Below are positions 1-64,000 of a stretch of DNA of 64,000 nucleotides, in pieces. Origin of the DNA: an uncultured Bacilli bacterium (lineage in GTDB: Bacteria > Bacillota_I > Bacilli_A > RF39 > UBA660); contig CAKOSN010000003.1 in NCBI GenBank assembly GCA_934102255.1, forward strand, positions 31,896 to 95,895, read 5' to 3'. The stretch's first letter is position 1, and every line of letters begins with the position of its first letter. Below the pieces are notes generated by a model. The model saw only the letters and a program-made list of their open reading frames with translations. It was not told the DNA's origin and did no database searches. Made by a program: the position numbers and the translations under genes.

Positions 1-184
1 TATCTAGTTCGAACATGTCTATATAATTAATTATAATGTCATCTATAAAATAGAAGCCTTTATTTTTTAGTAAGTTATATATTTCTATAAAGTTATTTTC
101 ATCGATTGATTTTAAATAATCTAAGTTATAATTACTATATAAGATATCTAAGTATGTATCGTTTAAGTATTTATCAAATATCAT
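1..184 (-). CDS. hypothetical protein, N-terminal part only (runs off the window edge)
   Basis: The reverse strand reads ATG at 184..182 and stays open to position 1 (MIFDKYLNDTYLDILYSNYNLDYLKSIDENNFIEIYNLLKNKGFYFIDD...). Its ATG overlaps the TGA stop of the upstream helicase gene (ATGA), suggesting translational coupling. It is absent from the ORF track because it is truncated. Confidence 0.4.
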   Translation of the reverse strand, partial: MIFDKYLNDTYLDILYSNYNLDYLKSIDENNFIEIYNLLKNKGFYFIDDIIINYIDMFELD

Positions 185-3100
185 TTTTTAGTTACTCCTT
201 TTCCATAAGTATTTATTATATTTTCTAAAGATATACCATATTTTTCTTCAATGTCAGGACTACTCATACTAAAGATATCTACTAATTTTCCAGAGTTATC
301 TACTGGTGAAATCCCATTACTGATTAAGAATCTAATTTTACTTTGTAGTTCTAATAGAGATATATGATCTATGGTTTCTTTATTAAGTTTTTTATCAATA
401 ATAATTAATGCTTCACTATTTTTTAATTCTTCTATATAATTTTCAATCCCTACCTTATTAACCTTAGTATTCCAGACCATGCCAATATTTTCTAAGTCTT
501 TCTGCTCTTCTGGTGATAAATTACCTTTTAGATAATCTCTACGACAATTTCTTATCCATAGTCCAAGGCTTTCTCCTGACTTTGTTTTGTATCTTTGTGG
601 CACTAACAAATCGCCATATTCATTGCGATATTCAACAGCTAATTTGTACCATTTGCTCCAGTTTTCTTCTTTATTAATTGATGCATCCCAGACCATGCTA
701 ATAGATTCTAACTCCTTAATTTTATCTGGTAATAATTTGCCATTTTTATATTTTTGACGCATTTTGCTTATCCATTGTCCAAGATTTTTTCCTGACTTTG
801 TTTCGTAGTCCCTTGGCACTAACAAGTCGCCATATTCATTGTAGTATTCTTCAGCTAATTTGTACCATATTTCTTCTTTATTAATTAATGCATCCCAGAC
901 CATGCCTATAGCCTCTAACTTTTTAATTTTGTCTGGTGATAAATTACCATTTTTATAAACTTTACGTGCTTTGCTTATCCATTGTCCGAGATTTTCACCT
1001 GACTTTGTTTGGTAGTCACTTGACACTAGCAAGTCGCCATGTTCATTACGATACTCAACAGCTAACTTGTACCATTTGTTCCAAATCTCATCTTTATTAA
1101 TTGCCGCATCCCAGACCATGCCAATAGATTCTAACTTTTTAATTTGGTCCGGTGATAATTTTCCTTTTTTATAATCACTTCGGCGATTACTTATCCATTT
1201 TCCAAGGTTTTCTCCTGACTTTGTTTGGTATTTGGTTGGCACTAACAAATCGCCATATTCATTGTAATATTCTTCAGCTAGCCTATACCATTTATTAAAT
1301 AACTCTTCTGGAGATGCTAATTCGTTTATTTCAGCTTCTAGATTTACGAAATCACTAACTGAACTTTCAACCTGCAAAAAGCCTTGTAAAAACTTTTCTT
1401 CTTCATTTTCTGAGTTTTCTAATCTTATTTGTCTTGTTGGTGCATCTATTTTGATATTCCATAAATCTATTTCAGAACCTAATCTTAAAATTTCTTCTAT
1501 TACCTTTTTATTTTTGACGCTATCTAACTCTTTTGAATTATTAAAATATTTAATATAGCGATATAAAATAACATTTAATTTTAAAGCGTAATTTTTCTCT
1601 TCTAAAATATTACTGTTCTTGTTTGGAAGCTTAACACCGTTATCATTTATCCAATCTATAATTGTTTTTAAATCTTCTAAATCATTTATTGGAGATTGGT
1701 CTTTTTTTAAGTTAACGGTATTAATATTGTTAACTAAATCCATTACTACTGGTCGCTCTTCCTCAGTGAATACACGACCATCAGGATAAGAATGAATACA
1801 CCTACCTAACTGCTGATAAAATAAAATTCTAGAATTAACACTTAATGGACGTAGCCAAACAATGCCTTTTACTCCTTTTAAGTGAGCTCCTTCATTTAAT
1901 TTATCCATAACAAATAATAACTTGGGTTTACCGTTGGTATCTTTATTAAAATTATCTAGTTCTTCTTTATTTTTACTATTACTATAATAACTTAGAAGCG
2001 AATTAGTATCGACCATATCTGAAGTATAAGCCTCTATTCTTTCTTTTAAGGTTCTTCTATCTAGTTTCTTCCAACCTTGGTGTCTTGCTATAGTGCCTAC
2101 TACTGTACTATTAAATGTATTTAAAGCTGCTGGTTTATGTTTAATTTTAACCATGTCTAGTAACATAATATTATCTTGTTGGTTACTTAAGAAGTTTTTA
2201 TCTTCACTAGATAATTCTTGTTTTTCAACAATTTTATTATAAATAGACAATAGCTTTTCACCATTAGTCTTCATATATTCATTAGAATATAAGTATTGTC
2301 TAATTAAAATAGTATAATCTTCCATTATCTGAACAGCTTGAGTTCTGCTTATTTTACTGCCGTCTTCACTATTATAATAAGTGCCATCTTTATTACGACC
2401 AACTGGTAAGAAAACAACATATTTACCGTCTTTACTTAAATTGTCACCAAGAATCTTTTCAATACCACTACTTTGTTCAACGCTTCTGCACAATTGTTCG
2501 TACTTAGCAAAAGCTTTAGCTTTTTTCTCGCCATCGTCTAGCATATTAATTTGTTCATACATCTCATCTAAAGTGCCATCACTTTTATAAATGTAAAGAG
2601 GATTTATAAATTTAGGATTAGGTAAAAGTCCGGCTTTGATGGCTGATTCCAAGTTTTCATTAATTGCTAAATGTTTATTTAATTCTATTTCTTCATCAGA
2701 ATAACCAAAATATCTTGCCCAATAAACAGCCATATCTTTATCGTCACGGTCGCGTTCAGGGGTGGCGGTTAAACCAAGGACTTTAATATTCTCTTGCTCT
2801 TGATTTTCCATCAATTCATTAACAAACTTTAACCATTCTGGGGCCCCGCTTCGATGAAGTTCATCTAATATAATAAAGTCATATTTATTATTATATTTTT
2901 CTTTTAATTTGTTTTGCTTTTGGTCTTTTAAATCCTGATAAGTAGTTAAAGTTAAATTAGAAAATAAAGTATGATAATCCGTATAACCAAAGAATTCATA
3001 TATATAATCTTCAATCTGGTTTAAAATGATATCATTGGGAGCGATATAAAGCATTGCGTCATTTTTATGATTTAGCATCTCTTTAATGGCTAGGAAACTT

Positions 3101-4845
3101 TTACCAGAACCAGTGGGCATAACAGCCGTTGCAAAATTCTTTTTAGTAAAAATTTTTTCTGTTTTCTCGTAAGCTCTTCTTTGAAGCTTTCTTAAAGGTA
3201 AATTATATCCTTTTAAATCGTTATAGCCGATATAATCTTTTAATTGGTCTAAAATAATGTCGGTATCACTGGTAAATTCTTCTCTATTTGCTATTAATGA
3301 TGCAAACATCGAAGTAGCAATCGAACCGTCATCACTTAAAGTTTTTACCTTTTCATAATAATTCATAAAATTATGGCTTACTAATGCATTGACTATTTTT
3401 CTTCTTTGAATTTGATTAAAATTAGCCTTTACATTTAAGGTTTCTAAGTCGATTGCATCAATTAGACCGTTCGCATACCATTCTTCTTTATCTTGAGACT
3501 TTGAGTCATTATTACTTATATACGTTGTAAATAACGTATTGAAAGTTGCAGTCGGATTGCTAAACAAATTATACATATCAATGACATTAAGATTATTAAC
3601 ATAATCATAAACATCTTGGTAAGCTTTAGGAAGATATAAAGCAACTGTATCACTTACCTTCATGGCATGATTACCGCTTCTTGCCATTATAGACGGTTCT
3701 ATACCCAATGCATTATCTAAAATACTTTGTAAAGTTGCGTTGTATTTAGAGTTATTGCCCAAAATTTGGCTAAGTAATCTTACTGAATTAAAAGTTCTTA
3801 ATTTAGCTTTAACTAAATACATAGAATTCAAATATAATTCTTTGGCTTCTTGATAGCTTATCTTACCTCCGGTTAGGCTGTATAAATTATCTAAACTTAA
3901 ATCTAAATCTTCTGGTTTAAAATGATTATAATTAATCTCTTTAGTAGCTTGTCTTATTTCATCTAGATGAGTAATTAAATAATTTTTTATTTCTTTTACT
4001 TCATTTGTTTCTGGCACCTGTTGTAAAAGAGCCATTATTTCTACTAGAGAAGTTGGCATTTCAACTATTTTTTCTTTAGGTACATCCTTATAATACTCAA
4101 GCTCGCGCGAAGAGAAAGCTGAACCCATAGTTTGAATAACAAAACGATTAGTTTTACCTTTTACCACTTCAAAATTTAAAACATCCAAAAGCATTACTAG
4201 TTTATCTTTTGCTAGATTTTCGGCATCGCTATAACCTTCATAAGGCTTGCTTTTAATAAATTCTAAACCATTTTGGAACTCTTCACTAGTCTTATCAATA
4301 TATTCTTCAGGTAAAGTTCTCTTTAAATTTTCTAGTTGCTCCTTAGTAGAAATATTATTTAGAGACTCAATATAATACCTTTGCAAATCCGTTAAATCAG
4401 CCTGATGTTCCTCTATATAGGCATTTACTCTTTTTAATATCTCGTCATAAATATATTTACCAGCATTAAAAGTAGTCTTACCAAGTTCATCTTTAGGAAC
4501 TTTTACAATTACATACTTGTCTTCATAATCACTACGACCATACGTCAAACATACATTTGCATCACTACTTAAAGAAATACAATTAGTATCCTTATCATAA
4601 TGTGTTTTAACATGATTAATCATTTCTTCTAAAGTAAGACTTGATTCTTCATTATATCTATCCGTATGATTATAAAATTTACTATCAGTGATAATCTTAC
4701 TAATATGATTATTCTCATCTAAAATAGATTTATCTCTGATACCAGTCATATCCCTTTTATTTAAAGATCTAAAAAAGTAATAATAATTATCATCTTGATA
4801 GCAATTTTTTATATTAAATAATTCATTCATCTTTAACACCTTCAT
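181..4845 (-). CDS. giant multidomain SF2 (DEAD/DEAH, ResIII-like) helicase with an unassigned ~550-aa N-terminus and four C-terminal helicase-associated (HA) domain repeats
   Basis: Walker A is VMPTGSGKSF, motif II ILDELHRSG, motif III GLTATPER and motif VI QQLGRCIH. There are four repeats of ~70 aa of the form W.KWY.LA.EY..E.GDLLVP..Y.TKSG..LG.WI...R..YK.G.L.P..I..LE.IGMVWD, which is the HA-domain pattern. The likely true start is the second ATG at 4830 (MNELF...), preceded by AAGGTG with 6-nt spacing. Confidence 0.85.
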   Translation of the reverse strand: MKVLKMNELFNIKNCYQDDNYYYFFRSLNKRDMTGIRDKSILDENNHISKIITDSKFYNHTDRYNEESSLTLEEMINHVKTHYDKDTNCISLSSDANVCLTYGRSDYEDKYVIVKVPKDELGKTTFNAGKYIYDEILKRVNAYIEEHQADLTDLQRYYIESLNNISTKEQLENLKRTLPEEYIDKTSEEFQNGLEFIKSKPYEGYSDAENLAKDKLVMLLDVLNFEVVKGKTNRFVIQTMGSAFSSRELEYYKDVPKEKIVEMPTSLVEIMALLQQVPETNEVKEIKNYLITHLDEIRQATKEINYNHFKPEDLDLSLDNLYSLTGGKISYQEAKELYLNSMYLVKAKLRTFNSVRLLSQILGNNSKYNATLQSILDNALGIEPSIMARSGNHAMKVSDTVALYLPKAYQDVYDYVNNLNVIDMYNLFSNPTATFNTLFTTYISNNDSKSQDKEEWYANGLIDAIDLETLNVKANFNQIQRRKIVNALVSHNFMNYYEKVKTLSDDGSIATSMFASLIANREEFTSDTDIILDQLKDYIGYNDLKGYNLPLRKLQRRAYEKTEKIFTKKNFATAVMPTGSGKSFLAIKEMLNHKNDAMLYIAPNDIILNQIEDYIYEFFGYTDYHTLFSNLTLTTYQDLKDQKQNKLKEKYNNKYDFIILDELHRSGAPEWLKFVNELMENQEQENIKVLGLTATPERDRDDKDMAVYWARYFGYSDEEIELNKHLAINENLESAIKAGLLPNPKFINPLYIYKSDGTLDEMYEQINMLDDGEKKAKAFAKYEQLCRSVEQSSGIEKILGDNLSKDGKYVVFLPVGRNKDGTYYNSEDGSKISRTQAVQIMEDYTILIRQYLYSNEYMKTNGEKLLSIYNKIVEKQELSSEDKNFLSNQQDNIMLLDMVKIKHKPAALNTFNSTVVGTIARHQGWKKLDRRTLKERIEAYTSDMVDTNSLLSYYSNSKNKEELDNFNKDTNGKPKLLFVMDKLNEGAHLKGVKGIVWLRPLSVNSRILFYQQLGRCIHSYPDGRVFTEEERPVVMDLVNNINTVNLKKDQSPINDLEDLKTIIDWINDNGVKLPNKNSNILEEKNYALKLNVILYRYIKYFNNSKELDSVKNKKVIEEILRLGSEIDLWNIKIDAPTRQIRLENSENEEEKFLQGFLQVESSVSDFVNLEAEINELASPEELFNKWYRLAEEYYNEYGDLLVPTKYQTKSGENLGKWISNRRSDYKKGKLSPDQIKKLESIGMVWDAAINKDEIWNKWYKLAVEYRNEHGDLLVSSDYQTKSGENLGQWISKARKVYKNGNLSPDKIKKLEAIGMVWDALINKEEIWYKLAEEYYNEYGDLLVPRDYETKSGKNLGQWISKMRQKYKNGKLLPDKIKELESISMVWDASINKEENWSKWYKLAVEYRNEYGDLLVPQRYKTKSGESLGLWIRNCRRDYLKGNLSPEEQKDLENIGMVWNTKVNKVGIENYIEELKNSEALIIIDKKLNKETIDHISLLELQSKIRFLISNGISPVDNSGKLVDIFSMSSPDIEEKYGISLENIINTYGKGVTKK
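465..1314 (-). repeat. four tandem ~207-216 bp coding repeats (HA-domain modules) inside the helicase gene
   Basis: The string gcatcccagaccatgc recurs at about 683, 890 and 1106, with a diverged copy at about 470. The flanking DNA is clearly similar at each copy. Confidence 0.8.
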
Positions 4846-4972
4846 CTCAGTAGTATAAATAGCTTTACCAACTGCAATTCATCTTTCTTTATCTTATATA
4901 CTATATCTTATTTTACCATAAATATTAAATTTATATATAGTAATATAGCACTATTTGTTATATAATCAAATC

Positions 4973-5123
4973 AAGCAATAGCAATTTGGTTTTAAACCAC
5001 TTTGATGAGTCATCAAGGATATTTAATAAATAGATTATGTGATTATATTACTCCAAGTGATTACTCTAAACGTTATTTAGTTAAATCACTCTTCATAATA
5101 TAATATCACATCAAGTATTGCTT
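4973..5123 (+). ncRNA. predicted retron msr-msd non-coding RNA
   Basis: - Inverted repeats: a1 AAGCAATA (4973-4980) and a2 TATTGCTT (5116-5123).
- G residues lie just 3' of a1 (4981, 4988-4989) and are candidate branching G.
- Short msr-like hairpins: GGTT..AACC (4988-4998) and TTGATGA/TCATCAA (5002-5016).
- A long imperfect msd-like hairpin spans 5038-5110 (TGTGAT...ATCACA outer stem; AGTGATT/AATCACT and CTAAA/TTTAG inner stems).
- TATAAT at 4961-4966 sits just upstream.
- The element ends 5 nt before the RT ribosome-binding site AGGAGG (5129-5134). Confidence 0.6.
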
Positions 5124-5142
5124 ATTTTAGGAGGTAATATGT

Positions 5143-6099
5143 ATGTGGCAACATTTAACTAAAAGTAAAATTAACGAATTCATATTATCTCTTAATCTTA
5201 CCTTTTATGAAAAACTTTCTGATAAAGAGAAATTAAAACTTATATATACAATTAGTAATCATGCTGAAAAGCATTATAAAGTATTTAAAATACCTAAAAG
5301 AAATGGTGGCTACCGTACTATTTACGAACCCGATTATACTTTAAAAAGTATTCAAAGAAATATTCTAAATAATGTTTTAAATGAAAGAATTACTTCTTTG
5401 TACGCTAAAGCTTATAAAAAAGGTTTAAGTCTAGTCGATAATGCTACACCCCATTTAAATAAAAAAGTAATTCTAAAACTTGATATTAAAGATTTTTTTC
5501 CTAGTATTGATTTTTTAAAAGTCTATAAAAAAGCTTTTCCAAGAAACATCTATCCTGAGGCCGTTGCTAGTCTTTTAACTAATCTTACTACTTATAATAA
5601 TTTTTTACCCCAAGGTACTCCTACTTCCAGTTATATATCCAATTTAGTTTTAAGAAGTTTTGATATTAAAGTTGGTAACTTTTGCGAAGATAGAAATATT
5701 TCTTATACCCGATACTGTGATGATATGACTTTTTCTGGTGATTTTGATACTAATGAAGTAATAACTTTCGTTAAGAATGCTTTATATAAAGAAGGATTCA
5801 TCTTAAATAAACAAAAAATAAAAATTATAAAACCTAATAAAGCTCAGATAGTAACCGGTATAGTTTGTAATGAAAAATTAAGTATTCCCCGTCCTTATAA
5901 AAAGGCTATCCGCCAAAGTATTTATTATATCAATAAATATGGTCTTGATAATCACTTAAAACATATTAAAAGTTTAGATGATAAAACTACCTATCTTAAT
6001 AAATTATATGGTCAAGTATTATTTGTTTTACAAATAGAAAAAAACGATTCAGAATTTTTAAATTATAAAAATACCCTAATTAAATTAAAAGAAAACTAA
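5143..6099 (+). CDS. retron-type reverse transcriptase
   Basis: The protein is 318 aa, a typical retron RT size. Motifs: NGGYRTIYEP (RT1/2), LDIKDFFPSI (motif A), LPQGTPTSSYISNL (motif B), YTRYCDDMTFSG (catalytic YxDD), LNKQKIKII (motif D) and QIVTGIVCNEK (retron-typical VTG). There is no maturase or endonuclease extension. Confidence 0.85.
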   Translation: MWQHLTKSKINEFILSLNLTFYEKLSDKEKLKLIYTISNHAEKHYKVFKIPKRNGGYRTIYEPDYTLKSIQRNILNNVLNERITSLYAKAYKKGLSLVDNATPHLNKKVILKLDIKDFFPSIDFLKVYKKAFPRNIYPEAVASLLTNLTTYNNFLPQGTPTSSYISNLVLRSFDIKVGNFCEDRNISYTRYCDDMTFSGDFDTNEVITFVKNALYKEGFILNKQKIKIIKPNKAQIVTGIVCNEKLSIPRPYKKAIRQSIYYINKYGLDNHLKHIKSLDDKTTYLNKLYGQVLFVLQIEKNDSEFLNYKNTLIKLKEN

Positions 6100-6140
6100 C
6101 CCTATAGAATACTTTCATACTCTATTAAGGTTTAGTTTTT
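6098..6140. terminator. hairpin plus T-run between the convergent RT and transglutaminase-like genes
   Basis: AACC.TATAGA...TCTATTAAGGTT forms an imperfect stem and is followed by TTTAGTTTTTTT. Confidence 0.35.
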
Positions 6141-7076
6141 TTAACAAGCTTTACGATAAATATTTAAAACACGTTCTTCAAACTTAGCGCGGTAGCATCT
6201 TCTACTATCCACCATATAGCCAACATAGCCATTATAATTAGCCACTTTTTCTTTAATACGCTTACGGCTTAATAAGTCATTAGCAACATCTTTTACCTCT
6301 TCATCACTTAAATATATAAAATCCATTTCACTATAAATTCTTTTAATATCAATCGTATTATTAGATTTATTATACTCAATATATAAATACTCATTAATAC
6401 CATTGGAACTATTACCAGTTGCAATAAGTAAAAATGAAGTTCCATCATTTCTTATCATACTTACTGTGTTATTATTATAGCTACAAGGCATATTATTATC
6501 AATATATACTGGATTTAGACCTATCATGGCTATTTCTTTATTAACCGTATAATCATATTGACATGGAATCGTACAATTTGGATACATATCAATATTTTTT
6601 AAAGCCGTTTTAATTTGTTCACTATTTAAAACACTTAAAGGAAACATCGTCTCTTCTTTTTCTCTTTTTAAATTACGATGAACATTACCATAAAACTCCT
6701 GACTATTATCAGAAGCAAAATATTCAAAACTACATTTATTATACATTTTTTCACTAATATCCCAAGTCAAATCAAGACCATAATACCTACCGTTTATCTC
6801 CAAAACATTGAAGGCATGATGATGTTGTTTGTTTTGATAATAACAATTAACCCCTAAGCGGTCCATTATTTCTTTATAAACAAGAGCAAAGCCCGCACAA
6901 ACTCCTTCACCATTAACTAAAACCATTAAATTTCTTGATTTTACTCTATCAGCATATTCATTATAATATAAATTTACACATAATCTTTGATAAACAAAAA
7001 TTGCTTTTTCTAACTCTGACCAAACAGGATTTATTAAACGTTCAATCTCTTCCAAAAAATCTAAAATTTCTAGCAT
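6141..7076 (-). CDS. transglutaminase-like cysteine peptidase-fold protein (possibly the 3' part of a nonsense-interrupted gene)
   Basis: Core Cys-His-Asp pattern: GEGVCAGFALVYKEIMDRLGV ... HHAFNVLEINGRYYGLDLTWD. The frame stays open upstream to an ATG at 7316 apart from one TAG at 7265..7263 (see findings). Confidence 0.7.
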   Translation of the reverse strand: MLEILDFLEEIERLINPVWSELEKAIFVYQRLCVNLYYNEYADRVKSRNLMVLVNGEGVCAGFALVYKEIMDRLGVNCYYQNKQHHHAFNVLEINGRYYGLDLTWDISEKMYNKCSFEYFASDNSQEFYGNVHRNLKREKEETMFPLSVLNSEQIKTALKNIDMYPNCTIPCQYDYTVNKEIAMIGLNPVYIDNNMPCSYNNNTVSMIRNDGTSFLLIATGNSSNGINEYLYIEYNKSNNTIDIKRIYSEMDFIYLSDEEVKDVANDLLSRKRIKEKVANYNGYVGYMVDSRRCYRAKFEERVLNIYRKAC

Positions 7077-7317
7077 TTCCCATTTAGTATAATAAGTTCT
7101 TTCTTGATAATCTTCCTTAGCAAATTTCTTTTTTACTGGATTTAATCCGCCTAGAATACTAATCGTAATATTATCAGATAATAACTCTACTTTTTCCTTT
7201 GTTAAACCCTTCGTATTTTTAAATACTAGAGCTATCTTTTTTCTTCTTGCTAGTTCATTATACTAATTAATAGTTTTTAAATCTAACTCCCTAACATTCA
7301 AATTAATTTTTTGCATT

Positions 7318-7863
7318 TTAATCCCCCACTTGTATTTTTTCTCTTATTTCTATATTAATATTATTTAACTTATCTAAATAATCTTTATTTTTCCTATATT
7401 GTTCTTCTGATACTGCAAGCGTCCTTATTTCATAATTATCAACATTAATACTAGATACTAAAGCTTGATTAATTATTAAAGTTTCTGCCTTTATCTTCAC
7501 AAAAGGTATAACCATATTTTTAATAGTAATAGTCTTATAAACATAATCTTGATTTAATTTTAAATTAGTATTATCTAAGGTAATATTTTTAATATTAATA
7601 GGTTCATCAGTACCCACTATCTCACAATTAACTAAACGCAAATCTTGTAAATTATGACATCCCATAATATAACTGATATCATCACTACTCAAACATAAAT
7701 TACATAGTGTTAAATTTTCTAAATTAGGTAAGCTTAAAATTTCTTCTAATTTAACATGAGCAATCGCCCCTGCAATAGTAAATCGATTAATAACTAAACT
7801 CTTAATAGCAAAGTAATCATTATTACAAACTCTTAAAGCTTTATTTATACTATCTGTAATCAT
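7318..7863 (-). CDS. leucine-rich-repeat-like protein
   Basis: Repeated L..L.L..C/N.I pattern: LPNLENLTLCNLCLSSDDISYIMGCHNLQDLRLVNCEI..., NIKNITLDNTNLKL. There is no signal peptide. Confidence 0.55.
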   Translation of the reverse strand: MITDSINKALRVCNNDYFAIKSLVINRFTIAGAIAHVKLEEILSLPNLENLTLCNLCLSSDDISYIMGCHNLQDLRLVNCEIVGTDEPINIKNITLDNTNLKLNQDYVYKTITIKNMVIPFVKIKAETLIINQALVSSINVDNYEIRTLAVSEEQYRKNKDYLDKLNNINIEIREKIQVGD

Positions 7864-7917
7864 TTAAACACTCCCTCTTTTCTTCTTTTAACCCATAATG
7901 CAGGCTTTTGAATGACT

Positions 7918-7945
7918 ATTATAAAGATTTTTTTCTTAAAATCAA
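7918..7945 (-). promoter_or_regulatory. sigma-A-like promoter for the LRR / transglutaminase-like operon
   Basis: On the reverse strand, TTGATT (7945..7940) is followed by a 16-nt spacer and TATAAT (7923..7918), about 55 nt upstream of the LRR start. Confidence 0.4.
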
Positions 7946-7955
7946 TAAAAATTTA

Positions 7956-7993
7956 CAAAAAGCAAAAACTAACTAATTTTTACACTAGTTAGC
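7956..7993 (-). terminator. lon terminator
   Basis: A 7-bp stem CTAACTA/TAGTTAG (7969-7975 / 7986-7992) is followed on the reverse strand by TTTTTGCTTTTT. Confidence 0.5.
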
Positions 7994-7997
7994 TTAA

Positions 7998-10304
7998 TTA
8001 ATCATTAAATAATCTTGTAAATATCTCTTTATAATTAGAAACCCCATAAACCGTTAATTTACTTAATATATCTTTAGGTATTTCTTCTAAGTTTTTCATA
8101 TTATTGTTAGGAATAAATATAGTCTTAATGCCATTATTATAAGCCCCAATTAACTTTTCTTTAATGCCACCTACTTCTAAGACTTCTCCATTTAAACCAA
8201 TTTCACCCGTCATAGCAATTTTTTTAGAAATTGGTTTATTTAGTAAAAGACTTAAAAGACTAGTCGTAATACTTACTCCAGCGGAAGGTCCGTCTTTAGG
8301 CGTTGCCCCTTCTAAGAAATGAATATGAATATTACGATTGTCAAAATAATAATCATTTACTTTAAAATAATCTTTATTGCTTCTAATATAACTAATAGCA
8401 ACTTCAATCGACTCGGTAATCACATTACCAAGAGACCCCGTTGTTATAACTTCACCCTTACCGTCAAACAAGCAAGCTTCGATTTCCATTACTACACCAC
8501 CTAGAGGCGTGTAAGCAAGAGCATTAATAATACCCGGACTTTCAATATTTAATAGTTTGGTATCTATAAACTTTTTAGGCCCTAAATACTTTGTAACCAT
8601 TTCTTCGGTAATACTAAGTTTTAAAGTAGCATCATCATATTCTAATATAAGTTTACGCATTACTTGTTCTAAACATCTTTTTAAATTACGAAGTCCCGCC
8701 TCACAAGTATAAGAAACAATAATTTCTTTAATAACTTCATCACTAATCTTTACATCACGACCACTAATCAAATAATTTTTAAAAATAGTCGGTAATAAGT
8801 ATTTTTTAGCAATATCAATCTTTTCTTCTAAAGTATAACTCGATAACTCTATTATTTCTAAACGGTCAAATAAAGCCGGCGGAATATTTTCAATATCGTT
8901 AGCTGAGGCAATAAACATTACCTCCGAAATATCAAATGGTTCTTCTAAGTAATTATCCGTAAATAAATAATTTTGTTCTGGGTCAACTATTTCTAGTAAA
9001 GCACTAGCCGGGTCGCCATTATAATTTTTAACCATTTTATCGATTTCATCAAGTAAAATAACGGGATTTTTTACCTGACACTTTTTAATGGCTTGCATAA
9101 TTTTTCCCATGTTACTACCTAAATAAGTGCGACGAGACCCCATAAGTTCCGTAACATCATTCAAGCCCCCAACACTTAATTTATAAAACTCACGATTTAG
9201 AGCATTGGCAATCGCAATCGAAATGGAAGTTTTACCAACACCAGGAGCTCCCACTAAACACAAAATAGGACTTTTTACATTCGGATTGCGACGTTTTAAA
9301 GCCACATACTCCAAAATTCTACTCTTAACATTTTCTAAACCATAATGACTCTTAGACAAAGCCTTTTTTACTTTATCTAAATCCAACTCTTCAACCCCCG
9401 TTTTATTCCAAGGTAAACTTAAAATCGTATCTAAATAATTTTGGACAATCGCACGTTCAGGATGCCCCTCCGGTAAATAGTCTAACTTTTTAATTTCCAG
9501 AGCAATCTTATTTTTAGTAGGACCAGGCATAACTAAATCATCAAGCATATTAAAATAATCATCTTGAATTTTTTTAGTATCTTTATCTTCTCCTAACTCT
9601 TTTTTTATATATTTTAACTTTTCTTTTAAAATATACTCTCTTTGATTAGACTCCATTTCTTCTCTTAGAGTATCTTCAATCTTATAATCCAGTTCGCAAA
9701 CTTCAATTTCAACCGAAATATCATAAATTAAATTAGTTGCCCTTTTTATTGGGTCAAACTCATTCATATAATTTATTTTCTTTTCAAAACTTAAAGGAAT
9801 AAAAGTAGCAACAATATCAGTTAATTTATTCAAATCATTAATTTGGGCAATCTGCGATAAAACACTATTAGAAATAGTATGTGAAATATTTATATATGTG
9901 GTTAAAGTTTTAATTAATTTTCTTTTTAAAGCCGTTTCGGAAACAATATCACTTTTTATATCAGTTATATTAGAAGTAATAGCCATAACAACACTTTTAT
10001 TATCTTCTAAACATTTATATTTATCAATTTTAACACGAGTAGTTCCAATTACCGTTAAACGAATATTACCATTAGGCAAGTCAATAATATTTTTAATCGT
10101 TCCAATGACTCCTATATTAGGTAAATCATTAATACTAGGTTCTTCTTCTAAAGTATCCCTAGGACAAACCAAAATCAAATTTCCATTATGATGTTTATTC
10201 GATATAGTAACTAAAATATCATCTTTTTTAGTTTCTACTTTAATCTCTTGATTAGGAAGAATGATTAAGTCTTTTAGTATCATCACAGGTAGATAATTAT
10301 TCAT
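7998..10304 (-). CDS. lon: ATP-dependent Lon protease (LonA)
   Basis: N-terminal LON domain (LPVMILKDLIILPNQEI), AAA+ Walker A GAPGVGKTS, Walker B ILLDEIDK, and the protease motif PKDGPSAGV. Confidence 0.95.
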   Translation of the reverse strand: MNNYLPVMILKDLIILPNQEIKVETKKDDILVTISNKHHNGNLILVCPRDTLEEEPSINDLPNIGVIGTIKNIIDLPNGNIRLTVIGTTRVKIDKYKCLEDNKSVVMAITSNITDIKSDIVSETALKRKLIKTLTTYINISHTISNSVLSQIAQINDLNKLTDIVATFIPLSFEKKINYMNEFDPIKRATNLIYDISVEIEVCELDYKIEDTLREEMESNQREYILKEKLKYIKKELGEDKDTKKIQDDYFNMLDDLVMPGPTKNKIALEIKKLDYLPEGHPERAIVQNYLDTILSLPWNKTGVEELDLDKVKKALSKSHYGLENVKSRILEYVALKRRNPNVKSPILCLVGAPGVGKTSISIAIANALNREFYKLSVGGLNDVTELMGSRRTYLGSNMGKIMQAIKKCQVKNPVILLDEIDKMVKNYNGDPASALLEIVDPEQNYLFTDNYLEEPFDISEVMFIASANDIENIPPALFDRLEIIELSSYTLEEKIDIAKKYLLPTIFKNYLISGRDVKISDEVIKEIIVSYTCEAGLRNLKRCLEQVMRKLILEYDDATLKLSITEEMVTKYLGPKKFIDTKLLNIESPGIINALAYTPLGGVVMEIEACLFDGKGEVITTGSLGNVITESIEVAISYIRSNKDYFKVNDYYFDNRNIHIHFLEGATPKDGPSAGVSITTSLLSLLLNKPISKKIAMTGEIGLNGEVLEVGGIKEKLIGAYNNGIKTIFIPNNNMKNLEEIPKDILSKLTVYGVSNYKEIFTRLFND

Positions 10305-10650
10305 ATAACCACATCCATTTATAACTAAACTCTATAGTACCAATTTAAGATTTATTTGACAAGGTTTTTTCCATATTTTTTAAGCTTTTTGTTATCTTTT
10401 TTCTTGATTTTTAATAATCTTATCTAACTAATTTTTATTTTTTTCTTTAATAAGATTTTTCTAATAATCAAAATCACTATATTATTAATATATATATAAA
10501 TAACGAAATAACTATTAAGACTTATTATGTTTATAAGATAAAAAATTTCTTAAAAGTACCAATTCTTACCAATTTATGGTTATTTCACATAAAATTCATA
10601 GTAAATTATAAAACTTTATGGTAAAATTTAATTATGGAGGTTAGATATTT

Positions 10651-11190
10651 ATGAAATTAAATATTAGAGGAAAAAATTTGAGTGTTACACCCGCAATTAA
10701 GGAGTATATCGAAAAAAGACTAAGTAAGTTAGATAAATACTTCAAAGACGGTGATAATACTACTTCCAATGTTATTATCAAGACAAGAGCTAATAAAGAT
10801 GTCATCGAAGTAACAATACTAAAAGACTCAACCGTTATTAGAGCTGAGGTCATGGATGATGATTTATACACTGCTATTGACTTGGTACTAGAAAAACTAG
10901 AAAGGCAAATAAGAAAAAACAAAGAAAAATACAATACAATAAGAGCCAAAAAAAATAAAGATTTAGAAAGTATTTTCGAAGATTTCGCTGGTGATAAAAT
11001 TGATAATGAACCAACAGTTGTAAAAAGAAAAACAATCGATACTTCTAAACCTATGGATATCAATGAGGCAATCTTACAAATGGAATTTGTTTCTCATGAC
11101 TTCTTTATTTTTAAAGATAGTAAGACCGAACAAATATGTGTTTTATATAAAAGATGTGACGGCGACTACGGCGTTATCGAAGTTAAATAA
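10651..11190 (+). CDS. hpf: ribosome hibernation promoting factor, long form (HPF/YvyD)
   Basis: MKLNIRGKNLSVTPAIKEYIEKRLSKLDKYF plus the C-terminal dimerisation domain (FVSHDFFIFKD...VLYKRCDGDYGVIE). GGAGG ribosome-binding site upstream. Confidence 0.9.
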   Translation: MKLNIRGKNLSVTPAIKEYIEKRLSKLDKYFKDGDNTTSNVIIKTRANKDVIEVTILKDSTVIRAEVMDDDLYTAIDLVLEKLERQIRKNKEKYNTIRAKKNKDLESIFEDFAGDKIDNEPTVVKRKTIDTSKPMDINEAILQMEFVSHDFFIFKDSKTEQICVLYKRCDGDYGVIEVK

Positions 11191-11227
11191 TAAATTTAAT
11201 AGATTATTAATCTAAATATAGATATTT

Positions 11228-11262
11228 AAAAGAGTGATTATGCATCACTCTTTTTGTTTTGT
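11228..11262. terminator. bidirectional rho-independent terminator
   Basis: 10-bp stem AAAGAGTGAT/ATCACTCTTT (11229-11238 / 11244-11253) with loop TATGC, flanked by A- and T-runs, between convergent genes. Confidence 0.75.
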
Positions 11263-11266
11263 TAAC

Positions 11267-11800
11267 TTACTTAGTTAATTTTCTTATCTTTTCTTGTTCT
11301 TTTAAATGTTTTTCATAAGCATCAAGCGGACTAATTTCTGGAATCCCCGTAGGTGTAATTGTATCCCATACTACTTGCATATTCTGTTCCATTTTTAACA
11401 AGTTTTTAGCGCAAAACTCGGCGCAATAATCATTGAAATGACTTAAACAATATTTAATACTTTGTCTTTGTGGCTCTGTTACTTCATGATTTTCAAATAC
11501 CATTAAATAACTAGGGGTCTTACCACTAGAATTGTCCTTTCTAGTTGGCGAATTTAAAAGAACGGTAAATCCTAATAAATTAAAAATCAAGGCCGTATTA
11601 TAAGGACTAACATCACCCTCGTCTAAAGTCTTAGCAATTTCATTACCTGGGTATAAAGCATCTGCTATTTCTAATAAAAACATTTTATGTCTTATATCAC
11701 TAAAGATATCCCCATTCTTATAAATATTTCCATTTCTATCTATTACGAATACTTTCGTATTAATTAAATTATTTTCATTTTCTAAATTTACTACTTCCAT
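11267..11800 (-). CDS. hypothetical protein
   Basis: 177-aa ORF with plausible composition and no overlap with neighbours. No motif recognised. Confidence 0.55.
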   Translation of the reverse strand: MEVVNLENENNLINTKVFVIDRNGNIYKNGDIFSDIRHKMFLLEIADALYPGNEIAKTLDEGDVSPYNTALIFNLLGFTVLLNSPTRKDNSSGKTPSYLMVFENHEVTEPQRQSIKYCLSHFNDYCAEFCAKNLLKMEQNMQVVWDTITPTGIPEISPLDAYEKHLKEQEKIRKLTK

Positions 11801-11962
11801 ATTAACTCACTTTCAAATTTACTATATTACCTCTTGATTATATAAAGATTTTTCAGGAATTTCTACCCATTTTGTTTATCTTTTTTAAAAACTTGCAAAA
11901 ATTAAAGATAATTAGAAGAAAATACTAGCATTTTATGGTATATTAATTACGGAGATGGTATT

Positions 11963-12409
11963 ATGCGAAAGAAAAAAAATATAATTTTAGGCGTTTTAAT
12001 ATGTATCTTAATAATACTAGTATGCGTCTTACTTTTTATTATTGGTAAAAAGTCTGACTTTAAAAGTATTGAAGATATCGATTTAGCAACCTTAAAAACA
12101 AAAATATATAATAAGGAGAAATTTGTCTTAGTAGTTACTCAGACTGGCTGTTCTCATTGTATGGCTTACTTGCCGGTTTTAGAAGAAGTTGGTGAAGAAT
12201 ATAAACTGACCTTCTATGATATTAATATGACTAATTTATCTGATGATGAAAAAACAGAATTTAATAAGTTAGTTCGTATTAGTGGAACTCCAACAACTAT
12301 TTTTTATACTAACGGTGAAGAAGAATCTACTACCGCCAGATTAGTTGGAGAAAAAACTAAAGATAAAATTATTAATAGATTAAAAAGTGAGGGCTATATA
12401 AATGAATAA
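11963..12409 (+). CDS. membrane-anchored thioredoxin-fold protein
   Basis: N-terminal TM helix, then VVTQTGCSHCMAYLP (CxxC) and the cis-Pro-like SGTPT motif. Confidence 0.7.
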   Translation: MRKKKNIILGVLICILIILVCVLLFIIGKKSDFKSIEDIDLATLKTKIYNKEKFVLVVTQTGCSHCMAYLPVLEEVGEEYKLTFYDINMTNLSDDEKTEFNKLVRISGTPTTIFYTNGEEESTTARLVGEKTKDKIINRLKSEGYINE

Positions 12410-13079
12410 AATCCTACAATTTGGTAAGGGGTTATTGGGATTATTTCTATTTTTCTTTGTACAACTTGGTTTTCAAATGTTGTTTTATAACATATTAATA
12501 AAAAATAACTTAGTCGTTAACAATATTCTATATATTATTATGGAACTAATATTAATGGCTATCTTAGCTTTTATGAATAGAAAAAAATTAAAAGAAGATT
12601 ATGCTGATTTTAATGAAAATTATAAAAAATATTTAAAATATGGTTTTAAACTATGGTTCATTGGTTTAATTGTCATGATGGTTAGTAATGGTATTATTGC
12701 TAGTATTACTGGTGGTCTTGCTAATAACGAAGAAATGAATAGACAAATGATTTTAGAATATCCTGTCTATATGATTATTTCTACTATGGTCTTTGCGCCC
12801 TTTATTGAAGAATTAACATTTAGAGGTAATTTTAAAGATGCTTTCAAAAGTAAAACTGCTTTTATTATCTTTACAGCCTTAGTATTTGCGGGCGTTCATG
12901 TTTTAAATGGGATAACTAGTCCTGTTGAACTACTCTACTTTATACCTTACGGAGCTTTATCAATAGCATTCGGTAAAACTTATATGGAAACTAATAATAT
13001 TTATACAACCATGGTTATCCATTCCGTTCATAATAGTTTAAGTATTATCTTAATAGTGCTTATGTATTTAGTAGGTTAA
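12402..13079 (+). CDS. CPBP family intramembrane metalloprotease (CAAX protease-like)
   Basis: Polytopic membrane protein with EELTFRG, FAGVHVLNG and HSVHN motifs. It overlaps the upstream gene by 8 nt. Confidence 0.85.
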   Translation: MNKILQFGKGLLGLFLFFFVQLGFQMLFYNILIKNNLVVNNILYIIMELILMAILAFMNRKKLKEDYADFNENYKKYLKYGFKLWFIGLIVMMVSNGIIASITGGLANNEEMNRQMILEYPVYMIISTMVFAPFIEELTFRGNFKDAFKSKTAFIIFTALVFAGVHVLNGITSPVELLYFIPYGALSIAFGKTYMETNNIYTTMVIHSVHNSLSIILIVLMYLVG

Positions 13080-13085
13080 TATTTT

Positions 13086-14015
13086 ATGAAAAAGAAAGCA
13101 AAAAAGGAAGAATTAGAAGAACAAGATAATACGAAGTTAGAACCCAATGAAGTTTTAGAAAAAATAGCTAAAGACGAAGATAATAAAGAATTTGAAGAGT
13201 TTTCTGATGTTAACTCTAATCATTCTTTTAAATTTATTCGTAAAACAATAGTTATTATAATCTTGTTAATTGTCTTTTTCCGATTTTATGGTGTTTCCAG
13301 AATATTTACTAAAGAATATAGTATTATTGATGAAGCAATTCCACAAGGGTTTGACGGTGCTAAAATAGTGCAAATAAGTGATATTCACTTTGGTACAACT
13401 GTTAATGAGGCCATGTTGCAAAAAATAGTTAACAAAGTTAATGAATTAAAACCAGACATCATTGTTTTTACTGGTGACTTAATTGATAAAGGCATTAATC
13501 CTACTGATAAGATTAAAGCCGAAATATCCGTTAACTTAAGTAAGCTAACAGCCAATATTGGTAAATATGCTATTGCAAGCGACGAAGATTTAAATAATAA
13601 TGATTTTACTACATTAATAACTAATAGTGGTTTTACTCTTCTAAATAATGAATCTACATTAATTTATAACGATTTTGAAGAACCTATCGAACTAGTTGGT
13701 TTAAGTAATCCTAACGAATCTGTTAGCACTACAGCTAATTATAAAATTGCCCTAATTCATAAACCAGATGATACAGATAGTATTTTAAATAACAATTACA
13801 ATCTTATCTTAGCTGGTCATTCTCACGGTGGTATTATTAGACTTCCCTTTATTGGGGGATTAGTAAGATTAGAAGGCGCTAAAAAGTATTATAATGATTC
13901 TTACATACTAGATAATACAAGACTTTATATCTCATCAGGCCTTGGTACTAGTAATATTAATTTTAGAATGTTTAATCAACCTTCCATAAATCTTTATCGT
14001 TTATATAAAAATTAA
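13086..14015 (+). CDS. membrane-anchored metallophosphoesterase (YkuE-like)
   Basis: QISDIHFG, FTGDLID and AGHSHGG metallophosphatase motifs follow an N-terminal TM segment. Confidence 0.85.
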   Translation: MKKKAKKEELEEQDNTKLEPNEVLEKIAKDEDNKEFEEFSDVNSNHSFKFIRKTIVIIILLIVFFRFYGVSRIFTKEYSIIDEAIPQGFDGAKIVQISDIHFGTTVNEAMLQKIVNKVNELKPDIIVFTGDLIDKGINPTDKIKAEISVNLSKLTANIGKYAIASDEDLNNNDFTTLITNSGFTLLNNESTLIYNDFEEPIELVGLSNPNESVSTTANYKIALIHKPDDTDSILNNNYNLILAGHSHGGIIRLPFIGGLVRLEGAKKYYNDSYILDNTRLYISSGLGTSNINFRMFNQPSINLYRLYKN

Positions 14016-14040
14016 GCAAATAAAACCATATTTAAATTAA

Positions 14041-14065
14041 GACCAAATTAAAAAGACCTTTCGGT
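14041..14065. terminator. bidirectional rho-independent terminator
   Basis: AAAGACC-TTTC-GGTCTTT hairpin with an A-run upstream and a T-run downstream, between convergent genes. Confidence 0.8.
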
Positions 14066-14071
14066 CTTTTT

Positions 14072-14506
14072 TTAAACACATTCTACGTAAGTATCAGATA
14101 AACACCTTAAACAGCATAGGCAACTCAAATTCATAGTGAAGAAAGAATTAGTAGCAACGTAAGGATATAAACTAGTAGTATCTGGATTATCTTGTAGAAC
14201 TCTAAATGTCGCACAATTATTTTCAACTTTTTCAACACGGAAAACAGAAGAACAAGTAGTACCCGTAGTAGAGCAAGACGCTGTTACATCTTTAGTAGTA
14301 GGCATACTCCAAGCAACCCCGTTACTGCAAGTCGTATATAACATAACCGGACGAGTATTACATACTAAACAAGAAGTTCCCCCACCAAGCATAGGACGAT
14401 CACAAGTATCTAGGCATGAATCAGGACAAGCATTTTGTTGAAGAACTAAGATAACTTTTAGAATATCAGCAATAGAATTAGGTTCTTGATTATTCTTATT
14501 ACACAT
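14072..14506 (-). CDS. CotY/CotZ/ExsY family cysteine-rich spore coat / exosporium protein
   Basis: Family pattern as I remember it: I..IL..I...Q, NTRPVMLYT, FRVEKVENNCATFRVL, and a C-terminal LSCLCCLRCLSD. The protein has many Cys residues. Confidence 0.75.
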   Translation of the reverse strand: MCNKNNQEPNSIADILKVILVLQQNACPDSCLDTCDRPMLGGGTSCLVCNTRPVMLYTTCSNGVAWSMPTTKDVTASCSTTGTTCSSVFRVEKVENNCATFRVLQDNPDTTSLYPYVATNSFFTMNLSCLCCLRCLSDTYVECV

Positions 14507-14605
14507 AACATATTCCCCTTTCTTGTATTCACTAATAATTTATGATTATTTTTTTAATATGCTACCTGTCTGCTTTTAATTTTCGCTTTAATATAGTATA
14601 ATTAA

Positions 14606-14941
14606 ATGGGTGAAGAAAGAATGAATAGTGTTTATATACAATATGCTGTTATACTAGCAGTACTTTTAATTATTGCTTTAGTCGTAATTAAATTTCATAA
14701 GAAAGACTTTGCAAAAGAAGTTAATAAGTTAGTTCAATACTTAGGTGGTAAAGATAACATCATTAATGCTGAATGCTCAATGTCGCGTTTTAAAGTTATT
14801 TTAAAAGACGTTTCCAAAGTTAATAAAGACGGCATTACCTCTCTGGGTGCAACAGGTATTGTAGAAATTGATAATCAATTAAAAATTATCTTTGGCAAAG
14901 ATGCTAAAGAGTTAAAAAAATGTATTGATGACTTATTGTAG
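14606..14941 (+). CDS. small membrane-anchored protein with a PTS EIIB (glucose-type)-like domain
   Basis: TM helix, then YLGGKDNIINAECSMSRFKVILKD, which resembles the EIIB signature around the phospho-Cys. The likely start is the internal ATG at 14621 (MNSVY). Confidence 0.6.
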   Translation: MGEERMNSVYIQYAVILAVLLIIALVVIKFHKKDFAKEVNKLVQYLGGKDNIINAECSMSRFKVILKDVSKVNKDGITSLGATGIVEIDNQLKIIFGKDAKELKKCIDDLL

Positions 14942-14962
14942 GGCTTAAAACCCTACTTTTTA
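14938..14962 (+). terminator. rho-independent terminator
   Basis: GTAGGG / CCCTAC stem followed by TTTTT. Confidence 0.65.
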
Positions 14963-14970
14963 TTTGTCAT

Positions 14971-15249
14971 TTAGATTTCTACAATACTTTTTATTTCATC
15001 AATAGCAATCTTTTTGCCATTTAAAGTTAAAATACTATTTACTTTTTTACTAATAATACTATCCTCTATCGTTTCATTATTCTTTAAAGTTATAAGATAA
15101 CGATGATTAAATAAATACTTATTCTTATCATCTAAAATAGTATCTAAATCTAAATCATTTACTTTAGAACTACTAATCGTACTTTCCTGATTAATATTTA
15201 AATTTTTATCTATTTTATTAACATACACTTTTGGTAATCTATTATTCAT
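14971..15249 (-). CDS. hypothetical protein
   Basis: 92-aa ORF preceded by a GGAGG-like site (aggaggaattcttATG). No motif recognised. Confidence 0.5.
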   Translation of the reverse strand: MNNRLPKVYVNKIDKNLNINQESTISSSKVNDLDLDTILDDKNKYLFNHRYLITLKNNETIEDSIISKKVNSILTLNGKKIAIDEIKSIVEI

Positions 15250-15314
15250 AAGAATTCCTCCTAAAATATTTTATGTTTTAACATAATTAAAGTTGCTTTG
15301 GTTATACTAAAGTT

Positions 15315-16295
15315 ATGAAAAAGAATTTAATTACCTTAATACCAATAATTATTTTAGAACTCCTAAGTATCTTTTACTTAAAAAGTGATTACCAAATAAA
15401 ACAATTAATCTGGTTTATTTTAGGACTCCTTTGTTTCTTTATTACTATTAATTTAAAAGAAAAGTATTTTAAAATTATTAGTATTTTCCTTTATTTTCTA
15501 AGTCTTATTCTTTTAACTGTTGTTTTATTTCATCCTTATACTAATGGTTCTAGAGGTTGGTTAAAACTCTATAAAATTTCTATTCAACCCTCTGAAATTA
15601 CAAAAATAAGTTTAATTCTTGTATCCTTTTATTTAATTAACAAAGGTTTTAAGAGTAAAATATTATATTTATTAATCTTTCTTATTCCTAGTATTTTAAC
15701 TTTTATTGAACCAGATACTGGTGCTGTCATTATCTATGGTATTATCTTTTTATATTTCTTACCCAAGTTTTTTTCTAAAAAAGAAATTAGTTTTATGTTT
15801 TTCCTTCTTTTACTTATCAGTATCTTTTTAATATATTTATACTTTTATAAAAAAGATACCTTTATCGATATCTTTAGTACAAGTATTTATTATCGTCTTG
15901 ATAGAATTACTTCTTTTAAAAATCAGGATAATATGCAAGTTAATAATGCTTTAATATCTTTAGCGTCCGGTAGACTCCTATACTTTCCGGAAGCTAATAA
16001 CGATTTTTTCTTTGCTTATTTACTTAGTAAGAATTTTTATAATTTTGCCATTATTATTAGCAGTTATTTACTGATTTTTATCAGTTTAATATTTAATAAA
16101 AAGCCACTAAGTCATCTTTTCTTTTATATTCTAGCTTTCCAAGTAATTGAGAATATGGGGATGAATTTAAAATTATTACCAGTCATTGGTATTCCCTTAC
16201 CTTTTTTAAGTTATGGTGGCAGTCATACCATTTCTACTTTTTTAATGTTAGGTCTAGCTTTAAGAAATTTTAATAATAACCATAGTATGAGTTAG
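15315..16295 (+). CDS. SEDS family protein (FtsW/RodA/SpoVE-like), short divergent copy
   Basis: Polytopic membrane protein with ISIQPSEITKI and the C-terminal IGIPLPFLSYGGSH signature. Confidence 0.75.
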   Translation: MKKNLITLIPIIILELLSIFYLKSDYQIKQLIWFILGLLCFFITINLKEKYFKIISIFLYFLSLILLTVVLFHPYTNGSRGWLKLYKISIQPSEITKISLILVSFYLINKGFKSKILYLLIFLIPSILTFIEPDTGAVIIYGIIFLYFLPKFFSKKEISFMFFLLLLISIFLIYLYFYKKDTFIDIFSTSIYYRLDRITSFKNQDNMQVNNALISLASGRLLYFPEANNDFFFAYLLSKNFYNFAIIISSYLLIFISLIFNKKPLSHLFFYILAFQVIENMGMNLKLLPVIGIPLPFLSYGGSHTISTFLMLGLALRNFNNNHSMS

Positions 16296-16500
16296 AATAA
16301 GCCCCATGTGGCATATAATTTGGGTTACCATAATAATATGGATAAGGTTGCTGATAAGCTGGTCCATTTACATAAACTGGTCGTGGTCTTGTTACCCCAA
16401 CTAACGCCCCACCAGCAAGACCTCCTAATAAAAAGGGAAAAACAAAACGATTACCATTTACATCACGATAACCATAGCCGTAGTTATAATTATAATACAT
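16270..16500 (-). CDS. Tyr/Gly/Pro-rich small protein (possible spore-coat-type low-complexity protein)
   Basis: The ORF track starts at 16521, but AAAGGAG lies 9 nt upstream of the internal ATG at 16500 (MYYNYNYGYGYRD...YYGNPNYMPHGAYSNSYYGYY). The 3' end overlaps the convergent SEDS gene by 26 nt. Confidence 0.5.
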   Translation of the reverse strand: MYYNYNYGYGYRDVNGNRFVFPFLLGGLAGGALVGVTRPRPVYVNGPAYQQPYPYYYGNPNYMPHGAYSNSYYGYY

Positions 16501-16559
16501 AAATAAAAAAACTCCTTTCATAGTAGTATATGAAAAAAGTTTGTAAAAGACCGTTAAAG

Positions 16560-18059
16560 CTAAGGAGTAGTTTTACTTTCTAATTCCCTTACAGTATTAA
16601 TTTTAACAGGATTAGTAATACCAACTCCGGTATTAGGATGAAATTGCGAGTAGCCTAAATCTATTAAATATAAGCAAACTAGAATAACACAAAGCGTCTT
16701 TTTAACATTAATATTCATTTTCTTATATAGATTCTTTAAAAGGGGGCAAACCATGTAAGTAAGAACACACCCACCAAAGCCGAATAGCATTAAACCTTCT
16801 AAGCATACTCTCCCCTTTATATTTAAGAAGAAACCAGTGTAATCCCACCATTTCAAGCCTTTAAAAGTTTCTAAATACCAAGCTGTTCCGTATTCCAAGA
16901 CCCCACACAATAAGAAGGCCATTAAGAATAATTGATAAGGATTTTTACGATATTTTTTTAATAAAACTAAGATAAATACGGCGCCAAAGCCATAAATTGG
17001 TAACCATGGACCAAACATTGTGCCTTTATTAACTAATCTCTCTTCATAAATTAGGCACAACATTATTTCCCATAGCCACCCGATATTAGCAACATTAAAG
17101 AAAATTAAAATCAAATCCCAAATATCATAATCACAATTATAGTCATATTTAAAGCCTTTAACATTTCTTATTTCTTTTATAATGTATAAATTATCAGGAT
17201 AAGCGCCCTTTTTACTTGGACAATCTAAATATTGGTCTTTAAAAATCTCGGGATACTCATTCTTTAGACCACGACGATATTCTAAATAAAGATTAGCTTT
17301 AACCATTTCTTTATAAGGACGGAAGTAAAAAACATTACTAAGTCCCAAAGTTAGTGGCCCTAAAATATACCAAGGAATAAAACTGATATCAAGTAAGAAC
17401 ATCTCCCATTTATGACCACTTGTCATTATCTTTGACATTTTAAAAGCATCATTTATTCTAATCGTTGGATTTTCTGCTAAAAGATAAGGAACCATACTAT
17501 ATTCATAATGCTTTATAAAGCCACCAACAATCGTAAAATACCAAAGGAAAGACTTTATCATTTTAGCAAGCATTACTTCACCAACGTTAAATATACTCTT
17601 TGTATAATAAACAAATAATAATTTATTAACACTAGTATCTTGATAACTATAATGTTCTAAAAAGTAACGATTCTTCCCAACATTAATAATGGTAGAAACA
17701 AAAACGTATATAATTAAAAAGGTAAAAACGGATAAAATAATTATCCAAGAAGACGGCATAATCTTTTGAAATACAAAGTTATTTATCATATTTAAAAGAC
17801 TTAAAGCAATCGAACCTGTTCCACTTAATTGGTTAAAAAAGCTGGCAAAGACACCGGCTGTCGGTTTAAATCTAAGAACGGGAGTAATAATATTATCTAA
17901 ATGAATTACTGTTAAAAACCTACTTACTATCTCTAAATCATTAACTTTATAACTAAAATTTAAGATAGTTGAGGTTAAAAAACAAACAATAACACTATAA
18001 AACTGATGATATTTTAATGCTTCTTTACTATTTTTCTTTATTTTTTGATACTTCTTCAT
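16560..18059 (-). CDS. polytopic membrane protein (DUF975-like N-terminal half, additional C-terminal multi-TM module)
   Basis: 499 aa with about 10 hydrophobic segments. The assignment is by general resemblance only. Confidence 0.6.
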   Translation of the reverse strand: MKKYQKIKKNSKEALKYHQFYSVIVCFLTSTILNFSYKVNDLEIVSRFLTVIHLDNIITPVLRFKPTAGVFASFFNQLSGTGSIALSLLNMINNFVFQKIMPSSWIIILSVFTFLIIYVFVSTIINVGKNRYFLEHYSYQDTSVNKLLFVYYTKSIFNVGEVMLAKMIKSFLWYFTIVGGFIKHYEYSMVPYLLAENPTIRINDAFKMSKIMTSGHKWEMFLLDISFIPWYILGPLTLGLSNVFYFRPYKEMVKANLYLEYRRGLKNEYPEIFKDQYLDCPSKKGAYPDNLYIIKEIRNVKGFKYDYNCDYDIWDLILIFFNVANIGWLWEIMLCLIYEERLVNKGTMFGPWLPIYGFGAVFILVLLKKYRKNPYQLFLMAFLLCGVLEYGTAWYLETFKGLKWWDYTGFFLNIKGRVCLEGLMLFGFGGCVLTYMVCPLLKNLYKKMNINVKKTLCVILVCLYLIDLGYSQFHPNTGVGITNPVKINTVRELESKTTP

Positions 18060-18064
18060 ACTAC

Positions 18065-19096
18065 TTAATCCTGATATTTACTACTAACGCCGAAATATTC
18101 TTCTAAGCTTAGCCAATTACCATTGTTATATAACTTTTTAGCTAAATCATAGCCGACATAACGAAGATGCCATGATTCATATTTATAACCAGTATAGTCA
18201 CTCTTATCTTTAGGAAATCTAATAATAAAACCATAAAGATAGGCATTCTCATTAACCCATTTTCCTTCATTAGTTTTAGCAAACGAATCATTAATAGAGT
18301 TTAAATCAAACGAATAAGACGATTGATGTTCGGAATATCCTGGTCTTGCTGAATATGTATCAGCTGCCGCCTTTCCGTCTCGTTTAATATAATTATTATA
18401 GATTTTTTCTTGACTAACATAAGGTCGATAACCACTAGCAATATAAATATTTAAACCAATTGCCTTCGCATCAGCTTGCATATTAGCAAATGATTTATAA
18501 GCAATTTTATTAATACACTTATTACATGTATTAGTTTTACCTTCAGGACTTTCCACCGTATCTACTGGCATATAATCACTAGGAAGACCATAAGTCTTAT
18601 TAACCATCATAATATCATCAATATAAGTAACACCATTAATCTCTGTTATTTTATATCCCTTAGTAGTAGTCCCCTTATTTTTTTCTTCCCCACTAATTTT
18701 TTCTAAAGGAGGATAAGATTTAGCAAGTTTAGCATCTATGTCAGTAATATTATTTTCCTCTTGATTAACCTTATTATTTTGATTTGTCTTATTATTGCTT
18801 TCATTACTACTAGAACTAGTATTTTTATCCTTTGTATTATCACTTTCTGAAGTACTATTATCCTTATTATCTGCTTTTTCACCAGTTGAATCATTACTAT
18901 CTATATTAGTATCTTTATTACCATCTTCTTTAGTATTATTATCATCTAGATTACCATTATTATTAGTTTCCAAAGTATTATTATCTAAATTATTTCCTTT
19001 ATTATCCTTATTTAGCATATATCTATTAATAGACAAAAATAAAACAGCTCCGATTAGAAAAATAACCGCTACTATAATTATTTTTTTCTTTTTCAT
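18065..19096 (-). CDS. D-alanyl-D-alanine carboxypeptidase, VanY / peptidase M15B family, with a low-complexity N/D/S/K-rich linker
   Basis: N-terminal TM anchor, then SGYRPYVSQ, SEHQSSYSFD and ESWHLRYVG zinc-peptidase motifs. Confidence 0.85.
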   Translation of the reverse strand: MKKKKIIIVAVIFLIGAVLFLSINRYMLNKDNKGNNLDNNTLETNNNGNLDDNNTKEDGNKDTNIDSNDSTGEKADNKDNSTSESDNTKDKNTSSSSNESNNKTNQNNKVNQEENNITDIDAKLAKSYPPLEKISGEEKNKGTTTKGYKITEINGVTYIDDIMMVNKTYGLPSDYMPVDTVESPEGKTNTCNKCINKIAYKSFANMQADAKAIGLNIYIASGYRPYVSQEKIYNNYIKRDGKAAADTYSARPGYSEHQSSYSFDLNSINDSFAKTNEGKWVNENAYLYGFIIRFPKDKSDYTGYKYESWHLRYVGYDLAKKLYNNGNWLSLEEYFGVSSKYQD

Positions 19097-19144
19097 ATAC
19101 TCACTACCTTTAATATATTATATTGGTTTTTCTTAAATCTTAAT

Positions 19145-19540
19145 TTAAGCAATATTACGTGATAAATTAACAAACTCTAATACTTCTTCTTGTTCAAAGT
19201 ATACTTTATAACTATCTCGTTTACTATCATTTAAATCCACTAATTCTAAAACCATAGTTTTCTTTTCAGGTGTATTTTTTATATAAATTATAAAATAATT
19301 TTTAATAAACGTTATTTTTTTCTTAACAGCCTCTGGTTCATCATAAAGTTTACGTATTTCTGTGCAAGCTTCAATAATTTCGCCAAGACTTAATGACTCA
19401 CGACAGCTATGATAACTAAATTCATCATTTTTTACACTAAAGTCAACCATTACCCATGAATCGTTACTAGCAAGACCTTCCTTTTTATTAGTTTTCTTTA
19501 CTGCATAATCAATTTGGGTATTTTTAAATTTTAATTTCAT
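19145..19540 (-). CDS. hypothetical protein
   Basis: 131-aa ORF. No motif recognised. Confidence 0.5.
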   Translation of the reverse strand: MKLKFKNTQIDYAVKKTNKKEGLASNDSWVMVDFSVKNDEFSYHSCRESLSLGEIIEACTEIRKLYDEPEAVKKKITFIKNYFIIYIKNTPEKKTMVLELVDLNDSKRDSYKVYFEQEEVLEFVNLSRNIA

Positions 19541-19630
19541 ATCTATCCAAGACCTCTTTCTAAAACTAGTATATCATAGTTTTAGAATAATTAAATCTTT
19601 ATTTTCATCTTTGATAGCATTTCTTTCTTT

Positions 19631-20098
19631 TTAAGACTTTTTTAGCTCTAATTTAGGACTATTATTTTCTCTTAAATAATTATAATATTCTTCTAAAAGC
19701 CCCTTATTTACATCACTTAATGGAATTAAATCTTTTTTTATTAACTCTTCTACACACCAATCAAAAAATGATTCTTTATATCCTAATACTTTATCAAAGC
19801 TATATAATTTTTTAGCTTCTTTAGTATCTAGTCCTAATTTTTGTAATACTATTAAGATTTTTAAAGTTGCTAAATCTAAGTAATTACTATTTAAAATATT
19901 TAATTCTTTACCAATAGCAAAAGGTAAAATTATTTGATAAGACCATTCATAAAGTCTTACATTCATTACTCCTACTTCTTTATTATAAGGAAAGTTATCT
20001 TCATAATTTTTTCTAACCAATTTTTTATAAATAATATCTAAATCATTTAGACTACAAACTGAACCTAGTCCAAATACTTTTAATGCTTCTTCTAACAT
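19631..20098 (-). CDS. hypothetical protein
   Basis: 155-aa ORF. The N-terminus weakly resembles a J-domain but lacks HPD. Confidence 0.5.
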   Translation of the reverse strand: MLEEALKVFGLGSVCSLNDLDIIYKKLVRKNYEDNFPYNKEVGVMNVRLYEWSYQIILPFAIGKELNILNSNYLDLATLKILIVLQKLGLDTKEAKKLYSFDKVLGYKESFFDWCVEELIKKDLIPLSDVNKGLLEEYYNYLRENNSPKLELKKS

Positions 20099-20220
20099 AT
20101 TCTATCACCAGCTATATAATATTACAAATATCATGCATTATTTGTCGAATTTTGTCGAATATTAAAATATTATATAAAAAAAATTCTCTAAGTAGTTCTT
20201 ACTTAAAGAATTAATCATTT

Positions 20221-21522
20221 TTATTTATTAATAGCTTCTTTATATTTATCTTCTAAAGTATAAATATTAGCACAACTCATAAATACTAAAACACTATCAT
20301 GATACTTAGTAAGTGGTGTTATATCATCATTACTAAGTAAATAACTATTAGGTATTTTCTTAACTAAATCATCACTAGAAATATCTGGATAATCGCGAAC
20401 ATTCTCACGATTACAATCGATTGGCGTGATATAGGCCTCATCAGCTGTACTTAATACTTTAATGAAATCATCTTTTAGGGCTGCTGTTCTAGAATAAGTA
20501 TTAGGTTTAAAAATAGCTACTATTTTTTTATTTGGGTACTTAATACGTGCTGCTTCAATGGTTTTTAAAAGCTCCGTTGGATGATGAGCATAATCATCTA
20601 TCATCACATTATCTCCTACTTTAGTTTCTTTAAAACGTCGTTTTGGAGTCGTAAAATCACTTAGGGTATCTTTAATCGTCATTAAATCAACATTGTATAA
20701 AAGACCAACTAAAATACTACATAAAGCATTTAAAATCATATGTTTACCAACTAAAGGCATATGAAAATGACCTAAGAAATTCTTATTATAAAAAGCATCA
20801 AAATCACTACCATTTTCATTCATAATAATGTTAGTAGCATAAATATCATTCTCTGTTTTAAAACCATAATAATAAATTTCATTAGTAGTTTTAAGTTTAC
20901 GAACATTAGAATCATCCCCACACGCTACCACAATCTTAGCTTTATTTACAAACTTATTAAAAGTTTCAATAATATCTTCAATTCCGGAATAACACTCCGT
21001 ATGTTCTAGTTCAATATTAGTAACTATCGCAAGATAAGGGCTATAAGATAAGAAATGACGCTTAAACTCACATGATTCAATAACAAATAATTTATTATCT
21101 CGTCTAGCATAACCAGAACCATCCCCAATAAAGTAATTAACTCCTTTATCTTTTAGAATATCAGTAATCATGGTTGAAGTAGTAGTCTTTCCATGAGTTC
21201 CGGAAACGCCAATCGTTTCAAATTCTCTGGTTAACCTTCCTAAAAGTTCATTGTATTCCACAAATTCTAATCCTGCATCTTTTAAAAATACTAACTCGGG
21301 ATGACTCAAGCTAAAAGCTTTAGAATAAGTTACAATCATTCCTTTATCTATCGGATGGGACTGGTCATAATAAATAGGAATATTTCTCTTTATTAAACCT
21401 TCTTCTGTAAATGTATGATTTTTATTATCATCATAACCTGCCACAGTATGTCCTAAATCACTTAAAATTTGAGCTAAAGTAGACATACCACTTCCCTTAA
21501 TACCAACACAAAAATACTTCAT
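20221..21522 (-). CDS. murC: UDP-N-acetylmuramate--L-alanine ligase
   Basis: GIKGSGMSTLAQIL, GVSGTHGKTTTSTM and the Mur ligase middle and C-terminal domains (DDYAHHP). Confidence 0.95.
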   Translation of the reverse strand: MKYFCVGIKGSGMSTLAQILSDLGHTVAGYDDNKNHTFTEEGLIKRNIPIYYDQSHPIDKGMIVTYSKAFSLSHPELVFLKDAGLEFVEYNELLGRLTREFETIGVSGTHGKTTTSTMITDILKDKGVNYFIGDGSGYARRDNKLFVIESCEFKRHFLSYSPYLAIVTNIELEHTECYSGIEDIIETFNKFVNKAKIVVACGDDSNVRKLKTTNEIYYYGFKTENDIYATNIIMNENGSDFDAFYNKNFLGHFHMPLVGKHMILNALCSILVGLLYNVDLMTIKDTLSDFTTPKRRFKETKVGDNVMIDDYAHHPTELLKTIEAARIKYPNKKIVAIFKPNTYSRTAALKDDFIKVLSTADEAYITPIDCNRENVRDYPDISSDDLVKKIPNSYLLSNDDITPLTKYHDSVLVFMSCANIYTLEDKYKEAINK

Positions 21523-21575
21523 AAAATTCTCCTCCTATTAGAAAAGATACTTGTTAAAACAAGTACCCCCATAAA

Positions 21576-22172
21576 TTAAACACTTTGAAAAATCAAATCT
21601 TTATTAACAATATAATATTCTAATCCTGAATAAACTGATAAGCAAGTTGCAAGTAAAACTAAACCTTTACCAACACCTATACCAAAGAATTCAAAAGGAA
21701 TATTGCTAAATAAGACTAAAGTCAAACCAACCATCATACAAGCCGTTTTAACTTTACCAGCTTTAGAAGCCGCTACTACTTTACCCTTGGCACCACTGGC
21801 CATTTTAATAGCATCTACAACAGTATCTCTTAAAATAACAACTACTGGTACAATTACTGGTAAATTATGATTATAAGCAAGAAGTATTAAGACACCATTA
21901 ACTAATACTTTATCCGCAATCGCATCCATCATCTTTCCAAAATCAGTTACCATATTATATTTTCTAGCAATCTTACCGTCTAACATATCTGTTAAAGAGG
22001 CAATTACAAACAAGATACCCGCTATAATATAATTAAGTTTGATAACAATTTTACCTCCTAGTAAATATTCTGGCCAACTAAAGCCAAACATATAAACTGG
22101 ACAGCCTAACAATAATAAAATAATTATTGATAAAAATATACGTCCTAAAGTTAATTTATTGGGTAAATTCAT
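21576..22172 (-). CDS. pgsA: CDP-diacylglycerol--glycerol-3-phosphate 3-phosphatidyltransferase
   Basis: CDP-alcohol phosphatidyltransferase motif DMLDGKIARKYNMVTDFGKMMDAIADK. Confidence 0.95.
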   Translation of the reverse strand: MNLPNKLTLGRIFLSIIILLLLGCPVYMFGFSWPEYLLGGKIVIKLNYIIAGILFVIASLTDMLDGKIARKYNMVTDFGKMMDAIADKVLVNGVLILLAYNHNLPVIVPVVVILRDTVVDAIKMASGAKGKVVAASKAGKVKTACMMVGLTLVLFSNIPFEFFGIGVGKGLVLLATCLSVYSGLEYYIVNKDLIFQSV

Positions 22173-22175
22173 AGT

Positions 22176-22658
22176 TTATCTTCCTTCTACTTGGCTCGCG
22201 GTAGTTGTTACCATACGACCAACAGTTACTTGTTTAACTGACCAAAATATTACAAGAGCAACAAGGGCAATTACAAGTATATAAAGTAGTGCAATACTCT
22301 TTTTCTTATAACGATAACTTGTATCTGTATAAGGACTAGCTACTCTAAATTTAAGTAACGCTTCTTCCTTATTTTTCTCCATTATTTTCTTTTCGATTTC
22401 TTCAACAGGAATTTTACTTGTTTTTTCAAACATAAATTCGTTAAATTTATCGACTGTTTTGGTTGGGTCTATTCCTAAATATTTTGCATAATCCTTTAGA
22501 TAATCTTTTAAGACAAAGATATCTTTAAAGCAACCCATATTACCTTCTTCAATATTATAAAGAATAGCGGGCTTAATCTTTAAATCTTCGCTTGCTTCTT
22601 CTAAGGACACACCATTTTCTTCTCTTGCACCTCTAAGCATCAGGCCTATTCCGTTCAA
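22176..22658 (-). CDS. rodZ: RodZ-like HTH membrane protein
   Basis: N-terminal XRE-type HTH (LRGAREENGVSLEEASEDLKI), a single TM helix, and a position directly upstream of pgsA as in Bacillus ymfM/rodZ. Confidence 0.7.
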   Translation of the reverse strand: MNGIGLMLRGAREENGVSLEEASEDLKIKPAILYNIEEGNMGCFKDIFVLKDYLKDYAKYLGIDPTKTVDKFNEFMFEKTSKIPVEEIEKKIMEKNKEEALLKFRVASPYTDTSYRYKKKSIALLYILVIALVALVIFWSVKQVTVGRMVTTTASQVEGR

Positions 22659-22689
22659 GATAATTCACTTCCTTTTAAAATTTAAAAAA

Positions 22690-23045
22690 ATAACTTAGTA
22701 AGCCGTGTTCTGTACTAGCATGCTAGTGACAAATATTTATCTAATCTATACAATTATGTATAAACTTTTCTACGCCGTTTGTTTCCTTTGTAGAAACTCT
22801 CCTACCAAATTTGGATTTCTTACTCGCGGGGTTTACCACGTTCCACCTACTTTATTTCTAAAGCAACTCGTCTCTTTGGCACTTTATGTCTAATATAACC
22901 ATTTGAGGTCACCTCGACGCCGTCAGTTAAAAACTGCCTAAGGTTATTGGCCTTAGCAACGAACCCTATAGCCATTTCAGGTCTATGTAAGCACGGACTT
23001 TCCTCAAGTATAATAAATATACCAGCATTTGTCTTTCTAAGTTAT
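22690..23045 (-). ncRNA. rnpB: RNase P RNA (bacterial, probably type B)
   Basis: The reverse strand carries GAGGAAAGTCCGTGC (P4 5' strand, 23005..22991) and ACAGAACACGGCTTA (P4 3' strand, about 22714..22700). P1 pairs ATAACTTAG (23045..23037) with CTAAGTTAT (22698..22690). It lies next to gpsB as in B. subtilis. Confidence 0.85.
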
Positions 23046-23058
23046 TTTTTATTATTAA

Positions 23059-23391
23059 TTATTCACTTTTACCGTAAACAATCTTTTCTAATTGACTAAT
23101 TCTTCTTAGAAGGTCAACATTATTAACAGGTACTTGAGTTCTATTATCTTCCTCAGCGATTGTTTCTAAATCCTTTAATCTTCTAACCTCACTACGAAGA
23201 CGACTATTTTCTTCATTTAAACTAGCAAGTTCTTTACGTAGTTTTTTAATTTCTTTATCAAATGCTACATAGTCTTTAATAACTATATCTAAGAAGCCAT
23301 CTACTTCTTGTGGTTTAAAACCTTTTGGTTCGATAGTAAATTCTTTATTAACTATATCTTGAGTAGTTAGAACTATTTTACTGTTATTCAT
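23059..23391 (-). CDS. gpsB: cell-cycle protein GpsB (DivIVA-domain)
   Basis: LTTQDIVNKEFTIEPKGFKPQEVDGFLDIVIKDY followed by a coiled coil. 110 aa. Confidence 0.85.
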   Translation of the reverse strand: MNNSKIVLTTQDIVNKEFTIEPKGFKPQEVDGFLDIVIKDYVAFDKEIKKLRKELASLNEENSRLRSEVRRLKDLETIAEEDNRTQVPVNNVDLLRRISQLEKIVYGKSE

Positions 23392-23409
23392 AATTATCCC
23401 TTCCTACAA

Positions 23410-23520
23410 GATTAATTATATATTATTTTTCTTGGCCTTGTCAAGACACACTGCTAGTCTTAAATCGTCTACTTCTTTAATTAGCCTATTAAATAAGGCA
23501 TTATTGTTCATCAAATTCAT
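23410..23520 (-). CDS. possible 36-aa small ORF upstream of gpsB
   Basis: AAGGTGA ribosome-binding site 5 nt before the ATG at 23520. Product: MNLMNNNALFNRLIKEVDDLRLAVCLDKAKKNNIYN. It ends 18 nt before the gpsB start. Not in the ORF track because it is too short. Confidence 0.3.
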
Positions 23521-23686
23521 ATTAATCACCTTACTAAAATCATAGCATTTTATTAAATTTTTTACACTTGATTCGACAAATGTTGTCATAATTTTCTAAA
23601 TATTTATAATTAAGCAAGTAAAATATTTTTTGCTTAAGTTAATGATATATGTTAAAATAGCACTCAATTAAAAAGGACGGGTTTTT

Positions 23687-24532
23687 ATGCGAAAAGTTGT
23701 TATTATGAATTTAGAAATGATTGTTACTAATAAGTGTAATTTAGATTGTGGACATTGCATGCGTGGACAGAAATGCAATAATTCTATGAGCGATGAAGTA
23801 ATCGAGGCTACTTTAGGACAAGTTTTAGCTATTCATAATTTAGGGATTTGTGGTGGCGAGCCAACCTTAGCTGTTGATGTAATAGAAAAAATATTTAATT
23901 ATATTATGGAAAAAGGAATTATAGTTGAATGTGTCACCACAGTTATTAACGGTACAATATATTCTAATAAATTTCTTGAGTGCTTAGAAATGATTGAAAA
24001 ATATATTGAAAAAGAGCTTCCTAATCGTTTAGAAAAATCATCTTTTGTAATTTCTAGAGATATTTACCATCAAAATGAAATTAAAAAATTAAAACTTGAT
24101 GCTCAATTTTTAAATAATCTAGAATTTTATAGAAATTCTAGATATTATGGTGGGTTCCTTTACTTAGACCCGAGATTAAAATTATTTAGAGAAGGTAATG
24201 CTGAAAATTTAGACGAAAATATGACTGTTCCACTAAGAATCTTTCCACCAATTATTACTCATGTCGGTAAAAGAATTATTGGAGATTTTTATCTAGAAGA
24301 CATTGATGATGGTATATGCAAAATCGGTAGTATGGTTACTGTTAATTGTGATGGAATTATCACTGATTGCAACGCTTCCATTGAACATCAAAAAACTATA
24401 TATAATTTTGGTAATGTCTTAAACGAAAGTATTTATGATGTTTGCATGAAAAACGGTCAAGTTGTTAAACCTCATCAATTTATCAGAAAAATCATAAAAC
24501 AAGAAAAAGAATATGAAAGTTACAATAAGTAA
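23687..24532 (+). CDS. radical SAM protein with a partial SPASM/twitch-like C-terminus
   Basis: CNLDCGHC (CxxxCxxC), GGEPTL, and C-terminal cysteines VNCDGIITDCNAS. Confidence 0.8.
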   Translation: MRKVVIMNLEMIVTNKCNLDCGHCMRGQKCNNSMSDEVIEATLGQVLAIHNLGICGGEPTLAVDVIEKIFNYIMEKGIIVECVTTVINGTIYSNKFLECLEMIEKYIEKELPNRLEKSSFVISRDIYHQNEIKKLKLDAQFLNNLEFYRNSRYYGGFLYLDPRLKLFREGNAENLDENMTVPLRIFPPIITHVGKRIIGDFYLEDIDDGICKIGSMVTVNCDGIITDCNASIEHQKTIYNFGNVLNESIYDVCMKNGQVVKPHQFIRKIIKQEKEYESYNK

Positions 24533-24535
24533 TAT

Positions 24536-24976
24536 ATGATTAATACAAGACTATTAGAACTTAGAGAATATAACTTTCTACTTCAAAAAGATATAGCTAA
24601 AGTTTTAAATATCGATAGGTCAACCTACTCTACTTGGGAAACCAATTTAAAAATAATTCCATTAAAACATCTAAATGTTCTTGCTAATTATTATGATACT
24701 AGTATGGACTACATCCTTGGTTTAACTAGTAAAAAAAAAAAATATAAAAAATTGGATAAATTAGATAAACAAATAATTGGTAATAATATTAGAAAACTAA
24801 GAAGTGATAATAACTTGACTTTAAGAGACCTTGCTAAGGTTTTAAATACTACTTCTTCAACTATCTCGGCTTATGAAACCGGTAAAACACTTCTACTAAC
24901 GGCTTTTGCTATCGAAATAGCTAAAAAAAACCACATTTCAATAGATGAACTATGTGGTAGAGAAAAAATTAATTAA
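24536..24976 (+). CDS. XRE-family transcriptional regulator with two HTH domains
   Basis: LLQKDIAKVLNIDRSTYSTWE and LTLRDLAKVLNTTSSTISAYE. It starts 4 nt after the radical SAM stop. Confidence 0.85.
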   Translation: MINTRLLELREYNFLLQKDIAKVLNIDRSTYSTWETNLKIIPLKHLNVLANYYDTSMDYILGLTSKKKKYKKLDKLDKQIIGNNIRKLRSDNNLTLRDLAKVLNTTSSTISAYETGKTLLLTAFAIEIAKKNHISIDELCGREKIN

Positions 24977-25204
24977 TTTAAACACAAGTAAGTCCTTTAT
25001 GGCTTATTTTTTTCTTGCCTTAAAATTTTCATGATTTACTAAGAGCAATATTTATTTTACAGAAAGTAAAGAAAAAGAAAAAAATTACACTTTTTTGCCA
25101 AAATTTGTAAAAAAAAGAAGGAAATCAGGCTTCACTAGGTAATAAGTATATATAGAAGGACCAAATTATAGCCACCATTCGTCCTTCTTAGAAAGGAGAA
25201 AAAA

Positions 25205-25720
25205 ATGAGAAACGATAAATATATTAAAACTAGAATTGTTCATGACAGTAATCCTTACGGTCTTCCCAGACTCCTAGTAAGTATCGATATGGACGGTGTT
25301 ATCGCGCATCCCGAAATCTATGGCAAAGAAGCTTGTAATGCTCTTAATGTTTTAAGAACTTTAAAAAATGATTTTTTTGATATAAAAACAGCCTATGCCT
25401 TAGCTGGTAATGATTCTGAATTATTAATGGTTCCTAACGAAGCTTATAAGATGATAAAAGAATGTTTTGGTAAAACTTTAGCTGACATTGCTAAATATCA
25501 AGGCCCCGATGAATTTTATAATAAGCTAATTGAAAAAGTTTATCTTTTAGTAGATTGTCTTTATAGTCCAATTCATCCTGATAAAAAAGAGTTAGCAAAA
25601 ATTATCTGCCACGTAGTAGAACTTTTTCCTGACGGTCTTGAACTTAAAAATATAGTTGCTGAAACTGGTTTTTCTCTTAAAGAAGCCTTATTTATTAAAA
25701 ATTTCTTAGCTAGAGATTAA
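25205..25720 (+). CDS. hypothetical protein
   Basis: 171-aa ORF with an AAAGGAG ribosome-binding site. No motif recognised. Confidence 0.55.
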   Translation: MRNDKYIKTRIVHDSNPYGLPRLLVSIDMDGVIAHPEIYGKEACNALNVLRTLKNDFFDIKTAYALAGNDSELLMVPNEAYKMIKECFGKTLADIAKYQGPDEFYNKLIEKVYLLVDCLYSPIHPDKKELAKIICHVVELFPDGLELKNIVAETGFSLKEALFIKNFLARD

Positions 25721-25768
25721 AAAAAGGGTAAGTAGTGTAACCCATACATTACTTATCCTATTATTTTT
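25721..25768. terminator. bidirectional terminator
   Basis: 13-bp stem GGGTAAGTAGTGT / ACATTACTTATCC (two G-U pairs), A-run before and T-run after, between convergent genes. Confidence 0.6.
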
Positions 25769-25773
25769 AGATA

Positions 25774-26235
25774 TTAATTGTTTTTATCCGTTGAACCAAA
25801 GCCACCAGTACGTGTACCTGTTGCTTTATCATCATTTGTAGTTAAATATTTTTGAAATATTACTTGACCAATAACATCACCTTTATGAATAACTAAATCA
25901 TTTTCACCAAAATTCCAGAATTGGAAATAAAAGTGACCGTCATTAGTTTCATTGCCATAATAATCTGCATCAATAATACCAATGGAATTACTCATCATAA
26001 AGCCTTTTTTAGGTCCACTACTTCTATTTACCAACATAAAGAACTCATCAGATTCACAATATGCCTTAAGTCCTGTTGGAATAAGACTTGGTTTCGTTCC
26101 TGGTTTATATGGTGGTATTACCATATCACTAGCTGCTTCAACATCATAACCAGCTGAATTAGCTGTTTTTCTTACAGGTATATGAATATCTTTATCCTCA
26201 TATCCTTTTGCAATTTCAAATCCTCTACCTTGCAT
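25774..26235 (-). CDS. dut: dUTP diphosphatase
   Basis: SAGYDVEAASD, GIIDADYYG and C-terminal GGFGSTDK motifs. Confidence 0.9.
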   Translation of the reverse strand: MQGRGFEIAKGYEDKDIHIPVRKTANSAGYDVEAASDMVIPPYKPGTKPSLIPTGLKAYCESDEFFMLVNRSSGPKKGFMMSNSIGIIDADYYGNETNDGHFYFQFWNFGENDLVIHKGDVIGQVIFQKYLTTNDDKATGTRTGGFGSTDKNN

Positions 26236-26237
26236 TT

Positions 26238-26738
26238 TTAATTCTCACTTTCATATAATACGATTTTTTCTTCTTTTAAACTCTTTTTAACATCAATAAC
26301 TCTTTGGTTGCTTGAGCCACACCATTTAAGACGAGGGTCATGTAAATCTTCCTTAAACTGACCGTCTACTAAAACATCTAAGTATTCTAGTGCCTCTTTA
26401 TTTTCTATAGTCTCCCAAGTAAAGCCTGTCCAAAGCCAGATGTTTTTATTAGGATATTTTTCTTTAAAAGCCTTACATAATTTAATAGTAGCATCAACTG
26501 TGCCTTTATATAAAGGTTCTCCACCTAAAATAGATAAACCTTTAATATAGAGAGGACTTGCTACTTCTAAAACTTTATTAATAGTTGCATCATCAAACTC
26601 CGTACCCAAATCAAAGTCCCAAGTTTCACTATTGAAACAACCCTTGCAATGAAAGGGACAGCCCTGGAAAAAGATAGATACTCTTACCCCAGGACCATTA
26701 GATATATCCATTTTACGAATTTTATTATATCTTGCCAT
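26238..26738 (-). CDS. nrdG: anaerobic ribonucleoside-triphosphate reductase activating protein
   Basis: Radical SAM cluster FFQGCPFHCKGCFN, about 165 aa, directly downstream of nrdD. Confidence 0.9.
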   Translation of the reverse strand: MARYNKIRKMDISNGPGVRVSIFFQGCPFHCKGCFNSETWDFDLGTEFDDATINKVLEVASPLYIKGLSILGGEPLYKGTVDATIKLCKAFKEKYPNKNIWLWTGFTWETIENKEALEYLDVLVDGQFKEDLHDPRLKWCGSSNQRVIDVKKSLKEEKIVLYESEN

Positions 26739-26740
26739 TT

Positions 26741-28894
26741 TTATGCATCCTTATTATCAATATGCGTTACACGTTCTTTGATTTCTTGTGTACGTCCTTT
26801 ATTCCAGAAGTTAGTACCAATATAACCACAAGTACGACGAGCAACATTTAATTTATCATGATCACGATTACCGCAGTTTGGACAATACCATTCTAAGTTA
26901 TCGTCAATTAAAATTTCACCAGTATAACCACATTCATGACAATAATCACTCTTTGTATTTAATTCAGCATACATAATATTGTTATAAATAAAGTCCATTA
27001 CTTGTAAGACAATATCAAGGTTATTAGATAAGTTAGGAGTTTCAATATAACTAATTGCGCCTCCTGGGCTAAGTTTTTGGAATTCACTTTCAAGTTTCAA
27101 TTTGGTGAAGGCATCAATTTCTTCAAATACTGGTACATGATAAGAGTTAGTAATATAGTTGCGGTCTGTAATACCTTTAATAACTCCAAATCTTTCCTTT
27201 AAGCATTTAGCAAATTTATAAGTTGTTGATTCGATTGGTGTTCCATATACTGAATAATCAATATCTTCGGCATTTTTCCATTCATTACATTTATCAACCA
27301 TTTTTTGCATTACTGATAAGCCAAATTCTTTACCTTCAGCACCATCAGTATGACTCTTACCAGTCATATATTTAACGCACTCATATAAACCGGCATATCC
27401 TAGTGAAATAGTTGAATAACCATGATGTAATAAATCATGAATAGATTCACCCTTCTTAAGTCTTGCAAGAGCACCGTGTTGCCAAAGAATTGGTGCAACA
27501 TCCGAAGTAACTTTTGAAAGTCTCTTATGTCTAATTTGTAAAGCTCTATGACACAATTCTAATCTTTCATCAAATAAACGCCAGAAAGTATCCATGTCTT
27601 TATCACTAGATAAAGCAACATCAACTAAGTTAATAGTAACAACACCTTGATTGAAACGACCATAATATTTAGGTTTGCCAGCCTCATCAACATAAGGAGT
27701 TAAGAACGAACGACATCCCATACATGGATAACAGTTGCCATTACCATTTTTATCAATCTTCGTTTCTTTCATAATCTTTTCTGAAATATAATCAGGAACC
27801 ATACGTTTAGCCGTACACTCAGCAGCAAGCTTAGTTAAATAATAATACTTACTTGTTGAATGAATATTATCTTCCTCTAAAACATATAAAAGTTTAGGGA
27901 AAGCTGGAGTTATATAAACACCTTTTTCATTCTTCATACCTTGAATTCTTTGACGTAATACTTCTTCAATTAACATAGCTAGTTCTTCTTTGTATTCACT
28001 AGTTTCTCCTAAATACATACATACTGATAAGAATGGTGCTTGACCATTAGTAGTAGTCATCGAATTAATTTGATATTGGAATGTTTGAACTCCGTCGGTA
28101 ATTTCTTTTCTTAAATCTTCATCAACAAACTTAGCAATTTGAGCTTTAGTAAGTTTGCGTTCTTTATATTTTTTCTCATAATACTCACGACTAGAACGAA
28201 TAAATGGTGCTAAATGCGTAAGTGTTACTGTACAGCCACCATATTGACTCGAGTTAACAGCGGTAATAATCTGGGTTGCAATAGTCATTGCTGTTAAGAA
28301 ACGATGTGGTTTTTCAATCATAACCCCATTAATGCTTGTACCATTTTGTAACATATCCTCTAAATTGATTAAATCACAATTATGTAGGGCATTTTGTGCA
28401 AAATAATCAGCATCATGGAAATGAATAATTCCTGCATCATGGGCTGCTACAATATCCTCAGGAAGTAAAAATCTTCTTGTAATATCAGTACTAGTAATAC
28501 CTGCTAAATAATCTCTTTGAGTAGTTACTATCTTCGCATTCTTATTAGAATTTTCTGTATTCCAATATTCTGATTCCCCGTCAATTAATTCTTTAATAGC
28601 AAGGTCAGTGGTATTACTTCTTCTTACTAACTCTCTTGTATAACGATAAGTTATATATTTCTTAGCAAGGTCATACTTACCAATACTCATTAACTTCATT
28701 TCAATTATATCTTGAATATCCTCAACTAGAATTCTTTTCTTTCCTAGTCTTTCGATATATTTAATTATATTTTTAATTTGAGTGCCAGATGCTTGGTCTT
28801 CATCTTCCACTTCATTATTAGCTTTCATTATAGCTGCTTCTACTTTTTCTGGGCACCAATCTACCATGTGTCCGTCTCTTTTTATTACTTTCAT
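26741..28894 (-). CDS. nrdD: anaerobic ribonucleoside-triphosphate reductase
   Basis: ATP-cone (MKVIKRDGHMVDW), Zn site CHECGY...CPNCG, and glycyl-radical motif RRTCGYIG. The ORF track starts at 28966, but the ATG at 28894 follows AAAGGA and matches the usual N-terminus. Confidence 0.93.
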   Translation of the reverse strand: MKVIKRDGHMVDWCPEKVEAAIMKANNEVEDEDQASGTQIKNIIKYIERLGKKRILVEDIQDIIEMKLMSIGKYDLAKKYITYRYTRELVRRSNTTDLAIKELIDGESEYWNTENSNKNAKIVTTQRDYLAGITSTDITRRFLLPEDIVAAHDAGIIHFHDADYFAQNALHNCDLINLEDMLQNGTSINGVMIEKPHRFLTAMTIATQIITAVNSSQYGGCTVTLTHLAPFIRSSREYYEKKYKERKLTKAQIAKFVDEDLRKEITDGVQTFQYQINSMTTTNGQAPFLSVCMYLGETSEYKEELAMLIEEVLRQRIQGMKNEKGVYITPAFPKLLYVLEEDNIHSTSKYYYLTKLAAECTAKRMVPDYISEKIMKETKIDKNGNGNCYPCMGCRSFLTPYVDEAGKPKYYGRFNQGVVTINLVDVALSSDKDMDTFWRLFDERLELCHRALQIRHKRLSKVTSDVAPILWQHGALARLKKGESIHDLLHHGYSTISLGYAGLYECVKYMTGKSHTDGAEGKEFGLSVMQKMVDKCNEWKNAEDIDYSVYGTPIESTTYKFAKCLKERFGVIKGITDRNYITNSYHVPVFEEIDAFTKLKLESEFQKLSPGGAISYIETPNLSNNLDIVLQVMDFIYNNIMYAELNTKSDYCHECGYTGEILIDDNLEWYCPNCGNRDHDKLNVARRTCGYIGTNFWNKGRTQEIKERVTHIDNKDA

Positions 28895-29006
28895 ACATCT
28901 AATATCCTTTCGTAACATACCCAATATAACATGATCATAAAAATTATTTTGTTGCACTTGCAACATTTTAAACTTTTTGCTATATTTTTAAATGTGAGGT
29001 GTAAAC

Positions 29007-29642
29007 ATGATATCACTATTCAAAGATATAACTCCTGATAATAAGGGCAAATTATTAAAACTTTTAGAAACGTCAAACTTTACATATCAAAAAGGTGTAA
29101 ACATAGCTTATCTTTTTAAAGATAAAGAAAGTATTGGTCTAGTAATAAGTGGAAGTCTTGATATTATAAGAATAGATTATAATGGCACTCGTACTATTAT
29201 TGAAACTATCTTTGAAGAAGAAATACTAGGTACTTCCTTAACTAGTTTACTTAGTAATGACTATGAAATTATTACTAGAGAAGATACTAAAATACTATGG
29301 TTAGATTACAATGTTATCTTAGGTATTAATGATATAAAATACAGTTATTATAACCAATTTATTAAAAATCTATTAATGATAGCCCTAGAAAAAAATACTT
29401 TAAAAAATGAGAGAATTGAAATTTTAACTCAAAAAACTATCCGTAATAAATTATTAGAATACTTTCGTATTGAAGCTTTAAAAAATCGTTCTAAAATTAT
29501 ATATCTTAAAAGTACTTGGCAAGACTTAGCTGATTATTTAGCTATTGATAGATGTGCTATGACAAGAGAACTTAAAAACTTAAAAGAAGAAGGTTTTATT
29601 AATACTAAAGGTCGGGTTATAACGCTTCTTTACTCATTTTAA
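29007..29642 (+). CDS. Crp/Fnr family transcriptional regulator
   Basis: N-terminal cNMP-binding-like barrel and C-terminal HTH TWQDLADYLAIDRCAMTRELKNLKEEGFI. It is divergent from nrdD. Confidence 0.85.
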   Translation: MISLFKDITPDNKGKLLKLLETSNFTYQKGVNIAYLFKDKESIGLVISGSLDIIRIDYNGTRTIIETIFEEEILGTSLTSLLSNDYEIITREDTKILWLDYNVILGINDIKYSYYNQFIKNLLMIALEKNTLKNERIEILTQKTIRNKLLEYFRIEALKNRSKIIYLKSTWQDLADYLAIDRCAMTRELKNLKEEGFINTKGRVITLLYSF

Positions 29643-29717
29643 CTAGACCTTTCAGTATCATTTGTGATACTATGTTACTAAGAAGCGCTATTAATAATAC
29701 TAATTTAAGAAGAAATC

Positions 29718-30407
29718 ATGAATAAAGAAGCACAAAAAGAAAAATTATTAAAGCAAAGAGCATACTTAGAAAATTTAATCAGTTATAATCAAAAATTCTT
29801 TAATCCCAACGATATAACAGCCCTAGAGCTTATTAATTATTTACAACCATATCAACAAGCTTTCTTACGTTTAAAAAATGAAGAAGCCAAGAAAATAGAT
29901 AGTACTATTGACGACGGTCATGCTCATTTTATAAGTCATGCCAACCTTTTTGAAACATCAAGGTTCGGAAACTTTCTTTACTTAGAAGTATGGCAGCACA
30001 ATTTCTTTATGCATTTTAGCACCAACATAGAATGGAACATTGATGAATTTAAGAGAATTTACGGTCCTAAAGCTTACAGCCAATTAATGGCTTCTTGTGA
30101 GGAAATCAATAAATTTCTTATTCAAAATAGAATAGAATTTTCCTCTAGAGTCATTGGTCCAGCTAACCTACCTGTTGCAATAATTCCTGGCGATGATAAT
30201 ACCCTACTTGTTGAGAGTCTAAATGATACTACTTTCCACTTTGAAAACTATTTTAAACTAGTATCACCACAAAGAGAAGAACGTCTTCTAAAGGAAAACT
30301 TAAGTCTAGCTAACCAACTATTATCTACAATCAGTATCGAAGATAACAGGCTTTCAGAAAAAGTTTCTAGCGATATAAAAAGAACTCGCCAGATTACCCT
30401 AAAATAG
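29718..30407 (+). CDS. hypothetical protein, paralog 1 of a tandem pair
   Basis: KEKLLKQRAYLENLISYNQKFFN... aligns with the next gene along its length (...FSSRVIGPANLPVAI vs FPSRIVHPKNGAVSI). Confidence 0.6.
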   Translation: MNKEAQKEKLLKQRAYLENLISYNQKFFNPNDITALELINYLQPYQQAFLRLKNEEAKKIDSTIDDGHAHFISHANLFETSRFGNFLYLEVWQHNFFMHFSTNIEWNIDEFKRIYGPKAYSQLMASCEEINKFLIQNRIEFSSRVIGPANLPVAIIPGDDNTLLVESLNDTTFHFENYFKLVSPQREERLLKENLSLANQLLSTISIEDNRLSEKVSSDIKRTRQITLK

Positions 30408-30432
30408 TTATTCTATTATTTAGTCTTGCCTT

Positions 30433-30462
30433 AACTTTAAGAACTCATCTTAAAGTTTTTTC
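30433..30462 (+). terminator. rho-independent terminator
   Basis: 10-bp stem AACTTTAAGA / TCTTAAAGTT, loop ACTCA, then a T-run. Confidence 0.75.
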
Positions 30463-30662
30463 TTCATCTTCTTCATAAATCCATATATTTGTATCAATAG
30501 TTATTCTTATAAAAATAATAATTTAATATTTAAATTAATAAGCAAAAAATCTTTCCTTCATTTTTCTTACTTATCTAGAAATTTATTCTAAAATATGTTA
30601 TTATATATACCCCCTTAAGTAAAATAAACTTAAGATAATAATAACAAGAAGGATATGATTAA

Positions 30663-31376
30663 ATGGATAGAAAAACAGAATTAAAAGATATATTATTAAA
30701 ACAAAGAGCTTTATTAGAAGCCTTAATTAAGCAAAACGAAAAATACTTTAACAAAGATGCAGTAAGTGGTTTAGAATTTTCTAAGTACTTAGAAAACATT
30801 CAAAAAGCTTATGACGACTTTTTATTTGAAAAGATAATAAGATTACATGCTATAATACCTGGTGAATTTGAATTTTTAAGTATTAATGAATTAATTGCTG
30901 ATACTAAATTTAAAAGTGATTTTATGATAAAAATTCATAATAATCCTAGTATAGGTACTATGGTAATTGGTGATGAAGAAAAAAGAAAGGAATTTATTGA
31001 AGCCTATGGTTATGATGCTTATTATCAATTAGAGGTTATAATCCGAAGTATTTTAGAATACACCAAAAAGAACGGTCTTGTATTTCCTAGTAGAATAGTA
31101 CATCCTAAAAATGGCGCTGTTTCTATTGGCTTAAGTGATGATTCATTCACTATTTTAGAAAGTATTGATAAGCTTAAAATTCGTTATACTAACACCTTAG
31201 GTCGTCTAGAATGGACTACAATTAATCCCGATTACAGTGAAGATATTATTTTTGTTGATGATGATGACTTACTAAATATGTACTTATCATCTATTCGTCT
31301 TGATGATAACGTCCTACCTTCAAAAATGGCAAATGACATTAAAGAGGCAAGACTAATTAGAGAAAAGAAACTTTAA
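30663..31376 (+). CDS. hypothetical protein, paralog 2 of a tandem pair
   Basis: ELKDILLKQRALLEALIKQNEKYFN... is homologous to 29718..30407. Confidence 0.6.
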   Translation: MDRKTELKDILLKQRALLEALIKQNEKYFNKDAVSGLEFSKYLENIQKAYDDFLFEKIIRLHAIIPGEFEFLSINELIADTKFKSDFMIKIHNNPSIGTMVIGDEEKRKEFIEAYGYDAYYQLEVIIRSILEYTKKNGLVFPSRIVHPKNGAVSIGLSDDSFTILESIDKLKIRYTNTLGRLEWTTINPDYSEDIIFVDDDDLLNMYLSSIRLDDNVLPSKMANDIKEARLIREKKL

Positions 31377-31398
31377 GACTCGCTCTTAAAGTTTTTTG
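31369..31398 (+). terminator. rho-independent terminator (same stem sequence as 30433..30462)
   Basis: AACTTTAAGA / TCTTAAAGTT stem, loop CTCGC, then a T-run. Confidence 0.75.
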
Positions 31399-31461
31399 AT
31401 GCTTAATTTTAATAACCATATATTTTCTATCTAAAACATATACTTATATAGGTGGTTCTTT

Positions 31462-32541
31462 TTGAAAAAAATAGATTATAAATTATTTTTCTTAAGTATT
31501 ATTGCCGGTCTTTTAGGAATTATTATGATATATTCTGCTAGTAATATTTGGGCTGAATATAAGTTTAATGACCCTTTAAAATATGTAAAACATCAAGCTT
31601 TATTTTTTATAATAGGTATTCTTATTATGATAATTTTATCTAAATTTGATTATAAAAAATACTATAAGTATGCTAATAAAATTTTACTTATCTGTTTAGT
31701 TTTACTTATTCTTGTTCTTATCCCCGGTATTGGTAAGGTAAGAAATGGCGCTAGAAGTTGGTTTGGCATTGGCTCTTTTGGTATTCAACCCTCAGAATTT
31801 GCTAAAATTGGTTTAATAATTTTTGTTTCTAAATATTTAGCTAATAATGATTCTTCGGTAAAAGATGTTGTTAAAGGCATATTTCCTATTCTTGGTGTTA
31901 TATTTTTATTCTTCGGTCTTATTATGTTAGAGCCTGACTTCGGTCAAGGTATGGTTATTGTTCTTACTTTAATCATGATTATTTTTATATCTGGTGCTAA
32001 AATTTCTTTCTTTGTTAAATGCGGTATTCTAGGTCTTTTTGGTATAGTTGGTCTTATTATAGTAGCACCCTATCGTCTAGCTAGAATCATTTCCTTTGTT
32101 AATCCCTGGGTTGACCCCTTAGGTAGTGGTTTTCAAATTATTCAAAGTTTATATGCCATTGGTCCCGGTGGCCTTTTAGGTCTTGGTTTTGGTTCATCTA
32201 TTCAAAAACATTTCTATTTACCAGAACCGCAAACTGACTTTATCTTTTCTATTATTTCTGAAGAATTTGGTTTTTTAGGAGTTCTCGTTGTTACTAGTAT
32301 TTTTATGCTTCTATTCTACTTTTCTATTAAAATCAGTATGCAAGCTAAAAATCTTTTTGCTAAATATTTAAGTTTCGGTCTTTCTTTTGGTATTTTAATT
32401 CAAGCTTTACTTAACCTCTGTGTAGTAGTTGGTTTAATTCCGGTTACTGGTGTAACTTTACCCTTCTTTAGTTATGGTGGCTCTAGTCTTTTAGTTTCCT
32501 TTGCCTCTATTGGTATTATTTTAAATATTAGTAAGAGTTAA
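31462..32541 (+). CDS. ftsW: SEDS family peptidoglycan glycosyltransferase FtsW/RodA/SpoVE
   Basis: SWFGIGSFGIQPSEFAKI, PDFGQG, LPEPQTDFIFS and GVTLPFFSYGGSS signatures. Confidence 0.9.
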   Translation: MKKIDYKLFFLSIIAGLLGIIMIYSASNIWAEYKFNDPLKYVKHQALFFIIGILIMIILSKFDYKKYYKYANKILLICLVLLILVLIPGIGKVRNGARSWFGIGSFGIQPSEFAKIGLIIFVSKYLANNDSSVKDVVKGIFPILGVIFLFFGLIMLEPDFGQGMVIVLTLIMIIFISGAKISFFVKCGILGLFGIVGLIIVAPYRLARIISFVNPWVDPLGSGFQIIQSLYAIGPGGLLGLGFGSSIQKHFYLPEPQTDFIFSIISEEFGFLGVLVVTSIFMLLFYFSIKISMQAKNLFAKYLSFGLSFGILIQALLNLCVVVGLIPVTGVTLPFFSYGGSSLLVSFASIGIILNISKS

Positions 32542-32548
32542 AATAACC

Positions 32549-32800
32549 TTTACGTAGTAATCAGTATTATCCCTGTACCAATCGTTGCCTTTCCTTTTTT
32601 ATTAATTGGTTATCAAACAAAACTCACTGCTAAAATCAATAATTATCACCATAATTTAAGTTATATTAATAGAATTTACGTAGTAGTTAGTACTGTCCCC
32701 GTAACGATTGTTACCCTTCCTTTTTCACTAATTGATTTTCAAACAAAACTAACTACTAAAATCAACAGTTATCTACATATTTTAGACATTATTAGTCCAT
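32549..32800 (+). repeat. two tandem 126-bp repeats (about 75% identical by eye)
   Basis: TTTACGTAGTA...CAAACAAAACT.ACT.CTAAAATCAA begins at 32549 and again at 32675. The period is exactly 126 bp with no indels. Confidence 0.85.
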
Positions 32801-32852
32801 TTTATGTAGATAACCCATCTTTTTTCATGAAAAAAGACGTCTTTTGGACATC

Positions 32853-33500
32853 TTAAACTTCATTTAACTCTTTTCTAGCTTCTTTGTAATTTGGATATCT
32901 AAGTGATACTTCATGCCAGAATTTATCACTATGATTAGCTTCTTTAAAATGACTAAGTTCATGAACAACAACATAATCAATTAACCTAACATCTTTTTTT
33001 AATAACTCACTATTTAGAGTAACTGTATTATTGCCTCTATTACAAACGCCCCAACGTGTTTTCATTTTTCTTACTCTTAAGCTATACTTAGGTAAATAAT
33101 TAAAATAAGGATTATATTTTTCTAACTCCTGGGTAAATATTCTTACACATTCATTAGCATAAAACTTATTTAACATTTTTTCATCTTTAACAATAATGCA
33201 ATCTTCTTCTATATAATACTTTTTTATATCTTTATTATAAATAATAGTATAAGGTTTCCCTAAATAATAAAAGATACTATTATTATCTAGTTCTTTTAAT
33301 TTACGATTATACATTTTAATTAAAGATTTACTATTTTTACTTATAATATCTAATATTTCTTTTTCTGATACTCTTTTATTACAAGTAACTAATAGCTCTA
33401 AATTATCCGTAACTCGTATATAAAGGTTTTTATTTTGTTTATGTTCGATTATAACATCGATTTTTTTATCATCAAGTACAACTTGCATTTTATAGTCCAT
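32853..33500 (-). CDS. YgjP-like metal-dependent hydrolase (DUF45 / M48-like)
   Basis: HExxH-type motif VVHELSHFKEANHSDKFW near the C-terminus. About 215 aa. Confidence 0.8.
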   Translation of the reverse strand: MDYKMQVVLDDKKIDVIIEHKQNKNLYIRVTDNLELLVTCNKRVSEKEILDIISKNSKSLIKMYNRKLKELDNNSIFYYLGKPYTIIYNKDIKKYYIEEDCIIVKDEKMLNKFYANECVRIFTQELEKYNPYFNYLPKYSLRVRKMKTRWGVCNRGNNTVTLNSELLKKDVRLIDYVVVHELSHFKEANHSDKFWHEVSLRYPNYKEARKELNEV

Positions 33501-34824
33501 TAACTATTGTTTTATACTCTGTACCACGGTCTTCAAAGCACTTATATTGGTCCCAAGAAGCACAGGCTGGTGAAAGTAAAACGACATCACCTGGTAAGGC
33601 ATTATTACTTGCATACATAGTAGCATCATGTAAATTTTTTACTACTTTAACAGCAATATTTAAATCACTTGCCCACTTTTCAATACGCTCTTTGGTCTGA
33701 CCATAACAAACTACTAGTTTTACATTTTTCATATAATCATTTAATGGTTCAAAAGAATGTCCTCTATCTAAACCGCCCATAATTAAAATAGTTGGTTTAT
33801 TAAAAGCTTTTAAAGCAATAGTAGTTGAAACCGTATTAGTAGCCTTAGAATCGTTATAATACTCTACATTATTTAAAGTTCTAACATATTCTAGACGATG
33901 TTCTACCCCACCAAACTCTTTTAATACTTTAGTAATAGCAGTATTATCGACATCATAATTTTTAACAGCTCCAATCGCACAACAAGCATTTTCATAATTA
34001 TGCATTCCTTGTAATTTAATATCTTCTAACTTAATTATCTTTTCACCAAAATAAGTTATATAATCACTCTTAATACAAATATCGGTATCACTAGTACTAC
34101 TAAAGTAAATCTTATGAGACTTTATATCTTTAGTCAATTCCATTTCATCTTCATTATTCAAATTAAGAATAGCAATATCTTTATCAGTATGATTATTAAA
34201 TATTCTCTTCTTAGTATTCTTATAGTTTTCATAAGTATCTAAAAAATCAATATGAGTTGGTGTAAGGTTAGTTAAAACACTAACATTAGTCTTAAAATGA
34301 TTCATATTACATAATTGTTGAATAGATATTTCTAAAAGTAAAATAGTATCACTATCTAAATCATTTAAAATACTACAAACAGGAATACCCATATTACCAG
34401 CCATAATTACTTTTTTACCAGCAGCTTTTAACATTTCATTAATTAAATTAGTCGTAGTAGTCTTACCATTAGAACCAGTTACCCCAATTACTTGTAATCC
34501 TTCTGGGAAAAAGTAAGAAGCTGCTTCTACTTCGTTAGTAACAGGAATATTTAGACTACCAGCTTTAACTATTAATGGATTAGTATATTTAATTCCTGGG
34601 TTTTTAATAACAACATCAAAAGTATTATCTAGTAATTCTTCCGGTTTATCCGTTATTACTACTTTAACACCAAGGCTTTCTAACTCCTCTACTTTACTAC
34701 TATCTTGTTCCTTAGCATCACTAACGATAATTTCATTATTATATTTACTTAAGTATTTACTTACTTCGTAACCACTTCTGGCCATTCCTAAAACAAATAT
34801 TTTACTATTTTTTAATTTAATCAT
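33490..34824 (-). CDS. murD: UDP-N-acetylmuramoylalanine--D-glutamate ligase
   Basis: VIGVTGSNGKTTTT P-loop, Mur ligase domains, and SPACASWDQYKCFEDRG at the C-terminus. Confidence 0.95.
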   Translation of the reverse strand: MIKLKNSKIFVLGMARSGYEVSKYLSKYNNEIIVSDAKEQDSSKVEELESLGVKVVITDKPEELLDNTFDVVIKNPGIKYTNPLIVKAGSLNIPVTNEVEAASYFFPEGLQVIGVTGSNGKTTTTNLINEMLKAAGKKVIMAGNMGIPVCSILNDLDSDTILLLEISIQQLCNMNHFKTNVSVLTNLTPTHIDFLDTYENYKNTKKRIFNNHTDKDIAILNLNNEDEMELTKDIKSHKIYFSSTSDTDICIKSDYITYFGEKIIKLEDIKLQGMHNYENACCAIGAVKNYDVDNTAITKVLKEFGGVEHRLEYVRTLNNVEYYNDSKATNTVSTTIALKAFNKPTILIMGGLDRGHSFEPLNDYMKNVKLVVCYGQTKERIEKWASDLNIAVKVVKNLHDATMYASNNALPGDVVLLSPACASWDQYKCFEDRGTEYKTIVNGL

Positions 34825-35278
34825 AATTTTTCTCTCCTTTAGTTTTTGCTCTTTTTAAAATTTGGTTTAAATCTTCAACATAATGTTTATTTAATCGTTT
34901 AAATACTAAACAATCATCAGCACTACTATCTTTATCTAAGGTAAAATAATATTTATTAAATAACTCAATATAATTCTTCTTATTAGCATTCTTACTTATA
35001 CGCAGAGCATAAGTAAAATACATACTATCTGGAAATACTACTTCAAAACGACTTTCAATATACCAAACCACTTTAACTAATTCTTCTATATTATCCTGAT
35101 AATCAGTTAATATTTCCATACCATCATAAATACTTCTAAAAGCCACTCTAGCAATTATCGGTTTTTCTAAAAAGGTTTCCAAATTCATCACTTTTAAATA
35201 TTTCCAATTTATAATAAGCGTTATCATCCTCACCTTGATAAAATATAACTTCATCTTTTCCATAATTCTTTTTGCCAT
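34817..35278 (-). CDS. hypothetical protein (start uncertain; overlaps the upstream GNAT gene)
   Basis: The ORF overlaps the 3' end of the GNAT ORF by 131 nt. The internal ATG at 35188 (MNLETFLEKP...) reduces the overlap to 41 nt. There is no clear ribosome-binding site for either start. Confidence 0.4.
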   Translation of the reverse strand: MAKRIMEKMKLYFIKVRMITLIINWKYLKVMNLETFLEKPIIARVAFRSIYDGMEILTDYQDNIEELVKVVWYIESRFEVVFPDSMYFTYALRISKNANKKNYIELFNKYYFTLDKDSSADDCLVFKRLNKHYVEDLNQILKRAKTKGEKNYD

Positions 35279-35735
35279 AATTAGGATTTCTTTTTCTATA
35301 TGTTAAGTAGCCTTCAGCAAGCTCACTTTCAACTTCATCAAAATCGTTAGCAAAACCACACTTAGAAAATAGTTTTTGAGAAGCTAAATTATCTGGAGCA
35401 ATATGAGCAACAAAATATTCGGTATTATTTAAAGATTCGCCAAAAGAATCTATAATCATTTTTAATAACTTTGTACCATTGCCATTCTTTCTATAGCTGC
35501 TATTTAAGCCAATTTTTATATCAAGTCCCATAGGAGTTAACAAAAATTCTATCGCTCCTATAGTATATCTTGTATCTCTTTCTACTATTCTAAATATCTT
35601 AATATTTTTATTACCATAACTAAGTCCAAAATCGAATACTTTATAAAGTTCACTATCAAGTAAATAATTATTAAAGTTTTTCATTTCTATAAAGTCAACT
35701 TTATTAATGGCTCTTTTATTTTCTTCTGTTTCCAT
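35148..35735 (-). CDS. GNAT family N-acetyltransferase
   Basis: The acetyl-CoA-binding-like segment YRKNGNGTKLLKMII and the overall GNAT pattern (AHIAPDNLASQKLFSKCGF). Confidence 0.7.
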   Translation of the reverse strand: METEENKRAINKVDFIEMKNFNNYLLDSELYKVFDFGLSYGNKNIKIFRIVERDTRYTIGAIEFLLTPMGLDIKIGLNSSYRKNGNGTKLLKMIIDSFGESLNNTEYFVAHIAPDNLASQKLFSKCGFANDFDEVESELAEGYLTYRKRNPNYGKKNYGKDEVIFYQGEDDNAYYKLEIFKSDEFGNLFRKTDNC

Positions 35736-35738
35736 AAA

Positions 35739-36557
35739 TTATTTTTGGCACTTAGGACAATAATAAGTGCTTCTCCCTCCCACTTTAATACGTATTATTT
35801 TTTCACCACAACTAGGACATGGTAGATTTTCTCGTTTATGAACACACAAGTAATCTTGATAGTGTCCGGTTACTCCTAAACTAGAAGTATAACTTCTAAT
35901 CGTTGTGCCACCCATTTCCATGGCTTTTTTAATAATACGTGCACTACTATCAGCTATTTTTAAAGCTTCATCTATAGTAATGCTATTTGCGGGTCGGATT
36001 GGATTTATTCCGCTAGCAAACAATACTTCATCAGCATAAATATTTCCTAGTCCACTAATAATTGTTTGGTCAAGCAAAGCTGTTTTAATCGGTTCTTTCT
36101 TTAGTTTAAACTTAGAAACTAAGTATTCACCGGTAAGTTCACTACTACCTGGTTCTTTGCCTTGTTTTCTTATCTCTTCGGTATCATTTAAAGCATCCTT
36201 TGGAATAATCTTCATTCTACCAAATTTTCTCGTATCATGATATCTAAGGTCCGTATTATCAGCAAAATGTATAATAACATGTTCATGCTTAGCTTTTTCT
36301 TCACGTGTATTTTTAATAAAATACTTACCTTCCATGCGTAAATGGCTTAACATATAATAATTATCAAGTTCAAATATTAACCATTTACCTACTCTTTTTA
36401 TATCTACAAATTCATTATTAATAAGACAATTTTTAAATTCTTCTATATCATTTTCAATCATCTTATTATAATAAATATCTACTCCTATTATTCTTTTATG
36501 TAAAATGCTTTTCTTTAAGACATTTCTTACTGTTTCTACTTCCGCTATTTCTGGCAT
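35739..36557 (-). CDS. mutM: formamidopyrimidine-DNA glycosylase
   Basis: N-terminal MPEIAEVETV (catalytic Pro2), an H2TH region, and the C-terminal zinc finger CPSCGEKI...YYCPKCQ. Confidence 0.95.
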   Translation of the reverse strand: MPEIAEVETVRNVLKKSILHKRIIGVDIYYNKMIENDIEEFKNCLINNEFVDIKRVGKWLIFELDNYYMLSHLRMEGKYFIKNTREEKAKHEHVIIHFADNTDLRYHDTRKFGRMKIIPKDALNDTEEIRKQGKEPGSSELTGEYLVSKFKLKKEPIKTALLDQTIISGLGNIYADEVLFASGINPIRPANSITIDEALKIADSSARIIKKAMEMGGTTIRSYTSSLGVTGHYQDYLCVHKRENLPCPSCGEKIIRIKVGGRSTYYCPKCQK

Positions 36558-36683
36558 ACTACTTCTTCTTTCTTAGGGTTTATTGTATTATTTTCTTTTA
36601 ATATTGTAAATATTTTTAGTATTATTTTTTTATAATACTTACTTTAATTTTATTATTACTTTTAAATTTAAATTCTAATTTTA

Positions 36684-39242
36684 CTACTTAGTATCATACC
36701 AATTAGTACCTAAATCACTACTTACTTTAATTGGTACATCAAGCTTAATAGCATTTTCCATTTTATCTTTAACTATTGCTATTACTTGGTCTTTCTCTTC
36801 TTTTTTAACATCAAATATTAATTCATCATGAACTTGTAAAAGCATTTTACTTTGGATATTATTTTCTTTAAAAGTCTTATAAATTTCTACCATGGCTTTT
36901 TTCATAATATCAGCACATGTTCCTTGAATTGGGGTATTAAGAGCAATACGCTCTCCTTGTTGTCTTATCATATAATTCTTATTATTTAGTTCATCAATAG
37001 TACGTTTACGATTGAAAAGCGTTCTAACTTCTCCGCGTTCGTAAGCTTCTTTTACTATTTCATCCATATATCTTTTAACACCTGGATATAACTCATAATA
37101 CTTTTCAATAAACTTTTTAGCTTCCTTAGCCGGTATTTCTAAGTTTTCTCCTAAACCAAAACCACTAATTCCATAAACAATACCGAAAATAACAGCTTTA
37201 GCCGTTTTACGCATTAATGGTGTTACTTCACTTTGGGGTATACCATGAATATCAGCAGCTACTTTAGTATGAATATCTTCATCATTTAAATAGGCATTAA
37301 TTAATTCTTGAGACTTACTAATATGTGCTAGAAGTCTTAATTCAATTTGGGAATAATCACAGCTTAACAAATAATCATATTCTGGATAGAAAGCCTTCTT
37401 TATCTTCCTTCCTTCACTATCTTTAGCAGGAATATTTTGCATATTAGGTTCTACTGATGAAAGTCTACCAGTTCTGGTTAAATTCTGTTTATAAATAGTA
37501 TGAATCTTACCGTCTTCTTTAATATAAGGAATAAGTCCTTCTAAATAAGTTGTATAAAGTTTATTTAAATTTCTAAATTCTAAAATATCACTAATTACCG
37601 GACTATAATTAACTAACTTCTTTAAAGTATCAACATCGGTCTTATAACCACCAGACTTATTTTTCTTAGCATATGGTAAATTTAATTTTTCAAAAAGAAT
37701 TACTCCTAGTTGTTTAGGAGAAGCAATATTAAAGGTTTCACCACATTCAAAATAGATTCTTTCTTCAATATCTTTTATTTTCTTTTCTACTTCTAAAGAC
37801 ATACTCTTTAAAACATCTTTATCACATTTAATACCATTAAGTTCCATATTAGCTAAAACTTTAATTAAAGGCATTTCAATATTAGTAAATAGACTTTCCA
37901 TATCTTCTAACTTAATTCTTTTTAAATAATCATCTCTAGTATCATAAATAAAACGAGCTTTAGTAACTATATCTTTAGAATTAAAACCATTCTTTAAAGA
38001 AGCATCATAAAATTCTATCTTATAATCTTTAGGTATCATTAAGTACGCAATATCTTCCTTAGTATTTTCTTCTAATAAGTAAGATGCAATCATCGTATCA
38101 AAGATAGTATTACTTAAAATATCTTCATTTTTTAAAAGACAAATATTCTTTTTTAAGTCATAAGTATACTTTATTTTATCTTTTAAGTAATCAAGAGTAT
38201 CATTAATTAATAATTTAGGTACATAATAATTATTCTTTTTCGTTACTACACTCATTCCAATAATATTAGCATCATGATAATTTTCTTTATCACACTCTAT
38301 ATAGTAAGCATAAGTATCAGCATCTTCTATTTCTTTAGCATCTAAAATAGTTGTAAAATTTATTTCTTTTTGGCTACTTTTCGTACTTGTATTTTTTAAT
38401 AATGAAAAGAATTCTAATTCACTAAATATATTTGCTAGTTCTTCTAACTTTGGCCCATTATATTTTATATTATCAAAATTAATATCAATAGGAACTTTTT
38501 TATAAATAGTTGCTATTTCTTTAGAAGTATAAGCAGACTCTTTATCATTTATTAACTTAGTTTTAACAGCGCCTTTTATATCATCAATATGATTATAAAT
38601 ATCATCTAAATCTTCATAAGTCTTTAAAAGATTAATCGCAGTCTTATCGCCTATTCCTTTTACCCCTGGAATATTATCTGATGAGTCTCCTGCTAAGGCT
38701 TTATAATCTATCATATGAATAGGAGTAAATCCCCAGTCTTCTTTAAAGTTCTTTGGATTATATCTTATATAATCTTTTGTTTTTAATAGTTTTACTTCGA
38801 CTTCATCCGTAATTAATTGTAACAAATCTTTATCACTAGAGATAACTGTTGCATCATACTCTTTATTGTTGTTGCAGGCCTCCGCAAACGTGCCAATAAT
38901 ATCATCAGCTTCAAATGGTTCTAACTCATAATACTTAATTCCCATTGCATCTAAGATTTTTCTTGCAACCGGCATTTGCAATTTTAATTCTTCAGGAGTT
39001 TCGCTTCTTCCTGCTTTATAAGTTTCATATTTTTCTTTGCGAAAATTTTTACCTATATCAAAAGCCACCATGATATACTTTGGTTTTTCTTCATCAATTA
39101 TTTTTTGCATCATATTAACAAAGCCATATAATGCATTGGTAGGAAATCCTTTAGAGTTTTTCATCATATTACCACTATAGGCGGTAGCATAATATGCTCT
39201 AAACATTAAATTATTACCATCAACTAAACATACTTTTTCCAT
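36684..39242 (-). CDS. polA: DNA polymerase I
   Basis: 5'-nuclease domain (LVDGNNLMFRAYYA) and family A polymerase motifs DYSQIELRLLAH, RKTAKAVIFGIVYG and LQVHDELIF. Confidence 0.97.
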   Translation of the reverse strand: MEKVCLVDGNNLMFRAYYATAYSGNMMKNSKGFPTNALYGFVNMMQKIIDEEKPKYIMVAFDIGKNFRKEKYETYKAGRSETPEELKLQMPVARKILDAMGIKYYELEPFEADDIIGTFAEACNNNKEYDATVISSDKDLLQLITDEVEVKLLKTKDYIRYNPKNFKEDWGFTPIHMIDYKALAGDSSDNIPGVKGIGDKTAINLLKTYEDLDDIYNHIDDIKGAVKTKLINDKESAYTSKEIATIYKKVPIDINFDNIKYNGPKLEELANIFSELEFFSLLKNTSTKSSQKEINFTTILDAKEIEDADTYAYYIECDKENYHDANIIGMSVVTKKNNYYVPKLLINDTLDYLKDKIKYTYDLKKNICLLKNEDILSNTIFDTMIASYLLEENTKEDIAYLMIPKDYKIEFYDASLKNGFNSKDIVTKARFIYDTRDDYLKRIKLEDMESLFTNIEMPLIKVLANMELNGIKCDKDVLKSMSLEVEKKIKDIEERIYFECGETFNIASPKQLGVILFEKLNLPYAKKNKSGGYKTDVDTLKKLVNYSPVISDILEFRNLNKLYTTYLEGLIPYIKEDGKIHTIYKQNLTRTGRLSSVEPNMQNIPAKDSEGRKIKKAFYPEYDYLLSCDYSQIELRLLAHISKSQELINAYLNDEDIHTKVAADIHGIPQSEVTPLMRKTAKAVIFGIVYGISGFGLGENLEIPAKEAKKFIEKYYELYPGVKRYMDEIVKEAYERGEVRTLFNRKRTIDELNNKNYMIRQQGERIALNTPIQGTCADIMKKAMVEIYKTFKENNIQSKMLLQVHDELIFDVKKEEKDQVIAIVKDKMENAIKLDVPIKVSSDLGTNWYDTK

Positions 39243-39396
39243 TTTAAATTTACCTTTCCTCTACTTAACTAGTATAACACGCCCTTAAGCTTAATACACT
39301 TAAAAACTGGCCTTTTTCATTAATTTTTTATACTTAAAAAGAACTAGCTTTTAAAGTTTAAATAAAACTCTTCCTAGTTCTTAAAATTCATCATTT

Positions 39397-39990
39397 TTAA
39401 ATATCGTAAAATATTTCTCGTTTTTTTAATATTTTAATAACAATAATAGCTCCTACCAAAAAGACTATTAAAAGAATAATAGGAACAAACTTACCAGTTT
39501 CTGGATTCTTTATTGGTTCTTTAGTATCTTCTTCTTTTTTTGTATCATCTTGGATTTTACTTATACTAATACTAGGTTCTTCGGTATCATTTACTGTTTG
39601 AAAATTATTATCGGTATATTTTACATTTTTTAAAGATATTTTAATATCCTCATTATCATCACTATTTTTAAGAATAGTAAGATTACAAACGCCAAGATTA
39701 CCAGTAAGAGGACTAGAATTATAAACACCAATTTTATTACCAGTTAAACCGCCTTGCCAAATAGATGCACATTCACTTGCCTTAATAGTTGCACCTTCTA
39801 AAACTATATCAGCAGAAAAGCCATAAATATTCTCACTCGTATTAATCCCAACATCACAAGTCATTTCCTCATTTACCTTATAATGGTCACTCGCGCAAGT
39901 AACACTCGTTTTATAATTTTCCATTGCCGATACTTTAATAGCTAAAATACTAAGTAAAAAAGTAAATATTAAAAGACTCTTTTTCCTCAT
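39397..39990 (-). CDS. small surface protein: signal peptide, cohesin-like domain, NPETG sorting signal
   Basis: Signal peptide MRKKSLLIFTFLLSILAIKVSA. A ~120-aa beta-rich domain (VGINTSENIYGFSADIVLEGATI...GVCNLTILK) resembles cohesins. The C-terminus is NPETG plus a hydrophobic helix plus KKRE, the layout of a sortase substrate. Its ATG overlaps the upstream stop (ATGA). Confidence 0.55.
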   Translation of the reverse strand: MRKKSLLIFTFLLSILAIKVSAMENYKTSVTCASDHYKVNEEMTCDVGINTSENIYGFSADIVLEGATIKASECASIWQGGLTGNKIGVYNSSPLTGNLGVCNLTILKNSDDNEDIKISLKNVKYTDNNFQTVNDTEEPSISISKIQDDTKKEEDTKEPIKNPETGKFVPIILLIVFLVGAIIVIKILKKREIFYDI

Positions 39991-42900
39991 TTTTTCATCA
40001 CCTCACTATATAATAAAGCAACATCGGATATATCATAAACTTTATCTCCGTTAGTATCACCTGCTAAAGTAACTAAATCATCAGTAGTTACATTCATAAT
40101 ATTAGTATATAACTTAGCAACATCCGATATATCAATTACTCCGTCACCATTAACATCACCAATAAAACAAGCTGTATATTTTTCTAACAAATTATCGCCT
40201 TCATAAATTTCAACTTGATAACCAGTACCAATATAGGCATCTATGCTAATTTCTTCTTGTTTTTGATTATAAACTTTTATTGTTTTATCAGTAAAATTCT
40301 TAAGGAGATTAACTGGTGTTAATGCCTGACTAAAGATAATTTTCTTATTTTCGCTATCAATAGTAACCACTTCTTCAATATCTTCTTTTGACCTTTCATA
40401 AATAGCATACAAAGTAATGGTCTCTTCTGGTATACTAATTAAATTAATAACTTCCTGGTTATCGCTATAACTATCCCCGCTACCATCAGCCTTAGTATTC
40501 CACTTTAAAAACTTATAGCCTTCCTTTTTAAACTGATTAGGACTTAATTTCGTTTTAGTATTTAAAGTTAGAGTCTCTATATCCATTGTTCCCGTACCAC
40601 CGTTAGCATCATATTTTATATAATATTTATCACTAATAGCTTCTACTTTTATTGTAACTTTTTCTGTATAAATATCATCATAATTTATAAATTCTAAGGT
40701 AGCTTCTCCTACTTTTAATCCACTTATAATATTAGTACTATCATCATAAGTTATATAATTATTATCATTATTTAAAATAGTTACTTTACTATTATTAATT
40801 CTTTCTTTTGGTTCTAAATAATCTTTTAAATCTACTCTTTTGCCTTCTTTTATAGTAATTTCTTTAACTAAATTAGTAAGGGGATAAGTTGCATTACTTA
40901 AAATAGGAATATGATTACTATAAATAGTATAATATGTATTAAATAACGGTAAGTTAGTATAAGTCGCTTCTTTACCATAATCTTCTATATTTAAAGGATT
41001 ATTATTTTTATTTATATTAAGTCCTGTATTAGAGTTAGTAAAACTTCCACTAGTATCAAAATTATTAGTTAAAACAACTAAAACATTACTTGTAATACTA
41101 CTACATAAAATGCCACAGCTATTACCAGTTCCTTTAATTTTGCCATTATTAATGGAAGCACTTATCGCTAAAGGTGTTTCTTGTGTTAATAAATTACCAA
41201 TCAAACCACCAGCATTACTTCCTGTTACGCTTCCTAAGTTTTCTAAGGCTTCTAAACTTAAATTATTATTATTCTTAGAATTAATTACTTCGCCTAAAAT
41301 ACCACCAGCATCAGTAGATGCATTAATACTTGCAGCATTAAAAAGAGAATTTATCTCGACATTACCATAATCACTGCTATAACTTAAAACACCAAAGATA
41401 CCACCAGCAGTTTTCGAAGTACTAGTAACTGTCCCAGAGTTAACAGCAATCGAACTTATTGTAACATTCTTATCCTTATTACCTAAATCAATCGTCCCAG
41501 CAACCACGCCAACGTTTTTCTTCCCCGTTATATTTACGTTATCAAACTTAATATTATTTATTAATCCATAATCAAGAACCACTTGGTCTTTACTAACTAT
41601 TCCCGTATAATAAGAAATATCACTAAATAAGCCAACATCATCTAAAGTACTATTAATATAAAGTCCTTTAATAGTATGGTCTAAACCATTAAAATTACCG
41701 GTAAAATTACTAATTGGTTCAAAACCTTTCCCACTATTATAAAATTTACCATTTTTATCTTGGGTATCATAAGTTAAATCTAAATCTCTCTCTAAAACAA
41801 AACTACTACTAGGTCTTAGTCTTACCATATCTAACTGAGTATTATTAGTAATCTTATAGGGATTAGCACTTGTACCTTCACCACCTATATATAAAACATT
41901 ATCTTTTATATTTACCTTAGAGCTACTAAGAACAGTATTATCATCTAAAACTTCTAAAATATAATTACCTGGTGTAACTGCACTATCAATATGAATCATT
42001 GAATATAAATTATTAGCAAAGATAGCATTTTCTTCACTAGTAATATTAGTTGTAACTACCTTACCATTAGTATCTTTTAATCTGTAAGACACATTAGCAC
42101 TATTATCTACATTACGTAGTCTAGAAGTTATACGGACAGCATAATTATTTTCATTAGTAAAATACGCCTCATATGTTGCATCAAGAGTTGTAGCAATCTC
42201 AGTTTTATCAATATTATTAGTATAAACGTGAACAGCCTTAGTATATGTTTGTTCACCTAAAAATTTATCTTTACTTAACTTTATTGTAAAATTATTTTGA
42301 ATTTTTATATCTTTATCACTTAAATCTAGTTCATAAAAGCCAGGATAAGTAGATTTTATTTGACCTAAAGAAGTTGTATTAGAATCAGTTATTAAATTAA
42401 CATTATAAGTAGTATTAGCATCCGGCAGTTCTATTTTAAGTTTAGTTATTTGTTCTAAAGTATTAGTTGGTTTAGTTATTTCTGTTCCGGTAGTATCAGT
42501 ATAAAAGTTATCCCAATCTCTTTTCGATAAAGAGTTAATTGTATATATATTAATTTTGGAATCATAAGTAAAATAGACGTAATTATGGCTACTACCCCAA
42601 GAATTTTTTACTATCCAAACCCCTTTACCACTTACTAAATTAGTACTTGAACAATTGGTTATATCTTCGCTATAATGTTTTTTATCATCACTAGTACAAA
42701 CTTTATATTCTAAATCATCATCCCAACCAATTATATGCATAGCATGACTGCCACCGGAACAATAACCATTATTATAAACAATCTCACTTTGTCCCATAAA
42801 AAATGAACAATCAGAATCAGGGCCAATTCCGCTTAAGTAAGCCCCACCTTTTACAATAGCGCTTTTAACTGATGTAATATAACTATTTATATCATTTTGA

Positions 42901-43688
42901 CTAGCACTAGCAAAATCCAGCCTTGGATAATGGTAAGTAGAATCAACTTGATAATCAGATGTTTTAAAATTATAAACATCACTAGCAAGAATCGGAGTAA
43001 GATTTTCAATCTCGGTTTTATGTTCATCCGTCCAGGATTGAGAAGCCATTCCTAAACTATCTAAAACTATTTCCTCTGGATTACTAAACCAAGCCCCAGC
43101 ATTTAACTTTCTTTCATTACGGGTCCCTTTTCGTTTATATAATTGTTCTGCATTTAAAAGACCATTTGAGGCGGTAGCATAATCTAGTTGATGTTCATCA
43201 AAGTCATATAAATCACCCGTGCTTATTAAAAACATACTCTCTAAATAAGAATTAATAGCATAAGCCCAACATAAACCTTCCGAACCTTGATTCTTTACTG
43301 ATGTTACATAGTTATTACCATTAACATCTCTTAAATCATAACTACTCGGATAATTTTCTAAAGAAGTTTCTTTAGGAGCAACATAATCAACAACCGTTGC
43401 ACTAGGTATTACTTCATAATCATCCTTACTATCACTATCTAAATAACTTATAAAATCATCATTTAAATAAGGCTCATTAGTCTTTTTATTTTTCTCTGTT
43501 AATAAAATATCCCCTGTTTCTTCATAATAATTTTTAATATACTCTTTAACATTACTTGAAAGATAAGAATAAGATTTTGTTTCTAAAAGATAATTAATAT
43601 CATTTAATTTCTGTTCTCTTTTAATAATTCCAAAGCCAAACCCTATAAATACTAAACAAATTAAAAAAGAACCTATATTTTTTTTCAT
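39987..43688 (-). CDS. secreted multidomain papain-like (C1) cysteine peptidase with GLUG-type repeats, a Listeria-Bacteroides repeat and a C-terminal type I dockerin
   Basis: - N-terminal signal/anchor segment.
- C1 active-site region NQGSEGLCWAYA, later GGSHAMHIIGWDD and VKNSWG.
- Mid-region repeats of ..AGG(I/L)(F/L/I)G.. (GLUG-like).
- YYIKYDANGGTGTM...GYKFLKWNTKADGSG (Flg_new / List_Bact repeat).
- C-terminal GDVNGDGVIDISDVAKLY ... GDTNGDKVYDISDVALLY (dockerin duplicated Ca-binding loops). Confidence 0.8.
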   Translation of the reverse strand: MKKNIGSFLICLVFIGFGFGIIKREQKLNDINYLLETKSYSYLSSNVKEYIKNYYEETGDILLTEKNKKTNEPYLNDDFISYLDSDSKDDYEVIPSATVVDYVAPKETSLENYPSSYDLRDVNGNNYVTSVKNQGSEGLCWAYAINSYLESMFLISTGDLYDFDEHQLDYATASNGLLNAEQLYKRKGTRNERKLNAGAWFSNPEEIVLDSLGMASQSWTDEHKTEIENLTPILASDVYNFKTSDYQVDSTYHYPRLDFASASQNDINSYITSVKSAIVKGGAYLSGIGPDSDCSFFMGQSEIVYNNGYCSGGSHAMHIIGWDDDLEYKVCTSDDKKHYSEDITNCSSTNLVSGKGVWIVKNSWGSSHNYVYFTYDSKINIYTINSLSKRDWDNFYTDTTGTEITKPTNTLEQITKLKIELPDANTTYNVNLITDSNTTSLGQIKSTYPGFYELDLSDKDIKIQNNFTIKLSKDKFLGEQTYTKAVHVYTNNIDKTEIATTLDATYEAYFTNENNYAVRITSRLRNVDNSANVSYRLKDTNGKVVTTNITSEENAIFANNLYSMIHIDSAVTPGNYILEVLDDNTVLSSSKVNIKDNVLYIGGEGTSANPYKITNNTQLDMVRLRPSSSFVLERDLDLTYDTQDKNGKFYNSGKGFEPISNFTGNFNGLDHTIKGLYINSTLDDVGLFSDISYYTGIVSKDQVVLDYGLINNIKFDNVNITGKKNVGVVAGTIDLGNKDKNVTISSIAVNSGTVTSTSKTAGGIFGVLSYSSDYGNVEINSLFNAASINASTDAGGILGEVINSKNNNNLSLEALENLGSVTGSNAGGLIGNLLTQETPLAISASINNGKIKGTGNSCGILCSSITSNVLVVLTNNFDTSGSFTNSNTGLNINKNNNPLNIEDYGKEATYTNLPLFNTYYTIYSNHIPILSNATYPLTNLVKEITIKEGKRVDLKDYLEPKERINNSKVTILNNDNNYITYDDSTNIISGLKVGEATLEFINYDDIYTEKVTIKVEAISDKYYIKYDANGGTGTMDIETLTLNTKTKLSPNQFKKEGYKFLKWNTKADGSGDSYSDNQEVINLISIPEETITLYAIYERSKEDIEEVVTIDSENKKIIFSQALTPVNLLKNFTDKTIKVYNQKQEEISIDAYIGTGYQVEIYEGDNLLEKYTACFIGDVNGDGVIDISDVAKLYTNIMNVTTDDLVTLAGDTNGDKVYDISDVALLYSEVMKK

Positions 43689-43740
43689 ATCACACTACAC
43701 CTACTATACCCAGTATAGCAGACTTGGTAAAAAAAAGGAA

Positions 43741-43938
43741 CTAGTTTTCTACCTTGATTAAACCTTTTTCTAATTCTTCAAGGGCTCTACCTAGTTCTTT
43801 TTTACTCTTGTATTCATTTTCATTCATTTGAAAATGTTTGTTTTCCATCATTTGCTTACTACGACGTGAAGCAATGTGTACTAATTTGTACTTTGAGTCA
43901 ACAATGTTTAAAAGTTTATCAATAGATGGGTATAACAT
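43741..43938 (-). CDS. rpoZ: DNA-directed RNA polymerase subunit omega
   Basis: MLYPSIDKLLNIVDSKYKLVHIASRRSKQM matches the RpoZ N-terminal signature. The track start (GTG at 43947) overlaps the AAGGAG ribosome-binding site, so the ATG at 43938 is more likely. Confidence 0.85.
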   Translation of the reverse strand: MLYPSIDKLLNIVDSKYKLVHIASRRSKQMMENKHFQMNENEYKSKKELGRALEELEKGLIKVEN

Positions 43939-44036
43939 ATTAATCACTCCTTACATAAAATATGATACTATCTTTTCAAGAATTTATCATAATTTTTCTA
44001 AAAAATTGACACTTTCTTGACACTTTTTCTTCACTA

Positions 44037-44134
44037 ATTCCGATTTTGTGCTAAATGAGCCATTTGTTATTTCTGATTTTGTGCTAAATTGGCTATTTAT
44101 TATTCTTGATTTTGTGCAAACGACAGTATTAATT
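44037..44134. repeat. three tandem ~33-bp direct repeats centred on GATTTTGTGC
   Basis: GATTTTGTGC occurs at 44042, 44075 and 44108, an exact 33-bp period. The first two units also share GCTAAAT..GC.ATTT.TTATT. Confidence 0.8.
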
Positions 44135-44169
44135 TTAAAATTCAACATTTTAAAAAGTAGTCTAATTTC

Positions 44170-44532
44170 TTAAACTACTTCTGCATATACTTCATCTTTT
44201 TCTTCATCGTAAATAAGATGAATTTTAATATTTAACATGGAACTACCATCTCTTATATCTGTAACATCACCATTAGTACTCCCAATATAACCTTTATCTA
44301 CTAAGTCTTTAATACTTACTATATAAGAATTATTTTCTTTTACTTCACTTTTAATAGTATTACCATACTTAGTGGCTTGATTAAGATAAAGTTCTAATGA
44401 TTCGTCATATAAAGTATCCTTATTATTTTCAAAAGCATGACTAAGTTTAGGTACAGTAAATAAAGTAACAAGTCCTAAGGCTATAATTACTACTAATATA
44501 TCAATAAAAGTATATCCATTTTTCTTACGCAT
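44170..44532 (-). CDS. prepilin-type N-terminal cleavage/methylation domain protein (pseudopilin-like)
   Basis: MRKKNGYTFIDILVVIIALGLVTLF is a class III signal. GGAGG lies 6 nt before this internal ATG; the track start is 44565. Confidence 0.7.
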   Translation of the reverse strand: MRKKNGYTFIDILVVIIALGLVTLFTVPKLSHAFENNKDTLYDESLELYLNQATKYGNTIKSEVKENNSYIVSIKDLVDKGYIGSTNGDVTDIRDGSSMLNIKIHLIYDEEKDEVYAEVV

Positions 44533-44593
44533 TTTTGCCTCCACTACACTACTAATATACCACAATATCTTTTAAAAGCCAAAAATAGAATTT

Positions 44594-45925
44594 TTAGAAG
44601 ATAGTTAAATTCTTATTATTTTGGAACTTATCCATAAAGTCACAGATAGTAATTGATGTTTTTTCTTGAATATTCATAGAGTTTTTATTACCATTTATAG
44701 CATTAATAAATGATAGTAATTGATTTCTTATTCCTTCTCCATTTAATTGATAAAAATATCTTTTATTATTATTCATATTTTCATATCTTATTTCAAAATA
44801 ATCAGGTTTCCACCAAGGAGAAGGAACAATTAAATAACCATTAGTGCCGGTTACTATTAATTCACCTTCAGATTTAGCCCCTTCGGCCACTTTTAGCGTT
44901 GCAACAGCATTATCATATACTAAATCTAATCTAGTAAATAAGTCATTATTATCGGTAGTCATTTTTGTATAAAAGTGATATTTATTGAAATTACACCCTA
45001 AGATATCAAGAATTGGTATTAAGGCTTGTGCTCCTAAGTTATTAAAACTTTGGGCTTTTTTAGTTTTAATATAATTACTCATATTAGTTATACTAGCCTC
45101 TACAGATAAAACATTACCTATCTCGCCACCCTTAATTAATAATAACATACGAGAATAAGCCATGGCATAAGAAGTACGATTAGCATCCATTAAGACTAAC
45201 TTTTTCTTTTTAGCAAGAGCAAATAATTCCTTGCATTTCTTTTTATTATTACAAATAGGTGATTCACATAATACGTGTTTCCCCGCATTTAAACTCCTCA
45301 TTATCTCATCATAATGTTTATCTATTGGCGAATTAATGTAAACAGCATCAACTTTACTAAGAAGATCATCTAAATTATCCGTAGTAATCTCTAATTCTTT
45401 AACAGGTGATTTTTCTTTTAAGACATTCTTAGGAGCATTAGTACAAATACCTATAATTTTAATACCATTAACATAGTTATCTTCCAAACAATATTTATTT
45501 AGAAAATCAATATCATCACCCACAACTCCCATTTTTATTTCATGTTGTTCACATCGAATTTGAGTACTTGATATTCCTTCGGTTCTGGGTAGATATACGA
45601 CATTACAATATTCTTTTAAATAATCAAACTTTCCTTCCCAGTCCGATCCTAAAACAAAAGTATCTATACCATATCTTTTGATATCATCAATTTTTTGACC
45701 AATATACTCTTCTACAATTATTTCATCGGCAAGTCCGGTACTACGAACATTATTTATACGTTCAGCCAGAGATTGACGAACATTTATTTTGCCTCTTTTC
45801 CGGTCAAAATCTTCCGAAGTAACCCCAACAATTAGGTAATCTCCCAAGGCTTTTGCTCTTTCTAGTAATCTAATATGACCATAATGTAGAAAATCATAAG
45901 TACCATATGTAATAACTTTTTTCAT
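44594..45925 (-). CDS. fusion protein: TagD-like cytidylyltransferase (N-terminal) plus Gfo/Idh/MocA-type oxidoreductase (C-terminal)
   Basis: [36 protein letters not shown] is the HxGH cytidylyltransferase signature, with RTEGISST further on. It is followed by a Rossmann-like IKMGVVGDD... and GKHVLCESP, typical of the Gfo/Idh/MocA family. Confidence 0.75.
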   Translation of the reverse strand: [443 protein letters not shown]

Positions 45926-47007
45926 CAGAATATCCCCTGTTCATGCATTGTTTTAAGAGCCGCAAGCAATTTATCGTAATCATTCTTAGTTAAAGCCCCT
46001 ATATGTCCTACTCTAAAGATTTTATCTTTCAAATCGCCTCCATTAGGGCAAACCCATATTTGATAATTATCTTTTAATACAGTAAATATTTCATAAGCAT
46101 TATTTTTTAAAGGATGAAGAGCACTAACCGCGTTAGAACAATTATCCGGCACAATTTCTAAAGGTAAATCTTTAATAGATTCTCGAAAATAGGCAGCCAA
46201 CTCTTTAGTATTTTGAATACTTTTTGAAACCCCACCGTTTTCATCTATTAAATGTAAGCGTTTATTTATTTGTCTTAATATTGAAACCGCAGGAGTAAAT
46301 GGTGTTTGACCTCTTTGAGCGTTTTCCAAAGCACTTTTTAAATCTAAATACATCGACTTTGATTCATTATTATATACTCTTTTAACCGCTCTATCGGCTA
46401 AGACAATAATAGAAATTCCTGGAGGACAGGCTAAGGCTTTTTGAGAACCAGTTATCATAACATCAGCATTTAATTTTTCCATATCAAATTCATCCGCTAA
46501 AAAAGCACTGATACAATCAACTATTAATAGCATATTATTTCTTTTGCAAAAATCACTTAATAAATTTATATCATATAACTCACCAGTTGATGTTTCATGA
46601 TAATTTACTAAAGCACAAGTAAAATTAGAATTTTCGTATTTTTCTATATCTTTTTTAGTAAAACCACAACCAGTATCTAACTTCAACTCTTCATAAGCAA
46701 TGCCATGTAACTGACATAACTTAACAAAGCGGGTTCCAAAACTACCCCCATTAATTATTAAGGCTTTATCTTTAGTATTTAAAACATTCATAACAGTTGC
46801 TTCCATCGCCGCTGTTCCAGAACCGGTTAAGAAAACGGCTTTGGCATCACTTGGAGCCTGGGCTAATTTTTTTATTAAAGCCTCATTTTCTAACATTATT
46901 TTAGAAAATTCTGGGGTTCTAAAATAAGGAACTTGTTCTGAACCAATCTCTAATATTTCCTCACTAGATTGAACTGGTCCAACTGTAAAATTCAACATAA
47001 AAATCAC
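45925..47007 (-). CDS. class V (AGXT/PhnW-like) pyridoxal-phosphate aminotransferase
   Basis: NFTVGPV, FLTGSGTAAMEA, and ITGSQKAL (PLP lysine). About 356 aa. Its stop overlaps the downstream start. Confidence 0.8.
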   Translation of the reverse strand: MIFMLNFTVGPVQSSEEILEIGSEQVPYFRTPEFSKIMLENEALIKKLAQAPSDAKAVFLTGSGTAAMEATVMNVLNTKDKALIINGGSFGTRFVKLCQLHGIAYEELKLDTGCGFTKKDIEKYENSNFTCALVNYHETSTGELYDINLLSDFCKRNNMLLIVDCISAFLADEFDMEKLNADVMITGSQKALACPPGISIIVLADRAVKRVYNNESKSMYLDLKSALENAQRGQTPFTPAVSILRQINKRLHLIDENGGVSKSIQNTKELAAYFRESIKDLPLEIVPDNCSNAVSALHPLKNNAYEIFTVLKDNYQIWVCPNGGDLKDKIFRVGHIGALTKNDYDKLLAALKTMHEQGIF

Positions 47008-47017
47008 TCACTTCTTG

Positions 47018-47278
47018 TTATTTTTCTATTTTAATCTCATCAGATTCTACTTCTTTATTTTTATTTTCATCTATGCCTAATTTATTTTGGACATTCTTTT
47101 TAATTTTACGAAAATAAATACCGATAAAGGCTCCTACGGCAATTACAATTCCCGCCACAGCTTGAATGGCGTAAGTCATAACCGATGGATCAATATATGC
47201 CAAAGCAGTCTCACTTAACATTATAATAACTAGTAATGTATATATGGATAAAATTCCAATTTTATTTATTTTTTTCAT
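47018..47278 (-). CDS. small membrane protein
   Basis: Two hydrophobic helices followed by a charged tail. It overlaps the upstream gene by 17 nt. Confidence 0.45.
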   Translation of the reverse strand: MKKINKIGILSIYTLLVIIMLSETALAYIDPSVMTYAIQAVAGIVIAVGAFIGIYFRKIKKNVQNKLGIDENKNKEVESDEIKIEK

Positions 47279-49358
47279 TTTCTTTTTTTCTCTTTTCTAT
47301 ATTTTCTTTTACTATATCTATTAAATAAAGGGCACCCTTTTCGGCCGAATTACCTAAATTATAGATACTATCATTTAATAAATCTTCAATTTTTTTCGAA
47401 TATTCTTTTTCATTCTTAAATAAATAATCTATCGTCGCATTTATCTTCTTTAAATCATTAACTTCTAGACTTTTACCAATAATTTCTCGCGACCAAATAT
47501 TTATTGGTTCTACCTTGATATCTTTATAATTAGGATTCATTATTTTCATTGGTGTATTAATAAATACTACCGGTTTTTTGGTCGTATAAGCATACTCATA
47601 ACCAATACTTGACCAATCAGTAATTAACATATCAGCATTAAAAACAGTATCATTTTTAGAAAAATCAGTTTGAATTTCAATATTTTTATTATTCTTATAT
47701 TTTTCTTTTAATCTATCAAATTTTTCAGCAAAATGTCTTACTTCTTGAGGATGGGGTCTAACAATAATTTTATATGTCTTATTAGTTTTTAAATTATCTA
47801 TTAATTCTTCTAAACATAAATCACAAATGTTATCTTTTTGCCAAGAAGGTGCTATTAAAATGGATTTATTTTTATTTGCTTTTTTAGTATTTTTATCCTT
47901 TTTATAATCAGCAATCATATCATCTAATAAAGAATATCCCCAATTAAATACTTTATTTTCCAACCCAAATTTCTTATAAGTAGCCTCGGCTTCTAATCTT
48001 TGATATTTTCCGCAAGCAAAGAATATATCATAAGCATTTATTGATTTGTAACGCTGTGTTAAATTAATACTATCAATACCATGAGGAATAAATACATAAG
48101 TTATATCTTTTCTTATATAACTTCTTTTAAGATGATAAGAATCTAAATCAGGCATAGTCATAACTACTACATCAGCATCCATTTTCATCATTAAAGTAAT
48201 AAGTTTCTTTTCTTCTATATAATAAGGTTTAAGATTAGGATTACTTTCAGCCATTTTAAATATATTATCATTATAATCACTAGTTATATAGTGAATCACT
48301 ATATTTGTATGTTTAAGTAAATACTCAATAATTCCTTTAAAATATTTATAAAAGCCATTAGATTCTGAATAGAAAACTAAATGTTTATTAGCAATCTTAA
48401 AGAATCTTTTATAATCTTCTTTTTCTTTTTTTATTTGTTCTTTACTTCTTTTTTTAGTCTTATCGAGATTAGATAGTTCTTTTAATTCTTTAGTTGTTTT
48501 TTCTAATTCTTCATAGTTTACATATTTTTTAGGATTTATCCAAATGTTTAATAACCATTGTAAAACAACTGCAAATAAATTACTAAAAGTCCAATAAAGG
48601 GCAACACCAGCAGGAACAAAGAAACCAAGATACAATGATAATCCTACGGATAAAATAACCATTGACCATTGATTAAGTTTAGATTGTTCTTGTTGCAAAA
48701 CGTTCATAAGATTTTGACATACGCACATAATAAGAGCACTTAAGGCTGCAATTACGGGTATCCAGATGGCAATACCACCTTTACTTTCAGCAATCCAGCT
48801 CATATCAAATCCTAAGAAGTTTAAGTTTAAATCTTGGGCTTGTTTAACCGTTTCCTGATAATTATTTTTATTAGTAAAATTAGGATATTTATCTAATTTA
48901 TCAGCCTTTAAATCATTAAGAATTGTTAACTCTAGCGAAGAAGATTCCGGATTTACACTACTATCGTTTTGAATAAGATCATTTTTTAAAATAGTAACTT
49001 CTTCACTATTGATATTTAGTATATAAGTAAGAGGTTTATTAATAACTTCTACTAATCCCATTAATAAAACAATTTGAATAATAAGTGGTACTAATGAAAT
49101 TAAGGCATTATATTTTTCTTTTTTATACAGTTTTGCTGTTTCATCAGCAATTTTATCATTATCACCAAAACAATCAATTTTTATTTTATTAATACTTGGT
49201 TGCATTTTAACCATTTTAATAGAATTCTTTTGGACCCAAATACTAATTGGTAATAATATTACTTTACTAAGAAATGTAAATATTATTATTGCTACTCCAT
49301 AATTTTTACATAATGAGTAACAAAAAGACATTATTGTTCCTAAAACATTTGCTATCAT
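47262..49358 (-). CDS. fusion protein: YidC/Oxa1-type membrane insertase (N-terminal) plus TagB/TagF-type CDP-glycerol glycerophosphotransferase (C-terminal)
   Basis: YidC-like NYGVAIIIFTFLSKVILLPISIWVQKNSIKMVKMQP, KLYKKEKYN, and VPAGVALYWTFSNLFAVVLQW. The TagF-like half follows: ILIAPSWQKDN, VRPHPQ, and NADMLITDWSSIGYEYAYTTKKPVVF. Confidence 0.75.
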   Translation of the reverse strand: MIANVLGTIMSFCYSLCKNYGVAIIIFTFLSKVILLPISIWVQKNSIKMVKMQPSINKIKIDCFGDNDKIADETAKLYKKEKYNALISLVPLIIQIVLLMGLVEVINKPLTYILNINSEEVTILKNDLIQNDSSVNPESSSLELTILNDLKADKLDKYPNFTNKNNYQETVKQAQDLNLNFLGFDMSWIAESKGGIAIWIPVIAALSALIMCVCQNLMNVLQQEQSKLNQWSMVILSVGLSLYLGFFVPAGVALYWTFSNLFAVVLQWLLNIWINPKKYVNYEELEKTTKELKELSNLDKTKKRSKEQIKKEKEDYKRFFKIANKHLVFYSESNGFYKYFKGIIEYLLKHTNIVIHYITSDYNDNIFKMAESNPNLKPYYIEEKKLITLMMKMDADVVVMTMPDLDSYHLKRSYIRKDITYVFIPHGIDSINLTQRYKSINAYDIFFACGKYQRLEAEATYKKFGLENKVFNWGYSLLDDMIADYKKDKNTKKANKNKSILIAPSWQKDNICDLCLEELIDNLKTNKTYKIIVRPHPQEVRHFAEKFDRLKEKYKNNKNIEIQTDFSKNDTVFNADMLITDWSSIGYEYAYTTKKPVVFINTPMKIMNPNYKDIKVEPINIWSREIIGKSLEVNDLKKINATIDYLFKNEKEYSKKIEDLLNDSIYNLGNSAEKGALYLIDIVKENIEKRKKENEKNK

Positions 49359-49371
49359 GATTTCACCCTAT

Positions 49372-51006
49372 TTATCTATTAAATTCCTTTCCTGTTTTAA
49401 CTAAAGTATTTAAATCCCAAGCCTTACCGGTCTGAGTATATTCAACCATATGGTCTTCTTTATTAAACAAATAAAACAAATATCTTCTTTCTCTTTTATC
49501 TGTTATATCAGCAAATAACTCACCAGACTTTTTGCCGTTTAAAAGGTCAGCATAAGCATCATTTAAATCAGTATATGATATGGATTTATCAGATACTTTC
49601 ATCTTTTTGTATTCTTCGTTTTTACCTTTAATGTAAAGGATGGGATTTTGCCGTCCTTCCGCACTTACTAAACTATAACCATGATCAGCCATAATAATAA
49701 TGTTAGAATTATTATAAACATCATTGTCTTTTAATTTATTCAAATACTTTTCAATAATCTTTATACATCCTTCTAGTTTTTGATCATAGGTTCCCCCTTC
49801 ATTACTAATATAATTTACATTTTCATCCAAATCAAAAGGAACATGACCACCTTCTATATGAATAAATTTAAATTGTTTTTCAAATTTTTTAACCAATTGT
49901 TTTTCTAAATAATTATTGTAATAGTTAATATCGTTTAAATCAAAGATATCGGTATCAGCAATCTTAGTTTTATTAAAATCCATACTCTCAATATGAGAAT
50001 ATTTTTTTAAATAAAACGGTAAATATTTAAATAAGGAATACTTAATTTCTTGATTAGCAAATAAACGAAAATTGTATTTATTGTTCATAGTTAAATTTTG
50101 TATTTTTGAAGCATTTTTACTATTATATATAATCTCAGTATCATAAATATTTACATCATATTTTTTTTCATATAAATTTTTTAATAATTCAGAATTATCT
50201 AAGGCCTTGCTATAATATTTAGCAAACTCTTCTTCATTATTGTTCCATATTCCTGATAAAATAAAGGGAATCGAATCTCTTGTAAAGGGATATGTAGACA
50301 TTGTATCGGGATAATAAGTAAAATCCTTTAAAATTTTATTGTATTTTTTCTCCTGAATAATTTTATTAAACATTCTTGAATCAACTGCATCTAATAAAAA
50401 TATAATAAAATTTTCATCAACCGAATAATTTTCTAAATTCCTAGTAGTTGCCGTTACATTAATATCTTTATTTAAATTAGACGAAGTCATAGTAGTTGTT
50501 AATAAGGAAACAAGCAACATTGCTCCGATGGCTAAACTAACATATTTTAAACTAGTAATAGTTTTATCTAACTTTATTTTCTTTATTAAAACACCAGTTA
50601 CTAATGATACAGCACCTAAAACAGCAAAAGATATAATAGAGGCTTTAGTATAATTGCTCCAAATAATAGCACTCCCATCTAATGAAGGTAACATTCCGAC
50701 AAGATAATTGCCTTCAATATAGGTTGTAATAAGTAAAACAAAACCTACAATTAAGGAATATTTAAAAATTTTATCTTTTCTTATCACTTTTTTAGTAACA
50801 AAATAAGTTAGCAAATAAATAATAACAACAACAAATAAACAAATAACAAATAAAACCCCTACTACCGGTAATAAAGTATTTATATCAAACCATAAATCAT
50901 TAGGATTATTTAAAAACATAATAATTGGTTCATAAACAAACATCATAAAACTAATAATTAAACCAATAATAAAGGCTGGTAACATATCATTAACAAACTT
51001 CTTCAT
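49372..51006 (-). CDS. LtaS / phosphoglycerol-transferase-like membrane sulfatase-fold protein
   Basis: Five N-terminal TM helices, then an alkaline-phosphatase-superfamily ectodomain (IIFLLDAVDSR, IIMADHGY). Confidence 0.7.
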   Translation of the reverse strand: MKKFVNDMLPAFIIGLIISFMMFVYEPIIMFLNNPNDLWFDINTLLPVVGVLFVICLFVVVIIYLLTYFVTKKVIRKDKIFKYSLIVGFVLLITTYIEGNYLVGMLPSLDGSAIIWSNYTKASIISFAVLGAVSLVTGVLIKKIKLDKTITSLKYVSLAIGAMLLVSLLTTTMTSSNLNKDINVTATTRNLENYSVDENFIIFLLDAVDSRMFNKIIQEKKYNKILKDFTYYPDTMSTYPFTRDSIPFILSGIWNNNEEEFAKYYSKALDNSELLKNLYEKKYDVNIYDTEIIYNSKNASKIQNLTMNNKYNFRLFANQEIKYSLFKYLPFYLKKYSHIESMDFNKTKIADTDIFDLNDINYYNNYLEKQLVKKFEKQFKFIHIEGGHVPFDLDENVNYISNEGGTYDQKLEGCIKIIEKYLNKLKDNDVYNNSNIIIMADHGYSLVSAEGRQNPILYIKGKNEEYKKMKVSDKSISYTDLNDAYADLLNGKKSGELFADITDKRERRYLFYLFNKEDHMVEYTQTGKAWDLNTLVKTGKEFNR

Positions 51007-51227
51007 AATACACTTCCCACTCTTACGTACAACCTAAGTATAACACAGTAAATTATGTCCGTAAACAAAAATCACCATTACAAACCCATAGGAACTTTTA
51101 AATCTAAATACCAAAGTTTAATTTTTCATTAATTTAAACAACGTGCTCTAAACTTATATAAAATTTTTTTAAACTTTAAAAAAATCCTATACCCCTTTTT
51201 CAAGATAATATAGAATTTTAATTAATA

Positions 51228-51782
51228 TTAGATCATTTTATCTACTACCATTACTGCCGCACCAGTCTTTCTGGCAGCCTCAATTCCAACTTCGGAATCC
51301 TCAAAGATAATCGTATCTTTAGGCAAAATATTAAACCTATTAATTGCTAAATTAAATCCTTCTGGATCTGGTTTTGTTTTTTTGACATCCTCAGCGGTTA
51401 AAATTAAATCAAAACAATCTTTAGTTTTAGTATACTCTAATATTTCTAAAGTGTTTTTTTTAGAAGCAGTTGTTACCAGTGCGGTTTTATAAGTACCATG
51501 AATTAAGTTTATAATATTAAATAAGTGATTATTTACAATTACTTTATCTAAATTTTTAGCATAGAATTGTTTTTTTAAATTATGAATATCTTCAACTTTC
51601 TTTTCATCGTAATTAACTAGTTTAGGAATAAATACAGTATAATGTCTACCATTGCAATAATTACAATAATAATCATAATCAAGCTCAACATTATATTTTT
51701 CTAAAGCCTCTTTATAAGCATAATAATTAACATCGTTAGTATTAAATAAAGTACCATCCATATCAAAAATTGCTAATTTCAC
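51228..51782 (-). CDS. HAD-superfamily hydrolase (beta-phosphoglucomutase/phosphatase-like)
   Basis: AIFDMDGTLFNT (motif I), VTTASKK (motif II), FEDSEVGIEAA (motif IV). Confidence 0.85.
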   Translation of the reverse strand: MKLAIFDMDGTLFNTNDVNYYAYKEALEKYNVELDYDYYCNYCNGRHYTVFIPKLVNYDEKKVEDIHNLKKQFYAKNLDKVIVNNHLFNIINLIHGTYKTALVTTASKKNTLEILEYTKTKDCFDLILTAEDVKKTKPDPEGFNLAINRFNILPKDTIIFEDSEVGIEAARKTGAAVMVVDKMI

Positions 51783-53665
51783 TTTTCAAATCTCTCCTCT
51801 ACATCTGCTAAAACCATAATTAAACCAGCATAGAAAATAATACAACGTTCCCCATTTTTCTCTATTTTATATGGCATTAAACGTAACCAATGAATAATTT
51901 CATGATAGAAGATGCTCTTTAATCCTTCTTCTTTAAATTTGTCTAATAAATATTTAGTATATTCATTATATAACTCATAATATCTTGATGATTTAGTAAA
52001 TAGAAATTCAATTTTTTCATCATCATAAGATACTTGCTTAGTATTCATTAAAAATTCATAGCCACCATGAATAGATTGTAATAATTTACCATAATCTAGA
52101 TAAGGAGAATCATGTAAATTACCCGTATTAGGATCAATTATATAATAATTCTTAGAATTTTTTTTATTATTTTTTACACAAATTATATTTTCTATTGTTA
52201 AATCACCATGAATATCTGCATAATAATCATTTTTAAATATTTCGTAAAGATGTTCATGAGTCAAATACTTTTTATAATATGCTAAATTATGATATTTTTT
52301 ACCATTTATATAAACATAATCATTTTTTAATAATGGCTTTAAATACGTACTCTTTTCGATTTTTTCAATATTTTTATCAACTTTTGTGGAAATATATTTT
52401 TCAATTGTTTCCTTATCAGCCGGACGCCTATTTAAACTATGTAAATTTTTATCAATATCAATTAAGGCGGCTTTTAAAGTACTCCAAGCCTCTTTCATAG
52501 TTGAGGTATGAACGTAATTAAAGCAAGTTACCGCCTCTTTAACATAAGGCATATCATAACAACAAACATCATCTTTATAATACTCAAAATCAATTTTAGT
52601 TAAAGTTAACCTTTTTTCATGAGCGTGAATCCATTTTACTTGATCATATAATTTACTAGCATCTTTACCAAAAGAATATTTGCGATAAAATAAATTTCCG
52701 TCTTTATTACATAACATTGTTGTAGCATTACTACCAGCCGAATAATCTTCGATTATGGCAACATCATTATTTAGTTCAATATACTTTTTAAAATAAGCAC
52801 TATTACCACCATTAAAATATTGTTCCAAAAAAGCAAGTCTATCAGCCATATTTATATGTGGTAATATTTCAATATAATGTTTTCTAGAATCTTTATTTTT
52901 CATTTTATAAGAAATAATATACATTATCAAGGATGGTATAATACAGTATAACCCCACAATAATAATGAAGTTTTGCGAATATTTTAATATCTCAAGCAAT
53001 ACTGATGAACATAAACCATTGGTAGAGAAAAACATATTAAACATTTCATAGAATTTCATATTTATATTAAATGTGGTTAAAGATTTAGCAAGCAAGAAGC
53101 AAGATAATATATTTAAAACCCACATTGCAATAGAATATAAGGTTAATTTTGCTTTATCTAATCGAGCAACAATATTTTCAAATGAAATAATAGAAAACCA
53201 GAAAAATTTTAAAATTTTAAGTTCTAGATTATTATTAAAAAGAGAAGCTATTTTATAAACTAAAAATTTCACTTGTTTTTTTAATAATGTTAATATGATA
53301 AATGCTCCCAAAAAAATAAACAAAAGTATAATATAAAATACAGCATCTTTAACATCATTTAAAGAAAATAACCAAAAAGCAACATATATTAAACTAGCAA
53401 ATATAAAATCTAAAAATATTTCAACTACTATAGTTGCTAAAGAAAATGATGCCCCATTTTTCATTTGTTTACCATTTAAATAGCATCTAACTATATAACC
53501 TATTTTAAATGGAAAGATTACGTTTATTAGGTTTCCTATTGCTAATGCCTGCGTGAGATTAGTATAGGAAACTTTCTCATAAGGCTCAATAAACAAAGCC
53601 TGACGATAAACTTTTATTATATTAGCAATTACTATAACAATAATGGCAAGAATTAAATATATCAT
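51779..53665 (-). CDS. fusion protein: flippase-like (MprF/LPG-synthase TM-type) membrane domain plus choline/aminoglycoside-kinase-like phosphotransferase
   Basis: The N-terminal ~260 aa is polytopic. The C-terminal half carries ADIHGDLTIENII (the HxDxxxxN kinase catalytic loop) and YIIDPN. Confidence 0.65.
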   Translation of the reverse strand: MIYLILAIIVIVIANIIKVYRQALFIEPYEKVSYTNLTQALAIGNLINVIFPFKIGYIVRCYLNGKQMKNGASFSLATIVVEIFLDFIFASLIYVAFWLFSLNDVKDAVFYIILLFIFLGAFIILTLLKKQVKFLVYKIASLFNNNLELKILKFFWFSIISFENIVARLDKAKLTLYSIAMWVLNILSCFLLAKSLTTFNINMKFYEMFNMFFSTNGLCSSVLLEILKYSQNFIIIVGLYCIIPSLIMYIISYKMKNKDSRKHYIEILPHINMADRLAFLEQYFNGGNSAYFKKYIELNNDVAIIEDYSAGSNATTMLCNKDGNLFYRKYSFGKDASKLYDQVKWIHAHEKRLTLTKIDFEYYKDDVCCYDMPYVKEAVTCFNYVHTSTMKEAWSTLKAALIDIDKNLHSLNRRPADKETIEKYISTKVDKNIEKIEKSTYLKPLLKNDYVYINGKKYHNLAYYKKYLTHEHLYEIFKNDYYADIHGDLTIENIICVKNNKKNSKNYYIIDPNTGNLHDSPYLDYGKLLQSIHGGYEFLMNTKQVSYDDEKIEFLFTKSSRYYELYNEYTKYLLDKFKEEGLKSIFYHEIIHWLRLMPYKIEKNGERCIIFYAGLIMVLADVEERFEK

Positions 53666-54405
53666 TTTAGCACCCTTTTAAACCCTTCTGAATCCTTAGC
53701 CTTTTCATATTCATCTGGAGTTCCAAATGGCAAATGCAAATCACAAGTAAAATTTTTAATTATCATATGATTTTTAGCCATAACATTATAAACACCACTA
53801 ACAAAATATTCACTATAAGCACATTCTTTTAAATATTCTTCTGTACTTTTTTCAAAGATATTTTTGTTTCTAAAATAATAGGCTCCGCATATTGCTGATG
53901 TACTTATGGCTTGTTTTTCGACTGTTCTTGTAACATTACCAAATTCATTTAATTCTAAGAAAGAATACTTAGGATCATTTGAAGTAAATGTCAGTAAGGC
54001 GCCATCAACACCTGTAAAATCGCCAGCCTTACAATAGTTATAAAAATCATTGCAAAGAAATAAATGATCACAATCATTAAAGACAATTGGCATATCATCA
54101 TTTATATTTTCAACACCTTTTAAGCAAGTTAAAACGGCACCGTTTAATAATTCCGGAATTACTACTATCTTCGCATCAGGAAAATATTTTTTTATAACCT
54201 TATCAATATTAAATTCTTCAATATGTTGCTTTAAAACTACAAAAGTAACATCACTAACAGGCATAAAATTAGTAATTGATATTGTTGACCAATATAAAAA
54301 TGGATAACCATTAATTTCAATTAACGGTTTTGGCATTGTAAAACCATTTTTAAAAAATCTTGATCCAGCCCCACCCATAGGCATTATTAAATGTACTTTT
54401 TGCAT
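53662..54405 (-). CDS. LicC-like sugar/alcohol-phosphate nucleotidyltransferase
   Basis: The N-terminal IMPMGGAGSRF signature, about 247 aa. It overlaps the downstream kinase-fusion gene by 4 nt. Confidence 0.75.
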   Translation of the reverse strand: MQKVHLIMPMGGAGSRFFKNGFTMPKPLIEINGYPFLYWSTISITNFMPVSDVTFVVLKQHIEEFNIDKVIKKYFPDAKIVVIPELLNGAVLTCLKGVENINDDMPIVFNDCDHLFLCNDFYNYCKAGDFTGVDGALLTFTSNDPKYSFLELNEFGNVTRTVEKQAISTSAICGAYYFRNKNIFEKSTEEYLKECAYSEYFVSGVYNVMAKNHMIIKNFTCDLHLPFGTPDEYEKAKDSEGFKRVLK

Positions 54406-54406
54406 T

Positions 54407-55117
54407 TTACTTCATCTCCTCTAAATCTTTTTTTACTTTTTTACTACCGTCCATCATTTTTTTACTTTGTTTTAGACGGGATACAAATCCGGTATTCCAA
54501 GACGATTTGCCTTTCTCCCGATTTTTTAAATAAATTGGTAAATGATAAACGTTATAATTTTTCTTTTGTGCTAAAGCATACACATAAATATCGATAGTAA
54601 AATCAAAAGGAAAATCTGGTAAATACTCTAAAAGATCTTTATTAAAAATTACGGGCATAGCCATTACATTTGCCATTTTCTTCTTAAATAAAATAGAATC
54701 ATATACTCCCATACCGAAAGTAAAAATATATTCAATAATTTTTCTATTTTTTCTTTTTCCTTTAAGTAATAATTTCTCGTCTTTATGTTCTTCGATATAA
54801 TCAAAGAAAGTTGTTAAATCTAAAGGATTATATTGCAAATCTGAATGAAGCCAGCCAACATAATCTCCAGTGGCTTGTTTTAGACCGGCAATAATGCCAT
54901 AACCATAACCCTTATTTTTATCGACATAGACAGCCTTTAAATACTTATTATCAAACGGAATTTGTTTTTCAAATATTTCCCTACTATTATCTGTCGAACC
55001 ATTTTCTACCAGAATAAACTCTGCTTTATATTTCTTTGGAAATTTATTAATTATATTAACTAAATCCATAAGATTTTCAGCCTCATTATAACAAGGCAAA
55101 ATTATAGAATATTTCAT
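54407..55117 (-). CDS. family 2 glycosyltransferase (polyprenyl-phosphate glycosyltransferase, GtrB/CsbB-like)
   Basis: YSIILPCYNEAENL, VENGSTDNS, and GDYVGWLHSDLQ (DxD-like). It is followed by a GtrA-family gene. Confidence 0.8.
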   Translation of the reverse strand: MKYSIILPCYNEAENLMDLVNIINKFPKKYKAEFILVENGSTDNSREIFEKQIPFDNKYLKAVYVDKNKGYGYGIIAGLKQATGDYVGWLHSDLQYNPLDLTTFFDYIEEHKDEKLLLKGKRKNRKIIEYIFTFGMGVYDSILFKKKMANVMAMPVIFNKDLLEYLPDFPFDFTIDIYVYALAQKKNYNVYHLPIYLKNREKGKSSWNTGFVSRLKQSKKMMDGSKKVKKDLEEMK

Positions 55118-55500
55118 TTTTTAACTTCCTTCTTAAAAACAATAATTTTTTGACTAAAATAATTTACAATCATAGCCGTTGCTGTTGCTATAACAAAAGA
55201 TACTAACTTGTTATTTGTTAAAGTATATATAATAGTATTTATACTAGTATTAACAAATATATTTAATAATTGAGCCCCAATATATTTTATTATCATAGCC
55301 TTATTTATTTTTTCTCCATTTTCAAAAGTCCAATTCTTATTAAGAAAAAAAGAATAAATAGAGGCCATACCCATTGAAATCATTTTAGATAAAGATACAG
55401 AAAGCCAGTTACTAAGTAACATATATAAGCAAAAATCAATTAAAGTACTACTGGCTCCTGACAAGATAAATTTAAACTCACTTTTGTATCGTTGAACCAC
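55114..55500 (-). CDS. GtrA family membrane protein
   Basis: 128 aa with four TM helices, FILSGASSTLIDF at the N-terminus, and pairing with the GtrB-like GT2. Confidence 0.75.
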   Translation of the reverse strand: MVQRYKSEFKFILSGASSTLIDFCLYMLLSNWLSVSLSKMISMGMASIYSFFLNKNWTFENGEKINKAMIIKYIGAQLLNIFVNTSINTIIYTLTNNKLVSFVIATATAMIVNYFSQKIIVFKKEVKK

Positions 55501-56866
55501 AATCGTTCACCTCACAATAAGAATCATTAACAGGAATAGTTACATACCAATCTAAAAAATCTGGACTAATATGAACATAAGCGTATTTATTACTCTTGTA
55601 GTCTACATAATCAGCAACACTAGCAAGTTCTTTAGCAGTTTCCAGTTCTGGATGATTAACTGCATGCCACAATGACACAAAGGCTATAAATAATATAGAA
55701 TAATACAAATAATTTATAGAAGATTTATTTTCTTTATATAGCGATATAACCACAGCATAAAAAGCAATTAGTGCTGGTAAAGAATGATACCATACTTGAT
55801 AACTGGTACTAATCATTTCCTGATAATAACCAATGAAATCTTCTCTTTTGAAATTAATCATAAAGTACAAGAAAAATATGGAACCTAAACAAAAGAAGAC
55901 ATATTTTATTTTATCTTGCTTTTCTGCATTATATATAACAATTAACCATAAAATTAAACCAACTACAGTTGCTAAATTAGCATTAGATAAACTTAAATAA
56001 TTGTTAGTACCAAATATAAAGTTTATAGAACTAACAGTAAGTAAATATGAATAATAAAATAATGATTTTAATTGACTCAAACCTAACGATGGACTTGTTA
56101 TTGTATCAACATCTGTAATAAATAAAATAGCATAAGACTGTAGGGCTAGCGCTAAAACTAAGATTATTATTTTGATTATTTCATCTTTTTGATAATTCTT
56201 AAGTAAATTTTGGAAGGGATGATGCCAATTTATTTTCTTTAAAATATAATAAAGTAAAGAGAAGGCTATTATAAGTCCGGAAGGACTACTTAATATACAT
56301 ACTACTAAGATTGGCAATATTTTATAAGATGGCAATTTATTATCTAGAATATTTAAACTAACTAAGAATAAAAGTATTCCACACCACCAGTGAATAGAAA
56401 CCCCGTTATATAATAACCAAGCAAAATTAGATATTAATATTAAAGAAAGAAAAGAAATAATCATTCGAACTTTTCGAGACTTGATTATACCTTCAAACTC
56501 ATTAGATACAAAGTAAGCACAAACAAATGAACTAAAGAGCATTGCTAAAATTTTTTGAGTATTAGCAAGAACATAAACACTATTAAAAATTTTAGCCAGC
56601 GTTACACTAATTAGGGCAAATAATCTGGATAACAGATTAAAATAACCACCATAAGTTTTAAATAAGGAACCCAATCCTAATTCTAAATATTGATTTAAGA
56701 ATATTCTTCCATCTTCGGCAAATAAATAAGGGGCTTTAACAATTCCTTTATTTAAAAATAGCATGGTAGCAAAACTTACTAAAAACATTATAAACATTAC
56801 AAAATAGTTATTTTGAAATAATTTTTTGATATTAAAATCATTTTTCTTTTTATTAGTTTTTCTCAT
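55478..56866 (-). CDS. large polytopic membrane protein (GT-C-like glycosyltransferase or polymerase candidate)
   Basis: 462 aa with more than 10 TM segments, in a GtrA/GtrB context. No catalytic motif identified. Confidence 0.5.
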   Translation of the reverse strand: MRKTNKKKNDFNIKKLFQNNYFVMFIMFLVSFATMLFLNKGIVKAPYLFAEDGRIFLNQYLELGLGSLFKTYGGYFNLLSRLFALISVTLAKIFNSVYVLANTQKILAMLFSSFVCAYFVSNEFEGIIKSRKVRMIISFLSLILISNFAWLLYNGVSIHWWCGILLFLVSLNILDNKLPSYKILPILVVCILSSPSGLIIAFSLLYYILKKINWHHPFQNLLKNYQKDEIIKIIILVLALALQSYAILFITDVDTITSPSLGLSQLKSLFYYSYLLTVSSINFIFGTNNYLSLSNANLATVVGLILWLIVIYNAEKQDKIKYVFFCLGSIFFLYFMINFKREDFIGYYQEMISTSYQVWYHSLPALIAFYAVVISLYKENKSSINYLYYSILFIAFVSLWHAVNHPELETAKELASVADYVDYKSNKYAYVHISPDFLDWYVTIPVNDSYCEVNDCGSTIQK

Positions 56867-56884
56867 TTTTAAACACCTATCTAA

Positions 56885-58738
56885 TTAATACCTACTAATA
56901 ATTTTAAAGACGTTTTTCTCAACATCACTACTATAAGAATCCATAAAAGAAAATTCATCCTTGACTTTTGTAGAAATGATTCCCGATTCAACCATAGCAA
57001 CATAATTTCTACATAATAAATTTTTAGTGGGCTGATATTTTAAATATTTATTTATTATTTTTAGGTCATTAAAATAAATAGTAATAATATCATATATTTT
57101 ATTTAAATTTTTCTTCTTTTTTTCATCTAAAGTTTCATCATTATAAACCGGACTAACTTTACCATTTTGCTCTTTAAAGTATTGTAATTGACCATAAGGA
57201 GCCGTTAAAAAATATTCTAAAATTAAAGAATAATGATAAATTTTTTGATATTCAGTATTATCATTTATATCAAAGCAAAAATGCAAATGATTCTCTTCAG
57301 AATATTTTTTAACGCTACTAGAATTAGTTAAGTAATAACCGTTTAAACCTTTATCTAACATTTTAGAAAGATTATATTGAATACTTCCAGAATACCCTAA
57401 ATCAATTAAATTTAAATCAATTTTTTTATAGTTAGGTATTAATTCTTTAATATACTTTTTATAACAACTATTTTCATTTTTGATATTGTTTTTAATATTT
57501 TTAAGATTGTTTTTTACAACTTTAACAACTTTATCATAATCATCTGGTAATTTTATTGAAAAATCATCATTTTCATAGTTAAAATGAAAATTTTTCATTA
57601 AAAAGTTTTTTAAAGTGCCACTATAATCATTTTTTAACAAATTAAATATATCTTCATCATTTTTTATAGAAGCCGTATTAGTGGCCTTTCTGGATGCTAG
57701 AAAATAATAGTGATTTTTCTTTTCTATTTTATTAATAGCACAATATTTATCATATAATTTGGTAAAATAATACCCTTCTCTTGCTAAAAATAATAAATTA
57801 TCTTGATTACTATCGATTACAAATTTTAAAAATTCTGTAAGCACTGGAGCATGGAACATATAAACAAAATCATCAAAGTCATCAATCATTAATGGACTAA
57901 ATGGACTATTGAATAACTTTTTATTAAACAGTAAACCTAAATAATAAGAATCACTACAAGTTCTTGTATCAATAAATTCTTTTAAGGATGGATAAAGACT
58001 ACATTTATGTAATAATTCCTTACTTGATAATATTTTTATAGTATCGATACCAAACTCTTTTGGATAAGTAACATCAGATAAATCATTATCGCCAAGATGA
58101 ATTATTTTTTGATGAGGATATTTTTCTTTAAGAAAAGGCCAAACTGATTTATCATCTTTTCTCTTGCCAATATCATTTGAAACATATAATTGCTCATATA
58201 AACCTTTATAACCACAATTATCAAGAATTTCTGTTATTGTTTTTTTAGGAAGATACATATCGCTGACAATGATTACTCTCTTATTTAACTCATGCAATTT
58301 TTTTAACAAATCAAGCATATCATTTCGTGCTATTAACATTTCTTTTTCAATATTTATTTCGGCTTTTTTTAGGGTATTAGCAGCCGCTAAAGATATGTTG
58401 TTATCTTTAGCATACTGTTCATAAATCTCATCAAGATTAACATCGTGTTGATAGAAATTTCTCGCATTCCCTTCAGCTAATTTTCTTTTTTCTAAAAATT
58501 TTTCATCCGAGAAATATTCATTTAAAATTTTGAAAATATCATCCGGTTCATAAACGCATCTTGTTATTAAAGTATCAAATATATCAAAAGAAATAATATC
58601 ATACTTTTTTAAGTTAAAGAGAATATTTTCCTTACTTATTACTTCTTTAACTTGTTGCTCTTTTTTGAAAATATTTTTAACTTTTTTTCGAAAATCAAGT
58701 GGTAATTTTCGGTAAAGATTTAACAAATAATTCTTCAT
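56885..58738 (-). CDS. HAD-like domain protein of unknown function (polysaccharide locus)
   Basis: FDIFDTLITR (HAD motif I) and HLGDNDLSD (motif IV-like), followed by a ~350-aa uncharacterised C-terminal region. Confidence 0.55.
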   Translation of the reverse strand: MKNYLLNLYRKLPLDFRKKVKNIFKKEQQVKEVISKENILFNLKKYDIISFDIFDTLITRCVYEPDDIFKILNEYFSDEKFLEKRKLAEGNARNFYQHDVNLDEIYEQYAKDNNISLAAANTLKKAEINIEKEMLIARNDMLDLLKKLHELNKRVIIVSDMYLPKKTITEILDNCGYKGLYEQLYVSNDIGKRKDDKSVWPFLKEKYPHQKIIHLGDNDLSDVTYPKEFGIDTIKILSSKELLHKCSLYPSLKEFIDTRTCSDSYYLGLLFNKKLFNSPFSPLMIDDFDDFVYMFHAPVLTEFLKFVIDSNQDNLLFLAREGYYFTKLYDKYCAINKIEKKNHYYFLASRKATNTASIKNDEDIFNLLKNDYSGTLKNFLMKNFHFNYENDDFSIKLPDDYDKVVKVVKNNLKNIKNNIKNENSCYKKYIKELIPNYKKIDLNLIDLGYSGSIQYNLSKMLDKGLNGYYLTNSSSVKKYSEENHLHFCFDINDNTEYQKIYHYSLILEYFLTAPYGQLQYFKEQNGKVSPVYNDETLDEKKKKNLNKIYDIITIYFNDLKIINKYLKYQPTKNLLCRNYVAMVESGIISTKVKDEFSFMDSYSSDVEKNVFKIISRY

Positions 58739-58747
58739 AATGCCTCC

Positions 58748-60958
58748 TTACACTCTAAATATTTTATGAATAGCACTAGCATATTTTCTTTTAATAAATC
58801 TTTTTATACGCACTAAATTTCTAACTGTTTTTGATGAATTTTTAGGGGCGATAGGAACTTCTTTAATAGCATCCATAGCCTCAATTACTTCTTTAGTCGG
58901 CATAATTGGTTTGCGATTATAGATCATTTCCACATTACTATCAGCAATATTTTTTTCATCAATTGTATCATTAACAAATTTTAAAAATTCATTAAAACCT
59001 CTTTCAATAGGATATTTTTGCATAAACTTATAACCTGCATTGCTTAATTGTTTTTGGAGTTTTTCGTCATCCAAAATCTTTATAATAGCACTTGCCACTG
59101 CCTCGGGAGAGGTATCGGCAAGCAAAACGCCATCATCAGGAATATCATACAAATTGTTTTCACGATATAAATCTACAACTGGTAAGCCTGAGGCCATCAT
59201 TTCAAAAGGAATTCTTGAAGGATTTGACGAACTCATACAAAGTCCAACTTTACATTTATTATATAGTTCGTTGCATTTTTCAATTGGCATAATATGTAAA
59301 TTTTCCACTTCAACATCAAGTTTAATATCAGTATCTGAGCCATATAAATATATTTTAACATCTGGACGTAATTTTTTTACTAATATTAACGCTTTGATTC
59401 CAATATTACTACATCTTCTAGCCTTTTCCGGTTGAAAAATAAAACAAACGGCATTTTCCTTTTTGACATTGTCTAGTTTTTTATAAACACTAGTATCTGC
59501 ACAAAAACTAAAATAATTCATTTCTTGATTAAATTCTGTATACAATTTATGGGCTAACCATTTACCAATACTAACACCGCTTAAGCCATACTTATAAGTA
59601 TGTTCCATTTCTAAATAAAGACCGCCCATTGGTTCAAACCACGGTTCAAAATCTTGAATAAAATAGGCTTTTTTCTTAACATTATTATTCATATAATATA
59701 AATAATCAGGAGTTTTTATAGAATAAGTGGCAAAGGCTAAATCATACTCTTTTTGAAAAGAAATTCCCACATAAACATTGCATAGGCATTCCCCATAATA
59801 ATTAATAATTCTTTGCTTCATTGATTCATTAGTATTTGCATAATCTTCTTCTACATAAATATCACATTCAAAACCTTGTCTTACTAAAAAGTTGGCATTC
59901 TGAATCATTGTTCTAATACCACCAGAACCCTTAATTGGCCAAGGAATTATCCAGGCTATTTTTTTTGCTATCATACTACTTACCTCGTTTCTAAATTCCG
60001 CACTAGTTTCCCCAATTATGCCACCATATCGAAATGATTGTTTATGAATTTGCTCACTGTTTAATTGAAATTTTTTTCTAATATCACTTTGAATAGTTAA
60101 AAGTTCTCTTATTTCAACTTCTCGTGATGCTACTGTACTTGTTGATTTAGAATGTTTACGAAAATAGTTTAAACTTTTATGACAATAGGCGACTTTTCCA
60201 TTACTAAGCAAAGTATAATAAATGAACCAATCCCCACTTATTTTAAATTTTTTGGCTTCTTCGATAATTTCAACCTGATTTCCTTTTTTAAAAACTACTG
60301 CAGATACATTTGGTATTGTATTGCAAACAGCCAAAGCCTCTTTTATTTCTTCCTTACCATCATTAATATAACTATGAAGCCATTTAGTTTTACTTACAGC
60401 AAGCATCCAATCGCGGCAATCATCACTTATAATCCGATTATCCTCATCTATACGCATACTCTCAGCATAGGATAAAACTACATCCTCATCTTCAAAGCCC
60501 CGCATAATATTTTCTAAAAAATGACTATTACAACTATCATCAGCCTCAGCAATCCAAACATAATCACCAGTTGCTAAAGTGAAGGCTTTTTGCCATTGAC
60601 TAAATACAGATCCACTATTTTTTTCGTTTTTTACAAATTTGATAGCTATTTCAGAATGTTTTTTTATTATTTCTTCTATTTTTGCTACTGAATTATCCGT
60701 TGATTTATCATCTAAAATTATTAATTCATAAATTGGATAAGTTTGGAAAAGAATTGAATCAACTCTTTCTTCAATGTATTTTTCATAATTATAATTTGGT
60801 ATTATTACAGATACTTTTTTATATTGATCATTATATTCATGAAATTCACTATCATTTTTATATATAGTTACATGTCTATTATTTTTGAACTTTTTATATT
60901 TTTCGTATACACTATTTGGTGTTACTTTTAATAACATTTTTTTTACTTCATTTTTCAT
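58748..60958 (-). CDS. bifunctional glycosyltransferase (N-terminal GT2 domain, C-terminal GT-B/GT4-like domain)
   Basis: VSVIIPNYNYEKYIEERVDSILFQTYPIYELIILDDKSTDNS...WIAEADD. The C-terminal half has PFEMMASGLPVV (the E-x7-E region typical of GT4). Confidence 0.8.
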   Translation of the reverse strand: MKNEVKKMLLKVTPNSVYEKYKKFKNNRHVTIYKNDSEFHEYNDQYKKVSVIIPNYNYEKYIEERVDSILFQTYPIYELIILDDKSTDNSVAKIEEIIKKHSEIAIKFVKNEKNSGSVFSQWQKAFTLATGDYVWIAEADDSCNSHFLENIMRGFEDEDVVLSYAESMRIDEDNRIISDDCRDWMLAVSKTKWLHSYINDGKEEIKEALAVCNTIPNVSAVVFKKGNQVEIIEEAKKFKISGDWFIYYTLLSNGKVAYCHKSLNYFRKHSKSTSTVASREVEIRELLTIQSDIRKKFQLNSEQIHKQSFRYGGIIGETSAEFRNEVSSMIAKKIAWIIPWPIKGSGGIRTMIQNANFLVRQGFECDIYVEEDYANTNESMKQRIINYYGECLCNVYVGISFQKEYDLAFATYSIKTPDYLYYMNNNVKKKAYFIQDFEPWFEPMGGLYLEMEHTYKYGLSGVSIGKWLAHKLYTEFNQEMNYFSFCADTSVYKKLDNVKKENAVCFIFQPEKARRCSNIGIKALILVKKLRPDVKIYLYGSDTDIKLDVEVENLHIMPIEKCNELYNKCKVGLCMSSSNPSRIPFEMMASGLPVVDLYRENNLYDIPDDGVLLADTSPEAVASAIIKILDDEKLQKQLSNAGYKFMQKYPIERGFNEFLKFVNDTIDEKNIADSNVEMIYNRKPIMPTKEVIEAMDAIKEVPIAPKNSSKTVRNLVRIKRFIKRKYASAIHKIFRV

Positions 60959-60959
60959 T

Positions 60960-62879
60960 TTATTTAATACCCCACACCTGTTCTAAAAAATTTAATCTAT
61001 CTTGCATATTTTTTTGTTGCTCTGTACTTATATTATCATTATTTTCTAAGTAAGAATATATTTTTTTTATTTCTAGTAAATGTTTTTTTCTATTCATAGT
61101 AGAACTTATATTATTGCCATGTAAGCGATAGTAGTTTAAGGTTTTCTTGTTATAAGCAATCTTACCTCGTTTTAAAGCATTAAGATAAAAATACCAATCG
61201 CCGCATTGTTTAAAAGTTTTAGATATATTTAATATCTCCTCGTAATCGTCTTTTCTTATTATTGTTCCCGAAACATTTGGAATAGTGCAATTAAGATAAG
61301 CATAATTGGTTATTTCCTTTGGTCCATCATTAACATAATTTTTTTGCCAATGACCCGTTTTTAATAAATCTATCTGATCTATTAACGAATTTTTAACAAT
61401 AGTCCCTTCACTATCTATAAAGCCCGTATCAGCATAACTAAGGACAATATTTTCATTTTTATTTATGGGTTTAATTGCTTCTTTTAGAAAGTCCTTTTTA
61501 CAATAATCATCAGCCTCACAAATCCAAACATAATCGCCACTTGCTAATTTAAATCCTTTTTGCCACTGACTAAAAGCATTACCGCTATTTTTTTCATTAG
61601 GAACTACTTTAACATTAATATATTTATTGATATTAGAAACTATTTTATTAATAATTTCCAAAGAATTATCACTTGAACAGTCATCCAAAATAATAAGTTC
61701 ATAAATTGGATAATCTTGGTTTAAAATACTATATACTCGTTCATATAAGAACCTAGCATAATTATAATTAGGAATAACAACCGATATCTTTATATTGGTT
61801 TTAGCATAACTATTTTGTTTTATCGCACATTTCTTAAGATCATCTAAAGAAATATCTGGAATTACGTTCTTTTGTTTTATATGTTTAACATCTCGTAATA
61901 AATGATATAAACTTATCCAAAGATTATCTAAAATAAACAGTCTCTTTACATTTAAATTTACTAAATTAGAATAATAAATTTTATTAATTTTTGATTCTTG
62001 ATTTAAGAATTTTTGATATAGTTTATTATTTTTCACATCATATTCATTAATTAAACTAAAATATTTCTTTAAAACTTTGTATCTAGAAAAAAACTTCTTC
62101 TCTTTAGGAATTACATACAATAATAAAACTACTAGTTGATTATAAACAATAGCATCTTTTAAAGACTCATAATCTTTATTATCTTTAATTCTTTCTAAAG
62201 TTGTTTTAACTCCATAAAATATATCAAATCTTTTATCACTAAAGCCACTATTTTGAATAGAGCCACCTCTTTGAACATAATAATAATAAGTATTAGCATA
62301 ACTAATTTTTTTAGCCTCTACTATAGTAGGAATAACAACGGCTATATCTTCATTTACTTTTTCTTCTGCAAATTTATACTTACTAATTAATTCTTTTTTA
62401 AATAACTTATTACAAGCACTAGCGGCCAGACCATTATTTACTACGTTATAAACATTAAATTTATCACTATTACAACATTTAGAAATTACTTCAGTATTAG
62501 TTTCCTCATCTACAATTTTCATATCACAAATAGCAATTTCAGCCTTATTATCTACAATGGCTTGCATTAATTTTTCATAATAATCCAAATCGACATAATC
62601 ATCCGAATCAATATAACCAATATAATCGCCAGTAGCATTTTCTAATCCTATATTTCTTGAATAAGAAAGACCACTGTTTTTCTTATTATAAATTAGTTTT
62701 ACTTTATCATTATTAGAGTACTTTTTTAAAACTTCTTTAGAATTATCTGTTGAACCATCTTCAACAACAATTATTTCTAAATTTTGATATGTTTGATTTA
62801 ATAAAGAGTTTAAACATTTCTCAACATATTTTTCAGTATTATAAACTGCGACAATTACGGATATTTTTTTATTTTTCAT
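60960..62879 (-). CDS. glycosyltransferase with two GT2 domains
   Basis: ISVIVAVYNTEKYVEKCLNSLLNQTYQNLEIIVVEDGSTDNS...YIDSDD, and a second domain ISVVIPNYNYARFLYERVYSILNQDYPIYELIILDDCSSDNS...WICEADD. Confidence 0.85.
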   Translation of the reverse strand: MKNKKISVIVAVYNTEKYVEKCLNSLLNQTYQNLEIIVVEDGSTDNSKEVLKKYSNNDKVKLIYNKKNSGLSYSRNIGLENATGDYIGYIDSDDYVDLDYYEKLMQAIVDNKAEIAICDMKIVDEETNTEVISKCCNSDKFNVYNVVNNGLAASACNKLFKKELISKYKFAEEKVNEDIAVVIPTIVEAKKISYANTYYYYVQRGGSIQNSGFSDKRFDIFYGVKTTLERIKDNKDYESLKDAIVYNQLVVLLLYVIPKEKKFFSRYKVLKKYFSLINEYDVKNNKLYQKFLNQESKINKIYYSNLVNLNVKRLFILDNLWISLYHLLRDVKHIKQKNVIPDISLDDLKKCAIKQNSYAKTNIKISVVIPNYNYARFLYERVYSILNQDYPIYELIILDDCSSDNSLEIINKIVSNINKYINVKVVPNEKNSGNAFSQWQKGFKLASGDYVWICEADDYCKKDFLKEAIKPINKNENIVLSYADTGFIDSEGTIVKNSLIDQIDLLKTGHWQKNYVNDGPKEITNYAYLNCTIPNVSGTIIRKDDYEEILNISKTFKQCGDWYFYLNALKRGKIAYNKKTLNYYRLHGNNISSTMNRKKHLLEIKKIYSYLENNDNISTEQQKNMQDRLNFLEQVWGIK

Positions 62880-63744
62880 TATTCTCCCCCATCTGCATGC
62901 TTTCCAATAACAAATGTAATGATTTTAACCTTGTTTTTTCTCTAAACAATTTACTTAATCTTTCCTTTTTATTACTTTTCTTTATACTAGAGCCTTCCTT
63001 ATGAAACACCGTAAGTTTAGGGTCATATAAACTAACTAAATTATCCTTAAGAACTCTTTGATATAAAAATTCTTCTTCATGAAATAAGAATGTTTCATTA
63101 TAAAACGGATATTTATATTTATCTATATAGTCTTTACTAAATACTATACAACAACCATGAAGTGGTGCATCAGTTAATACCTTACTACCATTTACTGGCA
63201 CTACTGTTTTTTTTAAAAAATGTTTTATTTTAATCCCAGTCTGTAGTAACCAATAACTAATAGGATTATTATAAATACTAACTAGCTTTTCACATCTTTT
63301 TATCTCACTATTTAAAGAAGCAATATCTTTAATAACTGGAAAAGGATTAACAGACTCACCACTAGGTGATGTTATTAAAGGACCTAACATGGCAAATTTA
63401 TACTTTTCATAATCTTTACTAATAATATTTAAAAAGTCTTTATCACCAATGTAAACATCATTATTCATAACAATATAAAACTTAGAATGATATTTTTTCT
63501 TAGCATACTCTATCCCCTTATTATTTGCTTTAGCAAACCCATAATTTTGGTCTAATTTTAAAATATCATTAGTAAATCTTTTTATTAACTTTTCTTCACT
63601 AGTAGATAACGTATTATTATCAACAATAATAATATGGGCATCTGTTAAATCTAATCTTTTTAAGTAAGTTAAGCATTCTATTGTTTCATCAATATTCTTA
63701 TAATGTAAAATGACAAAGCTAAACATCTTATATTTCCTCAGCAA
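62869..63744 (-). CDS. family 2 glycosyltransferase (rhamnosyltransferase-like)
   Basis: FSFVILHYKNIDETIECLTYL, IIIVDNNT, and FAKANNKGI. Confidence 0.75.
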   Translation of the reverse strand: MLRKYKMFSFVILHYKNIDETIECLTYLKRLDLTDAHIIIVDNNTLSTSEEKLIKRFTNDILKLDQNYGFAKANNKGIEYAKKKYHSKFYIVMNNDVYIGDKDFLNIISKDYEKYKFAMLGPLITSPSGESVNPFPVIKDIASLNSEIKRCEKLVSIYNNPISYWLLQTGIKIKHFLKKTVVPVNGSKVLTDAPLHGCCIVFSKDYIDKYKYPFYNETFLFHEEEFLYQRVLKDNLVSLYDPKLTVFHKEGSSIKKSNKKERLSKLFREKTRLKSLHLLLESMQMGENNEK

Positions 63745-64000
63745 ATCTTTTCTCTAATTTTTTAAACACTTTATAACAAATTATTAAAGCTACTACCCCA
63801 GCAAGAAGTAATATAGCTAAATTACCAAGCTGTGGAATTCTATGAACATAGAAAATATCACGATACGCATTAATTAAATGAGCCATTGGATTTAGTCTAA
63901 ATAACCAAATCATCCATGAACCTTGAAACATTTCTGTTGAGTATAATACAGGTGTTGCATAGAAAAATAGATTTATTATAAAAGTCACCATGTATTCAAC
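63728..64000 (-). CDS. ABC-2 type polysaccharide/teichoic-acid export permease, C-terminal part (gene continues beyond the window)
   Basis: ATPVLYSTEMF...WLFRLNPMAHLINAYRDIF plus a final TM helix is the conserved C-terminus of TagG/KpsM-type permeases. The reading frame is open to the window edge. Confidence 0.7.
   Translation of the reverse strand, partial: VEYMVTFIINLFFYATPVLYSTEMFQGSWMIWLFRLNPMAHLINAYRDIFYVHRIPQLGNLAILLLAGVVALIICYKVFKKLEKRFAEEI

Follow-up and report, generated by a model that had tools for sequence, protein, structure and literature searches.

[quoted passage not shown]

The segment from about 4961 to 6142 on the forward strand of the window (the whole stretch of 64,000 nucleotides that was analysed) is very probably a retron of the Ec107 (Retron-Eco5) family that stands alone, with a putative promoter, an msr-msd RNA of about 150 nt and a reverse transcriptase (RT), and with no linked effector gene. 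The host is an uncultured Bacilli bacterium from the human gut with a GC content of 27%. The first-pass annotation had described the locus as a complete-looking retron. This is right for the msr-msd-RT cassette and does not extend to a tripartite anti-phage system of types I-XIII, as neither an effector gene nor a fused effector domain was found. The parts of the cassette and its two flanking genes are given in Table 1.

Table 1. Coordinates of the Ec107-like cassette and its flanking genes in the window.
Feature	Position	Strand	Basis or remark
Helicase, ResIII/DEAD, with HA (helicase-associated-domain) repeats, 1554 aa	181-4845	opposite to cassette	
Probable -10 box TATAAT	4961-4966	+	6 nt upstream of a1; sequence and conservation
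msr-msd ncRNA, a1 to a2	4973-5123	+	fold, covariation, covariance model, Ec107 homology
a1 arm AAGCAATA of the terminal inverted repeat	4973-4980	+	perfect pairing with 5116-5123
Predicted branching (priming) G	4981	+	directly 3' of a1; conservation and Ec107 alignment
msr hairpin 1, 5-bp stem	4987-4999	+	fold; sequence and length vary among relatives
msr hairpin 2, 8-bp stem, AGU triloop	5000-5018	+	encloses the invariant GAGUC motif, 5007-5011
Predicted msd template, about 90 nt	5026-5115	+	copied right to left; left end estimated, +/- 10 nt
Long imperfect msd hairpin	5037-5111	+	fold and covariation
a2 arm TATTGCTT	5116-5123	+	complement of a1
AGGAGG, RT ribosome-binding site	5129-5134	+	read from sequence; 8 nt before the ATG at 5143
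Retron RT ORF, 318 aa, Ec107-like (clade 2)	5143-6099	+	ORF, PADLOC, Pfam
Terminator-like hairpin and T run, low confidence	6094-6142	+	common to the convergent gene 6141-7076
Transglutaminase-related protein, 311 aa	6141-7076	opposite to cassette, convergent	

The RT is clearly recognised by retron models. Its top PADLOC model was RT_Ec107-like, which matched over the full length with 423 bits (1.7e-127), followed by RT_III-A with 347.5 bits, and the NCBIfam scan gave retron_St85_RT with 222 bits. Pfam found RVT_1 (74 bits) in an RT-only protein with no extra or fused effector domain, and the best matches among solved structures were all retron RTs. The YCDD and VTG motifs, from which the first-pass annotation had called the 318-aa protein a retron RT, are both present. 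The YCDD box occupies residues 191-194, and its Y191, D193 and D194 are invariant across 21 relatives. Region X reads NATPH (residues 100-104) and region Y reads VTG (residues 237-239); N100, H104, V237, T238 and G239 do not vary among the relatives (for the definitions of the NAxxH and VTG motifs see PMC6868368 and the SPIRE preprint, 10.64898/2026.05.14.725207).

We also considered that the locus is not a retron, its RT being that of a group II intron, an Abi system, a DRT/UG system or a diversity-generating retroelement and its hairpins being fortuitous. The weak secondary NCBIfam matches of the RT to Drt3a (58 bits, cut-off 200), Drt2 (51 bits, cut-off 390) and group II intron RTs (45 bits, cut-off 300) would fit this, but they are far under the cut-offs, while the retron models reach 222-423 bits. 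An affiliation of the RT with group II intron, Abi or DRT enzymes, which had been raised as an objection in the first-pass annotation, is thus not borne out. In addition, the Rfam 15 scan of 4000-7500 (E <= 10) returned nothing, neither a group II intron or another RNA family nor a matching retron ncRNA family, and the upstream RNA covaries and is homologous to the msr-msd of Ec107, as described below. We give practically no credence to a non-retron origin of the locus.

To place the RT more precisely it was compared with the genuine Ec107 RT. Ec107 was located in E. coli genomes via native msd fragments taken from primer sequences (supplement of PMC8563936). The Ec107 RT scored 437 bits on the RT_Ec107-like model and is 42% identical to the window RT over 309 aa (E = 8e-90); the grouping of the two is one by HMM score and pairwise identity.

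The RNA element lies directly upstream of the RT gene. The fold of 4960-5135 had a minimum free energy of -35.3 kcal/mol (z = -3.48), which was equalled by none of 200 shuffles, and it recovered the hairpins. The layout proposed in the first-pass annotation was found with small shifts. The 8-bp a1/a2 inverted repeat and the G directly following a1 are where they had been placed, the msr hairpins claimed at 4988-4998 and 5002-5016 lie within 1-2 nt of these positions, and the msd hairpin claimed at 5038-5110 has nearly the same limits. The element was also said to end at the ribosome-binding site of the RT, and a2 indeed ends at 5123, shortly before AGGAGG. An 8-bp inverted repeat is not rare in DNA of 27% GC; the repeat search found 29 inverted pairs in 315 nt. 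By itself, the window sequence is moderate evidence for the ncRNA, and the comparative data are decisive.

When 69 homologous upstream regions were aligned with MAFFT, 93.3% of the cells paired, compared with 32-48% when the partners were slid. Compensatory changes occur in 36 of the 39 pairs, and none of 500 shuffles matched the observed values. In the model-fitted alignment 95% of the cells pair and 38 of the 39 pairs show compensatory changes. All four structural parts contribute to this. In a1/a2, compensatory changes affect all seven core pairs (for example, GCAATA/TATTGC and GCAGTA/TACTGC) and 98% of the cells pair, a percentage that is inflated for this one helix in alignment A2, where the a1/a2 boundaries were chosen by complementarity; this effect leaves the other helices untouched, and likewise the co-variation seen between classes of sequence. 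The a1/a2 arms of the relatives were called by requiring a following G and at least two G/C pairs, as choosing the longest stem gave spurious AT-rich stems. For msr hairpin 1, compensatory changes are seen in each of the four modelled pairs, with 84-87% of the cells pairing. In msr hairpin 2 the corresponding values are seven of eight pairs (model-fitted alignment) and 99%. The msd hairpin consists of three modelled helices in which 87-98% of the cells pair, with compensatory changes in 19 of 20 pairs in the MAFFT alignment and in 20 of 20 in the model-fitted one. A lack of covariation in the a1/a2 and msd stems had been named as an argument against a retron; both stems covary strongly across about 70 loci.

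The covariance model R1, which was built from Bacilli loci only and had the window among its training sequences, gave one match in the 64-kb window, at 4974-5122, with 105.6 bits (next best 14 bits). Among 80 loci, R1 detects the element immediately before the RT in 75, several of which lie outside the training set. On the validated Ec107 msr-msd it gave a single match of 54 bits (E = 1e-8). The distance from the end of a2 to the RT start codon is 13-23 nt in 66 of 70 loci, and GGAGG is kept at the same position in the upstream sequences of the RT relatives.

The alignments also point to the residues that may be used in msDNA synthesis. The column of G4981 is invariant in all 69 aligned sequences, and the covariance-model alignment matches it with the Ec107 G located after GGCAATA. 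In the GAGUC motif the G, A, U and C columns are invariant in the 69-sequence alignment. Hairpin 2 of the msr is likely the RT recognition element.

From these features the following course can be proposed. A single transcript starting at about 4973 would span the ncRNA and the RT gene. Its a1 and a2 arms pair and enclose the two msr hairpins and the long msd hairpin, which is the part of the scheme that covariation shows. The RT would bind the msr, probably at the GAGUC hairpin, as conservation and the example of other retrons suggest. By homology to Ec107, the 2'-OH of G4981 would prime the copying of the msd from 5115 leftwards, and the copying would stop a few nucleotides 3' of msr hairpin 2. 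Host RNase H would then trim the template and leave a branched RNA-DNA molecule with a hairpin msDNA of about 90 nt. On the right, the predicted template ends with the base that precedes a2; its left end was estimated from Ec107, whose msDNA of 107 nt would stop about 6 nt after the msr hairpin 2 of Ec107. When the reverse complement of the msd was folded as DNA, it gave -12.9 kcal/mol (z = -4.6).

The TATAAT box upstream of a1 is a putative promoter element, with a predicted transcript 5' end at about 4972-4974. In 58 of 70 loci a TATAAT or TACAAT box occurs in the 22 nt preceding a1, with a median distance of 6 nt, and 45 of these 58 also have an extended TGn. A clear -35 box was not seen in the window upstream of the ncRNA. 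At the other end of the cassette, the terminator-like hairpin folds with -8.4 kcal/mol (z = -1.85) and was not flagged by the consensus terminator scan.

The likeness to Ec107 extends over the whole cassette. The RTs have nearly the same length (318 aa here and 319 aa in Ec107) and share the unusual YCDD catalytic box. In both ncRNAs the a1 core is GCAAUA and the branching G comes next; they also share the GCGAGUCGC hairpin in the msr, and their general layout is the same. Both cassettes measure about 1.2-1.3 kb, are intergenic between housekeeping genes and are without a linked effector or a prophage context. There are also differences. Ec107 is found in E. coli, a gammaproteobacterium, while the present host is a low-GC gut Bacilli bacterium. 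The a1/a2 stem has 8 bp here, whereas the Ec107 sequence indicates about 15 bp. The present msd is also shorter and less complex, lacks the second inner msd hairpin and is predicted to give an msDNA of about 90 nt, whereas that of Ec107 is 107 nt long. The msDNA has been demonstrated for Ec107, while the branch point, the length of about 90 nt and the stop site given here are predictions made from Ec107. Finally, Ec107 lies just downstream of pyrE and is co-oriented with it, whereas the cassette in the window has a convergent and a divergent neighbour.

The nearest RT with a solved structure by sequence is that of Retron-Eco1 (Ec86; E = 2e-39). It shares the general logic of the ncRNA, with a1/a2, the branching G, msr hairpins and an msd hairpin, and is more distant than Ec107 (139 bits compared with 259 bits). 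Ec86 is the best-characterised retron, with solved structures; it is of type II-A, prophage-borne and has a nucleoside deoxyribosyltransferase-like effector. The second PADLOC model, RT_III-A, indicates a likeness to type III-A retrons. However, the PRTase-like genes of that type, with or without winged-helix genes, are absent both beside the RT and among the recurrent neighbours of 80 relatives.

Within RT clade 2, stand-alone msr-msd-RT cassettes are on record for the Ec107 branch, which shares a node with PRTase-linked RTs (Mestre et al. 2020, PMC7736814). In the clade2_Ec107like group, 178 of 192 members (93%) come from Bacillota, and the group is host-associated and without accessory modules (10.64898/2026.05.14.725207). 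The first-pass annotation had considered a Firmicute host worth attention; given this composition, such a host is not unusual. One relative, L074, is carried by the cultured strain Blautia hansenii MSK.15.26. The locus has the same best HMM and ncRNA model class as the group, a Bacillota host, a human-gut source and no recurrent accessory gene, and no defining feature differs. Since this lineage is already known as Bacillota-dominated, host-associated and free of accessory genes, the locus is a further member of it; the lineage, its bias toward Bacillota and the gut and its lack of accessory genes are all published already. Within the group, the window and its relatives L001-L005 form a sublineage with a reduced msd, in which the inner hairpin is CUAAAC...AUUUAG instead of CUACAC...GUGUAG.

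Next to the cassette, two genes could be thought of as an effector. In a classical tripartite anti-phage retron this role would fall to the helicase or to the 311-aa protein, which both abut the cassette. In PADLOC the helicase weakly matches Cas3, a type IV restriction enzyme and GajB (E 1e-4 to 2e-7); PADLOC gave no match for the 311-aa and 181-aa proteins. However, the convergent and the divergent gene that bound the cassette are both on the opposite strand, while a retron effector normally shares the orientation and the operon of the RT and co-evolves with it (PMC7736814). We clustered all ORFs of at least 80 aa from 80 species-level loci and the window. No conserved neighbour gene emerged from these loci, the largest non-RT cluster being present in nine of them, and the immediate neighbours of the RT fell into 56 upstream and 56 downstream clusters. 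The helicase is next to the RT in none of the 80 other loci and the 311-aa gene only in the closest relative, L001. LepA and Lon are direct neighbours in closer relatives. The immediate neighbours are housekeeping genes, such as those for CTP synthase, LepA, LexA and Lon. The recurrent neighbour proteins appear to be housekeeping proteins without relation to each other, and no shared theme (e.g. PRTase) was found among them. As the neighbours are not conserved, the helicase and the 311-aa protein are largely refuted as effectors, and we regard an adjacent effector as exceedingly unlikely.

The stand-alone cassette sits among housekeeping genes, and its family is chromosomal and occurs in dozens of different housekeeping contexts. 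We found no close relatives on viral contigs; the best relative in IMG/VR was 41% identical, and R1 gave no ncRNA match on the four best-matching IMG/VR loci, which belong to other retron types. No obvious defence-island or prophage context was found for the relatives.

A retron that has lost its effector could also be a decaying remnant that no longer functions. The effector is absent, the RT reading frame appears interrupted in two of the 80 relatives (L072 and L080), and in four loci an additional 65-209 nt lie between the ncRNA and the RT. On the other hand, in 78 of the 80 species-level loci the best RT ORF covers the query from end to end. Here the RT is intact, and the catalytic and retron-specific residues are invariant at identities of 47-83% across species. 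The large majority of the RNA pairs (36-38 of 39) are maintained via compensatory changes, the promoter, the ribosome-binding site and the spacing are conserved, and msr motifs are common to E. coli and Bacilli. Decay is very unlikely in the face of this conservation. Strong purifying selection, acting on both the ncRNA and the RT, indicates a function. Selection maintains the cassette with no toxin linked to it, and this leaves either defence via a distant partner or a function other than defence.

In the first case the cassette would be an anti-phage retron whose effector or guarded host protein is encoded elsewhere in the genome, with the msDNA-RT complex as sensor. The purifying selection is in line with this, the sister RT group of type III-A uses PRTase-like effectors, and loss of the linked protein in the Ec107 branch was proposed by Mestre et al. 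(PMC7736814). However, the same authors found that most orphan-retron genomes are without homologues of known retron-associated proteins. PADLOC recognised no defence genes beside the cassette, and the lack of close relatives on viral contigs and of an obvious defence-island or prophage context also speaks against a distant partner in defence. The first-pass annotation had taken retrons for anti-phage systems, which for the Ec107 subfamily is an assumption; the phage tests of Millman et al. did not include Ec107, and Ec107 is not known to defend against phage. The analysis covered 64 kb of the genome, which leaves room for an effector outside this stretch. We consider a distant effector possible, though only tentatively so.

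In a further reading the Ec107-like cassette would be self-sufficient, with no dedicated toxin linked to it or elsewhere, and the msDNA-RT complex itself would be selected in hundreds of species of small-genome gut Bacilli. We view this as somewhat doubtful. Such a cassette could possibly act as a decoy or sensor on a conserved host pathway, or as a regulator in starvation or stress. The expression of Ec107 is starvation-induced, which hints at the latter. If true, self-sufficiency would mean a retron function outside the toxin-antitoxin-like abortive-infection model.

Ec107 was described more than 30 years ago, and the locus in the window is a clean and well-delimited example of the one large retron group that lies outside the tripartite model of RT, ncRNA and toxin. 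The GCAAUA followed by G and the GCGAGUCGC hairpin, which are common to E. coli and gut Bacilli, offer precise targets for mutagenesis. The compact cassette of about 1.2 kb might also serve as a DNA-producing module in low-GC Firmicutes.

Sequence comparison places the reverse transcriptase (RT) of the window among the retron RTs of the Ec107 group. The top PADLOC model, RT_Ec107-like, matched it over its full length (423 bits, E = 1.7e-127), and the runner-up models, RT_III-A, reached at most 347.5 bits. Pfam saw RVT_1 alone, so the protein has no extra domain. The first-pass annotation had called it a retron-type RT with YCDD and VTG motifs, and an affiliation with group II intron or DRT enzymes was the alternative. 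In NCBIfam, Drt3a (58 bits), Drt2 (51) and group II intron RT (45) all scored far under their cut-offs, compared with 186-222 bits for the retron models. When solved structures were searched, the top significant matches were all retron RTs, with Ec86 as the best (2e-39). In the window RT the catalytic box reads YCDD, the variant that PMC6868368 notes in the RT of Ec107. Two motifs specific to retrons, NAxxH (NATPH, residues 100-104) and VTG (residues 237-239), are invariant across 21 aligned relatives of 54-82% identity, and the retron-type assignment held.

The intergenic region upstream of the RT gene is 297 nt long and holds all the parts described at first pass: the a1/a2 repeats, the msr hairpins and the msd hairpin. 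The RNA fold proposed there for 4960-5135 gave an MFE of -35.3 kcal/mol (z = -3.48). The window sequence by itself is moderate evidence for an ncRNA; short inverted repeats are plentiful in DNA of 27% GC (29 pairs in 315 nt). The RT start codon opens a peptide MW... that is conserved in relatives. An out-of-frame ATG lies at 5139-5141, 4 nt 5' of this start, and begins a 7-codon ORF ending in TAA. This ATG lies closer to the ribosome-binding site than the real RT start does, and it may be irrelevant or may modulate RT translation.

Features of the retron cassette and its surroundings in the window
Feature	Position	Strand	Remark
Upstream gene	181-4845	-	1554 aa
TATAAT box	4961-4966	+	6 nt 5' of a1
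a1	4973-4980	+	AAGCAATA, then G4981
msr hairpin 1	4987-4999	+	
msr hairpin 2	5000-5018	+	8-bp stem, AGU triloop
Spacer	between msr hairpin 2 and long hairpin	+	18 nt
Long imperfect hairpin (msd)	5037-5111	+	
a2	5116-5123	+	TATTGCTT
Ribosome-binding site	5129-5134	+	AGGAGG, precedes RT ORF
RT ORF	5143-6099	+	318 aa
Downstream gene	6141-7076	-	311 aa
181-aa gene	7318-7863	-	
Bacterial RNase P RNA class B	22696-23042	-	224.6 bits

Relatives of the RT were sought in one genome per GTDB species, which gave at least 544 loci, and the best 80 were fetched. Nearly all of these 80 come from MAGs of uncultured gut Bacilli, "Tenericutes" or Erysipelotrichaceae, plus Blautia, and their RTs are 47-83% identical to that of the window. 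Wherever a fetched locus reaches far enough upstream, about 178 nt or more 5' of the RT are non-coding, except for two Blautia loci, where a 98-aa ORF, probably spurious, overlaps the ncRNA. Of 70 loci, 58 carry a TATAAT box, often extended (TGn), whose median position is 6 nt 5' of a1. In nearly all loci the a1/a2 stem is perfect (5-12 bp); an invariant G comes next, and then a variable hairpin, an 8-bp hairpin carrying an invariant GAGUC motif and the long msd stem. The distance from the a2 end to the RT ATG is 13-23 nt in 66 of 70 loci. In L004, L052, L072 and L074 an intact msr-msd lies 65-209 nt from the RT start instead, which suggests insertions between ncRNA and RT. In L072 (~6001-6948) and L080 (~6001-6924) the longest RT-matching ORF starts only at residue 144 and residue 70, respectively, while tblastn matches the full length; these genes are probably frameshifted or interrupted, or the assemblies contain errors.

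The cores of a1 and a2 co-vary between loci (GCAATA/TATTGC, GCAGTA/TACTGC, GCAACA/TGTTGC, GCAGGTA/TACCTGC, GCAAATA/TATTTGC and GCGGTA/TACCGC). When 69 distinct sequences were aligned with MAFFT alone, RNAalifold predicted the a1/a2, hairpin 2 and msd helices, with compensatory changes in 22 of 24 pairs. We also wrote out a 39-pair structure and scored it on the MAFFT alignment of 69 sequences. Standard pairs filled 93.3% of cells, as against 32-48% when the 3' partners were slid by 1-3 columns; the percentage is inflated for the a1/a2 helix, because a1/a2 complementarity set the ends of the aligned segment, which has no effect on the other helices and cannot create class-to-class co-variation. 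Both sides had changed in 36 of 39 pairs, and none of 500 shuffles reached any observed measure.

A covariance model built from Bacilli msr-msd loci (R1) gave a single strong match in the window, itself a training sequence, at 4974-5122 (105.6 bits, E = 6e-17; next best 14 bits). It matched directly 5' of the RT in 75 of the 80 loci, including L047 (161.6 bits), L026, L030, L024, L055, L023 and others outside training, as well as the 53% GC Blautia loci L045 and L071, also outside training. In the R1-fitted alignment 95% of cells pair and compensatory changes occur in 38 of 39 pairs, so the covariation expected of the a1/a2 and msd stems was found in both alignments. In the Blautia versions L045, L071 and L074 (53-54% GC, Clostridia; R1 39-51 bits) the GCGAGUCGC hairpin and the structure as a whole are preserved, although base composition differs strongly. 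These three can serve as outgroups in covariation analyses, and one of them, L074, is from a cultured strain, Blautia hansenii MSK.15.26.

We then compared the element with the experimentally validated Ec107 (Retron-Eco5) of E. coli, which was located with native msd fragments taken from primer sequences (PMC8563936 supplement). Of 5426 complete E. coli genomes, 380 carry Ec107, always on the chromosome. The order in E. coli WCHEC020031 (L089), the only genome inspected, is pyrE, ncRNA, RT (319 aa) and slmA, in agreement with the published description of a small intergenic insertion with no mobile element near (PMC6868368). RefSeq labels the RT at this locus (L089 2442-3627) only as "reverse transcriptase family protein" and has no annotation for the ncRNA. 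The two RTs share 42% identity over 309 residues (E = 8e-90), and the Ec107 RT scores 437 bits with the PADLOC RT_Ec107-like model. R1, built without any proteobacterial sequence, matched L089:2452-2625 (54 bits, E = 1e-8), its sole match above noise in 5 kb. The alignment superimposes Ec107 GGCAAUA-G on window AGCAAUA-G, and the Ec107 GCGAGUCGC hairpin on the window AUGAGUCAU hairpin. The two ncRNAs are therefore homologous, beyond a likeness of shape. The msd of the window sublineage (window, L001-L005) is reduced and lacks the second inner hairpin (CGC...GCG) of Ec107 and most relatives. Its inner hairpin (window 5064-5084; columns 176-216 of A2, the alignment of 69 upstream regions) reads CUAAAC...AUUUAG, whereas the family consensus is CUACAC...GUGUAG.

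Herzer et al. 1992 reportedly found that Ec107 yields a DNA of 107 nt attached to an RNA of 75 nt at RNA residue 18, a G. These dimensions are self-consistent on L089, where the RNA would start at 2442, the branch would be G2459, 2509-2615 would template the DNA, and DNA and RNA would overlap by 8 bp at their 3' ends. The same geometry would place the branch of the window element at G4981 and predicts about 5026-5115 as the template of an msDNA of ~90 nt. Folded as DNA, the reverse complement of this segment gives a stable hairpin (-12.9 kcal/mol, z = -4.6).

A rival reading is a tripartite anti-phage retron with an effector gene; the first-pass annotation had called the retron complete-looking and retrons anti-phage systems. 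ORFs of at least 80 aa were clustered across the 80 fetched loci and the window, and no conserved partner gene was found: the widest non-RT cluster occurred in only 9, with varying positions and strands. The genes immediately beside the RT belong to 56 different clusters upstream and 56 downstream. Recurrent neighbours look like housekeeping proteins, which we take from their sequences to be CTP synthase, a P-type ATPase, LepA, LexA and a ZIP-type transporter; Lon is also among them, its identity backed by Pfam domains. As candidate partners, the 1554-aa helicase adjoins the RT in none of the 80 other loci, and the 311-aa protein in one, the closest relative L001. Lon is the direct neighbour of the RT in L002-L005, the sublineage nearest to the window (67-76% RT identity), and in L002, L003 and L005 the RT has LepA as its upstream neighbour. 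In the window the 311-aa and 181-aa genes are inserted between RT and Lon; both are absent where RT abuts Lon. The window retron is stand-alone: the retron observation and its core reading stood, and the tripartite reading did not.

An identical RT was found on eight metagenome contigs with the same gene arrangement as the window, and metagenome contigs often break off inside the 1554-aa gene. The N-terminal ~540 aa of its product have no family match; a ResIII/DEAD helicase core (residues 549-700) and four C-terminal helicase-associated (HA) domain repeats follow, and PADLOC gave weak matches to Cas3, a type IV methyl-directed restriction enzyme and GajB. The 311-aa protein partially matches the MAG6410 family transglutaminase-related lipoproteins (NCBIfam 52.6 bits, far under cut-off), and the 181-aa protein has a faint leucine-rich-repeat-like match and nothing else.

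The wider window is ordinary chromosome, with Lon, a hibernation factor and an RNase P RNA of class B, which fits a Bacillota chromosome. Across the whole 64 kb no tRNA gene was detected. The best IMG/VR relative of the RT has only 41% identity and R1 detected no ncRNA at any of the four best viral loci; the Ec107-like family is therefore not phage-borne within IMG/VR.

The 13 retron types of Mestre et al. 2020 are distinguished by their effectors, and within RT clade 2 the same authors described msr-msd-RT cassettes that stand alone in the Ec107 branch; they proposed that this branch has lost a PRTase-like partner, and found no homologues of known retron-associated proteins in most of the host genomes (PMC7736814). 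In a 2026 survey of SPIRE genomes, clade2_Ec107like has 192 members, 178 of them in Bacillota, is strongly host-associated, has no recurrent accessory modules and was rated low in novelty, and Ec107_like was among the ncRNA models most often detected (10.64898/2026.05.14.725207). The window element agrees with this description in every respect tested. It is a genuine retron with an ncRNA mapped nearly to the nucleotide, and a stand-alone member of the already described Ec107-like lineage. Since it is not tripartite, an anti-phage role is an assumption; the phage-defence tests of Millman et al. covered the E. coli retrons "excluding Ec107". Its interest rests on the function of effector-less retrons and on an msr core sequence conserved from E. 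coli to gut Bacilli, which makes that function approachable by experiment.
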